A stretch of DNA of 63,591 nucleotides from an uncultured Planctomycetia bacterium. GTDB lineage: Bacteria; Planctomycetota; UBA8108. How positions within the stretch are numbered: the stretch's first letter is position 1; each line of letters opens with the position of its first letter. This document shows positions 1 to 63,591 of this stretch, in pieces. The stretch covers positions 1 to 63,591 of the forward strand of contig CAYMRB010000004.1 in NCBI GenBank assembly GCA_964392615.1, read 5' to 3'. The translations under genes and the position numbers were made by a program. A model generated the notes under the pieces. The model had not been told where the DNA came from and made no database searches. It was given only the letters and a program-made list of their open reading frames with translations.

Positions 1-40
1 CCCTTCTGTCATCGTGCGAATCGTCCGACCGACGTCTACT

Positions 41-2290
41 CTACTTCTCGCGCTTCAACAGCACGATCGCGAGAGGCGGCAGCTGCATCTGGATCGAGCG
101 GGGCCTGCCGTGCGACGGGATGTCCTCGGCCATGAGGCCGCCGACGTTGCCGAGATTGCTGCCGCTGTAGTGCGCCGAGTCCGTGTTGAGGATCTCGCGG
201 TAGAAGCCGCTTCCCGGCACTCCGATGCGATACGCGTCGCGCGGCACCGGAGTGAAGTTCAGCACGACGACGATCTCCTCGTCCGGGTCTCTGCCGCGCC
301 GCGCGAACGACACGACGCTGCCCTCCCAGTCGTGGAAGTCGATCCACTCGAAGCCCTGCCACTCGAAGTCCTGCTCATAGAGCGCCGGCTCGGATGCGTA
401 GACCTGGTTCAGGTCGCGGATGAGCGATTGGACGCCGCGGTGGTAGTCGACGTCGAGAAGGTGCCAGTCGAGGCTTTGCGCCGAGTTCCACTCCTGGCCC
501 TGGCCGAACTCGCCGCCCATGAAGAGCAGCTTCTTGCCTGGGTGCGCGTACATGAAGCCGAACAGGAGACGCAGATTCGCGAACTTCTGCCACCCGTCAC
601 CGGGCATCTTGTCGAGGAGCGAGCCCTTGCCGTGCACGACCTCGTCGTGTGACAGCGGCAGGAGGAAGTTCTCCGTGAACGCGTAGAGCAGGCTGAACGT
701 CAAGCTCTGGTGGTGAAACTTGCGGTAGACGGGGTCTTTCGCGAAGTAGTCGAGGATGTCGTTCATCCAGCCCATGTTCCACTTCAGGCTGAATCCGAGG
801 CCTCCGAGGTAGGTCGGCTTCGACACCCCCGGCCAGGCCGTCGACTCCTCCGCGACGGTGACGACTCCCGGGCAGCGCTCGTGGCACAGCTCGTTGAGTC
901 GCTTGATGAAGTCGATCGCGGCGAGGTTCTCGCGGCCGCCGTACTCGTTCGGAATCCACTCACCTTCGGGGCGCGAGTAGTCGTTGTAGAGCATCGACGC
1001 GACGGCGTCGACGCGCAGGCCGTCCAGGTGGTACTCCTCGAGCCAGAACAGCGCGCTTCCGAGCAGGAAGTTCCGCACCTCGTTGCGGCCGTAGTTGAAG
1101 ATGAGCGTGCCCCAGTCCTTGTGCTCGCCCTGACGCGGATCGGCGTGCTCGTAGAGCGCGGTGCCGTCAAACTCGCGCAGTCCGTGGTCGTCGCGCGGGA
1201 AGTGCGCCGGCACCCAATCGAGGATGACCGCGATACCGGCAGCGTGGCACGCATCGACGAACGCGGCGAACTCCTCGGGGGGGCCGAAGCGACTCGTCGG
1301 CGCGAAGTAGCCCAGAGTCTGGTATCCCCACGAGCCGTCGAACGGATGTTCCTGGATGGGCAGGATCTCGATGTGCGTGAAGCCGAGATCCTTGACGTAC
1401 GGGACGAGGCGCTCCGCGAGTTCGCGGTACGTCAGGAAGCGATCGTCCTCGCCTCGCATCCACGAGCCGAGATGCACCTCGTAGGTCGAGTGCGGCGCGT
1501 CGAGAGCGTTGCGGCGGTCGCGCCCCTCGCGCATCCACTCGTCGTCTTTCCACTCGTGCTTTCCCAACTCGTGAACGACCGACGCGGTCTGCGGGCGCGT
1601 CTCGAAGCGGAACGCGTACGGGTCGCTCTTGATCAGCAGGCGGCCGTCGTGGTTCGAGCGGATCTCGAACTTGTACAGATCGCCTTCCTCCACCGCGGGC
1701 AGGAAGAGCTCCCACAGCCCGCTCGGCGCCAGGCTGCGCATCGGGTGACGGCGGCCGTCCCAGTCGTTGAACGGGCCCACGACGCTGACGCGTTGGGCGT
1801 TCGGAGCCCACACGGAGAAGTGGACTCCTTCGGTGCCATCGACCGCCTTCAGGTGCGCGCCGAGCTTGCGGTAGTTGTGATAGTGCGCACCCTCGCTCAG
1901 GAGGTGAATATCGTACTCCGTCAGCACTCTGCCGAAGCGGTACGGATCCTCGAACTCCCAGATTCGATCGTCCGTGCGCTCGACGCGCCAGCGGTAGCGG
2001 AAGTCCTCTCCGACCGGACCGATGATCGACTCGAAGATGCCCTCCTCGTGAATGCGTCGCGCGGGCACGGCGTCGTCGCCGTCGCCGTCGCGCGGCAGCA
2101 GCCACATCGCTTTGGCGCCCGGGACGAACGCTCGCACTGCGAGGAGCGTCTCGCCGCCGTGCTCGAAGGAGTGCGGTCCGAGGATGCCGAACGGATCGCT
2201 CGGGCAAGCCTCGACGATCGACGCGATTTCCTCGCGTGAGACCGTCGTGGGAATCGACGCGGTATCGATCATGTTTTCTTGTGAATCCAT
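41..2290 (-). CDS. glgB: 1,4-alpha-glucan branching enzyme (GH13)
   Basis: Motifs FSVWAPNA, YEVHLGSW, HPFDGSWGYQ, DGLRVDAVASMLY, AEESTAW, LSHDEVVHGKGS. Start placed at ATG 2290 (MDSQEN); ORF track extends to 2314. Confidence 0.97.
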   Translation of the reverse strand: MDSQENMIDTASIPTTVSREEIASIVEACPSDPFGILGPHSFEHGGETLLAVRAFVPGAKAMWLLPRDGDGDDAVPARRIHEEGIFESIIGPVGEDFRYRWRVERTDDRIWEFEDPYRFGRVLTEYDIHLLSEGAHYHNYRKLGAHLKAVDGTEGVHFSVWAPNAQRVSVVGPFNDWDGRRHPMRSLAPSGLWELFLPAVEEGDLYKFEIRSNHDGRLLIKSDPYAFRFETRPQTASVVHELGKHEWKDDEWMREGRDRRNALDAPHSTYEVHLGSWMRGEDDRFLTYRELAERLVPYVKDLGFTHIEILPIQEHPFDGSWGYQTLGYFAPTSRFGPPEEFAAFVDACHAAGIAVILDWVPAHFPRDDHGLREFDGTALYEHADPRQGEHKDWGTLIFNYGRNEVRNFLLGSALFWLEEYHLDGLRVDAVASMLYNDYSRPEGEWIPNEYGGRENLAAIDFIKRLNELCHERCPGVVTVAEESTAWPGVSKPTYLGGLGFSLKWNMGWMNDILDYFAKDPVYRKFHHQSLTFSLLYAFTENFLLPLSHDEVVHGKGSLLDKMPGDGWQKFANLRLLFGFMYAHPGKKLLFMGGEFGQGQEWNSAQSLDWHLLDVDYHRGVQSLIRDLNQVYASEPALYEQDFEWQGFEWIDFHDWEGSVVSFARRGRDPDEEIVVVLNFTPVPRDAYRIGVPGSGFYREILNTDSAHYSGSNLGNVGGLMAEDIPSHGRPRSIQMQLPPLAIVLLKREK

Positions 2291-2516
2291 GGTTTTGGAC
2301 GCACAGGGTAGCACGATCGCTGCAGCAGCGGTACGGCGGAAAGTGCCGTTCTGAGGCGAGATTCAAGCTTTTCGCGACAACGACCGATAAGGAGGTGGAA
2401 TCCGCTCGGTGGATCCAGCTTAATAGCTGCCCGCCGTGCTCGATCGCTTCGTCTTCTCTCTGGCCAAACTCAACGGCTCGACACGTTCTGCCCCGGATAT
2501 CGAGGGTTGTCGCAGA

Positions 2517-4592
2517 ATGCCCCAGATCACACTTCCCGACGGTTCCGTCAAGTCTTACGAAGGCTCGGTCACGGGTCTCGACGTCGCCAAAGACATCGGG
2601 CCTCGACTCGCCGAACAGGCCCTGGGCTGCAAGATCGACGGAGAGCTCTGCGACCTGTCGACCGAGATCGCGTCGGACTGCTCGTTGAGCATCGTCACGG
2701 CGCGACGACGCGACAAGACGGTCGACCCGGACGCGCTTTACCTGCTGCGGCACTCGTGTGCCCACGTCATGGCGGAGGCGATCCAGCGCGTCGTCCCGGG
2801 TGTCCAGCTCGTCTACGGTCCGCCTGTCGACAGTGGCTTCTACTACGACATGGCGGTTCCGGACGATCGGCCGCTGACGACTGGCGATTTCGAGGCGGTC
2901 GAACGCGAGATGGCGGCGATCATCGCCGCGGACGTGCCGTTCACGCGCTATGCCATCGCGTCGCAGCTCGGTCTCGAGAAGCTCCGCGCCGAGGACAACA
3001 AGTACAAGCTCGACAATGCCGAGCGCGCGCTCGACGAGGATGGCGAAGCGGACCTGTCGTTCTACGCGACCGGCGAGCCAGGCAGCGGGTGGGAGGATCT
3101 TTGCCGCGGCCCCCACGTCCCGTCGACGGGTCGCATCGGTGCGTTCAAGATCATGTCGCTCGCATCGTCCTACTGGCACGGCGATGAGAACTCCGACCGG
3201 CTGACGCGCGTTTACGGCGCCGCGTTCTCGACCCAGAAGGAGCTCGGCGCGTATCTCGAGCAGCTCGAGGAGGCCAAGAAGCGCGACCACCGCGTCATCG
3301 GCAAGCGGCAGAACCTGTTCCACATCGACGAGGCCGTCGGTCAGGGGCTGATCCTGTGGGCGCCGAAGGGCGCGGTCGTGCGACAGGAGCTCCAGACGTT
3401 CATTTCGGACGAGCTGCGCAAGCAGCGCTACTCGCAGGTTTTCACGCCGCACATCGGCAAGCTGGATCTCTACCGCACGTCCGGGCACTTCCCGTACTAC
3501 CGCGAGTCGCAATACCCGCCGGTCGTTGAACCGGACGGGTTGAAGCTCTTGGCGGAGGAGGGGTGCTCCTGCTCCGAGCTCGCGAACCGGCTCGATTCAG
3601 GCGAGATTGGCGGCTATCTCCTCAGGCCGAGGAACTGTCCGCACCACATCAAGATCTTCGCGAGCGAGCAGCGCTCCTATCGCGACCTTCCGGTGCGCCT
3701 CGCGGAGTTCGGCACGGTATACCGCTGGGAGCAGTCCGGCGAGATCTCCGGCATGACGCGCGTGCGCGGCTTCACGCAGGACGACGCGCATCTGTTCTGC
3801 ACGGAGGAGCAGGTCGGCGACGAGATCATCGGCTGTCTCTCCCTGGTGAAGAAGATCTTCGCCACCCTCGGCATGAGCGACTACCGCGTTCGCGTCGGGC
3901 TGCGCGACGAGGACTCGAGCAAGTACACCGGGGACGCCGCGAATTGGGACAAGGCCGAGGAGGCCTGTCGCGTGGCAGCGCGGACGCTTGGCGTCGCGTT
4001 CAGCGAAGAAGCCGGCGAGGCCGCGTTCTACGGCCCGAAGATCGACTTCGTCGTTCGGGACGTGATCGGCCGCGAGTGGCAGCTCGGCACGGTGCAGGTC
4101 GACTACAACCTGCCGGAACGATTCGACCTGTCGTACGTCGGCGCCGACAACCAGCCGCACCGGCCGGTGATGATCCACCGCGCACCGTTCGGATCGATGG
4201 AGCGATTCGTCGGCGTCCTGATCGAGCACTTCGCCGGCGCGTTTCCGACGTGGCTCGCGCCGGAGCAGGTGCGGGTGCTCCCGATCAGCGAGAAGAGCGA
4301 CGTCTACGCACGCCAGGTCCACGACGCCCTGTTCGAAGCGGGGGTGCGCGTCGGACTCGACGGCTCGAACGATCGCCTGCAGGCGAAGATCAAAGTCGCG
4401 GCGGATGAAAAGATCCCGTACCTGCTCGTCGTCGGCCCGCGCGACGCGGAGAACGGTCAGGTCAGTGTTCGCGCGCGCGGCGTGCAAAAGAATCTCGGCG
4501 CGATGGGCCTGGACGCGTTCGTCGATGCGATCGGCGCGGAGTTCCGCAGCGGGGGCGGGACGACGGCCGTCGTCGCGTTCGGGGGGGCCTGA
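2517..4592 (+). CDS. thrS: Threonine--tRNA ligase
   Basis: TGS start MPQITLPDGS, RHSCAHVMA, DLCRGPHV, RDHRVIG, RVRGFTQDDAH, EAAFYGPKID, HRAPFGSMERF. Confidence 0.98.
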   Translation: MPQITLPDGSVKSYEGSVTGLDVAKDIGPRLAEQALGCKIDGELCDLSTEIASDCSLSIVTARRRDKTVDPDALYLLRHSCAHVMAEAIQRVVPGVQLVYGPPVDSGFYYDMAVPDDRPLTTGDFEAVEREMAAIIAADVPFTRYAIASQLGLEKLRAEDNKYKLDNAERALDEDGEADLSFYATGEPGSGWEDLCRGPHVPSTGRIGAFKIMSLASSYWHGDENSDRLTRVYGAAFSTQKELGAYLEQLEEAKKRDHRVIGKRQNLFHIDEAVGQGLILWAPKGAVVRQELQTFISDELRKQRYSQVFTPHIGKLDLYRTSGHFPYYRESQYPPVVEPDGLKLLAEEGCSCSELANRLDSGEIGGYLLRPRNCPHHIKIFASEQRSYRDLPVRLAEFGTVYRWEQSGEISGMTRVRGFTQDDAHLFCTEEQVGDEIIGCLSLVKKIFATLGMSDYRVRVGLRDEDSSKYTGDAANWDKAEEACRVAARTLGVAFSEEAGEAAFYGPKIDFVVRDVIGREWQLGTVQVDYNLPERFDLSYVGADNQPHRPVMIHRAPFGSMERFVGVLIEHFAGAFPTWLAPEQVRVLPISEKSDVYARQVHDALFEAGVRVGLDGSNDRLQAKIKVAADEKIPYLLVVGPRDAENGQVSVRARGVQKNLGAMGLDAFVDAIGAEFRSGGGTTAVVAFGGA

Positions 4593-4678
4593 TCGACGCG
4601 GGCCGCGCACGAGGGCTCCGAGTATCGCAGGACTCGTCGAGGCCGCCTGGATCGCAGCCAAAGAGGCCCGTCAGGGGG

Positions 4679-4707
4679 TTGCACCCGCAGGCGCGATCGA
4701 TTACGAT
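4679..4707 (+). promoter_or_regulatory. Putative sigma70-type promoter (TTGCAC-N17-TACGAT)
   Basis: Near-consensus -35/-10 with a 17-nt spacer, directly upstream of a structured intergenic region. Confidence 0.5.
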
Positions 4708-5011
4708 CCGCGGCCGAAAGAGAGTTCTTTGGTTTGTGTCCCGTCGGTGAACCGACGGAGGAGATTTCGGTGAACAAGGCCCAGCAAAGCTGTTCTGCGG
4801 TGTTCACCTGAGTTCTCTGAACGCCTGGTCGGGGCCCTGTTTTTCATTGACCCGACCCGGCGCGATTGCTATCCCTGGTACCAGTGATACACGCGGTAGG
4901 GGTTACGCGCCGCGTACGACACAGCAGCCAGTGGAGAAGAGAGGCCTGAGTCGAAAGTCCCGCCAAGTGGTCGGCGCCTGACGAATTTGCTGCGACGCCC
5001 GGGCGGGTTTG

Positions 5012-5134
5012 AACAAGCCCACAACTGCCCCGGAGGTCGGTGGTTCCCCCAAAAGTTCCACCGGCCTCTTATAAACAAGCCCACAACTGCCCCGGAGGTC
5101 GGTGATTCCCCCAAAAGTTTCACCGGCCTCTTAT
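5012..5134 (+). repeat. Two tandem 61-nt direct repeats (period 62), each a hairpin with loop TTCCCCCAAAAGTT
   Basis: Copies 5012-5072 and 5074-5134 differ only at 5043/5105 (G/A) and 5058/5120 (C/T), which pair with each other. Confidence 0.95.
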
Positions 5135-5139
5135 TTTTT
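5094..5139 (+). terminator. Putative intrinsic terminator
   Basis: GC-rich stem of repeat 2 followed by TTATTTTTT. Confidence 0.55.
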
Positions 5140-5297
5140 GCCCTGGCGGCCCCGGCGAGAATCGACGCTCGAGCGCGACGGCCGCTGCGCTCGAACGGGC
5201 TCGTTTCGCTCAACCTGAGGAAAGGCCGGAAAAGAACTCAAGCCGTCGGGGGGCATCGTCCGAAGTTCTGGAAAAGTATCCTCAGGAGGGCGATGCC

Positions 5298-6815
5298 GTG
5301 AGAACGCGTACGATCTTGTTGTCGCTGACGGTCCTCACCGTGCTCCCGTGCGCTGCGCGTGCGGAGGAGTTCCTCATCATCGGCCCTCGTGCGGTCGGCA
5401 TGGGTGGTGCGGGTGTTGCCGTGACCCGCGGCTCGATGGCCACCTACTGGAACCCGGCAGCGCTCGCGCCGCCGCGGGCTCCGTCGGCCGACTCGTTGTT
5501 CGACCTGGTGGTGCCGGTCGGCGTCGGAGCGTCGACGAGCGAGAACCTCCTCGGTGACCTCGACGACGTCGTCGGGCTCGTCGAGACGCTCGACTTCGAT
5601 GCCGTCGAGACTCAGCTCGGCAACGGGCAGCCTCTGACCACGACGCAGATCCGCGACGTGCTGCGCCTGGTCGACGAGCTTCCGGATCTCGGCAAGTCGG
5701 GCACCGGCTTGATCAGCGACGTCAGCGTCGCGATCCAGCTGCGCGTCTGGCGCATCGGCTTTTCGGCTGCCGGCATGTTCCACGGCGGGGCGCTGACGAA
5801 CCTCGACACGGGGCTCCTGGCGCTCGGCAACAGCGGCATCGGGACGGCGCTCGGCGCCACGGGGAATGCGCCCGCGACGACGGCGGGCCAGAACCTCGCC
5901 GCGCAGCTTCTGGGTGGCGGGCTCGTGAACGCGGCGCAGGCGAACGAGATCGCCTTCCAGGCCGAGCAGGCCGGCGTCAATCTGAGCGATCCGACGTTCC
6001 AGAACCTGCTGGACGACGTCGTCCAGGCGACGACCAACAACAACGGCGGCTCGCCGGCGAACATCTTGACGGCGAACCAGAGCGGTGTGAACCTGCGCGG
6101 CGCCCTGTTGAGCGAGGTGGCCCTCGGGTACTCGCAGCCGGTCGCGGACCTCCTGCCGTTCGATCCGTTCAATTGGGTGTCGGTCGGCGCGGCGGTGAAG
6201 GCCGTCTACGGCACGACGTACTTCAAGTCGGTGAGCCTCGACGGTCTCGACGGTTTCGACGACATCCTCGACGAGCTGACGGACGACGCGAACCGCGAGG
6301 AATCCGTGCGCTTCGCTCTCGACGTCGGAGCGCTGGTGCAGCCGTTCGATTGGCTGTCGCTGGGTCTCGTCGCGCGAAACGTCAACGAACCGGAGTTCCG
6401 GTTCGCGGGTCGGGGCTCGTACGAGGTCGAGCCGCAGGTGCGCGCCGGCATCGGGCTGCACGACATTCCGTTCGACGGCCTGATCCTCGCTGCGGACCTC
6501 GATCTGACGCGGAACCAGACCGATGCGTTGCCCGGCCGCGAGTCGCAGGTGCTCGGTATCGGTGCCGAGTACGACTTCCTCGACATGCAGATCCTCTTCC
6601 TGCGCTTCGGCGTGTCTCAGAACCTCGCGGATACCGACGAAGCGCCCGTCATCCACGGCGGGCTCGGCGTCAACTTCCTCGGGGTGTCGCTCGACGCGGC
6701 GGTCATGGTGTCGACGGAAACGTCGGAGGTCGGCGACCTGGTGGGCTCGGTCGACGAGCTGCCCGAGCGCGCCGGCGCGTCGTTCATGCTTGGCGTCAAC
6801 GTGCCTCTCGACTGA
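5298..6815 (+). CDS. Outer-membrane beta-barrel protein, TraF_2/FadL/PorV-like
   Basis: Signal peptide; N-terminal GPRAVGMGGAGVA...ATYWNPAAL motif; amphipathic beta-strands in the C-terminal half. Confidence 0.75.
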   Translation: MRTRTILLSLTVLTVLPCAARAEEFLIIGPRAVGMGGAGVAVTRGSMATYWNPAALAPPRAPSADSLFDLVVPVGVGASTSENLLGDLDDVVGLVETLDFDAVETQLGNGQPLTTTQIRDVLRLVDELPDLGKSGTGLISDVSVAIQLRVWRIGFSAAGMFHGGALTNLDTGLLALGNSGIGTALGATGNAPATTAGQNLAAQLLGGGLVNAAQANEIAFQAEQAGVNLSDPTFQNLLDDVVQATTNNNGGSPANILTANQSGVNLRGALLSEVALGYSQPVADLLPFDPFNWVSVGAAVKAVYGTTYFKSVSLDGLDGFDDILDELTDDANREESVRFALDVGALVQPFDWLSLGLVARNVNEPEFRFAGRGSYEVEPQVRAGIGLHDIPFDGLILAADLDLTRNQTDALPGRESQVLGIGAEYDFLDMQILFLRFGVSQNLADTDEAPVIHGGLGVNFLGVSLDAAVMVSTETSEVGDLVGSVDELPERAGASFMLGVNVPLD

Positions 6816-6830
6816 TCGCGTCGATCGCGT

Positions 6831-8741
6831 TCAGCGCGTACTCGCCGGCCCGATTACGACGGGGCCGGTCTCGCTGCCGGGACGGACCTCGACGGCCGGA
6901 AGCTCGTCGACGACCTCGCCGCCGCTGAGGAGCTCGACGAGGTACTCGCCCGGCGGCAAGCGCTGGAGGTGGAACGTCGGCGCCTGCGCGGTGAAACGGT
7001 AGACTCGCGGCGGGTCGAAGCGAGCCGTGCCGTCGCCCGTGTCGCGATGCCGACTGAGGCGCAGCGAGTAGCCGCGGGCCGGTCCGTCGACTGCCATGCG
7101 GCCGCGGATCGAGCCGGGTGTCGCGAGCACGAGCTCGACGTCTTGCGATCCCGTCTCGACGCGGTCGCGCGCGGCGGTACCCATGCGCGCGTCGCCGGCC
7201 GTGAGCGCCCAGCGGCCGGGCTCCAAGCCGGCGAAGCGGAACGCGCCGTCCTGGTCGGACACCGTCTCGATCGCCAGCTCGGCACCCCGCAACGCGACCG
7301 GGACGAGCGGCACGGGATTGCCACCGCCGTCGACGACGTGACCCAGGATGGCGCCGTCGCCAGCCGTGAGCGCGATCTCGAGGTCGGTGCGCGACGCATC
7401 GCCGGCGTCGACGTCGATCCATCCGGAGCTGCCGCGCCGCGGCGTCGTCGCGCGAATCGCGTACTGCAGCGGGGCCAGCTTGATGAAGCGGAACATGCCG
7501 GACGACGTGCTGCGCAGGACGGTGGGCTCGACGCCGTCGTTGCCCGCGCGGATCTCGACGCGCGCGCCGCCGACCGGCTCGCCCGCAGCGTCGACGACGC
7601 GACCGGCGACCTCGCGCGGCGCGGGGAACTCGAGCTGGGCGCTGCCCGACTCGATCTCGGCGATCGTGAACGACGCGCGGCAATCCGCGTAGCGCGCGTG
7701 GGTGCCTTCGACCAGCACGCGCAGATCGCGCTGGGTGGGCAGGTTGCGCAGCGCGGCGCGGCCCAGCTCATCGCTGCGCGCCGGCGCGACCGGGAGCGAC
7801 AGCCCGCGGTCCGCGACGCGATAGCGCAGTCGAGCTCCGGAGAGCGGCTCGCCGTCCGGCGCCAAGGTCCACACGGTCAGCGGCGCGTCGGGCGCGAGCT
7901 CGATCACGAGCTCATCGAGTGGCGGCACGGCGACCGGTCGCGGTCCGTCGGAGCGATACCTCTCGTGCGTCGATGCGAGCGCCCAATCGCCCGCGGGCAA
8001 GCCGGTGAACTCGAACTCGCCGCGGCCGTCGGTGCCGCGTGTGAAGCGCTCGGGCCCGTCGGTGCCGGCGCGGGACAGGACCACGCGCACGCCGTGAATT
8101 CCGCCGCGCGCGTCGACGACGCGGCCCTTCAGGCGCTCGCCGCGAGTCAGGGCGACCTCGATCGCGGCCTCGTCGTCCATATTCGCCGCAGCCGGCAGCG
8201 TCGGATCGTCGGGCGTCGTCAGCTCGAGCGGCAGGAGCTCGGCCAGGAAGTCGGCGTGTCGGAACCGCGCGCTGTACGCTCCAGGCGCCACGCCACCGAG
8301 CGCCGCGCGTCCGTCAGCGTCGGTCTCAAGGCGCACGCGCCAGCCCGTCTTCGCGCCACGCAGTGACGCGAGGACGACGGTCTTCGCGAGCGGCGCGCCA
8401 TCGGCGCGGTCGACGAAGCGCAGCGTGACGGGTCGGGCGACAGGTTCCGCCGCATCCTCATCGTCGCTCGCATCCGCGCCGTCGGTTTCCGCTCGCGTGG
8501 AGGGCGACGGCGCGGCCGGGCCCGACATGGACCCCGACGTCGTCTCGGCCTTGTCGCGGCTCGCGTCCGTTCGATCGACCGGGCGTTCGATTCGCGCTGG
8601 CGCGTCGGACACGGGCTCGTCGGAGTCGTCACGCAGGACGACGAACCGCACGAACAAGCCGATGGCGACGACGAGGACGGCCAGCGCGAGCCAGGGAAGG
8701 CCGCGGCGCCGACCGCGCTCCGAAGTGGCTACGGCTGTCAT
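6831..8741 (-). CDS. Membrane-anchored protein with repeated carboxypeptidase-regulatory-like domains
   Basis: N-terminal TM helix; repeated GRVVDxxGxP...TDxxGxFxFxGLPxG units. Confidence 0.8.
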   Translation of the reverse strand: MTAVATSERGRRRGLPWLALAVLVVAIGLFVRFVVLRDDSDEPVSDAPARIERPVDRTDASRDKAETTSGSMSGPAAPSPSTRAETDGADASDDEDAAEPVARPVTLRFVDRADGAPLAKTVVLASLRGAKTGWRVRLETDADGRAALGGVAPGAYSARFRHADFLAELLPLELTTPDDPTLPAAANMDDEAAIEVALTRGERLKGRVVDARGGIHGVRVVLSRAGTDGPERFTRGTDGRGEFEFTGLPAGDWALASTHERYRSDGPRPVAVPPLDELVIELAPDAPLTVWTLAPDGEPLSGARLRYRVADRGLSLPVAPARSDELGRAALRNLPTQRDLRVLVEGTHARYADCRASFTIAEIESGSAQLEFPAPREVAGRVVDAAGEPVGGARVEIRAGNDGVEPTVLRSTSSGMFRFIKLAPLQYAIRATTPRRGSSGWIDVDAGDASRTDLEIALTAGDGAILGHVVDGGGNPVPLVPVALRGAELAIETVSDQDGAFRFAGLEPGRWALTAGDARMGTAARDRVETGSQDVELVLATPGSIRGRMAVDGPARGYSLRLSRHRDTGDGTARFDPPRVYRFTAQAPTFHLQRLPPGEYLVELLSGGEVVDELPAVEVRPGSETGPVVIGPASTR

Positions 8742-10060
8742 GGGGCCGGCACGATAACGTCCAGCAGGACCGCGCCGCTGCCGATCTGCGGCTGCAGATC
8801 GGCGCCGACGAACGGTGGCAGGATCTCCGCGCCGTCGCTGGTGAAGAAGAAGTGCACGTTCGCCTGCGCCGGCGTGATGATGCCCGGTGCGGAGTACGAG
8901 TAGTAGCCGATGTCGTACGGCCCGTCACCGGGTCCGGACGGCGGCATCGAGCAGTAGCAGTCGAGGCCGCTGCCGACGGGCTCGGGGTAGCCCGGGATGT
9001 CGACGCCCATGTTGGTGACGGCGAAGATGTCCTCGCCGGTCGAGTTGAACGGGCGCGGCGCGAAGAACTCGTCGTCGCCGACGAGGCTTTCGATGACGTA
9101 CGTCACGCTACCGCCCGCCGGCGTGATGTCGGCCGGGAAGTAGCCCGCGACGATCTCGCCGCTGAACAGGTCGTTGCCCTGGTCATCCTGGCCCGCCAGC
9201 GGGGGCACCGATTCGAAGTCGAGCTCGAAGCCCGGCGCCAGCTCGAGGAAGCTCGTGCCGAGGGGGCTGACGTTCGTGAGGGCGAGCGCCTGCGGCAACG
9301 GGTCGTCGAAGAGCAGGATGTCGTTCAGCAGGAGGTTCTCGACGTTGACCTGGACGAGCGAGCCATCCTGCGGGCCGACGGGAGGCGTCGAGCAGGCCGG
9401 GCCGACGAGCGCCGCGGCGAGGCGGGAGATCTGCACGTCGCCGACGAGGAACGGATTGCAGACGCCGATCAGGCCGACGATCGCGACGCCGATCTCGAGG
9501 TCGACGAGGCTGCCGTCCGGCTCGAGGCGACCGGCGAAGATGTTGACCTCGTGGACCTCGCAGACGGAGCCGTCGGGCAGGGGCTGCACGGAGCGGAACG
9601 CGGTGTAGACGGTGAAGGCGTCGCCGGAGCCCTCGATGAACGAGATCGCGCCCGCGTCCTCGACGGTCGGGTCGAGCACGCGAACCTCGAGAATGCCGCC
9701 CGCGCGCAGGCCGAAGCAGAACGCCGCGGTGACCGCGTCGCCGATGTCGGTGCCCGGAATCGTCGTGTCGGCGATGCCGCCGAACGCGTCATAGGTGCCG
9801 GCGACCTCCGGCGGCGTGTCGCCGATCCACGTGTTCATGTGGTCCAGCAGGAGCTGCACGGTCGGGTGGTTCAGGTAGTCGGCGAGCGTCTGGAACGCGC
9901 TCGCGGTGACGCCGCCCTGCGCAGCGCCGACGTCGTACGCGACGGTGACGCGGTGCCGGGTCTTCCTCGAACAGCCGCTCCCGGCGAGGGACAGGACGAG
10001 CGCGGCGCAGAGGGCTACGCAGAGGGTTCGCGTCATCGTGGCGGCGATTCGCGTCAGCAT
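8738..10060 (-). CDS. Hypothetical acidic lipoprotein
   Basis: Hydrophobic signal ending LSLAGSGC (lipobox-like); genome-typical codon use; 4-nt overlap with the downstream gene. Confidence 0.7.
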   Translation of the reverse strand: MLTRIAATMTRTLCVALCAALVLSLAGSGCSRKTRHRVTVAYDVGAAQGGVTASAFQTLADYLNHPTVQLLLDHMNTWIGDTPPEVAGTYDAFGGIADTTIPGTDIGDAVTAAFCFGLRAGGILEVRVLDPTVEDAGAISFIEGSGDAFTVYTAFRSVQPLPDGSVCEVHEVNIFAGRLEPDGSLVDLEIGVAIVGLIGVCNPFLVGDVQISRLAAALVGPACSTPPVGPQDGSLVQVNVENLLLNDILLFDDPLPQALALTNVSPLGTSFLELAPGFELDFESVPPLAGQDDQGNDLFSGEIVAGYFPADITPAGGSVTYVIESLVGDDEFFAPRPFNSTGEDIFAVTNMGVDIPGYPEPVGSGLDCYCSMPPSGPGDGPYDIGYYSYSAPGIITPAQANVHFFFTSDGAEILPPFVGADLQPQIGSGAVLLDVIVPAP

Positions 10061-10520
10061 GGGACTCTACCGTTTCGAGTGAGTGTGGATCGCGGGCGAC
10101 TCCAGTTCCGACGCAGCGCGCGGCGGATTCTTCACCGCGGCGGGAGGCTCGCGGGATGTTCGGGGGCCGGGCGGGCGCCGGGCATCCACGGATCTTCTCA
10201 CGTGCGATCGGCGCTCGCCACCCGCGGGGCGCGGGGCGTCGGCGGGTCAGGACGATTTTCCGCCAGCGAAGTTGCGGTGCGTGGCCGCTGAGCAGCCGCT
10301 ACGGGCAGACTCGGAAAGGTCTCGTCGAACGGTCTTCGACGCCGTTGCGATGGCAAGCTGAAGCCTCGTCGACGTTCTCGGCACCGACGCTCCTTGCGTC
10401 GCCCACGATCCCCGGTTATCCCTGGGCTCGTCGGCCGGAAACCCCGGCGTCCGAACCCCGCGCGTCGCTGTGCACCGACCGCGCGGCGATTCGCGCCGCC
10501 GCACAGAGCACGAACTCGCC

Positions 10521-12645
10521 ATGACCAACCGTCTCATCGACGCGACCAGTCCGTACCTGCGCCAGCACGCCGAGAACCCCGTCGATTGGTACCCGTGGGG
10601 CGACGAGGCGCTGACGCGCGCCCGCGAGCTGAACCGGCCGATCTTCCTGTCGGTCGGCTACTCGTCGTGCCATTGGTGTCACGTCATGGAGCGCGAGTCG
10701 TTCGAGAACCCGGCCATCGCCGAGCTCATGAATCGGCACTTCGTGAACATCAAGGTCGATCGCGAGGAGCGCCCCGACATCGACTCGACGTACATGATGG
10801 CCGTGCAGCTCATGACCGGTCAGGGCGGCTGGCCGATGAGTGTGTTCCTCACCCCCGATCTGCGACCGTTCTGGGGCGGCACGTACTTCCCGCCCGATTC
10901 GCGGTGGGGGCGTCCGGGCTTCGGCGCGATCCTGGCGAGCCTCGCGAAGGCGTGGACCGACAAGCCGGATGAGATCGAGTCGTCGGCAAGCACGTTGACG
11001 GAGCGCATCGCCGCGAAGCCGAGCTACGGCGGCGACGAGCTTCCAGGGACCGACGCGCTCGAGCGCGCTTCGACGGAGGCCGAGAGCCGCTTCGACCCGA
11101 TGTTCGGCGGCTTCGGCTCGGCGCCGAAGTTCCCGCGATCGGTCGAGATCTCGCTTCTGCTGCGCGTGTACGCTCGCGGCGGCGACGCCAAGGTCCTCGA
11201 GATGTGCGAGCAGACGCTCGAGCACATGGCGTACGGGGGCATCTACGACCAGCTCGGCGGCGGCTTCCATCGCTACTCCGTCGACGCGCAGTGGCTCGTG
11301 CCGCACTTCGAGAAGATGCTCTACGATAACGCGCTGCTCGCGCAGACGTACCTCGACGCGTTCCAGCTCACGCGGCGCGACCTCTGGGAGCGCATCGCGC
11401 GCGAGACGCTCGATTGGGTTCTGCGCGACATGACGAGCCCCGAGGGCGGCTTCTACAGCGCGACCGACGCCGACAGCGGGGGCTCCGAAGGGACGTTCTT
11501 CGTGTGGACGCCGGAAGCGGTCGAGGCGGTGCTCGGCGCAGAGGACGCGCGCGTCTTCTGTCGCTACTTCGATGTCTCCGAGACCGGCAACTTCGAGGGC
11601 AAGAGCATTCTCCACATCAGCCACGCGCTCGAGAGTCTCGCTCGCGCCGAGGGGATCGAACTCGAAGCCGTCCAGGGCATCATCGACGACGGCCGACGTC
11701 AGCTGCTCGCGGCGCGCGATCGGCGCGAGAAGCCGTTTCGCGACGAGAAGGCGCTGACCGCGTGGAACGCCCTCATGATCTCTGCCTTCGCGCGCGGCGC
11801 CCAAGTCCTCGATGACGCTCGCTACCGCGACGCGGCCGTGCGCGCCGCCGATCTCGTCCTCGAGCACATGCGGAGCGCGTCCGGGACCCTGCTGCGCGTG
11901 CGCAAGGACGGCCGCAGCGACGTCCTCGGCTTCCTCGACGATCACGCGTACTTCGTCGCCGCGCTCATCGATCTGTGGGAGACGACGTTCGATCCGCGCT
12001 GGCTGCGCGCGGCGCGCGAACTCGCCGATATCGTGCTGGCGGAGTTCGTCGACGACGAGGACGGCGGCTTCTGGTTCACGTCGCGGGCGCACGAGGCGGT
12101 CCTCGCGCGACGCAGGGACGATCTCGACAACGCGACGCCGGCGCCCGGCGCGGTCCTGGCGCTCGCGCTCGCGCGGCTCGAGAGGCTGACCGGCGAGGCG
12201 GCGTATCGCGATGCGGCCGAGGCGTTCCTGCGGTCGATCGCCGGCGTCGTCGAGCAGATGTCGATGGCCTCCAGCATGGCGCTGATGGCCCTCGACTTCC
12301 TCGCCGAGCCACCCGTCGAGATCGCCGTGGTTGGTGACCCCGCCCCCCCCCCCCCCCCGGCGCCCGGGGGGGGGGGGGGCCCCCCCCCCCCCCCCCTCGA
12401 CCGCGAGCCGCGACCTGCTCCGCGCCGCGCACTCCGGGTTCTTGCCGGCGCGCGTCCTCGCAGCCGCGTCGGACGCTGCAGCGGCCGATAAGCTGGGCTC
12501 CGAGGTTCCGCTCCTCGCCGGGAAGCGATCCGAGGCTGCCCGGCCTGCGGCCTACGTCTGCCGTAACCTCGCTTGCCAGGAGCCCGTTAGGGATCCGGCT
12601 GGCCTGGAGGCGTCCCTGCCATTCGCCACCTCCGCGTCGGGATGA
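10521..12645 (+). CDS. yyaL: YyaL/SSP411-family thioredoxin-domain protein, frameshifted at 12338-12396 in this assembly
   Basis: [47 protein letters not shown]. The family C-terminus ([14 protein letters not shown]) lies in the +1 frame after the homopolymer tract. Confidence 0.88.
12338..12396. repeat. Homopolymer block C16-G14-C17
   Basis: C run 12343-12358, G run 12366-12379, C run 12380-12396. Confidence 0.9.
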
Positions 12646-12783
12646 TAATCTTCGACGTCCGAGGGTTAGCAGCCCGTTGGAGAAGGCGATTCGGCCCTTC
12701 TCGGCGGACCGCAAACGCGCCCCGACCATGGTCGGTGTCGAGGCCGTCCCCCGGACGCGTCCATCGTGTTTGCGGAGGTAGAG

Positions 12784-13110
12784 ATGAACTTGCCCGAAGG
12801 CTTCGAAGCCGCGTACCAAGCGTATGGCGTACACGGCATTCCACCCGAGGCCGTGGAAGACTGGAGGTGTTCCGTGGAGTACGGTGCCGGTGCGAAGCAG
12901 TTGCGCGAGGTGAATGGTAAGCGAGAGGTCCTGCAGCAGATTTTCGGCAAGATGGTGCGTTTCAGCGAATCGCTGGACGACATCGAGACCTGGCTCGACG
13001 GCGAGACGCCGGAGGGCTTTGCCGTCGCTGCCGGGCCGGACTTCAGCATTGGAAGGCGGCAACCGCTGACTCTGGAAAGCCTCGACGGGGTACTCGAAGC
13101 CGAGTTCTGA
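12784..13110 (+). CDS. Small acidic hypothetical protein
   Basis: GGAGG 5 nt before ATG 12784; protein-like composition. Confidence 0.6.
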   Translation: MNLPEGFEAAYQAYGVHGIPPEAVEDWRCSVEYGAGAKQLREVNGKREVLQQIFGKMVRFSESLDDIETWLDGETPEGFAVAAGPDFSIGRRQPLTLESLDGVLEAEF

Positions 13111-13151
13111 GCCCGGCACGTCGAACGCTGTCGCGGGAGCGTCTCGAGCTG

Positions 13152-13178
13152 TTGCCACTCGGCCGCGGGCCGTACAAT
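13152..13178 (+). promoter_or_regulatory. Putative promoter, possibly giving a leaderless kinase mRNA
   Basis: TACAAT at 13173-13178 lies 7 nt before the ATG with no Shine-Dalgarno; TTGCCA at 13152 (short 15-nt spacer). Confidence 0.4.
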
Positions 13179-13185
13179 CGGTGCC

Positions 13186-15963
13186 ATGGCACGGGTGATC
13201 TGGCAGCGCTCTGACGGCGAGGAGACGGACATTGCCGTCTCGGAGTCCGTCGTGCTCGGACGGGACGCGGCGGCCGATCTGCAGGTCGACGCGCGCAGCG
13301 TCTCACGGCGTCATGCGCGCATCGACTTGCGGGATGGCCGGTTCTACGTCTCGGACCTCGGCAGCACGAACGGCACGCTCGTCAACGGCGAGGAGGTCAC
13401 GGGCGAAGCGCCGCTCGAGTCCGGCGACGAGATTCTCCTCGGCGCCGAGCGGCTGCGCTTCGAGTCCGACGAGTCGGGCAAGACGCGCTCCGCGCTCGCC
13501 ACCGAGCCCCTGAGCCGCACGCTCGCCCGCGAAAGCGGTGAACGGCGGGGGATCGTCGACGCGAAGCTCCCGGAGGTCTTACCGCGACGCGTCGGTAAGT
13601 TCCACCTCCTGGAGAAGCTCGGCCAGGGCGGCATGGGGGCCGTGTACCGCGCGCGCGACCTCGACTCGAAGCGCGAGGTCGCCGTCAAGCTCATCCGCCA
13701 GCAGATCGGCCGCAAGGAGTCGTTCCTGCAGTTCTTCCATCACCGCGAAGCGGTCCTCGCGCGGGAGATCGACCACGACAACGTCATCACCGTCTACGAG
13801 CACGGCGTCGAGGACGAACAGCACTTCATCTCGATGGAGTACGTGCGGGGGCTGAGCCTCTATCAGCTTCTCAAGCGGCGCCAGAAGCTCGAACCCGTCG
13901 ACGTTCTCGAGATTCTACGGCAGGTCGCGTGCGGGCTCGCGGCGGCGCATCGCCAAGGCGTGGTGCACAGCGATATCAAGCCCGCGAACATCCTGATCGT
14001 CGAAGGGGGCGTCGCGCTTCGGGATGATGACTGCGACGATCCGGCCGACCTGGACAGCCCGGCCGACGGTCTCGGCATCCTCGAGTTCGAGAGCGAGGGC
14101 TCCAAGACTGAGGTCGAGATCGCGATCGAGGGCGCGGACCCCGGGCTCGCCGCCGAGATCCGCCGGCGAGTCGGAGGGCCGATGAAGGAGGTGCTAGTCG
14201 ATCCGCCGTACTTCCCGCGGCCGTCCGAGATGCGCTTCCTCGAGCACTACGTGGGGCGCATGGAGTCCGGACACGGTTTCTTCATCGTCGTCGAAGGAGA
14301 AGCCGGCACCGGCAAGAGTCGGCTGATCAGCGAGTTTCTGCTGCGTCAGAAGGCAGAAGCCGACGTCGCGAAGCGCCGCTATCTCGATCTCGACTGCTCG
14401 CGTATCGAGGGCATCCCCGACCTCTTCGCCCGCTTTCGACCCGACGTGACCAAAGCGCGCAATACCAAGCGCGACATGGTCGAGGCGCTGAAGAAACGGT
14501 TCGCCGAGGTGGAGGAGCCGACGGTGCTGCGGGTGATGGAGCTCGCCAAGGCGACGCCTCTCGTCTGCGACCTCCTCGTCCACATCGCGTCCCTGATGGA
14601 CGACAAGCCGATTCTGGTCGTCGCCAGCGTCGATCAGGCGGAGATCCGCGCGAACGAGTCGCTCGAGGTGCTGTTCGAGATGCTCGAGCAGGTCCTCAAG
14701 GAGCTCTACTTGCGGCCGCTGACCGAGTACCAGATCCAGCGCTACCTCGACGAGCTGTTTCGAGGTGGCTCCGTGGGCAACGCCTTGGCGCCGGACCTGT
14801 TTCGTCTCAGCGGCGGGAACTTCGCCCGCATGCTCGACCTGATGCGTAGCTTCTTCGAGCGCGACATCCTGAAGGTCGACCCGAGCTCCGGCAACGTGAA
14901 CTACCGCCCCAATATGCGCGAGCTCGAGCTCGAGGAGGGCAAGAACCTCTACGAGAAGTACCGTCTGTACGGCAAGGTCGAGCAGCGCATTCTGGCGGCG
15001 GCCGGCTTCATCGGCGAGCGGTTCTTCTTCGACACGCTGAGTCGACTGCAGGACCTCGACGAGACATCGCTCTACTTCGTCGTGCGGCAATTGCTCGCCG
15101 ACGGGTTCTTCACCGAAGAGGACCGCACCTGGTACGGCTTCACGAACGTCGCGTTCCAGCGCTACATGGCCGAGCGCGTGCCGCTGCCTGAGCGGCCGCA
15201 TCTGCATCGCAAGCTCTCACGGCTGCTGCAGACCGTGCCGGTGCCGGAGTCGCCGGAGCTCTACCAATTGCGCGCGCGGCATTTCTGCGGGTGTCGCGAG
15301 CACGCGAAAGCCGTGCAGTGCCTGCTCGAGGGCACGCACCTCGCCCGCAACGCCTACAAGACCGACCTGGCGCGCGATCTGTACCAGGAGGTCCTGCGCA
15401 TCTATCGCGAGCTGTCGAGTCGCACGGGGCCGCGCAAGGAAGTCACGTCGGTCCTCAAGGAGTGGTTCCGGCGCGACGGGAATTGGTACGAGATCCTCGG
15501 CGATATCGCGGCCGAGGACGCGCGCGCGACGGTCAAGATCGCCGATTTCGGCATCTCGTTCCGCACCGCCGATGAGGAGCGCGGCTACGCGGTGGGCAAA
15601 CGACCGGCGCTCGGCACCCCGCGCTACCTGGCGCCAGAGCGCGGCCGCGGTGAACGCGGCGGACCGCTCTCCGACATCTTCTCGCTCGGTGTGATCGCTC
15701 ACGAGATGATCGTCGGCGCTCCGCCGTTCCCGGGGCTCAAGGGTGGCGACGTCGTGCGCGCCTACCGCGAACAGCCCGTGCGCGTACCCGCGCGCGCGAT
15801 CAAGGGCTATCCGGACGGCTTCGACAAGCTCCTCGAGGGCCTGCTCGCCATGGACTCGTCGCGGCGCTGGGACGCGGAGCGCATCGTTCGCGAGGTCGTC
15901 AAGCTGCAATTCGACCTGCGCATGGACCCCAGCGGGCGACGCGGTGGGGCGGTGGCGAAGTAG
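13186..15963 (+). CDS. FHA-domain Ser/Thr protein kinase with an inserted STAND/AAA_16-like P-loop module
   Basis: FHA (LGRD..VSRRHA..STNGT); LGQGGMGAVY, VAVK, HSDIKPAN (aa 261-268); Walker A GEAGTGKS (aa 371-378); DFG (aa 787-789), GTPRYLAPE, SDIFSLG. Confidence 0.92.
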   Translation: MARVIWQRSDGEETDIAVSESVVLGRDAAADLQVDARSVSRRHARIDLRDGRFYVSDLGSTNGTLVNGEEVTGEAPLESGDEILLGAERLRFESDESGKTRSALATEPLSRTLARESGERRGIVDAKLPEVLPRRVGKFHLLEKLGQGGMGAVYRARDLDSKREVAVKLIRQQIGRKESFLQFFHHREAVLAREIDHDNVITVYEHGVEDEQHFISMEYVRGLSLYQLLKRRQKLEPVDVLEILRQVACGLAAAHRQGVVHSDIKPANILIVEGGVALRDDDCDDPADLDSPADGLGILEFESEGSKTEVEIAIEGADPGLAAEIRRRVGGPMKEVLVDPPYFPRPSEMRFLEHYVGRMESGHGFFIVVEGEAGTGKSRLISEFLLRQKAEADVAKRRYLDLDCSRIEGIPDLFARFRPDVTKARNTKRDMVEALKKRFAEVEEPTVLRVMELAKATPLVCDLLVHIASLMDDKPILVVASVDQAEIRANESLEVLFEMLEQVLKELYLRPLTEYQIQRYLDELFRGGSVGNALAPDLFRLSGGNFARMLDLMRSFFERDILKVDPSSGNVNYRPNMRELELEEGKNLYEKYRLYGKVEQRILAAAGFIGERFFFDTLSRLQDLDETSLYFVVRQLLADGFFTEEDRTWYGFTNVAFQRYMAERVPLPERPHLHRKLSRLLQTVPVPESPELYQLRARHFCGCREHAKAVQCLLEGTHLARNAYKTDLARDLYQEVLRIYRELSSRTGPRKEVTSVLKEWFRRDGNWYEILGDIAAEDARATVKIADFGISFRTADEERGYAVGKRPALGTPRYLAPERGRGERGGPLSDIFSLGVIAHEMIVGAPPFPGLKGGDVVRAYREQPVRVPARAIKGYPDGFDKLLEGLLAMDSSRRWDAERIVREVVKLQFDLRMDPSGRRGGAVAK

Positions 15964-16041
15964 CAGTCCGAGTCTGGGACATCCCCGACCGTTCGGTTAT
16001 CATTTGGCGCCTATCTTGACGGAGAGCGGAGTGTCAGGGAG

Positions 16042-17880
16042 ATGACCGCGGTCCTCGGTATATCAGCGTTCTATCACGACTCTGCGGCGGCGTTGGTCGT
16101 CGACGGAGAGATCGTCGCTGCTGCACAGGAAGAGCGGTTCACGCGCAAGAAGCACGATCACGGCTTCCCGACGCACGCGATCGACTACTGCCTTCGCGAG
16201 GCGGGCCTGACGCCGGGAGAGATCGACTTCGTCGGCTTCTACGACAAGCCGCTCCTGAAGTTTGAACGCCTGATCGAGACGTACCTCGCGTTCGCGCCGC
16301 GGGGCTTCCGGTCGTTCCTGAGCGCGATGCCGCTCTGGCTCAAGCAGAAGCTCCATCTGCCGCGAGAGATGCGCCGCGCGCTCGGCGGTGAGTACCGCAA
16401 GCGGTTCGTCTTCACCGAGCACCACGAGTCGCACGCGGCGAGCGCCTTCTTCCCGTCGCCGTTCGAGGAGGCCGCCGTCCTGACTCTCGACGGAGTGGGG
16501 GAGTGGGCCACCGCGAGCTTCGGGACGGGACGGGGCAACCGGATCGAGCTCACCCACGAGCTGCACTTCCCGCACTCGATCGGGCTGCTGTACTCCGCGT
16601 TCACCTACTACTGCGGCTTCCGGGTGAACAGCGGCGAGTACAAGCTCATGGGGCTGGCGCCCTACGGCGAGCCGAAGTACGCGGACCTGATCCTCGAGCA
16701 TCTGATCGATCTCAAGGACGACGGGTCGTTCCGCATGGACATGTCGTACTTCAACTACTGCCAAGGGCTGACGATGACTTCGGAGAAGTTCCATCGGCTC
16801 CTCGGCAAGCCGCCGCGGACTCCCGAGAAGTCCATCGACCAGTTCCACATGGACATCGCGGCGAGCATCCAGAAGGTGACCGAGGAGGTCATGCTGCGCG
16901 CCGTGCGACACGTCCACGCCGTGACCGGCATGAAGAACCTCTGCCTCGCCGGCGGCGTCGCGCTCAACTGCGTCGGCAACGGTCGCGTGTTGCGCGAGGG
17001 GCCGTTCGACCAGGTCTGGATTCAGCCCGCAGCGGGCGACGCGGGCGGCGCGCTCGGCGTGGCGCTGTTCATCTGGCATCAGCTGCTCGACAACGCGCGC
17101 ACGGTCGGCCCGACCGATTGTCAGCGCGGGTCGTTTCTCGGCCCGGCCTTCGACGATCGCGAGATTCGCGAGTTCCTCGACCGCGTCGGCGCAGAGTACG
17201 AGCACTACGACAGCGAGGATGAGACCTGCGCTGCCGTGGCCGGCCTGATGGCGCGAGAAAACGTGGTCGGCTGGCTGCGCGGGCGCATGGAGTTCGGCCC
17301 GCGCGCTCTCGGCGGACGGAGCATCGTCGGCGACGCGCGCAGCGAGAAGATGCAGTCGGTGATGAACTTGAAGATCAAGTTCCGCGAGTCGTTCCGGCCC
17401 TTCGCGCCGTCGGTCTTGCGTGAACGCGTCGACGAGTTCTTCGAGATGCGGCCGGACGAGGACAGTCCGTACATGCTGCTGGTCGCACCGGTGCAGCCGT
17501 CGAAATGCACGGAGCTCAACGGCGAGCTCGACGAGCTGACCGGTCTCGACAAGCTGCACGCCAGGCGCTCCGAGGTGCCCGCGATCACGCACGTCGACTA
17601 CTCGGCGCGCGTGCAGACCGTCGACCCGGAGCGCCACTCGGCGTACTACAAGCTGATCAAGGAGTTCGAAAAGGCCACGGGATGTCCCGTCGTCATCAAC
17701 ACGAGCTTCAACGTGCGGGGAGAGCCGATCGTCTGCACGCCCGAGCATGCGTACCGCTGCTTCATGGGCACGAACATGGATGTGCTCGTCCTCGAGAACT
17801 TCGTCCTCCTGAAGAAAAAGCAGCCCGGCGCGCAGGTCGTCGACCGCGACGCGTACCTCGCCCAGTTCGAGCTCGATTGA
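16042..17880 (+). CDS. O-carbamoyltransferase (NodU/CmcH/SxtI family)
   Basis: LGISAFYHDSAA, EHHESHAASAF, GEYKLMGLAPYG, MEFGPRALG, NTSFNVRGEPIV. Confidence 0.95.
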   Translation: MTAVLGISAFYHDSAAALVVDGEIVAAAQEERFTRKKHDHGFPTHAIDYCLREAGLTPGEIDFVGFYDKPLLKFERLIETYLAFAPRGFRSFLSAMPLWLKQKLHLPREMRRALGGEYRKRFVFTEHHESHAASAFFPSPFEEAAVLTLDGVGEWATASFGTGRGNRIELTHELHFPHSIGLLYSAFTYYCGFRVNSGEYKLMGLAPYGEPKYADLILEHLIDLKDDGSFRMDMSYFNYCQGLTMTSEKFHRLLGKPPRTPEKSIDQFHMDIAASIQKVTEEVMLRAVRHVHAVTGMKNLCLAGGVALNCVGNGRVLREGPFDQVWIQPAAGDAGGALGVALFIWHQLLDNARTVGPTDCQRGSFLGPAFDDREIREFLDRVGAEYEHYDSEDETCAAVAGLMARENVVGWLRGRMEFGPRALGGRSIVGDARSEKMQSVMNLKIKFRESFRPFAPSVLRERVDEFFEMRPDEDSPYMLLVAPVQPSKCTELNGELDELTGLDKLHARRSEVPAITHVDYSARVQTVDPERHSAYYKLIKEFEKATGCPVVINTSFNVRGEPIVCTPEHAYRCFMGTNMDVLVLENFVLLKKKQPGAQVVDRDAYLAQFELD

Positions 17881-17896
17881 ACATCACGGACGATTC

Positions 17897-18313
17897 ATGG
17901 CGCTGATCGAGATCAACAGGAACCCCTCGAAGAAGGAGCTCGGCTGGTTCGGGCTGCTGTTCGCCCTGTTCTTCGGGATCGTCGGGGGCCTCGTCTGGTG
18001 GAAGTGGGGCGCGTCGACGGTGGCGACGTGGATCTGGTCGGTCGCCGGAGCGATCGCCGTCTGCTACTACGCCATTCCGCCCTTCCGCATGCCGCTCTAC
18101 ATCGGCTGGGTGACCGCGGCTTTCCCGATCGGCTGGCTCGTCTCGCACGTCGTGCTCGCGATCGTGTACTATCTCGTCGTGACGCCGATCGGCGTCGCCG
18201 TCCGGATGGCGGGACGCATTGCGATCCGCGCCCCGTTCGACCCGCAGGCGAAGACGTACTGGGTCGAGCGCCCGAGCCGCCGCGCGCCATCGCGGTACTT
18301 TCGACAGTTCTGA
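17897..18313 (+). CDS. SxtJ-family membrane protein
   Basis: KELGWFG, TM helices, YYLVVTPIG, YW..R..YFRQF C-terminus; follows the carbamoyltransferase. Confidence 0.85.
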   Translation: MALIEINRNPSKKELGWFGLLFALFFGIVGGLVWWKWGASTVATWIWSVAGAIAVCYYAIPPFRMPLYIGWVTAAFPIGWLVSHVVLAIVYYLVVTPIGVAVRMAGRIAIRAPFDPQAKTYWVERPSRRAPSRYFRQF

Positions 18314-18342
18314 GATCACCTCCCGCAGAGCTTTCACGAGAC

Positions 18343-18585
18343 ATGACGACAGAGCCCGAGCGCCACGACGAGCCCGAGCCGACCGCCGACCCGTCGGACG
18401 ATCCGTACTCGTTCTCGAGCCAGGCCGAGGCCGAGGCGCCCGGCATCCTGCGCGAGTTCGTCGATTTCCTGCGCGACAACAAGAAGTGGTGGCTGATCCC
18501 GATCGTCGTCGTGCTCCTCTTGGTGGGCGTGCTGGTGGTGCTCGGCGGAACAGCGGTCGCACCGTTCATCTACACGCTGTTTTGA
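18343..18585 (+). CDS. SxtK-like/DUF5989 small membrane protein
   Basis: EFVDFLRDNKKWWLIP...AVAPFIYTLF signature. Confidence 0.88.
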   Translation: MTTEPERHDEPEPTADPSDDPYSFSSQAEAEAPGILREFVDFLRDNKKWWLIPIVVVLLLVGVLVVLGGTAVAPFIYTLF

Positions 18586-18621
18586 TTCGGGCCCCGCCCG
18601 ATCATCGCTGAGGTCGAGAAC

Positions 18622-19761
18622 GTGCAGAAGCGCTCCAAGCGTCGACTCTTCCGTCTGGCCGCGCTGGCCCTCGCGGTCGCCGTTACCGTCGTGTTGATCG
18701 AGGGGCTCGCAGCGGTCGCTCTCCACGTGCTGCCGGAGGTCGACGACATCGCGCCGCAGGAGCTGCGCGATCGCGTCGTGCTGACCGGGCGCGCGTGCCA
18801 GACGCGGCCGGATCCGTGGCTGCAGTACCGGGTCGAGCCGTCGCAGAAGTCGCGCTACGCCAACGTCAACCGCCTGGGCCTGCGCGGGCCTGAAACGACG
18901 CAGCAGCCCGCGAGCGACACGGTGCGCGTCGTGATCACCGGCGGGTCGGTGACGTGGGGGTACACGTCGCGGTCCGACGACGACACGATCGCCGCGTATC
19001 TCGAGCAGCACCTGGAGGCGAATGCGGCGCGCAGCGAGCTACTGCGCGGCAAGAAGGTCGAGGTGCTCAACGCCGGCGTGCCGGCGTACGTGTCGTGGCA
19101 GGAGGCGCTCTACTACGATCTCCACCTGCGGCGCCTCGGCGCGTCGATCATCGTGGCGCTCGACGGAACGAACGACGCGTACGCGGGCATGCGAACGGGT
19201 CAGGCCGGCGTGCCGATGCGCTACGACCTGACTCGGCAGGCGTACCGCGATCGCCGACCGAGCCTGCTCGGCGCGATCGGCTCGTGGGCGTCGGCGCGGC
19301 TCGAGCGCATGAAGTTCATGCGGCTCGTCCGTCGAGTCAATCCGCCGTCGATCGACGACCTCGCCGTTGCCGATCCTGCCGCCGTCGCGATTGAGCACCG
19401 CGCCGCGTTGACGCATCTCGTCGACGTCGCGGCAAAGGAGGGAGCACGCGTGCTTGTCGCGCTGCAGCCGATGGCGGTGCTCCCCGGCGCCAAGGAGCTG
19501 ACGGAGTTCGAGACGCAAGCGCTCGAGTGCCAGCGCGCGAGGATCGTCGGCAGCGGCGACTACTTCACGAAGTGCTACGAGGCGTTCCGCAGGGAGCTAG
19601 CCGAGCTCGAGAAGCAGCGTCCCGACGCGCGCGTCTTCGACGCGACCGGCATCTACGCGCAGGAGAAGGGCATCATCTTCATCGACGACTGCCACTTGAC
19701 GCCGGAGGGCAGGCAGATCCTGGCGCGGGCGATCGGGGAGCAGCTCATCGCGGCGTGGTGA
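18622..19761 (+). CDS. Membrane-anchored SGNH/GDSL hydrolase-fold protein
   Basis: GGSVTWG, VLNAGV, DGTND and DDCH blocks. Confidence 0.85.
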   Translation: MQKRSKRRLFRLAALALAVAVTVVLIEGLAAVALHVLPEVDDIAPQELRDRVVLTGRACQTRPDPWLQYRVEPSQKSRYANVNRLGLRGPETTQQPASDTVRVVITGGSVTWGYTSRSDDDTIAAYLEQHLEANAARSELLRGKKVEVLNAGVPAYVSWQEALYYDLHLRRLGASIIVALDGTNDAYAGMRTGQAGVPMRYDLTRQAYRDRRPSLLGAIGSWASARLERMKFMRLVRRVNPPSIDDLAVADPAAVAIEHRAALTHLVDVAAKEGARVLVALQPMAVLPGAKELTEFETQALECQRARIVGSGDYFTKCYEAFRRELAELEKQRPDARVFDATGIYAQEKGIIFIDDCHLTPEGRQILARAIGEQLIAAW

Positions 19762-19796
19762 GACGCGATTCGATTCGAGCCAAGAGAAGAGAATTC

Positions 19797-19885
19797 ACCA
19801 CAGAGTCACGGAGCTCACAGAGAAGACCGGAGGGTCTTTCGTCTTCGCTGTCTTCTCTTCTCTGTGAGCGCTGTGGCTCTGTGGT
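19797..19885. repeat. REP-like inverted repeat (30-nt arms, 27/30 complementary) between convergent genes
   Basis: accacagagtcacggagctcacagagaaga (19797-19826) versus tcttctctgtgagcgctgtggctctgtggt (19856-19885). Confidence 0.85.
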
Positions 19886-19943
19886 TGTTCCCTCTTGGTC
19901 TTTCGGGTTCGGATTCGGCCCCGAAGACCAACACGGCGCGGGG

Positions 19944-22586
19944 TTACACCACCCGATTCCTCAGATCCGCCAGATACTGCAGCGCCTCCAGCGGCGTCAT
20001 CGAGTCGAGGTCGACGTGCTTGAGCTCCTTGAGCAGGTCCTCGTTCGCGTTGTGGAATAGGTCGAGCTGGATCATCCGCGGCTCGGATTCACCGGCTCCC
20101 TTCCCCTTGCGCGTCGACTTCGCGAGCGCCGGCTCGTCGTGGAGGTCGAGCGATTGGTTCTCGAGGTTGCCGAGGATCTCGCGCGCTCGTTCGATCACTG
20201 ACGTCGGGATGCCTGCCAACCTCGCGACGTGGATGCCGTAGCTCTTGTCCGCACCGCCCTCGACGACCTTGCGAAGGAAGATGATGTCGTCGTTCCATTC
20301 CTTCACCGCGAAGTTGAAGTTGCGGGCGACCGGGTAGTTGCGCGTGACCGTAGTCAGCTCGTGGTAGTGCGTGGCAAATAGCGTGCGCGCCTTGACGTTC
20401 TCGGCGATGTACTCGGTGATCGCCCACGCGAGGCTGACGCCGTCGAACGTGCTCGTGCCGCGGCCGACCTCGTCGAGGATGATCAGGCTGCGACTCGTCG
20501 CGTTGTTCAGGATGTTCGCCGTCTCGTTCATCTCGACCATGAAGGTCGACTGGCCGCGCGTCAGATCGTCGCTCGCGCCGACGCGTGTGAACAGTCGGTC
20601 GATGACGCCGATCTCGGCGCTCTTGGCGGGGATGAACGAGCCCGTCTGCGCCAATAGCGTCAGCAGCGCGACCTGGCGGATGTAGGTCGACTTTCCGGCC
20701 ATGTTCGGGCCGGTGATGATCATGATGTTCGCGTCGTCGTCGAGATCGATCGAGTTCGGGATGAACGGCTCGGTCGTCGCGACCTGCTCGACTACGGGGT
20801 GACGGCCGTCCTCGATGGCAAGCCGCGTGCCCGCGTTGATCGTCGGCCGGGCGTACCCTCTCTCGTACGCGAGCGTCGCGAAGGTGACGAGCACGTCGAG
20901 CTCGGCAATCGCGTCGGCGGTCGCCTGCAGCTCGGCAATGTGCTCGGCGCACAGGTCTCGCAGGCCCGCGAACAGGTCGTACTCGAGCTCGACGGCGCGG
21001 TCTCGAGCGTGCAGGACCTTGCTCTCGTATTCCTTTAGATCGGGCGTGATGTACCGCTCGCAGTTCTTCAGCGTCTGCTTGCGGACGTAGTCGTCCGGCA
21101 CCTTGTCGCGGTGCGTGTTCGTCACCTCGACGTAGTATCCGAACACCTTGTTGTAGCCGACCTTCAAAGTCGGGATTCCGGTGCGCTCGGACTCGAGGCG
21201 CTGGAAGCGGGCGAACCACTGCTTGCCCTCGGTCGCGATCTCGCGCAGCTCGTCGAGCTCCTGGCTGTGGCCGGCGCGAATCATGCCGCCTTCCCGGACG
21301 GTCAACGGCGGTGCTTCGTCGAGCGCGTCCGCCAGCGTGTCGCGGACATCCTCGAGCTCGACGAAGCGAGCGACGATCTCCTCGAGAATCGCCGCGTCAC
21401 AGCTCCGCATCGCGTCGCGGACGTGCGGCAGGGTCTCGAGCGTCCGGCACAGGGCCAGCAAGTCCCGCGCGTTCGCCGTTCCGTAGCTGATTCGCGTGCA
21501 GATGCGCTCGAGGTCGTGGACCTGTCGCAGAAGTCCGTAGACCTGCTCGCGCAGGAGCGGCTCGTCGACGAAGCTCGCGACGCCGAGCTGGCGATGGACG
21601 ATCTCGTCGACGGCGGTCAGCGGCTCGAGCAGCCACTCGCGCAGCTTGCGCCCGCCGAGCGACGTTGCCGTCTTGTCGAACGACGCGAGCAGCGTTCCCT
21701 GGCGACCTCCCTCGCGCGACGAGGCGGTCAGCTCGAGCGCGCGTCGCGTCGTGCGATCGATTGGCACGATGCGGCTCTCGCGGAACGCTTCGACTTTCGT
21801 CAGGTGCGAGAGCGCCACCTTCTGCGTGTCCTGCAGATAGCGCAGGAGCCCTCCGCCGGCGCGGATGCCGAGGTCGAAGTGCTCGCAGCCGAAACCCTCG
21901 AGGCTGGTCGTCCGGAAGTGCTCTGTCAGCGTGCGTCGAGCTGTCTTGCGGTCGAACGAGGGATCGGGGAACGGCGTCAGGAACAGCTCCTCGACGAGCG
22001 CCTGTACGTCCGGAGATTGCTCGAGGTCGAACGCGAGGCTCTCCGGCAACAGGCACTCCGCCGGCGACAACCGGCCGAGCTGCGCGGCGACGGCGGCGTA
22101 CTCCGTCGACTCCCAGACCAGAAACTGGCCCGTCGTCACGTCGATCCAGGCCAGGCCGATGCCCTTCTTGCTCGGGACGAGGCTGGCGAGGTAGTTGTGC
22201 GACTTCTCGCCGATGATCTTCTCGTCGGTGATCGTGCCCGGCGAGATGACGCGGACCACGTCGCGGTCGACGATACCTTTCGCGTCGCGCGGATCCTGAA
22301 TCTGCTCGCACACAGCAACGCGCTTGCCGGCGCGCAGCAGCTTGGGGATGTACGAGTCGACGGCCTTGACCGGGATCCCGGCCATCGGGATCGGGTTGTC
22401 CTTCTCCTTCGATCGCGACGTCAACGCGATGCCGAGGATCTCCGACGCGACGTGAGCGTCGTCGAAGAACATCTCGTAGAAATCGCCCATCCGGAAGAAG
22501 AGTACAGCCTGCGGGTACTTCTCCTTCGCGGCGAAGTACTGCTGCATCATCGGCGTGTGCGTCGACGGGTCCGGCGGGCGGATCAT
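19944..22586 (-). CDS. mutS: DNA mismatch repair protein MutS
   Basis: TPMMQQY, FFRMGDFYEMF, TGPNMAGKSTYIRQ, STFMVEM, LFATHYHEL. Confidence 0.98.
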   Translation of the reverse strand: MIRPPDPSTHTPMMQQYFAAKEKYPQAVLFFRMGDFYEMFFDDAHVASEILGIALTSRSKEKDNPIPMAGIPVKAVDSYIPKLLRAGKRVAVCEQIQDPRDAKGIVDRDVVRVISPGTITDEKIIGEKSHNYLASLVPSKKGIGLAWIDVTTGQFLVWESTEYAAVAAQLGRLSPAECLLPESLAFDLEQSPDVQALVEELFLTPFPDPSFDRKTARRTLTEHFRTTSLEGFGCEHFDLGIRAGGGLLRYLQDTQKVALSHLTKVEAFRESRIVPIDRTTRRALELTASSREGGRQGTLLASFDKTATSLGGRKLREWLLEPLTAVDEIVHRQLGVASFVDEPLLREQVYGLLRQVHDLERICTRISYGTANARDLLALCRTLETLPHVRDAMRSCDAAILEEIVARFVELEDVRDTLADALDEAPPLTVREGGMIRAGHSQELDELREIATEGKQWFARFQRLESERTGIPTLKVGYNKVFGYYVEVTNTHRDKVPDDYVRKQTLKNCERYITPDLKEYESKVLHARDRAVELEYDLFAGLRDLCAEHIAELQATADAIAELDVLVTFATLAYERGYARPTINAGTRLAIEDGRHPVVEQVATTEPFIPNSIDLDDDANIMIITGPNMAGKSTYIRQVALLTLLAQTGSFIPAKSAEIGVIDRLFTRVGASDDLTRGQSTFMVEMNETANILNNATSRSLIILDEVGRGTSTFDGVSLAWAITEYIAENVKARTLFATHYHELTTVTRNYPVARNFNFAVKEWNDDIIFLRKVVEGGADKSYGIHVARLAGIPTSVIERAREILGNLENQSLDLHDEPALAKSTRKGKGAGESEPRMIQLDLFHNANEDLLKELKHVDLDSMTPLEALQYLADLRNRVV

Positions 22587-22697
22587 GAGGAGACCACGGA
22601 ATCGCGTTGTGCGAAGGAGCTCGCGTGGTCGGATTGTAGGAAGCGCCCAGGGGAAGTCAATACGGGCGGGGGCCAGGGGGCCGTCCGCAGCGGTCGG

Positions 22698-23348
22698 CTA
22701 TCCGACGGTTTCCTCGCTGTCCTCGACGCTGTCGAAGATGGAGTCCCAGGTGCTGTCGAGCGCCTCGAGGATCGCCTCGCTGCTCTCCTCGTCGAAGATC
22801 TTGGCTTTGTCCCCGCTGCCGGAGGCCTTCGGCTTGCCCGGCGCCGCGCCGCTCTTGCCGCCGTTGCGCTTGCGATCCTCCAGCGCCTGGATCTGCTCTT
22901 CGGTGAGCGGACAGACCTTGTGCAGGTACTGCTCGACCTCGGTCATCGACGAGACGTAGAGGGCGACGTTGCTGCGCGTCATCCGCGGGATCTCGGCGAG
23001 AACCTCTTCGCTCGGCACCTCCGCAACCGCCAGCAGGATCATCGCGCCGACTTTATCGAAGGGGAAGATCTTGTTTTGGTAGAGGAACTCGGCAGGGAAG
23101 CGCTCGCAGAGCTTGTCACTGACCGAGTAGTTCTCGAGGTTGATATAGGGGAGTTGATACTGCAGCACGATGGTCTTCGTGATGTCCAGATCAGTGACAC
23201 AACCCATGTCGACCAGGATCGTGCCTAGCGTCTCCCCTGTCTTGCGCTGAATACGCAGTGCCTCCTCGACGTGATCTCGCGTGACGAGACCCTGATCGAC
23301 GAGGATTTCCCCGATTCTGCGGCGTTGGATGCGATTGAACTTGCTCAT
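22698..23348 (-). CDS. Stand-alone MshEN/GspE-N domain protein (putative c-di-GMP receptor)
   Basis: RRIGEILVDQGLVT...EALRIQ...TLGTILVDMGCVT tandem motif; no ATPase domain. Confidence 0.78.
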   Translation of the reverse strand: MSKFNRIQRRRIGEILVDQGLVTRDHVEEALRIQRKTGETLGTILVDMGCVTDLDITKTIVLQYQLPYINLENYSVSDKLCERFPAEFLYQNKIFPFDKVGAMILLAVAEVPSEEVLAEIPRMTRSNVALYVSSMTEVEQYLHKVCPLTEEQIQALEDRKRNGGKSGAAPGKPKASGSGDKAKIFDEESSEAILEALDSTWDSIFDSVEDSEETVG

Positions 23349-23649
23349 GCGATACCGGGCCCCCCGTTTGGCTCGATCTTCCCTCGGAGAGTACCACCCC
23401 GCATCCGAGACCGTCAAACTGGCCCGACGGGGCAGCGCGTAGCCTCCTACGTTCCGAGAAATCGCGCACCGACGCCTCCGGTTTGCCGACCGCCGCACCC
23501 CATCCTATTCTTGCGCGGGCAGAGGTTCTTCCATGCCTCCAGTGGGAGGTAGCTCTTGGGACAGGCCACGCGAGCTGGGGCCTGGGGAGACGTCTACGCG
23601 ACGGGAACCTCGCCTTCCGAAGGTCTGAGAAGCCGGATCGAGGACGATC

Positions 23650-24177
23650 ATGTCGACGGATGTCGAAAGTCGAACCGAGGATTGCATTCGGTTCCACCGA
23701 GACCCGGGTCTGCCCGCACTTCCGGGCCGACTCGTGTTCGAGAAGGAGATCCCCAGCCATCTCGAGCTCATCACCGTGCTCGTCGTGCGGGCCGTCGACC
23801 ACTTGCTCCGCGAGGAGCTGATCGAATTCGGATTCCGGGAGAAGGCGCAGCTCGTCTTCACCGAAGCCCTGCGCAATGCGGTAGGGCACGGCAACCGAGG
23901 TGATTTCCAGCGCAAGGCCACCCTGCGGATCTACGCGAGTGACCAGCGTTGGGGGGCGATCATCGAGGACGAAGGAGAAGGCTTCGACGTCGAGCAGCGT
24001 TTCTCGTCCTCTGTCGAGGACGGGCTTTGGGGCCAATCGGGGCGCGGGTTGCGCATTCTGGGTCACTGCATGGATGTGGTGACGTTTTTCGACGGGGGCA
24101 GGTCCGTATTGCTGGAACGGCAACGGCCCGGCGGCGGAATGGAGTCGGCGAGAACCGATGGATCTGACGCAAGTTGA
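23650..24177 (+). CDS. RsbW-like anti-sigma factor / ATP-binding protein
   Basis: EALRNAVGHGN, IEDEGEGFD, SGRGL boxes. Confidence 0.88.
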   Translation: MSTDVESRTEDCIRFHRDPGLPALPGRLVFEKEIPSHLELITVLVVRAVDHLLREELIEFGFREKAQLVFTEALRNAVGHGNRGDFQRKATLRIYASDQRWGAIIEDEGEGFDVEQRFSSSVEDGLWGQSGRGLRILGHCMDVVTFFDGGRSVLLERQRPGGGMESARTDGSDAS

Positions 24178-24532
24178 CAATCTCAAGAGCCAGATAATCG
24201 ACGGTGTGGCGGTCCTGGGCTTCGATCGCGGCTCGATCCACGACGAGAAGGAGATCCTCCTCACCCTCGAGAGTCTGAGCCGCTACGTCGGGAGCAAGGA
24301 CGGGCTTCGCATCCTCTTCGACATGTCCAACGTGGACTACATGTCGAGCGCAGGGCTCGGCCTCCTCGTGGGCCTGCTCAAGGCCGCGCGCAAGATGAAC
24401 GGCGAGTTCAAGCTCTGCTGCCTGCAGGACGCGATTCACGAGCTGTTCGAGCTCATGCAGTTCGATCGAATCTTCGAGATCTTCCCGTCTCGAGAGAACG
24501 CTCTCGCGTCGTTTCAGCAGCTGCAGGCCTGA
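24158..24532 (+). CDS. STAS-domain anti-sigma factor antagonist
   Basis: DMSNVDYMSSAGLGLLV phospho-acceptor motif; overlaps the RsbW-like gene. Confidence 0.92.
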   Translation: MDLTQVDNLKSQIIDGVAVLGFDRGSIHDEKEILLTLESLSRYVGSKDGLRILFDMSNVDYMSSAGLGLLVGLLKAARKMNGEFKLCCLQDAIHELFELMQFDRIFEIFPSRENALASFQQLQA

Positions 24533-24566
24533 CAGCCCGCTCTCGACGGATTGCTGACGCCGACAG

Positions 24567-26429
24567 TCAGCGACCGTCGGATGGTGTGTTGGCGTTGGTG
24601 TCGCGCGGCGCACAGAGCGCCTCCCACACCGCCTGCGCCAACCGCTCGCCGACGACCTCGGCGATATCGGCCCGTGACGCGTTGCGTATTCGCGCCAGCG
24701 TGCCGAACCGATCGAGAAGAGCCTGCTGCCGCTTCGGGCCGATGCCGGGGATGCCCTCGAGGCCCGTACGCAGCGTCGTCTTCTTGCGAAGCTCGCGGTG
24801 GTAGCGAATCGCGAAGCGATGGGCTTCATCGCGGATTCGCTGCAGATACAGCGACTCCGCGGTGTCTTGTGCCAGCGGTAGCGGATCCCGTCGATGCGGT
24901 GTGAAGACGCGCTCGGTCGTTCGCTTGCGGCGTCGTTCTTTCGCCAGCCCGACCACCGCGATCTCCTTCAGGCCCTGTTCGGCGAGTACTTCGACGGCGA
25001 CACCGAGCTGCCCCTTGCCGCCGTCGACGACGATCAGGTCGGGAAGGTCCTCCTCGGCCCGGCCGCGTTTCAGGCGACGCGTCAGGACCTCCCGCATGCA
25101 GCGGAAGTCATCGGCGCCTACGACGGTCTGGATGCGGAACTTCCGGTAGCGCTCCTTGACCGGCTTGCCGTCCTCGAACGTCACCATTGCGCCGACCGCG
25201 AGGGAGCCCTGGAAGTTCGAGATGTCGTAGCACTCGATGCGTCGTGGCAGGCGATCCATCTGCAAGAGAGAACACAGCGACGTCAGGACCGACTCGACCT
25301 GCTCCTGCTGCGTGCGGTCGATGCGGAAGCTGTTGAGAGCGTTCTTGCGGGCCAGCTCGAGCAGCGCGGCCTTGTCGCCGCGTTGCGGTAGGAGCATGCG
25401 CACTCGGCCGCCGCGGCGGTCCGTCAGCCAGGACTCCAGCATCGACCGGTCCGCGAAATCCCGGTCGCACAGTATCTCGGACGGCACAAAGCGATCCTGC
25501 ATATACGACTGGGTCAGAAAGCTCGACAGGACCTCGGCCGGCTCGAGCTCGGTCTTGAAGGTGTGACACTGCGAGTTGACGATCTTGCCCTCGCGGACGA
25601 GAAGCTCCTGGACCGCGGTGTACTCGCCCTCTTGAACCGTTGAGAACACGTCGAGATCCCCGAGGTGGAACTCCTGGGCTTTCTGCGTCTCGAAGACCTT
25701 GCGGATCGCTTGGAGTTGGTCGCGGTATCGAGCGGCCAGCTCGTAGGCGCGCTCGGCAGAGGCACGGTCCATGCGTTCCCGGATGATGCGCTCGAGCTCC
25801 TTGTTCTTGCCGCGCAGGAACAGGACGACCTGGTCGACGTCTTCGAGATACGCCTCCCGAGTGATCAAGTCGACGCACGGTGCGGTGCAGCGGTCGATCT
25901 CGTATTCGAGGCACGCCCGCTCGCGCGCCGCGAAGAATCCGTTCGTGCACGTGCGCAGCGGGAAGACCGTCTTGATCACGCGGAGCATCTCCCGGACCGC
26001 GCTCGCCGATCCATACGGGCCGAAGTACAGGTTGTCGTCCTTCTTGTAGCGACGCGTGACGAGCACGCGGGGCCACTCCTCGGACAGCGTGACCTTGATG
26101 CTCACGTACGTCTTGTCGTCCTTGAGTCGGACGTTGTAGACGGGCCGGTGCTTCTTGATCAGGTTGTTTTCGAGGATCAGCGCTTCGGCTTCCGACTCCG
26201 TGACGATGCAGTCGATGTCGGAAACCTTCTCCACGAGAAAGCGGATGAACACCCGCGTGTCCGACGAGCGCCCGAAGTAGGACCGCACGCGCGAGCGGAG
26301 GTTGACGGCCTTTCCGATGTACAGGATCCGGCTGCGGGCGTCCTTCATGATGTAGACGCCCGAGCTGGTCGGCAGCCGACGGATCTTCTCGCTGAGCTCC
26401 GCACCGGCCGACTTGTCCGTCACGATCAC
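24567..26429 (-). CDS. uvrC: Excinuclease ABC subunit C
   Basis: GIY-YIG (GVYIM..LYIGKAVNLRSRVRSYF), RIECYDISN, RDEAHRFAI, C-terminal HhH. GTG start overlapping the trmB stop is approximate. Confidence 0.97.
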   Translation of the reverse strand: MIVTDKSAGAELSEKIRRLPTSSGVYIMKDARSRILYIGKAVNLRSRVRSYFGRSSDTRVFIRFLVEKVSDIDCIVTESEAEALILENNLIKKHRPVYNVRLKDDKTYVSIKVTLSEEWPRVLVTRRYKKDDNLYFGPYGSASAVREMLRVIKTVFPLRTCTNGFFAARERACLEYEIDRCTAPCVDLITREAYLEDVDQVVLFLRGKNKELERIIRERMDRASAERAYELAARYRDQLQAIRKVFETQKAQEFHLGDLDVFSTVQEGEYTAVQELLVREGKIVNSQCHTFKTELEPAEVLSSFLTQSYMQDRFVPSEILCDRDFADRSMLESWLTDRRGGRVRMLLPQRGDKAALLELARKNALNSFRIDRTQQEQVESVLTSLCSLLQMDRLPRRIECYDISNFQGSLAVGAMVTFEDGKPVKERYRKFRIQTVVGADDFRCMREVLTRRLKRGRAEEDLPDLIVVDGGKGQLGVAVEVLAEQGLKEIAVVGLAKERRRKRTTERVFTPHRRDPLPLAQDTAESLYLQRIRDEAHRFAIRYHRELRKKTTLRTGLEGIPGIGPKRQQALLDRFGTLARIRNASRADIAEVVGERLAQAVWEALCAPRDTNANTPSDGR

Positions 26430-27073
26430 TCCCTCTCCGGTTCGACTCGCCGGTACTCGAGGTAGTGGATCGGCAGGCCGGCCCGCTTGAACTTGGTCTC
26501 GTACGGCGTCTCGATCGGATACAGGGGCCCCGCGGCGAAGTGACCCTCGCCCGCCTCGTTCACGAGCGACGGACAACCGTCGAGCACGCGCAGCATCTCG
26601 TGTGCGTAGTCAGGAGAGTCGGTGCGCAGCGAGTAGCGCCCGCCCGGTCGCAGCATGGCGCAAACGATCGGGTTGTTCTGCTCGCGGACGAATCGCTTCT
26701 TCCGGTGGCGCTGCTTGGGCCAGGGGTCCGGGTGGTTGAGGAAGAGGTGGTCGACGCAGCCCGGTGCGAAGAATCGACCGATGAATCGGTCGACGTTCAC
26801 GTCAAGCATGCGGATGCACTCGACCTCGGTCTTGTCGACCTTCTTGAGGAACTTGCGCACTCTCTTGGGAGAGTACTCGAAGCCGAGGTAGTTGAACTCC
26901 GGCTCTTCCTTCGCGACCTCGATCAGAAACGGCGAGTTGCCCACGCCCACCTCGACGCGGAGCGGCGCATGCCTGCCGAACACGGCGTTCCAGTCGATCG
27001 GTCCGTCGGGATATCCCGGGAGTGATTCGAACTCGAGGAGGAACGCAGAGTCGAATTCGGGGGCGGCGCGCAT
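26426..27073 (-). CDS. trmB: tRNA (guanine-N7)-methyltransferase
   Basis: VEVGVG, HPDPWPKQRHRKKR, LRTD, TPYETKF. Confidence 0.92.
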   Translation of the reverse strand: MRAAPEFDSAFLLEFESLPGYPDGPIDWNAVFGRHAPLRVEVGVGNSPFLIEVAKEEPEFNYLGFEYSPKRVRKFLKKVDKTEVECIRMLDVNVDRFIGRFFAPGCVDHLFLNHPDPWPKQRHRKKRFVREQNNPIVCAMLRPGGRYSLRTDSPDYAHEMLRVLDGCPSLVNEAGEGHFAAGPLYPIETPYETKFKRAGLPIHYLEYRRVEPERE

Positions 27074-27116
27074 CGCCTCAAGGGTCTCAACCGAGCTATT
27101 GGATGGGACAAGACGG

Positions 27117-28007
27117 TCAGTGGACGTGCTTCTCTTTCGGCGGGAGTCCGGTCGAGTCCGCGATGGCGACGCCTGGCATGTTCAGAATCGCGAGGTAGAC
27201 CTCCTCGATCACCTCGCGAGGGGTCGACGTGCCTGCGGTAATGCCGACGTGTTGCTTGCCGTCGAACATCTCCGGCTCGAGCTCGCTGGCGCGTTCGATG
27301 TGGTACGCCTCGACGCCGAAGTTCTCGGCCACCAGCTTGAGCTTCTTCGTATTCGACGAGTTGTACCCGCCGACGACGATCATCAGATCGACTTCCTGCG
27401 CGAGCTCGCTCGCCGCGACCTGACGGTCCTTCGTCGGCCGGCAGACCGTGTCAGTGAAGCTGACCTCCATGTCCGGATAGGTGTCACGGATCTGCTGGAG
27501 GAGCTCTTCGACGTAGTCGATCTGCTGGGTGGTCTGCGTGACGATGCCGATGCGCTCCTTGCCGGCGAGCTTCTCGATCTCCTCGGGAGTCCGGATCACC
27601 GTGTAGTCGCCGAGGTCGCCGACGATGCCCTTGACCTCGACATGCGTCGCCTGGCCGATGACGACCGGGTGGTATCCCTCGCGCACGTAGCGCGCGACGG
27701 CCGTGTGGACTCGCAGGACGAGCGGGCAGCTCGCGTCGATGACACGGTAGCCCATCTCCCGCGCGCGGTCGTGCACCGATTGGGCGGCGCCGTGCGCGGT
27801 GATCATCACGGTCTCCGATTGGATCGATTCGTCGAGCTTGTCGACGATGTTGACCCCGTTCTCACGCAGCGCTTCGACGACCTGCGGATTGTGGACGAGC
27901 TGGCCGATGACGGTCAGCTTATTCTGATAGATCTCGTCCATGGCGAGATCGATCGCATCCTGGACTCCGAAGCAGGTCCCGAGTGCTTTCGCGACCGTTA
28001 CTTTCAT
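27117..28007 (-). CDS. ispH: 4-hydroxy-3-methylbut-2-enyl diphosphate reductase
   Basis: GTCFGV, LVHN, DASCPLV, DTVCRPT..RQ, SSNT, TAGTSTP. Confidence 0.96.
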   Translation of the reverse strand: MKVTVAKALGTCFGVQDAIDLAMDEIYQNKLTVIGQLVHNPQVVEALRENGVNIVDKLDESIQSETVMITAHGAAQSVHDRAREMGYRVIDASCPLVLRVHTAVARYVREGYHPVVIGQATHVEVKGIVGDLGDYTVIRTPEEIEKLAGKERIGIVTQTTQQIDYVEELLQQIRDTYPDMEVSFTDTVCRPTKDRQVAASELAQEVDLMIVVGGYNSSNTKKLKLVAENFGVEAYHIERASELEPEMFDGKQHVGITAGTSTPREVIEEVYLAILNMPGVAIADSTGLPPKEKHVH

Positions 28008-28198
28008 GCGTCGAATCCTGGTCGGTTAACAGCGAGCGAACGGGCCGGCCCGAGACAGCAAACCGGGCGCGGCGGTTTAGGCGGTGCCTCGAGTCCGCGG
28101 CCTGGAGGTTACCGAGCAGCGGATTTTAGCTGTCGAATCGGGGCGAGTAAAGGACTTGCGTCTCCCGAGACGAATCTCTACGCTGCTCCGGGAATATC

Positions 28199-29515
28199 AT
28201 GAAAGAAGCGCTGGAAGCACTCGTGGCCGACCGTAGGGCGAATGTCGGCGTGGTCGGGCTGGGGTATGTGGGGCTGCCGCTCGTTCGAGCATTCCACGCG
28301 GCCGGCTTCGAGGTCACCGGTTTCGACATCGACCCGACGAAGGTCGAGGCGCTCAACAGCGGGCGTTCCTACATCTTGTCGCTGGACGGCGACACGGTGC
28401 AGAGCATGGTCGCGAGCGGGAAGTTCCGCGCCACGACGGAGTTCCGCCAACTGCGCCAGATGAACGCGATCATCATCTGCGTTCCGACGCCGCTGACCAA
28501 GACTCGCGAGCCCGATCTGAGCTGTATCGTTTCCACGGCTCAGGAGATCCGCAAATACCTCGAACGCGATCAGCTCATCGTGCTCGAGAGCACGACCTAC
28601 CCGGGCACGACCGAGGAAGTCCTCAAGCCGATCCTCGAAGAGAGCGGGCTGAACGCGGGCCAGGACTTCTACCTGGCGTTCTCTCCCGAAAGGGAGGACC
28701 CCGGCAACCGCGAGTTCACGACGACCACCATCCCGAAGCTCGTCGGCGGGCTCGACGAGACGGGCGGCGAGTTCGCCACCGCGCTGTACTCGGCGGCGCT
28801 CGAGCGCGTCGTAAAGCTCAGCCACGCGAAGGTGGCCGAGGCGGCGAAAATCCTCGAGAACATCTACCGCGCCGTCAACATCGCCATGGTCAACGAGCTC
28901 AAGGTGCTCTTCGACCGCATGGACATCGACGTGTGGGAAGTGATCGAAGCGGCCAAGACCAAGCCCTTCGGATTCCACGCGTTCTACCCGGGGCCGGGGC
29001 TTGGCGGGCACTGTATCCCGATCGATCCCTTCTACCTGTCGTGGAAGGCTCGCGAGCACGAGATGACCACGCGGTTCATCGAACTCGCCGGCGAGATCAA
29101 CGTCTCGATGCCGGAGTTCGTCGTGCAGAAGGTCGGCGACGCCCTCAACGCCGTGAAGAAGACGGTCAACGGGAGCCGCGGCATCATCATCGGCGTGGCC
29201 TACAAGCCGGACACGGACGATGTGCGAGAGTCGCCCGCCCTGAAGATCGTGCAGCTTCTCGAGGATCGTGGGGCCGCGCTGTGCTACCACGATCCGCACA
29301 TTCCCGAGCTGCCCAAGACGCGACAGTACTCGGGAACGATCGAGTCGGTCGCTCTCAGTGAGGACGTGCTCGCGCAGAGCGACTTCGTCCTGATCGTCAC
29401 GCATCACGCCGCGATCGACTGGGACTTCGTCGTTCGCCACAGCCAGCTCGTGATCGACACGCGCAACGCGACGCGCGACGTCACCGAGAACCGCGACAAG
29501 ATCGTCAAGGCCTGA
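28199..29515 (+). CDS. UDP-N-acetylhexosamine/nucleotide-sugar dehydrogenase (WbpA/WecC type)
   Basis: GLGYVGLP, CVPTP, ESTTYPG, GGHCIPIDP, DVRESP. Confidence 0.93.
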   Translation: MKEALEALVADRRANVGVVGLGYVGLPLVRAFHAAGFEVTGFDIDPTKVEALNSGRSYILSLDGDTVQSMVASGKFRATTEFRQLRQMNAIIICVPTPLTKTREPDLSCIVSTAQEIRKYLERDQLIVLESTTYPGTTEEVLKPILEESGLNAGQDFYLAFSPEREDPGNREFTTTTIPKLVGGLDETGGEFATALYSAALERVVKLSHAKVAEAAKILENIYRAVNIAMVNELKVLFDRMDIDVWEVIEAAKTKPFGFHAFYPGPGLGGHCIPIDPFYLSWKAREHEMTTRFIELAGEINVSMPEFVVQKVGDALNAVKKTVNGSRGIIIGVAYKPDTDDVRESPALKIVQLLEDRGAALCYHDPHIPELPKTRQYSGTIESVALSEDVLAQSDFVLIVTHHAAIDWDFVVRHSQLVIDTRNATRDVTENRDKIVKA

Positions 29516-29536
29516 CGGCCGCCCTTCGCGGCGACG

Positions 29537-31903
29537 CTACTCGACGAATGCCTCCCAGACCTTGCCGGTCGCGTCGGAGCACAGGATCAGGCACGGGACG
29601 CCTGCGGGTGCGTGTCGAGGGCCGGTCACGTTGTTGATCCGCACCTTCGCCGTCAGGATGCGGCGTGGTTGCCCCAGCGCCTCGAGTCCGGCGGGCGAGA
29701 ACTCCTGCAGCCAGATGCCGGTCGGTTCCGACCAGATCGCGAGCGGCCGACCGATCCACAGCGCGATCGGGCGCGTCGGGGCCATCGAGTTGGGGGCGTC
29801 GAGGATCGCGAACGGCACCGTGTGCCAGCGGCGATTCGTCAGGACTCGCAGCGCCAGGTTGGGCTGTCCGCGCGCGTCGACCGACAACTTCGTCGCGGCG
29901 ACGAGCGCGATCGACGACGGTGTCGGCGGTCGACAGAAGTTCAGGTGGTCGTCGGCGGTCTTTCCGCCCTGCGCGACGATCTCGACGGCGGACCACGTCG
30001 GGTTCGGCGCGGTCGCGGTCGGCGAGGCGAGTCGGCGCAGGCACAACCGCTCTCGATCCTGATCGGACCAGACGACCGCGACGCTGTCCTCGAGTGCCGT
30101 GATCGCGCAGATCTCGTCGTCGAACAAATCACGGGCGAGCACCGTGTGGGGCGCGAGCGACGACGCGAGGTGGGCGTCGAGCTGTCGTACGACGATGGAG
30201 CGGCGTCCGCCGGCGGTCGTCGGATACGCGACCCAGAGCGATCCAGTTTCGTGACGCGCGATCGTGACCGTTTCGACGTCGCTCGACTCCTGCCAGGCCA
30301 GTGGCGACGTGGCCGGCAGCCAGGACGACGCTCCGTCGTTCCAGTACAGCGCCGCGACCGCGAGGCGCGGCCCCTCGACGAGCGCGGCAACGACCAGATC
30401 GTCCGTCGCGATGACGTCGGCGCGTCCGGGAAGCCCGGCGGCGAAGGCGTCGAGCCGCTTGACCGATCTCCACTTGCCCGCGGCAGTGCGCTCCCAGATT
30501 CGACCTCCCGACGCGCCGTTCGCGAGCCACGCCCACCAGCGGCCGTGCGCGTACCAGACCTTGCTCTGCGGCTTGTCGCGGGTCGGGTCGAGCGTGGCGC
30601 AGTCGAACACCGGCGATGCCGGCGTCGCCGCGGTCGGCGGTCGGCGTGGATCGTAGGATGGCTCGACGATGAGATCGAGTTCCGCAGCGATCGTCTTCCA
30701 CGGCACGAGCTTGTAGTTCGTCGGGCTATCGCCCTCGCCGTCGTGGGCGATGAAGAGGCCGCCGCGGAACGGGCCGCCGAGGTCGAGCGAGCACGCATCG
30801 ATGCCGTCGGTGAATCGCACGCCGTCGACGCGGCCTGCGGTGATCGAGAAGCTGCCGAGGAAGCGGTTGGCTCGCGACGCCTCGTAGTGACGCTCGAAGA
30901 CGGCGAACGACGAAGCGCTGCGGTGCGATCTGCGATCCTGCCCCTGGCTCGACGCGATCAGGTAGCCGCGGCCGCCAGCGCCGCGGTAGATCGCCAGCCC
31001 TTCGATGTCGTCGGTCAGCGGGCCGCCGCCGCGCGCGTCCATGTCGGCTGCTGCGACGACGACGCGCCGCGATGGATCGAGGACGCCGGCGACGGTCTCG
31101 TAGCGGTAGACGCCGTGATCCTCCGAGGCGACGTAGATCGCTTCGCGGTCATCGTCCGCGACGATTCCCTCGACCGGGCAGCTGCCGTCGTTGACGAGCC
31201 ACGGACGGCCCGCGGCATCGTGACGCGTTCCTCGCACGGTCTCTCCTGAGCCGCGCTCCGGCGCGTGAGACAGCGTGTACTGCGCGAGGTGGCCACGCTT
31301 GTCGCTGACGAGCACCGAGAAGCGGCCGACGCTGCGGGCGTGGAACATCGCGAGACCGTACGGCGCGTCCGAGCCGCCCGCGAAGCCGCTGCCGATCGGG
31401 ATCCGGCCGACGAGGGCGAGACCGGCGAAGTCGGCGTTCGTCGCGGTCGCGACGCGAAAGATGTCGATCGTCCGCCGGCTGCGATTCGAAGCGCAAACGA
31501 GGTCCCAGCGCGCATCGCCCGCAGGGAAGCCGTATCGCACGTCGACGTTGTTGATCTTGGCGCCCGCGTCGAAGCGATTGCGACCGGCGCGCCACTCGGA
31601 GCCGCCGTCGACGCGCCGACCGTCGAGTCGAAAGGCGTAGAGCCCGCCGGCCGAATCGTTCGACTTGTTCGTCCCGATGATGACGCTCTTCGACGGATCG
31701 CGGGGATGCACCCAGATGCACGCATCGTCGGCGACGTCGCCGGATCCGTGCATCCCGACCGTCTCGAGCACGGCTTCGGCCGCGCGCAGCGGGGGCAGTG
31801 CGACGATCGAGCACGCGGAGAGCGCAAGCGAGATCGAGATCACGCGAGCCGCTCCTTGCGATACGTGGCTATCGCGGCATCGGGGCGTGCGCCATCGAAT
31901 CAC
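29537..31903 (-). CDS. Secreted beta-propeller phytase-like protein fused to a second unknown domain
   Basis: ADDACIWVHP, NNVDVRY, DIEGLAIY, YLIASSQG, TDGID, NYKLVPW, followed by about 360 further aa. True start probably slightly downstream. Confidence 0.8.
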   Translation of the reverse strand: MIRWRTPRCRDSHVSQGAARVISISLALSACSIVALPPLRAAEAVLETVGMHGSGDVADDACIWVHPRDPSKSVIIGTNKSNDSAGGLYAFRLDGRRVDGGSEWRAGRNRFDAGAKINNVDVRYGFPAGDARWDLVCASNRSRRTIDIFRVATATNADFAGLALVGRIPIGSGFAGGSDAPYGLAMFHARSVGRFSVLVSDKRGHLAQYTLSHAPERGSGETVRGTRHDAAGRPWLVNDGSCPVEGIVADDDREAIYVASEDHGVYRYETVAGVLDPSRRVVVAAADMDARGGGPLTDDIEGLAIYRGAGGRGYLIASSQGQDRRSHRSASSFAVFERHYEASRANRFLGSFSITAGRVDGVRFTDGIDACSLDLGGPFRGGLFIAHDGEGDSPTNYKLVPWKTIAAELDLIVEPSYDPRRPPTAATPASPVFDCATLDPTRDKPQSKVWYAHGRWWAWLANGASGGRIWERTAAGKWRSVKRLDAFAAGLPGRADVIATDDLVVAALVEGPRLAVAALYWNDGASSWLPATSPLAWQESSDVETVTIARHETGSLWVAYPTTAGGRRSIVVRQLDAHLASSLAPHTVLARDLFDDEICAITALEDSVAVVWSDQDRERLCLRRLASPTATAPNPTWSAVEIVAQGGKTADDHLNFCRPPTPSSIALVAATKLSVDARGQPNLALRVLTNRRWHTVPFAILDAPNSMAPTRPIALWIGRPLAIWSEPTGIWLQEFSPAGLEALGQPRRILTAKVRINNVTGPRHAPAGVPCLILCSDATGKVWEAFVE

Positions 31904-31920
31904 AGAAGAGACGCCTTCTT

Positions 31921-31997
31921 CCTTCGTTGCCTTCTGTTCAATGCGTCAATCCGCCTGAGGCAAGAAATCGAACAGAAGGAAACGAAGGTAACGAAGG
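31921..31997. repeat. REP-like inverted repeat built from 9-nt units
   Basis: ccttcgttgccttctgttc (31921-31939) versus gaacagaaggaaacgaagg (31970-31988), 18/19, plus an extra taacgaagg. Confidence 0.8.
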
Positions 31998-32105
31998 AAT
32001 CCGTCGGCGTCGACAGACTTCTCTTCTTGGCGAGCTTTGCTCCTTGGTGTGCCAGTTTTTCGGTAAGGACGTCGCAGGCGTTCATCAGCCCCGCGGGCTG
32101 ACGTA

Positions 32106-35100
32106 CTACCGACCGCGCGGGCGCAGCGGCTTGTTTCCCGGTCCCCTCGCGTCCTCGGGTTGCAGCGTGCTGCCGAACGAGTTGAGGATCTCGATCGTCA
32201 GCGGCGCGGTGAAGTACTCGCGGCCCGACTCGTAGTACGGGCGGACGAACGACGGGCGCGCGGTGAAGGTGCCGGGGATCTCCATGCGAACCGGAATGCG
32301 AGCCTCCACGCGCGTCTTGATGCCTTTCTCCCAGTACAGATCGACGTAGCCGTCGGCGAGATTCCAGTAGCTGAACGACTCGCCGGCGAGCTCGTCCATC
32401 GCGGCGCGATCGATGACGCAACCGCCCGGGAGGCCGATGCGCGCGACTACCTGGCTCGTCGGCAGCTCTCGATCCGGAGCCGGAGTGACCACGACGCGCA
32501 CGGTCGACTTGCCGCCCGAGGTGAACTTCGGCAGCGCGGCAACCTCGAGCCGGAACGGCGCGTCCGGTGACGAGCGCGGCTGACGGATGCGATAGCTGCA
32601 CCCGAGGGTCCAGGGCTTCGGCGTTCGCGCGTCGATCTTCAGCGACATCGACGCAGTGGAGCCGGGCTCCACTGCCACGGCACGGCGGAACCGCAGCGGT
32701 CGCACGCGATTCGGGAATCCGGCCGCGAGCTGCGGTCGATCTCCGGGGGCCGTGAACTTGACCTCGACGACCTCGCCCGGATCCGGCGTCACGAGGCGCG
32801 TGTACGCCTCGATCGCCAAGGCGGTCGACTGCGTGCCGATGTACATCTCTTGCAGGCGCGCCAGACGAGACAGGAGCCCCTCGGCTTCGTCGCGTTCGCC
32901 AGCCGCCTCCAACGCGAGGCCGTAGAGGCACAGCGTCGCGATGTCGAGCTGACCGCCGCGCGATCCGAGGACCCCGGAGCCGCCATCGTCGAAGCTGCCC
33001 TTCTTGTTCGCTTCGCGGAGCTCTGCAAGCAGCTCGGCGATGCGCGCGGCGTGGGGACTCTCGGGCGGGGCGCCGTCGCCCGCGTCACCCGCGACCTTCG
33101 GTGGCGCTGGCCGGTCCGGCGCCGCCAGCCCGAGCGGTTGCGCATCGCGGAACCGCCGCCGCTTCTCCCGCTCTGCGGAGGGAGCCGCCACCCGCGCGTC
33201 TTGCGGCCACGTGGCGAGACAGCATGCGAGCAGCGCGCGGTCGTAGTTCGACTTCGGGCGAAGGTTGACGATTCGATGGCTGCCCTTCCACGTGCGGCCC
33301 GCGGCATGGAGCGATCGCGTCAGATAGAGCGCCTCCTGCGCCGTCATGTCGCCCCGCTTCTCGAGCCAGGCGATCGCGGAATCGAGCTCCGCACGGCCGA
33401 GCCCCTTGTAGATGCGTTCGTACAGCGCGAGGTGGCGCAGCGCGGTTACCGTACACCGCGCGGTCGGCTCGCCGCCGGGGTAGAACGCGAAGCCGCCGCT
33501 CTGGGGGTCGCGGTGCTTCAGGAGTCGAGCGAATCCGCGGCGCGCGAGCGCGTGTGCGCGTTCGAGGAGGAGCGGATCTTCGGCATCGCGCAACAATGCG
33601 TCGAGCGTCACGAGGTTGACGAAGTTCTTCGACGTGAACTGCTCGAAGCAGCCGGTCGGGTCGCGCAAGATTCGACGCAGCCAGTCGAGGACGCGGCCGA
33701 ACGACCCGGTCGATACGGACGCCTGCATTTGCACGGATTCCGGTATCGCATTCTCGGGAACCACGGTCGTGAAGGTCACGCGGCCAGTCGACTTGCCGCT
33801 CTTTCCGGCAACGATCTCGGGCTCGCGGTGCAGCAGGCGAAGCCGTTGGCGATGCGTCTCGCGGTACCTGCCGCGCTGGGTCACGAGTCGGACCTCAGCA
33901 TCGTCGGATGGCGCGACGACGCGGAAGCTGAACTTGTGCAGCCGGGCGCTCCGGCGCGGATCGTATTCGATGTGCGTGCGCAGGAGCGGCTCGATTGCGC
34001 TCGACGTGAGGACGTCGATCGCCAGCTCCTCCTTGCGGTCGTCGATGACGCGCGGCGCGACCATGACGTCGAACGTGTCGCCGACGTGCAGATGAGTCGG
34101 TGCGGTCATCTTCGTCGCGAAACCCGCGTCGCCGCGAATCGTGCCGCGGCATGACAACGCGGCAGAGCCCGCGTGCCCCTCCGCGACCCAGGTCAGCGTG
34201 CCGACGACGTCGCTTGACGTCAGACGGATGCGCGCGCGGCCGTCGGCACCGGTGCGCACGCCGCTCGACCAGAACATGGTGCTCCGCGTATCGACGCGCG
34301 AGCTCGGGACGCGGATGGATTGCGGCGGCGCACGGTCCTCGCGACCGAGCCCCGGAGTCGCGAGAAGCGCACGCGGTGGCACGAGGAGACGATTCTCGTA
34401 GTCGCTGTCGACCGGTCTCGCCGAACGCGTGAAGTGCGCGCGGGCGAGGAGACGTTCGAGCTTCGAGCGTCGCACGACGGTTCTGCGACGCGGTCGATCG
34501 TCGCGACTCGCTGCGGCGTCGACTCCCGTGCGTCGCGCACTGTCAGCGACGGCGATGGCCGGTACCTCGACACGGCCGGCCTCGGGCGACAATCCGCCCG
34601 GTGGCACCTCGATGCCCTCCGACGGGAGACGATACGCGCCGTGAACGAGCAGGAACGCATCGCGCCGCGACGGCGATGCGACGACCTCCGGCGGCATCGC
34701 CTCGCTGCCGAGCTGCGGCTCGAGAAGCGAGCGGACGGCGAGGTTCGGCATCGCGGAGGCATCGCCCTGGAAGAGCGACACGGCGACATCGGCGCGCACA
34801 GGAGTCGCGCCGCGCCGCGCCACGACATCGAGCTCGATGGTCTCGCGCGGCCGGACGGAGTTCCTCGCGACCGGCGCGATCTCGACGAGCACCGGCGTCG
34901 GCATACCGGTCCAGAAGGGCCTCTTGGCGACCGCGCGGTCGTCGTGAAGCACGAGCACGTGCGCGGTGCCCTGCGCGGCGACGGAGGGTATTCGAACGTG
35001 TGCGACGGGCAGCCGCCGCCCGTCGCCGTCGACTACCTCCGCGGGCGCCTTCTGCGCGCCGGCACCCTTCTTCTCCTTCGGTGGCGGCGGCACGCGCAGC

Positions 35101-36155
35101 GCGACCGATCGTCGGTGCGAGCGGCCGGTCGCGGTCACGAGCTCGACGACGACCCCCTCGCCGTTGGTCTGGGGCGTGCCGCGAACCTCGACGTCGAAGC
35201 CTTCGGGCGCCGGATCGACCCGCACGGCGAAGTCGTGGCCCTGTGGCCCGGGCAGCGCGAACCGTTCGGCCACGTCAGCTGGCCGATCGACGGCGATCTC
35301 GTAGCGTCGTTCCTCCTCCGACGGCACGAGGATCGTCGCGAGCCCGAGCCGATCGGTGTGGAAGGTCGTCACGCAGCGGCCTGTATCGTCCAGCACGCGA
35401 CCGTCGGCAGCCGTCGGTGCGCCGTCGCGATCGCGAACGAGCAGCCCGAATCGCTGCGAGTGGCCGGGAACGACCGTGCCGCCCTCGGGAAATGCGTCGA
35501 CCCTGCCGACCGACGTCGACACGTCGACGCGGCGTGCGATCGCCGCGGTGCCCTTCTTCGTCGCGACGCCGACGGCGAGGTGCCCGCCGGTGCGCAACCC
35601 ATTCGGCAGCTGCAATCGCACGATCACGCGCCCGTCGGCATCGGTCTTGCCCGCGACATCGCGTATGCGGACGTCACCGAACGTCGCGAGGTAGTCGACG
35701 CGCGCGCCGCGAACGGGGTCACCGTCGAGCGTGAGCGCACGAAAAGTCGCCGTCAGCCGCTCGCCCGCGTAGTGCACGTCATTGAGGACCGAGAGCGACA
35801 GATCGAGCTCGGGAAGCTCGAGATCGAACACCTCGAGGGGCACGCTGTGCGCTACGCGATCACCTCGTACGGCTTCGATGAGCCAGGTCCCGCCGGGCAC
35901 ACCGTCGTCGACGAAGAACCGTCCAGCGCGACGCGTCTGGTCGGCGTCGAACGCCATGCGCTCGACCTCTGAGCCGTCGGGGGCGAGAAGGCGCACCGTC
36001 AGCTCGCCGGAGGCGCGAGAGTGAGCGCGAAACCAGACCGTCTCGCCGACGCGGTACGACGGGCGGTCGGTCTGGACGTGGACGAACGACGGCCCACCGG
36101 CTACTCCGGGGCGCGCGACGGTCACGAGAGTCAGGACGAGGAGGATGCGTAGCAT
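32106..36155 (-). CDS. Alpha-2-macroglobulin-family thioester protein
   Basis: Signal peptide; MG2 motif QTDRPSYRVGETVWFR; DTRSTMFW; thioester PTGCFEQ; C-terminal VRPYY. Confidence 0.85.
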   Translation of the reverse strand: MLRILLVLTLVTVARPGVAGGPSFVHVQTDRPSYRVGETVWFRAHSRASGELTVRLLAPDGSEVERMAFDADQTRRAGRFFVDDGVPGGTWLIEAVRGDRVAHSVPLEVFDLELPELDLSLSVLNDVHYAGERLTATFRALTLDGDPVRGARVDYLATFGDVRIRDVAGKTDADGRVIVRLQLPNGLRTGGHLAVGVATKKGTAAIARRVDVSTSVGRVDAFPEGGTVVPGHSQRFGLLVRDRDGAPTAADGRVLDDTGRCVTTFHTDRLGLATILVPSEEERRYEIAVDRPADVAERFALPGPQGHDFAVRVDPAPEGFDVEVRGTPQTNGEGVVVELVTATGRSHRRSVALRVPPPPKEKKGAGAQKAPAEVVDGDGRRLPVAHVRIPSVAAQGTAHVLVLHDDRAVAKRPFWTGMPTPVLVEIAPVARNSVRPRETIELDVVARRGATPVRADVAVSLFQGDASAMPNLAVRSLLEPQLGSEAMPPEVVASPSRRDAFLLVHGAYRLPSEGIEVPPGGLSPEAGRVEVPAIAVADSARRTGVDAAASRDDRPRRRTVVRRSKLERLLARAHFTRSARPVDSDYENRLLVPPRALLATPGLGREDRAPPQSIRVPSSRVDTRSTMFWSSGVRTGADGRARIRLTSSDVVGTLTWVAEGHAGSAALSCRGTIRGDAGFATKMTAPTHLHVGDTFDVMVAPRVIDDRKEELAIDVLTSSAIEPLLRTHIEYDPRRSARLHKFSFRVVAPSDDAEVRLVTQRGRYRETHRQRLRLLHREPEIVAGKSGKSTGRVTFTTVVPENAIPESVQMQASVSTGSFGRVLDWLRRILRDPTGCFEQFTSKNFVNLVTLDALLRDAEDPLLLERAHALARRGFARLLKHRDPQSGGFAFYPGGEPTARCTVTALRHLALYERIYKGLGRAELDSAIAWLEKRGDMTAQEALYLTRSLHAAGRTWKGSHRIVNLRPKSNYDRALLACCLATWPQDARVAAPSAEREKRRRFRDAQPLGLAAPDRPAPPKVAGDAGDGAPPESPHAARIAELLAELREANKKGSFDDGGSGVLGSRGGQLDIATLCLYGLALEAAGERDEAEGLLSRLARLQEMYIGTQSTALAIEAYTRLVTPDPGEVVEVKFTAPGDRPQLAAGFPNRVRPLRFRRAVAVEPGSTASMSLKIDARTPKPWTLGCSYRIRQPRSSPDAPFRLEVAALPKFTSGGKSTVRVVVTPAPDRELPTSQVVARIGLPGGCVIDRAAMDELAGESFSYWNLADGYVDLYWEKGIKTRVEARIPVRMEIPGTFTARPSFVRPYYESGREYFTAPLTIEILNSFGSTLQPEDARGPGNKPLRPRGR

Positions 36156-36299
36156 GCCGGATACTCCTGTCGAATCACGGACGGTGGTCGGTCGCGCCGC
36201 GCGCGAGCCAGTACGTTACTTTCCGTCGGTCATCGTTGTGTCACCGCCGGCGGCCTTCGTGCTACATTCCGCATAATCTCACGAGCAGCGAGACCAGCC

Positions 36300-37355
36300 A
36301 TGACACTGCGCATCGGAATCGTCGGAGCGGGCGAGAACACGCGCCTGCGGCACATCCCCGGCTTCCAGGCCATCGACGGCGTCGAGGTCGTCGCCGTCTG
36401 CAACCGCTCGCGAGCGTCGGGCGAGCGCGTCGCGAAGGACTTCGAGATCGGCCGCGTCCACGATGACTGGCGGCAGCTCGTGCAGGACGACGACGTCGAC
36501 GCGGTCTGCATCGGCACGTGGCCGTACCTGCACGCTCCGGTGACGCTCGCAGGGCTCGAGGCGGGGAAGCACGTCCTCACCGAGGCGCGCATGGCGGTGG
36601 ACGTCGACGAGGCACGAGCGATGCTGCATGCGTCCGAGGCGAGCGATCGCGTCGCGATGGTCGTGCCCGCGCCGTTCTGGCTCGATTCCGAGTCGTACCT
36701 TATCGACCTCGTCCGCGACGGCTTGCTCGGGGACGTGCTCGAGGTGCACGCGCGCGGTCTCGGCGGCGCGTGGAGTCCCGACGCGCCGATCCATTGGCGA
36801 CAGCGGCGCGATCTGTCGGGCGAGAACATCCTGATGCTCGGCATCTTGAACGAGACCGTACGGCGCTACGTCGGCGACGATGTGGCCGTCGTTGCGCACG
36901 GGAAGGTCTTCGTCGACGAGCGCGTCGACGCAGAGGCCGGCGCCGCGCGGACCGTCGACGTGCCCGACAGCCTCGCGGTGATCTCGGAGCTCGCCTGTGG
37001 CGGTACGGCGGTCTACCACCTCAGCGGCGTCGCGCGATTCGGTGGGGGACCGACGCTCGAGGTGCACGGCACGCGCGGCGCGTTCCGGCTATGCGACGGC
37101 GGCGCGTTCATCGCGCAGGAGTCGGACGATGCCTTTCGGCCGCTCGAGGTCCCCGCCGGTCGCCGCGGCGGCTGGCGCGTCGAGGCCGACTTCGTCGATG
37201 CGATTCGCGACGGGAAGCCCGTGACGCGGACGAGCTTCGCGGATGGCGTGCGCTACATGGAGTTCACCGCGGCGGTGAATCGCAGCTTCCGGACGGAGGG
37301 GTTCGTGGTTCTGGCGCATGCGGGCGTTCTCGATCCCGGCGACGCGACCTCCTGA
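36300..37355 (+). CDS. Gfo/Idh/MocA-family oxidoreductase
   Basis: LRIGIVGAG, VDAVCIGTWPYLH, AGKHVLTEARMA. Confidence 0.9.
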   Translation: MTLRIGIVGAGENTRLRHIPGFQAIDGVEVVAVCNRSRASGERVAKDFEIGRVHDDWRQLVQDDDVDAVCIGTWPYLHAPVTLAGLEAGKHVLTEARMAVDVDEARAMLHASEASDRVAMVVPAPFWLDSESYLIDLVRDGLLGDVLEVHARGLGGAWSPDAPIHWRQRRDLSGENILMLGILNETVRRYVGDDVAVVAHGKVFVDERVDAEAGAARTVDVPDSLAVISELACGGTAVYHLSGVARFGGGPTLEVHGTRGAFRLCDGGAFIAQESDDAFRPLEVPAGRRGGWRVEADFVDAIRDGKPVTRTSFADGVRYMEFTAAVNRSFRTEGFVVLAHAGVLDPGDATS

Positions 37356-37381
37356 ATCGAGGCATCGGCACGCGACAGCCC

Positions 37382-38746
37382 ATGGAACCGGATCTCTTCT
37401 CCGAGCTCGGCATCAACCCCGAGGACGTCAAGGTCGACAACAGCGATCCCTCGAAGGAGTTCGCCGTCAACGTCGACGTCAACCTGTGCGAGCTCGCCCT
37501 CCTCTCCAGGGACGAGGCGATCGACGCGGTGACGGGGACCGACGACTACGAGCGACCGGTGACGGTCGTGCCGCTCGAGGAAACCTCCTGCAAGCTGGAT
37601 GTCGACTGCATCGACGGAATGGTGGAGATCGGCGACGCCGAGTCCCCGTTGCCGCTCGGCGAGATGCTCTGGCGCGTTGCGCGCGCGCTGCCGGTCTTCT
37701 ACACGGACGCACGTCCATCCGGCATGCGGCGACCGTCCGTGCCGCTTCAGCAGCTGCACGCGGCGCGTCTCTGCTGGCTGCGGGGCGGTATCGCGTGGTC
37801 GCTGACCCTGTCGGCGCCCTGTTGGGAGGGCGCCGATCGGCCGACGGAGGCCGAGTTCGGGCTGCCGCCCGAACTCGAGGTCCCGCGTCCAGCTCCGCCC
37901 GGCGATGCGCGGCAGCGGCTGCAGGAGCTCGAGGCGAGGCTCGGCGTCGCGCTGCCGGAGTCGTATCTGCCGTTCCTCACGGGCGAGCGTCGCTGCGACG
38001 AGTTTCGCGTGCCGTCGCTCGACGAGTTTCTCGCGCTCGACGAGGTCTACCCGTGTCTCCCTCCGCGCACGCTGCCGTTCTTCTCGAGTTGCGCCGGCGA
38101 CATGCTCGCGCTCTTCTTCCCGCGCGACGGGGGAGCGCCGTTCGTGGTCGCGTTCTATCACGAGGAGTCGACGATCGAGCCCTGGGCCGCGGATGTCGCG
38201 GACGTCCTGCGGCAACCCGACGCGTGGAGCCTCGACCTCGACGAGGACGAATCGGTTCCCGACACGGACTCGACGGCGTGGCAGCGGCTTCTCCTCGACG
38301 GCGACGCCGAGTATCCCGAGCGCGAGCTCCTCAAGCCGATGTCGCTGAATCTCGCGGCGATCGAGCGCTGTTCGGAGCGCAGGAAGAGCGGCGCCGTGCG
38401 CCGGATCTTCAAGCGTCTCGACAACGCGGCGCGCGAGCGGTCCACGATCGCCCGTCTCTTTCGCGAGCCGCTCGACCTGATGCGCGTCGCGCGCTGGCAC
38501 GAACTCGCCGAGAGCCTCGAGGCGGAGGGCGATCTCGGCGCCGCGATGCAGGCGCTCGAGAACGGGCTGATCGCGATCGGCGTCTACCCCTTCAACGGCG
38601 ATCCGGATACGCGACCCAAGTGGTCCTGGTCACTGGTCCGCCCGAGCTTCGAGAGAATGCAGGCCCTCGCCGAGCGCCGCGAGGACCGGCTCGACCGGGC
38701 GCTGATCGCCCGTCAACTCGAGGAGCTCGGGAATTGGGAGAAGTGA
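37382..38746 (+). CDS. Hypothetical protein with internal SMI1/KNR4-like domain
   Basis: ATG 37382; LQELEARLGVALPESYLPFL...GDMLAL...VVAFYHE. Confidence 0.65.
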   Translation: MEPDLFSELGINPEDVKVDNSDPSKEFAVNVDVNLCELALLSRDEAIDAVTGTDDYERPVTVVPLEETSCKLDVDCIDGMVEIGDAESPLPLGEMLWRVARALPVFYTDARPSGMRRPSVPLQQLHAARLCWLRGGIAWSLTLSAPCWEGADRPTEAEFGLPPELEVPRPAPPGDARQRLQELEARLGVALPESYLPFLTGERRCDEFRVPSLDEFLALDEVYPCLPPRTLPFFSSCAGDMLALFFPRDGGAPFVVAFYHEESTIEPWAADVADVLRQPDAWSLDLDEDESVPDTDSTAWQRLLLDGDAEYPERELLKPMSLNLAAIERCSERRKSGAVRRIFKRLDNAARERSTIARLFREPLDLMRVARWHELAESLEAEGDLGAAMQALENGLIAIGVYPFNGDPDTRPKWSWSLVRPSFERMQALAERREDRLDRALIARQLEELGNWEK

Positions 38747-38884
38747 GCGAACGTGGCGAACCCTCACGCGGGAGGAAGGTTCTCATGTCCGAGGATGAGT
38801 CGCCGGAAGTCGCGGACGAGGCGTTCTTCGAATCGCTTGTCGCAGAGACCCTCGCAAGGGAGGGGCCTGTCGACGACACGATAT

Positions 38885-40534
38885 TCACGCATGCCTTCGT
38901 TCCCGCTCCCGGAATACCCGCAGCCGCACTTTCAACAGGCTGACGGCGACGGCGACGCCCAGGAACGCCACGCCCCAGAGCGCGGCCGCCAGACCTCGCG
39001 GCCAGTCGAGGCGCCACAGCCATGCGATGAAGTACGCGGCGGCGCCGACGATCGACCAGGCCGAGCCGATGAAGCACGCGGCCATCGCGAGGACGTCCTC
39101 GCGCTTCCACGCCGCGAGGCCGAGCGCCGTCAGCGCCGCGACGATCCACAGGGCGTCGATCCAGATCGGCAGCGCCAGCAGCGTCGGCGGCAGCCAGGTC
39201 GACTGCTCGGCGACGAAGAGCGATCCGAGCGCGATCGTCACGGCGCTCAGTCGCAGCAGCCACGTCGCGAATGCTCCGCTGCCGAACGCGCCGACCGCCA
39301 GCGCCGTGGCGCCGACGATGTGAAGCGGCACGACGCCGCCCGCCACGAGGAACGGCGTGCCCGCGAGCGCGACGGAAGCGGCCAGCGTCGCACCGGTCAC
39401 TCCGAGGAACACGCGTGCCGAGCTGCGCAGGCGAGTCGCGGCGACGAGCTCGATCAGCGCGGCGAGGCCGATCGGTAGCCAGGCAAGCTCGTGAATCGAC
39501 CGAATGCCGAATCCGCTGTCGCCAGCGAACACGAACGCGATCAGGCATGCGATCACGCCGAGCTCGGCACGTCCCTCCCGACGCCACCACGCCCACGCAT
39601 AGAATAGCGTCGCGGCCGCGAGCGCGAGGTGGAGTGGCGATCCCGCCGCATCGACGAGCCGAGCGAGGAACCGGGACTGCTCGACGCCGAGCTCGGTCGG
39701 CGACAGAAACAAGAGCGGCACTCCGACGGGGACGAGGAGCGCGACGAGGCGGACGCCCGAACGCGCTGCGACGATTCCCGCCTCGAAGAGCAGCACGGAC
39801 GCGACGAGCACGAGCGGCGTCAGGAACCACGGCGAGAACACGCTTTCGGCGCCGGGGCCGGGCACGAACGAGATCGTCGCGTAGTACGAGCGGCCGCACA
39901 CGCCGAGCAGGAAGAACAGGAAGATCGTCCACGGAAATAGAGGCCATGGCCACGGCGTGCCGTTGCGGGCGACGTACTCCCGTCCTTGCCGCACGGCGGG
40001 CAGCAGGCCGAGAAAGGCGAGCGCCGCTACCGCCGGAAACGCGAGCGCGACCCACGGCAGAGCGTCCTGCCACGGACCGTGCAGGAGAGAGGCCAGTACG
40101 TTGGGGTAGACGAAGAACAGCGCGAGCAGCGCGTGGTACGGGATGCGGAACCCCGCGGCCAGCCGGATGCCGAGCCCGCGCAGGAGCCCTTCGGACAGGA
40201 GTGCAGAGAATAACCAGCCCCCGGCGAGGAGGGCCGCTCCGGAGGCGCGGTCGAGGATCACCCGCTCATCGAAGATGACGGACAAGGCGATGAACAGGAG
40301 GATGATGACCAGCAAGATCGTGCGCGCGTCATCCCAGACGCGGCCCTTGCGGATGATCCAGACCGCCGTGCCGGCGAGAAGCACCGCGTAGAGCGCGATC
40401 AACGCGAGGAGCGCCCACGCATCGTCCGGCTCCCGGGTGCGATCGAACAGAGTCGAAAGCCCGTGCAGCACCAGCGCCGCGCTGACGACGTAGAACGGGT
40501 TGCCGACCCAGATGAAACGCAGAAGTGATCGCAT
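38885..40534 (-). CDS. Polytopic membrane protein of unknown function
   Basis: Many TM helices; NPFYVVSA start; GAGGAGG RBS. Confidence 0.8.
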   Translation of the reverse strand: MRSLLRFIWVGNPFYVVSAALVLHGLSTLFDRTREPDDAWALLALIALYAVLLAGTAVWIIRKGRVWDDARTILLVIILLFIALSVIFDERVILDRASGAALLAGGWLFSALLSEGLLRGLGIRLAAGFRIPYHALLALFFVYPNVLASLLHGPWQDALPWVALAFPAVAALAFLGLLPAVRQGREYVARNGTPWPWPLFPWTIFLFFLLGVCGRSYYATISFVPGPGAESVFSPWFLTPLVLVASVLLFEAGIVAARSGVRLVALLVPVGVPLLFLSPTELGVEQSRFLARLVDAAGSPLHLALAAATLFYAWAWWRREGRAELGVIACLIAFVFAGDSGFGIRSIHELAWLPIGLAALIELVAATRLRSSARVFLGVTGATLAASVALAGTPFLVAGGVVPLHIVGATALAVGAFGSGAFATWLLRLSAVTIALGSLFVAEQSTWLPPTLLALPIWIDALWIVAALTALGLAAWKREDVLAMAACFIGSAWSIVGAAAYFIAWLWRLDWPRGLAAALWGVAFLGVAVAVSLLKVRLRVFRERERRHA

Positions 40535-40750
40535 AGATCGACCCTCCTCGTTAGCGTGGGGTACGAGTCACACACTCTTCAGTTCAGAGCTCGATCGAGA
40601 GGCCCGAACGTCCTCCCGCGCGACAGGGGTGTCGCGGGAGAGGCTCGCGCCCTCGCGTCATCGGTCAAGACGTGGCACGGCGGCGAGCCGATGCGGAAAA
40701 AAAAACGTCCGCATCGCCCGTGAGGTCGCGCTTTCGATGCAGGCCTGTCC

Positions 40751-42445
40751 CTACATCCTTTCGAGCGGTTCGATCCCGAGGATCCGCAACCCGCTCGCGA
40801 GCACGTTCTTCACGACGGTGAAGAGCAGAAGGCGTGCCTTGGCGATCTCGTCGGCCTCGTCCTTGACGCGCAGGCTGCGGTAGCCGACATGCAGCGCACG
40901 CGCGAGCTCGAGGAGGTAGCCCGCCAGCACCGACGGCTCGTGTTGCCGCCCGGCCTCGGTCAGCATCTCGCCGTAGCGCGCGACAAGGCTGACGAGGTTG
41001 TGCGCCTCTTGCTCGACGAGGCACGACACGTCGGCCTGCGGATCGAGCTCGACGCCGCACTTGCGGAGGATACCGGCGATGCGGGCGTGCGCGTTGACGA
41101 GGTACGGCCCCGTGTCGCCCTCGAAGGAGATCGCGCGCTCCCACGAGAACTCGTAGTCCTTGATGCGCTGCTTGCCGAGGTCGCTGAAGAAGATCGCGGC
41201 CTTGCCGATCGCCTCGGCGACAGCCTCCTCGTCGTCGATCTCCGCGCGCTTGTCGACGTTCTCGCGCATATACGCGAGCGTGCGGCTTTTCGCTTCGTCG
41301 AGGAGTGCCTCGAGCGACACGACGTTGCCCTTGCGCGTCGACATGCCGAGCACGAGACCGAAGTTGACGTGGACGCAGTCCTGCGCCCAGTCGTAGCCCA
41401 TGAGCCCGAGGACCTTGAAGAGCTGCTGGAAGTGCAGCGACTGCGCCGACGCGACGACGTACAGCAGCTTGTCGAACGCGAACGTCTCCTTGCGGTAGAG
41501 CGCAGCCGCGACGTCACGCGTCATGTAGAGCGTCGCGCCGTCGGCCTTGCGCAGGAGCGCGGGCGTGTCGAAGCCGTGCTCGCGCAGATCGATGACCAGC
41601 GCGCCCTCCGACACCGACGTTAGCCCTTTCGCGTCACAGTCCTCGACGACGGCGTCCATCTTGTCGTTGAAGAACGACTCGCCCGTGTAGTGGTCGAACT
41701 GGACGCCGAGGCGATCGTAGACCTTCTTGTAGTAGTCGAGACTCGTGTCGCGGATGCCTTGCCAGAGGCGCATCGCCTCCTCGTCGCCGTCTTCCTGGCG
41801 ACGGAACCAATCGCGTGCCTCGTCGGTGAGCTCCGGGTGCTCGCGCTCTTCCTCGTGGTACTTGACGTACAGCTCGTTGAGCTTGTCGAGGCTATCGATG
41901 ACTTCGGGTCGTCCCCACTTCTGCAGCCCGACGATCTGCTTGCCGAACTGCGTGCCCCAATCGCCGAGGTGGTTGATGCCGACCGTCTCGTAGCCGAGCT
42001 TCTCGAACAGCCGGTACAGCGCCCCGCCGATGATCGTCGAACGCAGGTGGCCGACGTGGAATGGCTTCGCGATGTTCGGCGACGAGAAATCGATCGCGAT
42101 GGTCTTGCCGGCGCCCTCGTCCGAGGTGCCGACGTCGATGCCATGTCGGATGGCATCGTGCAAGATCGTCGCGGCGAACCGATCTCGCCGCACCGTGAAG
42201 TTGACGTACGGTCCCGCCGGCTCAGCGCTCTCGAGCAGCTCGAGGTCGTCCGCCACCTGCGCGGCGATGTCGCCGGCGATCTGCGGTGGGGCCTTCTTGA
42301 GCGTCTTCGCGAGCACGAAGCACGGAAACGCGAAATCGCCCATCTCCGGCTTCGGCGGTCGGACGATCGCTGCGTCGACCTGCTCGGGGTCGAGTCCGGT
42401 ATGGCGGCTCAGAAGCGCGACGGCTTCGGCGCGAAACGGGTTCAC
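40751..42445 (-). CDS. argS: Arginine--tRNA ligase
   Basis: DFSSPNIAKPFHVGHLRST, NHLGDWGTQFG, MSTRKG, C-terminal LERM. Confidence 0.98.
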   Translation of the reverse strand: MNPFRAEAVALLSRHTGLDPEQVDAAIVRPPKPEMGDFAFPCFVLAKTLKKAPPQIAGDIAAQVADDLELLESAEPAGPYVNFTVRRDRFAATILHDAIRHGIDVGTSDEGAGKTIAIDFSSPNIAKPFHVGHLRSTIIGGALYRLFEKLGYETVGINHLGDWGTQFGKQIVGLQKWGRPEVIDSLDKLNELYVKYHEEEREHPELTDEARDWFRRQEDGDEEAMRLWQGIRDTSLDYYKKVYDRLGVQFDHYTGESFFNDKMDAVVEDCDAKGLTSVSEGALVIDLREHGFDTPALLRKADGATLYMTRDVAAALYRKETFAFDKLLYVVASAQSLHFQQLFKVLGLMGYDWAQDCVHVNFGLVLGMSTRKGNVVSLEALLDEAKSRTLAYMRENVDKRAEIDDEEAVAEAIGKAAIFFSDLGKQRIKDYEFSWERAISFEGDTGPYLVNAHARIAGILRKCGVELDPQADVSCLVEQEAHNLVSLVARYGEMLTEAGRQHEPSVLAGYLLELARALHVGYRSLRVKDEADEIAKARLLLFTVVKNVLASGLRILGIEPLERM

Positions 42446-42491
42446 GGTACGTTGACTCCGCGGTGCGGCGAGATCGGCAATGGAGATCGGA

Positions 42492-43541
42492 TCAGAGGTT
42501 GTCGACTACGAGGTCGCCGACCTCGGACGTCGAGTAGCCCATGCGGCCGGCCGACATGCTGTCGAGCTTCTTGACGACCTTCTGCACCGACGCCTCGATC
42601 TCGTCGGCGGACTTGTCGTCGCCGGCGCTGTAGCGCAGGAGCATGGCGAGGCTGCAGATGGCTGCGAGCGGGTTGATCACGTCCTTGCCGGTGTACTTCG
42701 GCGCCGAGCCGCCGATCGGCTCGTACATGCTGACCCCGTCGGGGTTGATGTTGCCGCCTGCGGCGATGCCCATGCCGCCTTGGATCATCGCGCCGAGGTC
42801 CGTGATGATGTCGCCGAACATGTTCGGCGTGACGATCACGTCGTAGTACTCGGGGTTCTTGACCATCCACATGCAGCACGCGTCGACGTGGTTGTAGTCG
42901 ATCTCGATGTCCGAGTACTCCTTCGACATCTCCTGGAAGATGCGCCACCACAGATCGTGCGCGTACGTCAGCACGTTCGTCTTCGCGACGAGCGTCAGGT
43001 GCTTCCGCTGGTTGCGCTTGCGGGTGAGCTCGAACGCGTAGCGCAGGCAGCGCGTCACGCCGGCGTGCGTCGCGATCATGAGCTGCGTGGCCACCTCCAT
43101 GTCGGTGTCCTTGTGCGCGAAGCCGCCGGATCCGACGTAGAGGTCCTCGGTGTTCTCACGGACGACGACGAAGTCGATGTCGTCGGGGCCCTTGTCCTTC
43201 AGCGGACACTCGACGCCCTCGTAGAGCTTGACCGGACGCAGGTTGATGTACTGCTGCAGGCCGAAGCGCGTGTCGAGCAGGAGGCCCTTCTCGAGGATGC
43301 CGGGCGCGACGTCCGGGTGACCGATCGCGCCGAGGTAGATCGCGTCGTACTTGCGAAACTCGTCGAGCGCGCCTTCGGGGAGGATCTCGCCGGTCTTCAG
43401 ATAGCGTTCACCGCCGTAGTCGAAGTGCTGCGTCGAGTACTCGAATCCGTTCTTCTTGCTGACTGCCTCGAGGACCTTGAGGCCCTCGTCGACGACTTCC
43501 GGTCCCGTCCCGTCTCCGGGGAGAATCGCGAGCTTGAGCAC
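42492..43541 (-). CDS. leuB: 3-isopropylmalate dehydrogenase
   Basis: [42 protein letters not shown]; GTG start 43541 with GGAAAGG RBS. Confidence 0.88.
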
Positions 43542-43957
43542 GAGCTTGCCTTTCCGATGGTTCCGCTGTGGACTCCGCTGCGCGCGGAGCGGGGGGCTTT
43601 CAAAACCCGGAATCCTACCAAATGGGTGCCGTGTTTTCAGTTGTCTGTTGAGCGAATCTGCGGATGTCGAGGGCGCGGGGGGATTTCGGTGGCCAGGGCT
43701 CCGGGCCGGGGCGTGTCCTGTGCCCATCAGACGGATCTCGCGCCGCGCCGTGCTCGTGGCCTGTATGGCCCTCACCGTCTCCGCCCCCGTGGGGATGCGA
43801 CGGCCTGCGCGTGCTTCTCGTCGACGACGGTATGGATTACACTCGGCCCGGTGGTGAGCCGAGCAACCGTCGGTCGCAGTTCGCTCCTCCGAGTGACGAC
43901 CGGTGATTTCCCTGACATCGCGCTCGGGAGCCCACCGACAACGACACCCTTAACGAC

Positions 43958-45202
43958 ATGGCCGACACGACACCGATGCCCGACGAGCGCGGGTTCTTCG
44001 GGCCCTACGGCGGACGCTACGTCCCCGAGATGCTGATCCCGGCGCTCGAGGAGCTCGAGACGGCGTACCTGAGGTGGAAGGACGATCCGGACTTTCAGCG
44101 CGAGCTCGACGAGCTCTATAGCGATTACTCGGGACGACCCACGCCACTCTATTTCGCGCGCAATCTGACCGCGCATCTCGGCGGCGCGAGGATCTACCTC
44201 AAACAGGAAGGGCTCGGCGCGACCGGCGCGCACAAGATCAACCACTGCCTCGGCCAGGCGATTCTCGCGGCGCGTATGGGCAAGAAGCGGTTGATCTGCG
44301 AGACCGGCGCCGGCCAGCACGGCCTCGCGACGTCGACGGTCGCCGCCCGCTTCGGCTTGCCGTGTGTCGTCTACATGGGCTCCGAGGACGTCCGCCGCCA
44401 GGCGACGAACGTGTTCTGGATGCGCCAGCTCGGCGCCGAGGTTCGTCCGGTCGAGGATGGCACGCGGACGCTCAAGGACGCGGTCAACGCGGCGTTGAAG
44501 GACTGGACCTGGAACGTCGAGGGCACGTACTACCTGCTCGGCTCGGCGCTCGGGCCGCATCCGTACCCGACGATCGTGCGCGACTTTCAGGCCATCATCG
44601 GCCGCGAAGTGCGCCAGCAGATCCTCGAGAAGGAGGGGCGCCTTCCGGACGCCCTCGTCGCGTGCGTCGGCGGCGGCTCGAACTCGCTCGGGCTGTTCGC
44701 CGATTTCCTCGACGACAAGTCGATCCGCATGGTCGGCGTCGAGGCCGGCGGCCGCAGCCTCGAGAAGGGCGAGCACGCCAGCCGCTTCGCCGGCGGTCGA
44801 ACGGGCGTCGTCGAGGGATACAAGTCGTACTTCCTGCAGACCGACGACGGTCAGGTGCAGAAGACCCACAGCGTCTCTGCCGGGCTCGACTACGCCGGTA
44901 TCGGCCCGCAGCATGCGCTCTTGCGCGACCTGGAACGTGTCGAGTACGTGCCGGCGTTCGACGAGGACGTTATTGCGGCGTTCCAGCTGCTCGCGCGCAC
45001 GGAGGGCATTCTCGCCGCGCTCGAGTCGTCGCACGCGCTCGCGTGGGTCGTCGCGAACGCGGGCTCGTTGCCGAAGGATCAGATCGTCGTCGTCAATCTC
45101 TCCGGTCGCGGCGACAAGGACATCTTCATCGTCGCCGATGCCGTGCGCGATCAGGCGTGGATGGACTACTGCAAGGAGTACGCGGAGGGGAGGATTCGAT
45201 GA
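43958..45202 (+). CDS. trpB: Tryptophan synthase beta chain
   Basis: [42 protein letters not shown]. Confidence 0.96.
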
Positions 45203-46050
45203 CCGCGGGCGACAGCGGATCCACGGATCGTATCGCGCGAGCGTTCGAACGCATCCGTGCGGACGGGCGAGTGGGGCTGATGACCCACATCGTCCTCGGC
45301 TACCCGACGCTCGACGCGTCGCGCGAGATCGTCGATCGCATGGTGGCCGCCGGCGTCGATCTGATCGAGATCCAGATCCCGTTCTCCGATCCGACCGCGG
45401 ACGGGCCGGTGATCACGCAGGCGTGTCAGACGGCGCTCGATGCGGGCATTCGCGTGGAGGACGCGTTTGCGTTTCTCGAGGACGTCTCGGCGCGTTACCC
45501 TGACACGCCGTTCCTGTTCATGAGCTACTTCAACATCGCGTTCGCATACCGCTGCGAGGTCAATGGCGGGCGCGGTGGCGAGGACGGCGTGCGCGGGTTC
45601 GTCGCGGCGACTGCCGCCGCGGGCGGTAGCGGCCTGATTCTGCCTGACGTGCCGCCCGACATGACCGACGACGGCTACCCGGAGGCTTGTGCCGACACCG
45701 GCATCCACCCGGTTTGGGTCGTATCGCCGAATGTCAGCGACGACCGTCTGCGCGTGGTCGGCGAGGTCGCTTCGGGGTTCCTCTACGCGACGTCGCGAAC
45801 CGGCACGACGGGCAAGGACGTCGACATCGAGACGAAGCGGCTGACGGGTTTCCTGGCGCGGGCGCGCGACATTTGCGGCGTACCGCTCGCGGTCGGGTTC
45901 AGCATCTCGAGTCCGGAGGACGTCGAAAGCCTGCGCGGCCATGCGGACGTCGCGGTCATCGGCACGCACCTGATTCGCGCGTACGAAGGGCTCGGTGCGG
46001 ACGGCGTCGAGCGCGAGGTCGCGCGACTGCGCGGAGATCGGGCGGAGTAG
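45199..46050 (+). CDS. trpA: Tryptophan synthase alpha chain
   Basis: [30 protein letters not shown]; ATGA overlap with trpB. Confidence 0.95.
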
Positions 46051-46075
46051 GCTCCTCGGCCGTTGACACGGGCTG

Positions 46076-47287
46076 CTAGGGCGACACGAGATCGAGATCC
46101 GGATCGAGATCCGGATCGAGATCCGGATCGAGGTCGCGCTCGTTCCTGCCATCCGGCTGTGCGCGCCACCAGCGCGTCCAGGCTCCGCGGCTCGATCCGG
46201 TGCGCAGGCCGGAGATTCTCTCGAGAGCCCTCGCGGCCGCTCGGCGGTGGTAGTCGTCGTCGAGCAGGTCGATCAGCACCGGAACCGCCGGTCGGTGACG
46301 CGCGTGGCCGAGCACGCGCGCGCAAGAGCTGCGAATCGCCGCCTCGTTGCCGCGATCCTTCAGCGCGTCGACGACGGCGTCGAGCGCTCCGTCTTCGTTG
46401 CCGATGCGACCCAGCGCACCGATGGCGGCGAGACGCACGGCACGGGACGCGTCGTTGCGGACGAGCTGCGTCAGGAGGAACACGTGCTCTTCCGTCGCGA
46501 TCAAGCCGAGCTGCACGACGAGAGCGGCACGCAGGCCGGGCGTCCGTGTGCTTTCCAGCCGCGCAAGCAGAAGGGCCGCGAGCTCGCGGTCCGCGCGTCC
46601 CGACGTATCCAATCGCTCGAGGGCGCGTCGCCCCAGTGCCGCCGTGTCGCGATCCGAGGACTCGCAGAGATCGATGATCTTGGCGACGACGCGGGGATTG
46701 CCGGATGCTCCGGCTGCCGCGATCAACGCAGGCTCGCGACGCATCCGCCCGATCGCGAAGAGGGCGTCGTCCGCGCTGTCATTCTCTCGAGCGACGAGCG
46801 CGTCGACGATGGATCGCGGACATGGGGCCCAGCTCTGCGCCAGGTGGCTCAGCAGCGCATCGACTCGTTCGTCCTGCGATGCGGTCGCGGTCGGAAGGAC
46901 GGCCGTGACGAACTCGAGGTCCCGGCTCGACTCGAGCGACCGAAGCACGTTGTCGAGGGCCGGCGGCTGTGTGTTCTTCAGACGTTCCGAGAGAGCTTCG
47001 ATGCGTTCGGTCAGCTCCTGCTGCGTCTTCTGCAGCGCCAGTACCGCGGGCGGGGCGCCGTGCTCGCTGGCCTGGTCCACGAGGCGCGTGGGCCACGCTT
47101 CATTCTGAGCGCGGTAGTTCTCGTGAAGCTCGTGGACGGCCGCGCGCAGCTCCTCGAGGACGGTCGCGACCGAGCTCTCGCCGTCGCCTTGCTGGCCGTC
47201 GGCGACCATCAGCCGTGTCGTGCCGAGGAGAAGGACGGCGACGCACGCGATCGCTCGGTAGATGGGCTGGGCTCGTCGCATGGGCAT
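46076..47287 (-). CDS. Secreted HEAT-repeat protein
   Basis: Signal peptide, coiled coil, VRLAAIGALGRIG and AVPVLIDLL repeats, WTRWW tail. Confidence 0.78.
   Translation of the reverse strand: MPMRRAQPIYRAIACVAVLLLGTTRLMVADGQQGDGESSVATVLEELRAAVHELHENYRAQNEAWPTRLVDQASEHGAPPAVLALQKTQQELTERIEALSERLKNTQPPALDNVLRSLESSRDLEFVTAVLPTATASQDERVDALLSHLAQSWAPCPRSIVDALVARENDSADDALFAIGRMRREPALIAAAGASGNPRVVAKIIDLCESSDRDTAALGRRALERLDTSGRADRELAALLLARLESTRTPGLRAALVVQLGLIATEEHVFLLTQLVRNDASRAVRLAAIGALGRIGNEDGALDAVVDALKDRGNEAAIRSSCARVLGHARHRPAVPVLIDLLDDDYHRRAAARALERISGLRTGSSRGAWTRWWRAQPDGRNERDLDPDLDPDLDPDLDLVSP
46090..46135. repeat. 12-bp tandem repeat (gatcgagatccg x3 plus partial) encoding DLDP repeats
   Basis: Direct inspection. 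Confidence 0.9.
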
Positions 47288-47290
47288 CGA

Positions 47291-48733
47291 TCAGATCTCC
47301 CGAGTCCCGACGAGCTCTCTTTTCACGTGCGGCATCTGGTCGCGCACGAGTCCTCCCGGCGCGAACAGGGCAGACGAGTAGAGGATGCGGAAGTCACTCT
47401 CGACCTTGAGGATGATCGTAGCGCTGTCGAGGCTGACCTCCCCGCCCGACTGCACGCTGTCCTCTCCGATGAGCGAGCCGACGATCGTCGCGTCGCCACC
47501 CGACTGCACGTGAATCGTCGGGGCCCAGCCGGCTACGATCACCAATCCGGTCCACTCGAACGCACCGCCGATGGTCAGGCCTGCCCTCGCGCGCGGTGTG
47601 TTGTTCGTGTCGGTGTTCGGGTCGTAGTCGTCGCGGATGACGAGGATGCCGGCACCGGTGAGGCTCTTGCCCGCTGGCACCGTCAGGTTGCCCGTCACGA
47701 ACGTGATCCGAGGGTCGCTCAGGTTGCCGTACTCACCGGAGTGAGATCCTTGGCCGAGTCGATTCGCCTTCGACGACGCGTGGTGGCGATTCCACAGGTC
47801 CCACGCGTATTCCTGCACGTCCGGCGCGTCGGAGATGACGGGATACGGGTGCGTATCGGATGTCGCATCGGAGATGTCAAAATACGTCGACGTCGGAGCC
47901 GGCGTCACCTCGCTGGTCGGATCGCTCGAACCCGCGGAGTACTCGAACCAAGCCTGCATGTTGAACTGCCCGATGTCGGTCTGTGACGCGCAGATCGGGA
48001 ACGGGTGCGGGTAACCGGCCGACGGGGCGGGGGTCCTCTCGTCGTCGTCGCCGCCGTGGTAGAGGTAGTCGAACGAGTGGTCGAGCGCACTGACTTGGAA
48101 CGGCACGTCCGTCGTTTGATACGACGCCGGCGATCTCTTGACGCGGACCCACGTCGAAGGGTCGGTCGCGTCGACGCTGGATGTCCAATCGAACCCGCCG
48201 AGCGGGCGCTCGAAGCCGCCGTTGCCGCAGTAGAGCGGGGTCTCCGGCAAGTAGACCGAGCTGCGGACCGCGAACTCGATGCCGCGCACGAGCCAATCCG
48301 TGCCGTCCCATGTCGAGTCGTCGGGTGCGACGTTCGACTTGCTCACGTGGCTTCCCACCGCGACGCGGCCCCAGGCCCGGATCGTGCCGACGCCGTCGGC
48401 CATCGAGACGTCGCCTTCGAAGTACATCTGGCCGCCGGCGAAGTCGACCCAGCCGGCCGTTCCATTCGTTTCTGATCTCGGCGCGAGTTCGCCGCCTTCC
48501 TTGATGCGCGTCAGAGCGATCGAGGCCGCGGATTCCGCGATCTGTCGCGCGACAAACGTCGCCTGATGCGTCGCGTTCGCGGAGCTCTGTGCGAGCACGG
48601 CGCTGACGCTGACGGCTGCGAGCGTCATCAGGCCGATGCTGAGCAGTAGCACGAGGATGGCCGCGGATCCTCGCTGACGGGCTCGCTGAACAACGCAGTT
48701 TGGCGCGGTGGCGATCATGGCTGGCGTCGTCAA
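47291..48733 (-). CDS. PilX/GspK-like large minor-pilin-type protein
   Basis: RQRG-SAAILVLLL class III signal; ARQIAESA motif; beta-rich C-terminus. Confidence 0.65.
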   Translation of the reverse strand: MTTPAMIATAPNCVVQRARQRGSAAILVLLLSIGLMTLAAVSVSAVLAQSSANATHQATFVARQIAESAASIALTRIKEGGELAPRSETNGTAGWVDFAGGQMYFEGDVSMADGVGTIRAWGRVAVGSHVSKSNVAPDDSTWDGTDWLVRGIEFAVRSSVYLPETPLYCGNGGFERPLGGFDWTSSVDATDPSTWVRVKRSPASYQTTDVPFQVSALDHSFDYLYHGGDDDERTPAPSAGYPHPFPICASQTDIGQFNMQAWFEYSAGSSDPTSEVTPAPTSTYFDISDATSDTHPYPVISDAPDVQEYAWDLWNRHHASSKANRLGQGSHSGEYGNLSDPRITFVTGNLTVPAGKSLTGAGILVIRDDYDPNTDTNNTPRARAGLTIGGAFEWTGLVIVAGWAPTIHVQSGGDATIVGSLIGEDSVQSGGEVSLDSATIILKVESDFRILYSSALFAPGGLVRDQMPHVKRELVGTREI

Positions 48734-49248
48734 TCGGTTGTCTTCCCAATCAGGCGATACAGCGAGACGGACCGCGTGTACTGGCCGGCGTCGAACTCGA
48801 CGACCAGCTCGAGCGGCACCAGCTTGAGGTCCGTCCCCTTCGATTGGTTGCCGAGGTCATCGTAGGCATCGCCGTCGAAGTTGAGGTCCTGCGGTCCTCC
48901 GAGCTCGTCGGGCACCTTCGACTCGTTCGGGAAGCACGTGACCGTGATCGTGCCGGAGGGCAACACAGGAACGTCGGTCGACTGCCCATCGAATTGGGCG
49001 AATACGCTGCCGATGCCGACCAGATTGGCCAGATCTTGCGGCTCGTTGGCGATCGACTGGATCTCCGCGACCTTGTCGCGCAGAACCGACGTGGCCACGA
49101 AGGAATCGAAGCTGCTCGCCTGCACCTGGCGCGATCGGAGGATCGCGGTGTGGGCCGTCAGACCGATGACGGTCAACAGCGTCAGCGCCATCGCGACTTC
49201 CAGCAGCGAGAAACCCGCTCGTCGATCACCGGCGCGAATCGTCCTCAT
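48730..49248 (-). CDS. Prepilin-type protein (PilV-like)
   Basis: RRAG-FSLLEVAMAL cleavage/methylation motif; ATG 49248. Confidence 0.85.
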   Translation of the reverse strand: MRTIRAGDRRAGFSLLEVAMALTLLTVIGLTAHTAILRSRQVQASSFDSFVATSVLRDKVAEIQSIANEPQDLANLVGIGSVFAQFDGQSTDVPVLPSGTITVTCFPNESKVPDELGGPQDLNFDGDAYDDLGNQSKGTDLKLVPLELVVEFDAGQYTRSVSLYRLIGKTTD

Positions 49249-49258
49249 CCCTGACACC

Positions 49259-49957
49259 TCATTCCCGGAGCGCGACCCGCTCGACCAGCAGGATGTCGTT
49301 CTCGAAGACGAACTGATCGTCGCTGTCTCGAGCATTGCATCGCAATGTGAACGTCAGCAGTCGTCCCGCTGGTGACGGCGTGGCGACGACGCTGAACATC
49401 TCGCCGGTTCGCGGCGCGAACCGGTCGGGAATCAGCAGCTCGACCACAGCCACGCCGTTGATCGTCTGCGTTCTCGTGTCGTCGTCGGCCGTGCCGAGGG
49501 TCTTGTCCTTCCCTTTGCCCCGATTCCACACGGCGCCCAGCGAGATCCCGCGTCCGATGACGAGGCCCGCGTTAGGGTATCGGCCCGGGTGTGGACCGTA
49601 GACGTACACGTGATCGCTCGAGAACGTGCGCGTGCCGGTCTCCGTGTCGAACGACTGCAGGAGCGCGAAGCGCAGGCAGTGGAAGTCCGTCTCGCTGCCC
49701 GGCTGCAGAAGGAGGTAGGCGGGATCGGACGTCAGCGCCTGGCTCGCGAGCCGCACGATGCGGTTGAGGGCGTCGCCGGCCCGGCGATGGATCACGCCGC
49801 GTATCTGCCCCTGCGTGACGGCATCCTGGGCGTTCGACATCGTCGAGACGGAGATGGACACGACGACTGTCAGGATCACCGTCGCGACGGCGACCTGCAG
49901 GAGCGTGAATCCACCGTTGAGCTGCCTCGGCCCGTTGCTCGACCCGATCGAGCGCAT
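49259..49957 (-). CDS. Prepilin-type protein (PilW/GspJ-like)
   Basis: NGG-FTLLQVAVA motif (Q at position +5). Confidence 0.75.
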   Translation of the reverse strand: MRSIGSSNGPRQLNGGFTLLQVAVATVILTVVVSISVSTMSNAQDAVTQGQIRGVIHRRAGDALNRIVRLASQALTSDPAYLLLQPGSETDFHCLRFALLQSFDTETGTRTFSSDHVYVYGPHPGRYPNAGLVIGRGISLGAVWNRGKGKDKTLGTADDDTRTQTINGVAVVELLIPDRFAPRTGEMFSVVATPSPAGRLLTFTLRCNARDSDDQFVFENDILLVERVALRE

Positions 49958-50057
49958 ATTCCCACCTTCGTGTGACTTTGGTCCTCTCTACTGACATCGG
50001 CCGCACGAGCGATGGGGGCGTACTGAAAACGGCGAAGGCGCAGGTCGACGCCGCCGA

Positions 50058-50630
50058 TTATCGGAGCCGTGAGCGGTATGCCGGGAGTCCGAACAGCGCT
50101 CGCGCCTCGGGCTTCACGAGCGTGATGATCGCGAAGACGCCGAGCACCGTGCCGACCGGCATCCAGAAGCAGGCCCATGCGGAGCCGACGAGCGCGAGGG
50201 TCCACCCGCGCCTGCGGCGGAACGCGACACCGGTCGCAACGTACATCGCCGCGGACAGGACGATGAACACCATCGCGGCACCGATAATCCAGATGAACAC
50301 GTCGAAGATCTCGAAGATGTCGTCATGCGAGGAATGTGACGCATCCAACCGCGCCTCGATCTCGCGACGCGATCGTTGGTGCGTCTCTTCCTCATCGCCG
50401 AACCTCGACTTCGCGTCGGGCGATCTCACCTGCACGGTGGTGCGCCGCTCATTGCTTTCGGCCAGGTCACGCTCGAGCTCGCCGAACGTGAACTGCATGA
50501 CGGCGAGTTGGAGAACCAGCACCGCCACGCCGGCCAGGTGCATCCCCGCGGCGATGAAGTAGAAGATCGACAGAAGACGGCAGTGCTCGCGGACGCGCTG
50601 CGTGCTCTCGCCGCTATCGGGTGTCGTCAT
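50058..50630 (-). CDS. Hypothetical membrane protein
   Basis: LLSIFYFI..., PVGTVLGVFAIITL. Confidence 0.7.
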   Translation of the reverse strand: MTTPDSGESTQRVREHCRLLSIFYFIAAGMHLAGVAVLVLQLAVMQFTFGELERDLAESNERRTTVQVRSPDAKSRFGDEEETHQRSRREIEARLDASHSSHDDIFEIFDVFIWIIGAAMVFIVLSAAMYVATGVAFRRRRGWTLALVGSAWACFWMPVGTVLGVFAIITLVKPEARALFGLPAYRSRLR

Positions 50631-50661
50631 GCTTCGCCCCTCCGGTTTCGAGTGGTCAGCG

Positions 50662-51432
50662 TCAGAGTCGCTGCAAGTGGAACCCGCCGTCGACGTCGAA
50701 CGCGGCGCCGGTCGAGAAGTCGAAGTCGCCGCCCGTGAGCGCGCGCACGGCCCGCGCGACGTCCTCCGGCTGTCCCCAGCGGCGGAACGGCGTCAGACCC
50801 TCGGCGAAGAGCTTGTCGTACTTGTCCTTCGCCGCGGCGGTCATGTCGGTCGCGATGATGCCCGGTCGGACCTCGTTGACGGGGATCTCGTAGTCGGCCA
50901 GCGCATCCGCGAAGAGCTTCGTCAGCATGCCCGTCCCGGCCTTCGCCAGGCAGTAGTCGCCGCGCAGCACGCTCGACGTGTACTCGGACAGGCTCGAGAT
51001 GTTGACGATGTAGAGCCGCCGTTCCGGGTGCTTCTCGCGCATCTCGACCATCCACCGGGCGACGGCCTGCGTCAGGAAGTACGGGCCTTTCAGATTGACG
51101 TCGAGCGTGCGGTCGTAGTGCTCCTCGGTCGACTCGAGCACGCTGATTCGCTCGCGAGGCGCCAGCGCGGCGTTGTTGACGAGCACATCGAGGCGGTCGA
51201 ACTCGGCGCGGATCGCGGCGACGAGCGCGTCGCGGTCGTCGCGGCTCGAGATGTCGGCGCGGACCGCGAGCGCGCGGCGGCCGACGGCCTCGATGTCGCG
51301 GACGACCTCCTCCGCGGCGTCAGGACGGGTCGCATAGTTGACGACGAGATCGTATCCGGCACGGGCGAGCTCGACGGCGATGGCGCGGCCGATGCCGCGA
51401 GAGGCTCCAGTGACGAGGGCGACAGGGGACAT
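50662..51432 (-). CDS. SDR-family oxidoreductase (3-ketoacyl-ACP reductase-like)
   Basis: TGASRGIG, NNA, YCLAK. Confidence 0.93.
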   Translation of the reverse strand: MSPVALVTGASRGIGRAIAVELARAGYDLVVNYATRPDAAEEVVRDIEAVGRRALAVRADISSRDDRDALVAAIRAEFDRLDVLVNNAALAPRERISVLESTEEHYDRTLDVNLKGPYFLTQAVARWMVEMREKHPERRLYIVNISSLSEYTSSVLRGDYCLAKAGTGMLTKLFADALADYEIPVNEVRPGIIATDMTAAAKDKYDKLFAEGLTPFRRWGQPEDVARAVRALTGGDFDFSTGAAFDVDGGFHLQRL

Positions 51433-51524
51433 GCGGGATGGTAGGGGGCTCGAAGGGCGGCCAAAGGCCAGAAGGGCAACTGACGCTGGATTCCTGTCGG
51501 CGGACGCGATAGGTTGCGCCCACC

Positions 51525-53063
51525 ATGAGCGATCAGACTACACCCCACGCCTCGGATGGCAAAGTCCGGGTCCGCTTCGCGCCGTCTCCGACCGGCTACC
51601 TGCACATCGGCGGAGCGCGTACGGCCCTGTTCAACTGGCTTCTCGCGCGCGGCTCGGGCGGCGCGTTCGTGCTGCGCATCGAGGACACCGACCGCGAGCG
51701 ATCGACGCCCGAAGCGACGCAGGTGATCCTCGACGGCATGCGCTACCTCGGCCTCGACTGGGACGAGGGACCAGAGGTCGGCGGCGAGTACGGTCCGTAC
51801 TTCCAGACCGAGCGCGACGCGGTGCACCGCGAGATGGTCGATCAGCTGCTCGCGGCGGGGAAGGCGTACCGTTGCTTCTGCAGCAAGGAGCGCCTGACCG
51901 AACTGCGCGAGGGTCAGGAGAAGCGCAAGGAACGCCGCCACTACGATCGTCGCTGTTTCGCACTCTTGGCCGACGAGATCGAGTCACGTGTCGCGGCAGG
52001 GGAGCCGTCCGTCGTGCGTTTCCGCGTGCCGGAGGGGAGCACGGTTGTCGACGATCTGATCCGTGGTCGCGTTTCCATCGACTGCGCCGAGATCGAGGAC
52101 TTCATCATCGCGCGAGCGGACGGCACGCCGGTCTACAACCTCGCGGTCGTCGCCGACGATCATGGCATGGGCATCACGCACGTCGTGCGCGGCGAGGACC
52201 ACCTGACGAATACCCCGAAGCAGGTCCTCATCTTCGAAGCGCTCGGCCTGCCCGTGCCGCAGTACGGCCATATGTCGCTCACGCTCGGTCCGGATGGCGG
52301 GAAGCTGTCGAAGCGCCACGCCAAGCTCGGAATCATGGTCGCGGTTCGGGAGTACGAGGAAAAGGGCTACCTGCCCGAGGCGATGATCAACTTCCTCGTG
52401 CGGCTCGGCTGGTCGTACGACGACAAGACCGAGATCTTCTCGCGAGACGAGTTGATCAAGCTCTTCTCGCTCGATCGCGTCGTCAAGTCCGGCGCGGTTT
52501 ACGATCTGAAGAAGCTCAACCATCTCGGTGCTCACTACATGCGCGAGCGCCCGGCGGACGAGGTCGTCGCGATGGCGATCCCGCACCTCGTGCGGGCCGG
52601 ACTCGTCTCGGAGGGCGACGCTGCAGAGGGCGGTGCGCAGCACGAGCGCATCCGCCGCATGGTCGCGCTCGCGAAGGATCGCGTGTCGTTCGTCGCCGAG
52701 ATCGTCGACGCGGTGCGGTACTACTTCGAGGACCCGCAGGAGCCCGACAAGGGTGCCAAGAAGGGGCTGCGCAAAAAAAAGAACGCTGTGCCGCTCGTCA
52801 AGCGATGGGCCGAGAAGCTCGACGCCGACTTCCCCGGCGACGGCTGGGGTCTCGATGACCACGAAGCGCTCGAGGCGCACGCGACGGCGTTTCTCGAGGC
52901 GGAGGGAGCCGGCCTCGGCGATCTCGCTCAGCCGGTGCGCGCGATGGTCTCCGGCCGCGGCGCGACGCCCGGGCTCTTCGAGGTGCTCGCGATTCTCGGC
53001 AAGAAGACGTGCCTCGAGCGACTGGCGCGGATCGACGATTGGGTCGTGATCGCGACCTCGTGA
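51525..53063 (+). CDS. gltX: Glutamate--tRNA ligase
   Basis: RFAPSPTGYLHIGG, LRIEDTD, RGEDH, KLSKR, anticodon-binding C-terminus. Confidence 0.97.
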   Translation: MSDQTTPHASDGKVRVRFAPSPTGYLHIGGARTALFNWLLARGSGGAFVLRIEDTDRERSTPEATQVILDGMRYLGLDWDEGPEVGGEYGPYFQTERDAVHREMVDQLLAAGKAYRCFCSKERLTELREGQEKRKERRHYDRRCFALLADEIESRVAAGEPSVVRFRVPEGSTVVDDLIRGRVSIDCAEIEDFIIARADGTPVYNLAVVADDHGMGITHVVRGEDHLTNTPKQVLIFEALGLPVPQYGHMSLTLGPDGGKLSKRHAKLGIMVAVREYEEKGYLPEAMINFLVRLGWSYDDKTEIFSRDELIKLFSLDRVVKSGAVYDLKKLNHLGAHYMRERPADEVVAMAIPHLVRAGLVSEGDAAEGGAQHERIRRMVALAKDRVSFVAEIVDAVRYYFEDPQEPDKGAKKGLRKKKNAVPLVKRWAEKLDADFPGDGWGLDDHEALEAHATAFLEAEGAGLGDLAQPVRAMVSGRGATPGLFEVLAILGKKTCLERLARIDDWVVIATS

Positions 53064-55690
<2,627 letters not shown>

Positions 55691-55691
<1 letters not shown>

Positions 55692-56635
55692 TACTCTCTC
55701 GCGTGTGGCGTCCGCTTCGCTGCGGCGACCAGCGCGTCGTAGTTCGTGATCCGCGCGTTGTTCGCCCAGTGGCGGTACTTCAGGACCAATCCGGCACCGT
55801 CTTCCAGATTCACCGTACCCTGCTCGCGCACCACCCGCTGTCCTTCCGGACCGAGCAGCCACTCGCGGAACACCTTCTGGGACGCGTTCAAGTGCGGCGG
55901 GTGGGCGAGGTAGAGCGGACGGAAGTACGGGTAGCGCCCGGCGGCGATGTTCCGCGCGGATGGCTCGACGCCGTCGATCTTCAGAATCTTGAGGTTGCGT
56001 CTACGAGCGCTGGAAACGCCGGATACGCCGATCCCAGCGGGCGAGCGCTCCAGCAGTCTCTCGATCGGCCCGCTGCTCTGGAGTCGGATGACGCGCTTTC
56101 CGTAATCGGCCTCGGGGTCGCCGAAGATCAGGAGTCGCGTCATGTACCCGACGCCGGATACCTTGCCCTTGCGAGCGAGCACGACGATACGGCCGCGGTC
56201 GCCGCCGAGCTCACCCCAATCGGTGATCTTCTGCTGCAGCACCTGGACGAGCTGCTTGCTGGTGATCGAGTCGATCGGGTTGGACGGATGGACGACGGCT
56301 ACCAACGCATCCCAGGCCACGACGGTCAGCGCGAGCGGTAGCTTGTCCTCGCCGCGAGACTCGAGCCGGTGGCGGCAGGTGCCGCCGAAATCGGCCCCGC
56401 CCTGGCCGGCGGATTCGATACCCAAGGTAGCGCCACCGCCGGACAGCCGGATCGAAACCCCGGTCTGCGCGCGGTAGACCTCGGCGCAGCGCCCCATGAA
56501 CGCCTTCTTCGTGACCCCGCAGCCCCGCCACGTCAGAGACGGAGGCGAGTCATCCTGAGACCGCGTTGTCGGACTGCCGAGAATGCACGCGCAACCGAGG
56601 AGCAAAGAACTCCACGGACGTGTGTTTGCCAACAT
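55691..56635 (-). CDS. PstS-like periplasmic substrate-binding protein
   Basis: Signal peptide; [42 protein letters not shown]. Confidence 0.85.
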
Positions 56636-56699
56636 AACGTCTCTTCATCGGCGGAAATCGAGTGTCGGCTTGACGCCCTGTCGGGCAGATCTCGCCGAT

Positions 56700-56973
56700 T
56701 GAACGACGGGAGGCTGCGCGGAGTTGCCGACGATGGAGGAGGCGGACTGGCCTGCTCGGCGTGGCGACGTTCGACGACGACAACGGCACCGGCAACCCGA
56801 TCGACATCGTCGCGCTGAGCCAGGGGCGACTCGTGGGGCTATCGGAGAACGGCGGCGTCAGCCGGAGCAGCAGGCGATCACGCTTTCGCGTGGACCAGCC
56901 GTTGGGCCGACCGACCGTCGCCGGCAACACTCAGTTGACCGAGGTGACGGTGGCGGACCAGCTGCGGCACTGA
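56700..56973 (+). pseudogene. Possible degraded fragment of a secreted-protein gene
   Basis: Short protein-like segments (GLLGVATFDDDNGTGNPIDIVAL; QPEQQAITL) in different frames. Confidence 0.25.
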
Positions 56974-56977
56974 CGAC

Positions 56978-58243
56978 CTACTTCCCGCCGATCGAGATCA
57001 GGTGGCCGTACGTGCGCAGGTACATGCGACCGCCGGAGATCACCGGCGTCCCCCGGCTGCGTTCGCCGAGCGAATTTCGCGCCAGGACCTTGAACTCGTC
57101 GGAGGCGGCGAGGACCCAGACCACGCCGCTCTCGTCGATGCAGTACATCCGGTTCTGCACGCAGATCGGCGATCCGGAGAACGCTGGCCGGCCCTCGAGG
57201 CGTTGCTGCCAGATCTTCTTGCCGGTGGCGGCCTCGTACGAGCTCACCACGCCGCCCTTGTCAGCCCAGACGTAGAGTCGGCCATCCTTGAAGAGCGGTG
57301 TCGGCACGTAGCCGACCGCGGATCGGATTCGGTACGCCTCGTGGGTTGCAGCCACGTCGCCTTTGCCGCCGCGCCGGGTGGCGACGAGGTAGTTGCCGCC
57401 GCCCCCCGAGCCGCACGTGCCGATCACGAGGTCGCCCGCGAGTACGGGCGACGAGACCGTGCGCAGCGAGAAGCACTTGTTCGACCACGCCGGCTTGCCG
57501 GTTCGCGCCTCGACGCTCGTGATGCCATGCGCGATGCTGTTGAACACGATCCGCGGCGTGCCGCCCTTCGTCTCGTACACACACGGAGTGCAGTACGACA
57601 CTCGTGCCGTCGTGCGCGGCGTCTTCCAGCGCACCTCGCCGGTCTTCAGATCGAGACCGAGCAGGCAGCTTCCCGCGTCGACCGTGCCGCGGCCGCCCTG
57701 CTCGTTCGACACGATCAGCAAGTCCTCGAACACGATTGGCGACGCGGCGTGTCCGTGACTCGCGACGAATCCACCGAGAGTGCGTCGCCAGAGCTCCTCG
57801 CCCGCGTGGCTCCAGGCGACGATTTCATTCTTCTTCGGATTGCAGATGTTGACGTACACCGCGTCGGCCGTCAGCGCCGGTGTGCTGGACGCGAAGCTGT
57901 TGCGGTTGTGGACGCGGTGTGGCGCGTTGTCGACGCCGCGCTTCCACCGCATCGCTCCGTCGCGCGTGCTCAGGCACACGAGGTCGAGCGTCTTGCCGTC
58001 GTCGACAGACGTCGTCAGGAAGATCTTGTCGCCCCAGATAACCGGCTGCGAGTGGCCGATGCCGGGTACCGCGACGCGCCAATTGGTGTCGGCTTCGGCA
58101 AACTTGACGGGAATGCCGGTCGCGTCGCTGAGCCCCGTGCCGTTGGGGCCGCGAAAGCGCGTCCATTCCTGAGCGCGCGATATCTCGGGAGTCGACAGGA
58201 GGGCGGCGAGCAGTACGGTGGCGATCAGAGCGGTGAGTCGCAT
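56978..58243 (-). CDS. PQQ-binding-like (BamB-like) beta-propeller protein
   Basis: WTRFRGPNGTG, GHSQPVIWG, SSTP, repeated TGxxxW. Confidence 0.92.
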   Translation of the reverse strand: MRLTALIATVLLAALLSTPEISRAQEWTRFRGPNGTGLSDATGIPVKFAEADTNWRVAVPGIGHSQPVIWGDKIFLTTSVDDGKTLDLVCLSTRDGAMRWKRGVDNAPHRVHNRNSFASSTPALTADAVYVNICNPKKNEIVAWSHAGEELWRRTLGGFVASHGHAASPIVFEDLLIVSNEQGGRGTVDAGSCLLGLDLKTGEVRWKTPRTTARVSYCTPCVYETKGGTPRIVFNSIAHGITSVEARTGKPAWSNKCFSLRTVSSPVLAGDLVIGTCGSGGGGNYLVATRRGGKGDVAATHEAYRIRSAVGYVPTPLFKDGRLYVWADKGGVVSSYEAATGKKIWQQRLEGRPAFSGSPICVQNRMYCIDESGVVWVLAASDEFKVLARNSLGERSRGTPVISGGRMYLRTYGHLISIGGK

Positions 58244-58285
58244 GCGACGGTGTTCTCTCTCGGTCTCGTTTGTTTCGGGGCGATC

Positions 58286-59938
58286 TCAGCGTGCGGACGA
58301 CTCGAGCGCGCGGTAGGCCTTCAATGCGGTCTCGTACTCCGCGATGGCCGCGGGGGGCAGCACGCCTCGGCTGCGCTCGATCTGCCGCCGAACCCGTTCG
58401 ACCAGATACTGTACTTCCTCCCGCCGGGGGCGAAGCGGCTTTCCCGCGACGTCGATGTGGACCGGACTCGAGTGCGCGAAGCGCACGCGTCCGTCGGGGA
58501 GCGTCGCGAAGGCGCGCACGGCGATCCACGCCGACCCGTCGATCTGCACGGTCTCGGCGAAGCGCGTTGTCAGCGCGCCTGCGTCCGTGCGCGTCGCCTG
58601 GGCGTCGATCGTGCGCACGACTTCGCCATTGACGACGATCTCGAGGCTCGACAACGGCCGCGGACCGACGACCTCGCCGGCGACGCGGAACGAGCGCCCC
58701 GCACCGAATGCGGCGCCATCGAACCGGAAGCGGTGTCCCGGCGGCTGGTCGTCGACGCGAACGAACAGCATGGGCTCGGTCGTCACGAAGCTGCGACCGG
58801 CATCGAGACCGCGAACCCACGCGTCGTAGTCGAATCCGTCCGGCAGCTCGACATAGACGCGCCCGAAGCCGAGTGGCACCGGATGCACTCCCGACGCCGT
58901 GCCGGCCGTCGGCCGCAGCCGGAAGCCGCAATCGAGCAGCGCGTAGTAGTTCGCGAAGCCGAACTCGATCCAGCCACGCTCCGTGCTCCGATCGACTCGC
59001 ATGTAGTCGGCGGGCTCCTCGCCCCAGTTCTTGAACAGGAACTCGGTGCGCCAGACGTGATTGTTCGACAGCTCGAACAGGTCGACGTTCATGATCGGGA
59101 CGATCGCCATCGACCACGGCCAGTTGTGCTTGTCGAGCTCGATGAGTCCGCCTTCGCGGCGGGTCTTCGCGGCGATCGGCGCGACCGGCGGCGCGCCTTC
59201 GGAAAACGTCTCGCGGTGGTTCAGCAGGAACACAGCGCCAAGCGTGTGCCGCTTGCCGCCGACGCTGAAGATCTCGTACTCCGTGTTGCGCGGCCAGATC
59301 ACGTGCGTGTCGTCGACGCGGATCAGCTCGCGCCCCGGCTCGGGATTGAGCTTGGCCCCGGCGGTCGCCGACGGGCGGCGCGGTGCCTCGAACGCCTTCG
59401 TCACCCAGTAGACGAGCGGAAACGTCACGTTGAGGTCTTCCGCGGCGACGATATTGGGCAGATCCGCAAGGGATCGGTGGACGTGCGTGTCGCCCGAGTA
59501 CCAGCCGCGCGCGGCCATGTCGATCCAGCGGCGCAGCGGGATGTCGACACGCGCCGGGCGATCGGTGATCCGGAGGTCGACCGACTTCGGGAGGTACTCC
59601 TTGCCGCGCTCCGCGATCAGCGTGTAAGAGCCCGGCGGCAGGTCGGCCTCGAATGCGTGCGCCGACAGCGTCGTGTGTCTCTCGAAGCTCCGTCCGCGCT
59701 GCCTGTCGTAGACGACGGCCGAGCCGCGTGGGTCGGAGGAGCGCGCGAAGAAGTGCTTGCCGTCGTCACCGCGGATGTAGAGCCGCGCGGCGACAGCCTG
59801 GCCTGTCGCGGCATCGGTGATGCGACCGTTGACGCGGACCGACCGATCGTCGCCCAGCGCGAGCGTGCCCGCGAACAGAACCGCGGTCAGGGCGGGTAGC
59901 CAGGCGACCTTCCGTGGCGGGCTGTTTGGAATGGGCAT
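58286..59938 (-). CDS. Secreted CehA/McbA-family (PHP-like) metallohydrolase
   Basis: GWYSGDTHVHR, TAGTASGVHP, GRSFVT, FAHSSP. Confidence 0.8.
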   Translation of the reverse strand: MPIPNSPPRKVAWLPALTAVLFAGTLALGDDRSVRVNGRITDAATGQAVAARLYIRGDDGKHFFARSSDPRGSAVVYDRQRGRSFERHTTLSAHAFEADLPPGSYTLIAERGKEYLPKSVDLRITDRPARVDIPLRRWIDMAARGWYSGDTHVHRSLADLPNIVAAEDLNVTFPLVYWVTKAFEAPRRPSATAGAKLNPEPGRELIRVDDTHVIWPRNTEYEIFSVGGKRHTLGAVFLLNHRETFSEGAPPVAPIAAKTRREGGLIELDKHNWPWSMAIVPIMNVDLFELSNNHVWRTEFLFKNWGEEPADYMRVDRSTERGWIEFGFANYYALLDCGFRLRPTAGTASGVHPVPLGFGRVYVELPDGFDYDAWVRGLDAGRSFVTTEPMLFVRVDDQPPGHRFRFDGAAFGAGRSFRVAGEVVGPRPLSSLEIVVNGEVVRTIDAQATRTDAGALTTRFAETVQIDGSAWIAVRAFATLPDGRVRFAHSSPVHIDVAGKPLRPRREEVQYLVERVRRQIERSRGVLPPAAIAEYETALKAYRALESSAR

Positions 59939-60021
59939 GCCGCGACCGTACGCGTGGATCCGCCCGTTCTCCAGGGGATTTCGCGGGCGCCGGACGCGGA
60001 CGCCGGGCCGTCAGGTCGAGC

Positions 60022-60357
60022 TCAGACCGCGTCGGTCGTCGGATCGCAGACGACTAGGAATGTCACGCCGGTCGTCGTCGTGATCGGCGAGGCCTTCGAG
60101 CCCTTCGGCACGACGCGCAGCGTGCCCTCCTGATACACGACGCCCTGGCTCTCGTACTCGCCCTTCAGGACGTAGTGCTGCACTGTTCCTGCATGCGTGG
60201 GCGGATCGATCGTGCCCGCCGGTGCCAGTCGCACCAGAAGCGTCTTCGATCCCGTCGTTCGATCCTCACGCAGAACTTTGACGTGAGGGGTCCCCGCGAA
60301 CTCACTCGACCCCTGCCACTGGATGGCTGGAGCGTACACGGCCGACACGGACTTCAT
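60022..60357 (-). CDS. ChrR-like cupin protein
   Basis: TLLVRLAPAG...THAGTVQHYVLKG. Confidence 0.75.
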   Translation of the reverse strand: MKSVSAVYAPAIQWQGSSEFAGTPHVKVLREDRTTGSKTLLVRLAPAGTIDPPTHAGTVQHYVLKGEYESQGVVYQEGTLRVVPKGSKASPITTTTGVTFLVVCDPTTDAV

Positions 60358-60462
60358 CGCCTTCTTCGCCTCCGAAGACCTCTATTCGGGAAGTGGAGAG
60401 CTTCCCCCTTTTCTATTGATATCGGCACCGGGCGGACCTGACCATGAAACATTCTCGGCAGA

Positions 60463-61662
60463 TCACGATTTTTTTTGCCGCTGCGTGACGCTCGGCCGGG
60501 CGATCGCCCCGGCCGATCCGGAATCGCCGCGCATCAGTTGATGGGCATCGCTCGTCGCGTCGCCGCCGGCGAGCTCGAACACGCACCAGTCGTCCGTCGA
60601 TTCCCCGCTCCAGAGCCGATCGCGGAGCACACGAGCGACGAGTCCGAAGCTGCAACGCGCGTTGATCTCGGCGAGTGGGTGGATCCGTACGTCGTCCGTA
60701 CGGGGATCGCGCCAGCGGAAGCCGTCGACGACGAACGCGCCGCGGTAGCCGCGTTCGCGGAGTCGCTCGCCGACCGTCTCGACGACGCGATCGACGTCCG
60801 GGAGCTCGCTCGAGAACACGCCGTCATCGGGAGGTACGGCGACACCCTGCACCGTTCCCGTGCCGGCCACGACGAGCCGGTGGCTGAATCGCCACCGCGT
60901 GCCGACGTCGTCGACGATCCCGCCGGCGCCGAAGTCCTCGACGCGGTCGAGCCACGGCTCCCACACGAGGGGGCCGTGCTCGGCGAAGAGACGTTCGACC
61001 CGGCGTCGCTCCGCTGGATCCAGCCGGGCGCCGCGACCGAGCGCTCGCGACCGCCCGGCGGCCGAGAACCGCGCCTTCAGCACCCAGCTCGTGCCGAGCC
61101 TCGCGTCGGGGCCGACGGAGACCTGTCGCAGCGCATCCTCGAGCTCGCGAACGTCCTCGACGAGGCGCGCTCCCGGCAACGCGACGTCGAGCTCGCGCGC
61201 GATCTCGAGCGCGAAGGCTCGATCGTTGACCGCAGCGGCGACGTCCGGCGCACAGCCGCTCCACACGGCGGCGGACGCGGACGGCGGCAGCGGATCGTCG
61301 TGGGCGTCTTTCAGCGAGGGCGCGCCCCGCGCGCGAAGCGCGGCGACGGCGGGCGTCTCGCCCCATGCCAGCACCGCGCCGAACCCTGCGAGCTCGTCGA
61401 GCGGGCCGCTGACGAGCGTCGGCATCGCGAGCCCCGGGAGCGGCCCGAGGTGGCGCTCGGCCACCGGCTCCGGGGTCCACAGGACGTCGCCGTCGCGCGC
61501 GAACGCCCGCATCGCGGTCGCCATCCGCGAGATGCGTTCCCTGACGCCGCGCGGCAGCGGTCGCCGCGGTGCCGAGCCGCCGATCCCGGCGACGCGCGCC
61601 ATCTCGGCCTCGCAGTCGAGGTTCGCGACGATCAGCCGCGGCGGGACGGCGGCGTCCGTCAC
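60463..61662 (-). CDS. ATP-grasp-like hypothetical protein
   Basis: ANLDCE, VNDRAF, WVLKARFSAAGR, VWEPWLDR, VDGF, EINAR. Confidence 0.75.
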   Translation of the reverse strand: MTDAAVPPRLIVANLDCEAEMARVAGIGGSAPRRPLPRGVRERISRMATAMRAFARDGDVLWTPEPVAERHLGPLPGLAMPTLVSGPLDELAGFGAVLAWGETPAVAALRARGAPSLKDAHDDPLPPSASAAVWSGCAPDVAAAVNDRAFALEIARELDVALPGARLVEDVRELEDALRQVSVGPDARLGTSWVLKARFSAAGRSRALGRGARLDPAERRRVERLFAEHGPLVWEPWLDRVEDFGAGGIVDDVGTRWRFSHRLVVAGTGTVQGVAVPPDDGVFSSELPDVDRVVETVGERLRERGYRGAFVVDGFRWRDPRTDDVRIHPLAEINARCSFGLVARVLRDRLWSGESTDDWCVFELAGGDATSDAHQLMRGDSGSAGAIARPSVTQRQKKS

Positions 61663-62441
61663 TGGCCGCTCTCTTCCAGCAGACGGATGAACTCTTCGTC
61701 GAGGCCCGCGGCCAGGCGGCTATCGCGGTGAAAGGTCTTGCCCTTCGCGAGCGCTGGCCGCAGTGGCCAGGTGACGTTCGCGCAGTAGGCGTCCCACATC
61801 GTCTGCTCCGGCTCCTTGAGCTGCTCGAGCCACTTCCAGCCGAAGTACACGTGACCGACCTCGTCGTCGTGGATCTGCTCCACCGCGAGCGCCGACTTCT
61901 CGTCACCCGCCTTGCGCATGATGGCGGCCGAGTCCACCGCGTGATCGAGGTTGGCGCCTTCGAATGTCAGCGACATCGCGCAGACGAACTGAATCGGCGT
62001 CGAGATCGTCCGGGCCTTGGACCAGAAGTACCCGCTGACGGGGAAATCGCCGAACTCGCCGCCATGGCTGCGCAAGCGGCCGATGTAGAGCCGCGTGTGC
62101 CGCTGTTCTTCATAGAGGATCTGCAGGATGCCGCGGCGAAACTCGGCCGGCGCCGTCGGGAACGCGAGCAGCGCCCACGCGAAGAGCTCGGTCGCCTGGA
62201 GCTCGTGGTTCGCGTAGGAGTGCAGAATGCGCCGCCGCTGCTGCGGGTCGTGGAAGCCCTCGATCGACGGGACGCGCGTCTTCGATCCCGGCTGGATGCA
62301 CAGCGCCGGCGGCCGCGACGGCCCCTCGAGAAGCAGCGGTTCGCCGGGGTCGTCGTCGGTGAGGGGTTCGGTCGGCGTCGTCAGCTTGTCGTCGAGCTCT
62401 TCCGACGAGATGACTCGAATCGCGAACTCGCGGATCTCCAT
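61659..62441 (-). CDS. DUF455-family ferritin-like (di-iron) protein
   Basis: LHSYANHELQATEL, EEQRH, FEGANLD, DEVGHV; ATG 62441 with AGGAG RBS. Confidence 0.85.
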   Translation of the reverse strand: MEIREFAIRVISSEELDDKLTTPTEPLTDDDPGEPLLLEGPSRPPALCIQPGSKTRVPSIEGFHDPQQRRRILHSYANHELQATELFAWALLAFPTAPAEFRRGILQILYEEQRHTRLYIGRLRSHGGEFGDFPVSGYFWSKARTISTPIQFVCAMSLTFEGANLDHAVDSAAIMRKAGDEKSALAVEQIHDDEVGHVYFGWKWLEQLKEPEQTMWDAYCANVTWPLRPALAKGKTFHRDSRLAAGLDEEFIRLLEESGQ

Positions 62442-62616
62442 CGCATCGCTCCTGTCGCCCTGACTGCGGACTCCAACGGGCTGCTCAGGAGTTGTACCGA
62501 TGTGCGGAGATCTTGTCACGGATGCGTCCGGGACGCTTCTGTGAGGGTGAAGGGACGGTAGTTCCGGGCTCAGCGGCAAGCAGACCCCGAACCCACACAA
62601 AGCTCTCGGAGGACAC

Positions 62617-63591
62617 ATGAGACGGCTCTCGATCGCGTTCGCGTCTTTGACTCTCGCATGGCTCTTGGCATTCCCCGCGTTCGTTCGTGCTGACGACTTG
62701 TTCCGGCGCGGCGATGCCAACACGACGGGGAGCGTCGACATCTCGGATCCGATCTGGATGCTCGGCTACCTGTTCTCCGGCGGCGATGGGCCGAAGTGTC
62801 CCGACGCGGCCGATTTCAATGACGACGGGGACGTCGACATCGGCGACCCGATCTTCGGCCTCGGCTTCCTGTTCTTCGGCAACGCGCCGCCGCCGGCTCC
62901 CGGGCCGTTCGACTGCGGGGCGGATCCGACCGCCGACTCCCTCGGACCGTGTGACGACGACACGTGCGACGCGCCTTCATCGTGCACCGATCTGTCGTTC
63001 GCGACCGTGCTCGCGGGCGCCGCTGGCCGCGCTGCCGACGAGGTCGCGGAGGCGGCGGAGGATCGCGCGTCGACCGACGCGTATCGCTACCTCGAGGATC
63101 GCGTCGCGGAGCCGCCGGCCGAGGCGACGGTGATTCTCGAGACATACCACCGTGAAAGCGGCGAGCACGGGTTCTTCTTCGCTCGCGTTCGCGACGGCGG
63201 CACGACGATCGACGCGGCCACCAATCTCGCGGGAATCGCGGCGCCCGGCGGCGTCAAGGTGAGCGAGCCCGGCGCGATCGCCGAGGTCACGGTCTCGGTC
63301 GACCCCGACATGGCCGCGCTCCTCGGCGACCTCGCTGGCGCCGGCGCGACAAGCGGGGCCGGCGGCGACGGCAGCGTGCTCGACGGAACGGCGACCCTCG
63401 TGAGCTTCGAGACCGGTGGCTCCTGCGTCCAGCACGGCCTCTACGGCTACGCGTTCCCGATTCCGGACCGCCGCCCGTCGATGCCGGAGCCGGCCGACGT
63501 CGGTCGCTACTTCCAGGCGGTCGTGGCCTGGGATCTGTGGGCCGCGATCTTCGCGCCGGCGCCGCTGCCGCTCGCGCCCGCCCGCGCGCCG
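62617..63591 (+). CDS. Secreted protein with N-terminal dockerin-like module (partial, runs off the window; absent from the ORF track)
   Basis: GGAGG RBS; MRRLSIAFASLTLAWLLAFPAFVRA signal; FRRGDANTTGSVDISD...DAADFNDDGDVDIGD paired Ca-binding loops. Confidence 0.85.
   Translation, partial: MRRLSIAFASLTLAWLLAFPAFVRADDLFRRGDANTTGSVDISDPIWMLGYLFSGGDGPKCPDAADFNDDGDVDIGDPIFGLGFLFFGNAPPPAPGPFDCGADPTADSLGPCDDDTCDAPSSCTDLSFATVLAGAAGRAADEVAEAAEDRASTDAYRYLEDRVAEPPAEATVILETYHRESGEHGFFFARVRDGGTTIDAATNLAGIAAPGGVKVSEPGAIAEVTVSVDPDMAALLGDLAGAGATSGAGGDGSVLDGTATLVSFETGGSCVQHGLYGYAFPIPDRRPSMPEPADVGRYFQAVVAWDLWAAIFAPAPLPLAPARAP

Follow-up and report, generated by a model that had tools for sequence, protein, structure and literature searches.

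In Pseudomonas aeruginosa, two nearly identical small RNA (sRNA) genes, prrF1 and prrF2, reportedly lie head to tail, each with its own promoter, and read-through is said to yield a longer RNA, PrrH; PrrF reportedly works with Hfq. In Alphaproteobacteria, the cuckoo RNAs (CcsR1-4) are described as two to four adjacent hairpins with CCUCCUCCC in each loop (PMC4615179). LhrC1-5 of Listeria monocytogenes form a multicopy sRNA family whose C-rich motifs lie both in an unpaired stretch and in the loop of the terminator; they regulate without Hfq and carry three short redundant CU-rich (UCCC) sites (PMC4132741).

Here we describe a tandem repeat at 5012-5134 of a 63,591-nt stretch of DNA from an uncultured planctomycete (the whole of which we call the window). 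We conclude that the two units of this repeat make up one gene, which encodes a small non-coding RNA from a previously undescribed family; as far as we have searched, the family is found in one uncultured Planctomycetota order. The RNA gene is genuine and conserved, and its product is probably abundant.

Structure of the tandem repeat

Tandem Repeats Finder (TRF) reports the repeat at period 62 with 2.0 copies and 96% matches, and its score of 232 is by far the top of the 64 TRF rows for the window. The initial annotation had described two 61-nt copies that differ by one compensatory base pair; TRF and the sequence itself confirm this, but the period is 62, not 61. The sole internal differences between the copies, G5043>A5105 and C5058>T5120, fall on the two sides of the closing pair of an 11-bp stem, turning G5043-C5058 into A5105-U5120. 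By our own arithmetic, the chance that two random substitutions in 61 nt form a compensatory pair is about 22/61 x 1/60 x 1/3 = 0.002. As the copies are 97% identical, the duplication appears to be recent.

Folding favours one strand. The + strand folds at -53.8 kcal/mol (z = -4.86), with none of 200 shuffles as good, whereas the - strand gives z = +0.53 and 142 of 200 shuffles fold as well. Each stem also contains one U-G wobble (T5037-G5064 and T5099-G5126) which on the opposite strand becomes a C-A mismatch, in agreement with the earlier statement that these wobble pairs are valid on the + strand only. Scanning with a 37-letter hairpin pattern gives two matches in the window and none in 100 shuffles. 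As first described, a U-tract follows the second hairpin only (TTATTTTTT), the tail after the first, TTATAAAC, being weak. Module 2 has the form of an intrinsic terminator, a GC-rich 11-bp stem and then UUAUUUUUU, where the module 1 tail is only UUAUAAAC; the module 2 hairpin and its U-tract are likely to serve as intrinsic terminator and to form the 3' end of the transcript. Both hairpins were missed by a simple terminator scanner because their loops exceed its 8-nt limit.

Table 1. Features of the repeat locus and the two stem forms of the family (window coordinates unless a contig is named; type A and type B are our labels)
Feature	Position	Strand	Description	Basis
Promoter-like site	4847-4875	+	-35 TTGACC 4847-4852, 14-nt spacer, extended -10 TGCTATCCC 4867-4875	
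Predicted 5' leader of transcript	4883-5011	+	Not conserved in relatives	X4 RNA-library contig joins leader, module 1 and start of module 2
Copy 1	5012-5072 (61 nt)	+	One base separates it from copy 2	Sequence reading
Module 1 motif	5018-5031	+	CCCACAACTGCCCC, proposed seed	Predicted unpaired; minimum-energy fold gives just a weak 2-bp contact
Module 1 hairpin	5033-5068	+	Stem 5033-5043/5058-5068 (11 bp), 14-nt loop TTCCCCCAAAAGTT	Fold; family covariation of the same 11 pairs
Copy 2	5074-5134 (61 nt)	+		Sequence reading
Module 2 motif	5080-5093	+	CCCACAACTGCCCC, proposed seed	As for the module 1 motif
Module 2 hairpin	Stem 5095-5105/5120-5130	+	Followed by U-tract 5131-5139	Fold; RNA-library contigs end at 5134
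Type B stem			GGAGGUCGG.../...CCGGCCUC; the window's form	
Type A stem	G000:C160:7163-7229 (own genome)		AGGGCGCUUCUGG.../...AGAAGCGCCC; present in each of the order's three families, with one further copy in the own genome	

Several familiar classes of element can be set aside. A covariance-model search of the whole window against Rfam 15 yielded nothing that reaches a family's gathering score, in keeping with the initial impression that no known family is present; the best sub-threshold match is BjrC80 (RF02354), at 18.3 bits against a gathering score of 80 (E = 1.1). ARAGORN predicts neither a tRNA nor a tmRNA in the window. Since a period of 62, not being divisible by 3, puts the copies out of frame with each other, no open reading frame is supported, and coding potential was rejected. 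Phage origin was likewise rejected, neither hairpin type having a match in viral contigs in two pattern scans. In the organism's own 10.4-Mb assembly (811 contigs, 85% complete) the sole significant match to the repeat is the locus itself, and the 14-mer CCCACAACUGCCCC, which precedes each hairpin, occurs three times, twice at the repeat and once on contig C160. With only three modules in a 10.4-Mb genome, a REP-type or otherwise dispersed repeat, which had been named as the reading that scattered copies would favour, is ruled out. Elsewhere in the window TRF reports two stretches made up of C alone, 21 and 17 bases long (12338-12358 and 12380-12396, 21 nt between them), and a perfect 12-nt tandem repeat, GATCGAGATCCG, in 3.6 copies at 46090-46132.

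Distribution of the family and conservation of the 14-mer

When 41 related genomes were searched at the DNA level, the unit turned up in all four genomes of sister family f2. An exact-pattern scan of species-representative genomes gave seven loci: five in four MAGs that bear the title Planctomycetota or Planctomycetia, one genuine copy on a contig from a Gemmatimonadales bin, and one chance match, without hairpin, in Prosthecobacter. A metagenome scan gave 31 loci, 27 with the hairpin and four with none. We then used a covariance model built from 36 MAFFT-aligned modules, which scores module 2 as its best match in the window (82.6 bits) and matches 18 of the 21 genomes of the window's order, with full motif and hairpin in 17; the sole match in the remaining one of these 18 (G011) is a bare terminator, and G004, G009 and G013 (90, 79 and 55% complete) have no match.

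Beyond the order the picture is different. No motif-bearing relative is present among 38 other genomes of the class, two of which give weak matches to terminators without the motif. In a phylum-wide sample the exact 14-mer occurs in nine of 10 order genomes but in only six of 391 phylum genomes outside the order (eight sites), never followed by a hairpin, and a reversed control pattern matched 17 genomes. L015, an 8-kb contig from a MAG with the title Gemmatimonadales, carries a full family member at 389-455; over 180 bases around the motif this member does not differ from metagenome locus L047, and the contig may be misbinned.

Copy number ranges from one to eight per genome, the window's own genome carrying three modules and most genomes one single-module copy. 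Multi-module loci nevertheless recur (the window, L031, L035, L048 and L014, with wider-spaced pairs in L009 and L038), and those of L031, L048, L035 and L014 bear out in relatives the idea that the element is modular.

Two patterns of conservation are evident across these members. First, the hairpin is maintained by covariation. Among the 36 MAFFT-aligned modules 97% of stem cells are paired, 18 of them double-change cells, and none of 500 shuffles reaches the covariation score. Among 55 distinct model-aligned rows 98% of cells pair, with changes on both sides in 10 of the 11 pairs (118 cells); again none of 500 shuffles reaches the score, and slid controls pair at 32-60%. Selection on a + strand RNA structure, as originally suggested from the window's two copies, is thus visible across the family. 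Second, the 14-mer hardly varies: in 54-55 distinct members 11 columns are invariant and the others at least 90% conserved, part of this invariance being due to the way that members were detected, by the exact pattern or by a model trained on the motif. The 14-mer is also constant among type A copies that are syntenic yet have diverged in promoter, loop and flanks, and it is kept where the stem is replaced outright, as between types B and A.

The loop behaves otherwise. Of 54 distinct members, 22 have CCCC in the loop and 29 have CCC, so that the loop can be at most an accessory site. Judged from these sequence comparisons, the functional core is the 14-mer before the hairpin and not the loop: the hairpin is replaceable, the motif is not. 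The initial annotation had placed the function in the C-rich loop and had treated AACAAGCCCACAAC as a linker. Neither view survives the comparison with relatives, as the loop is replaceable across the family and the supposed linker, with the bases that follow it, is CCCACAACUGCCCC, the nearly invariant part.

Could the repeat be no more than a plain intrinsic terminator or small repeat, duplicated by slippage and functionless, with a compensatory pair that arose by chance or gene conversion? The hairpin and U-tract do have terminator form, and 97% identity between the copies fits a recent duplication. Ordinary terminators, however, keep no 14-nt upstream motif across an order, and the matches in other orders (L083 and L084) are precisely terminators that lack it; family members moreover have promoters of their own, and the genome contains just three modules. 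We consider this explanation very improbable.

Locus setting and transcription

The element sits in a 700-nt gap between thrS (2436-4592) and a gene for a TraF_2/PorV-like outer-membrane protein (5298-6815). The pattern TTGAM-N13-16-TGYTA, which was derived from the promoters of relatives, has a single match over the two strands of the 63.6-kb window together (0.09 expected), at 4847-4871 on the + strand. From this single match a transcript of about 4883 to 5139 is predicted, with its start near 4882-4884. The extended -10 architecture is present upstream of 13 of 59 family modules under a strict pattern (0.07 expected), and type B copies often combine a -35 TTGAC with an extended -10 (TGCTAAAAG and variants). 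At most type A loci, promoter-like hexamers identified by eye (TTGAAT-17-TAATCT and TTGCGA-17-TATAAA, for instance) stop 6-9 nt short of the motif; the motif would then form the very 5' end of an RNA some 58 nt long. Family members end in U-tracts. At multi-module loci a recognisable promoter, where seen, lies before the first module only and the longest U-tract is on the last, an arrangement that fits read-through transcripts with several seeds.

Three further observations concern the surroundings of family members. In genus g3 (L061-L067) a direct repeat, TTCCTG...TTCCTG, 18 nt apart, lies 30-60 nt upstream of the motif and overlaps the -35 of type A promoters; it could be a regulator site, and none was seen in the window's own genome. 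The second copy in that genome (L110, about 1491-1557) is a single-module type A, with TTGCGA-17-TATAAA just upstream, and is located between an adenylate-kinase-like ORF and a PF01663 phosphodiesterase gene. In the window, the region from the thrS stop to the sRNA promoter (4700-4846) contains a hairpin (CCCGTCGG...CCGACGG), the string GGAGGAG, an ORF of 13 codons that starts with GTG and, at 4815-4834, a terminator-like site followed by a T-run; these may be a thrS 3' element or leader. A link between the repeat and thrS was rejected, the thrS neighbourhood being peculiar to the window's copy.

Evidence for transcription comes from RNA libraries. In run X4, from the same study as the best DNA holders, a 159-nt RNA-library contig equals 4928-5084 with 0 differences, and the rest of 4200-5800 is uncovered. 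Metatranscriptome contigs of 92-93 nt from two other studies (X5 and X11; X9) lie over 5015-5106 or 5048-5134 at 95-99% identity, and elsewhere in 4200-5800 these runs give only 23-42-nt pieces with 1-4 differences, at 4200-4291 and 4553-4575/5351-5374. All of this is evidence from assembled contigs of low depth (2.6-8.1 across the repeat), strandless and with ends unmapped, and as only contigs are involved the uncovered flanks prove nothing alone. The repeat is present in RNA libraries without its neighbours, and DNA carry-over would not easily give such cover. Contigs from three studies are in line with the expectation that the repeat is transcribed.

The contigs of X5, X9 and X11 have T at 5058, with an extra C after 5075 in two runs, and beyond 5134 one metatranscriptome contig runs on into AAACAAGC, where a further module begins. 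It thus seems that related populations, too, carry at least two modules.

An alternative is a role in cis, as a leader or attenuator whose promoter, short RNA and terminator would together control read-through into the gene downstream. Type A in family f1 lies about 55 nt upstream of a PF01663 phosphodiesterase gene in the same direction, this neighbour is kept at 11 of 18 type A loci, and in the window the TraF_2/PorV-like gene begins 159 nt downstream. However, the PF01663 neighbour occurs in three orientations, being divergent in two f2 genomes and convergent in G001, and type B copies, the window's included, have no common neighbour. Nor did we find a conserved alternative anti-terminator pairing, and the RNA contigs end at the repeat. 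A cis-acting role is improbable on this evidence.

Mode of action and relation to described small RNAs

What, then, might the RNA do? The locus combines features general to trans-acting sRNAs: promoter-like sites, a terminator hairpin, a conserved unpaired motif and RNA-library contigs (ends unmapped). Our preferred reading, to which we give a probability of about 0.6, is that a recent duplication gave this gene its two modules and that its sRNA family acts in trans by base pairing, independently of Hfq, with the 14-mer as seed. Transcription would start at the extended -10 promoter at 4847-4875, polymerase would read through the first hairpin with its poor U-tract and stop at the second (UUAUUUUUU, about 5139), and the product would be an RNA of about 255 nt with two identical seeds. 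In such an RNA CCCACAACUGCCCC would pair in trans with complementary G-rich stretches of target RNAs without Hfq. The hairpin would act as terminator and stabiliser, its often C-rich loop offering a possible second, dispensable contact. Pfam models find Hfq in none of the 21 order genomes, CsrA in two and ProQ in one, with positive controls detected; with these proteins mostly missing, any action would be independent of them. An Hfq-dependent sRNA was rejected on the same grounds, Hfq being detected in the control genomes.

Searches for targets gave no site that stands out. Allowing G-U pairs, the complement of the motif matches 14 of 14 bases in the own genome only at the family's own three RNA genes, and elsewhere at most 13 contiguous bases. 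Sites with at least 11 contiguous complementary bases number 47 in this genome against 45 for a reversed control. When duplex energies were computed against 5617 crude 5' regions of one genome, 91 reached -18 kcal/mol or lower, compared with 64-234 for 12 shuffled or reversed seeds, which is no enrichment. Many of the 11-base 'complements' (G000:C141:660-2000 and similar) lie on the strand antisense to GACAACTGCCCC (Asp-Asn-Cys-Pro), a coding string that recurs in genes rich in repeats; since the RNA shares its sense with these mRNAs, it cannot pair with them.

Individual candidates were also rejected. One (G000:C164) has 11 bp of complementarity 29 nt before a start codon, the protein being found in five of 21 genomes and the site not kept in the four relatives examined. 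Another (G000:C20) has 13 bp including one G-U; the gene downstream of it comes from a large family of paralogues, and no clear orthologue was identified. The 5' region of the PF01663 neighbour pairs with the motif no better than shuffles at eight loci, and the same is true of 16S rRNA. Among tRNAs the best duplex, with tRNA-Thr(UGU) at -20.5 kcal/mol, is unremarkable, and sense identity to any tRNA is at most 6 nt; tmRNA gave nothing notable.

These null results leave a protein-binding role of the 14-mer as a live rival. Under such a role the RNA would be a sponge or cofactor, the 14-mer and hairpin forming the site of an RNA-binding protein, and tandem modules would add sites per RNA. A run of 14 invariant bases exceeds what most seeds require and would suit a protein site as well, the motif stays invariant while its surroundings change, multi-module loci recur, and complementary targets do not stand out. 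Against this, the usual partners are those mostly missing from the order, GGA motifs are absent from the loops, the single one-module copy of most genomes would titrate poorly, and no candidate protein is linked to the loci. For a CsrA sponge of the CsrB/RsmZ type, the scarcity of CsrA (PF02599), found in only two of 21 order genomes and not in the window's own, adds to the lack of GGA in making it unlikely. The protein sponge proposed in the initial annotation is thus improbable as a CsrA sponge, and in its general form we hold it to be unlikely, though not negligible. Were the 14-mer the recognition element of some RNA-binding protein or machine, in a lineage mostly without Hfq, CsrA and ProQ, which we doubt, the family would represent a new kind of titrating or guide RNA whose capacity is tuned by tandem modules.

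Full-text searches for the motif strings gave only unrelated work, and the top-ranked results for Planctomycetes combined with sRNA keywords contained no such family. We regard this as a new sRNA family of a known kind, with no described Planctomycetota regulatory RNA found to match. This order-wide small RNA is apparently highly expressed, and its functional site is narrowed down sharply to 14 nt; as its lineage lacks the usual sRNA chaperones, it offers a concrete entry point to post-transcriptional control there. On the reading of the 14-mer as a seed, the family also shows sRNAs gaining valency via duplication of whole modules.

How does the family compare with the systems described at the outset? 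The resemblance to BjrC80 (RF02354), which has two GC-rich hairpins, the last of them with CCCC in its loop and a tail of U, comes down to features that hairpins share generally, the match being far below gathering score. With prrF1-prrF2 the window's repeat shares tandem, near-identical units, and its weaker first terminator could allow a longer read-through RNA; it differs in that one promoter is seen upstream of both modules, and in that the modules are only 62 nt. Adjacent hairpin modules, variable stems, a constant C-rich motif and tandem repetition recall the cuckoo RNAs. The window has two adjacent hairpins (most relatives one) and so falls within the cuckoo count of two to four, yet CCUCCUCCC is in none of 54 distinct family loops, those of the window being UUCCCCCAAAAGUU. 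The absence of CCUCCUCCC from all loops means that this is not a cuckoo RNA; the planctomycete motif is another sequence, stands before the hairpin instead of in the loop, and has no Rfam match at gathering score. With LhrC the family shares multiple copies, a C-rich recognition motif and, as proposed here, no need for Hfq, but there is no sequence relation, the phylum is another, and one long, nearly invariant 14-nt motif is found here, with a loop motif in 22 of 54 members. By analogy, the family is functionally closest to the multicopy sRNAs with C-rich motifs, while being a member of none of LhrC, cuckoo and PrrF.
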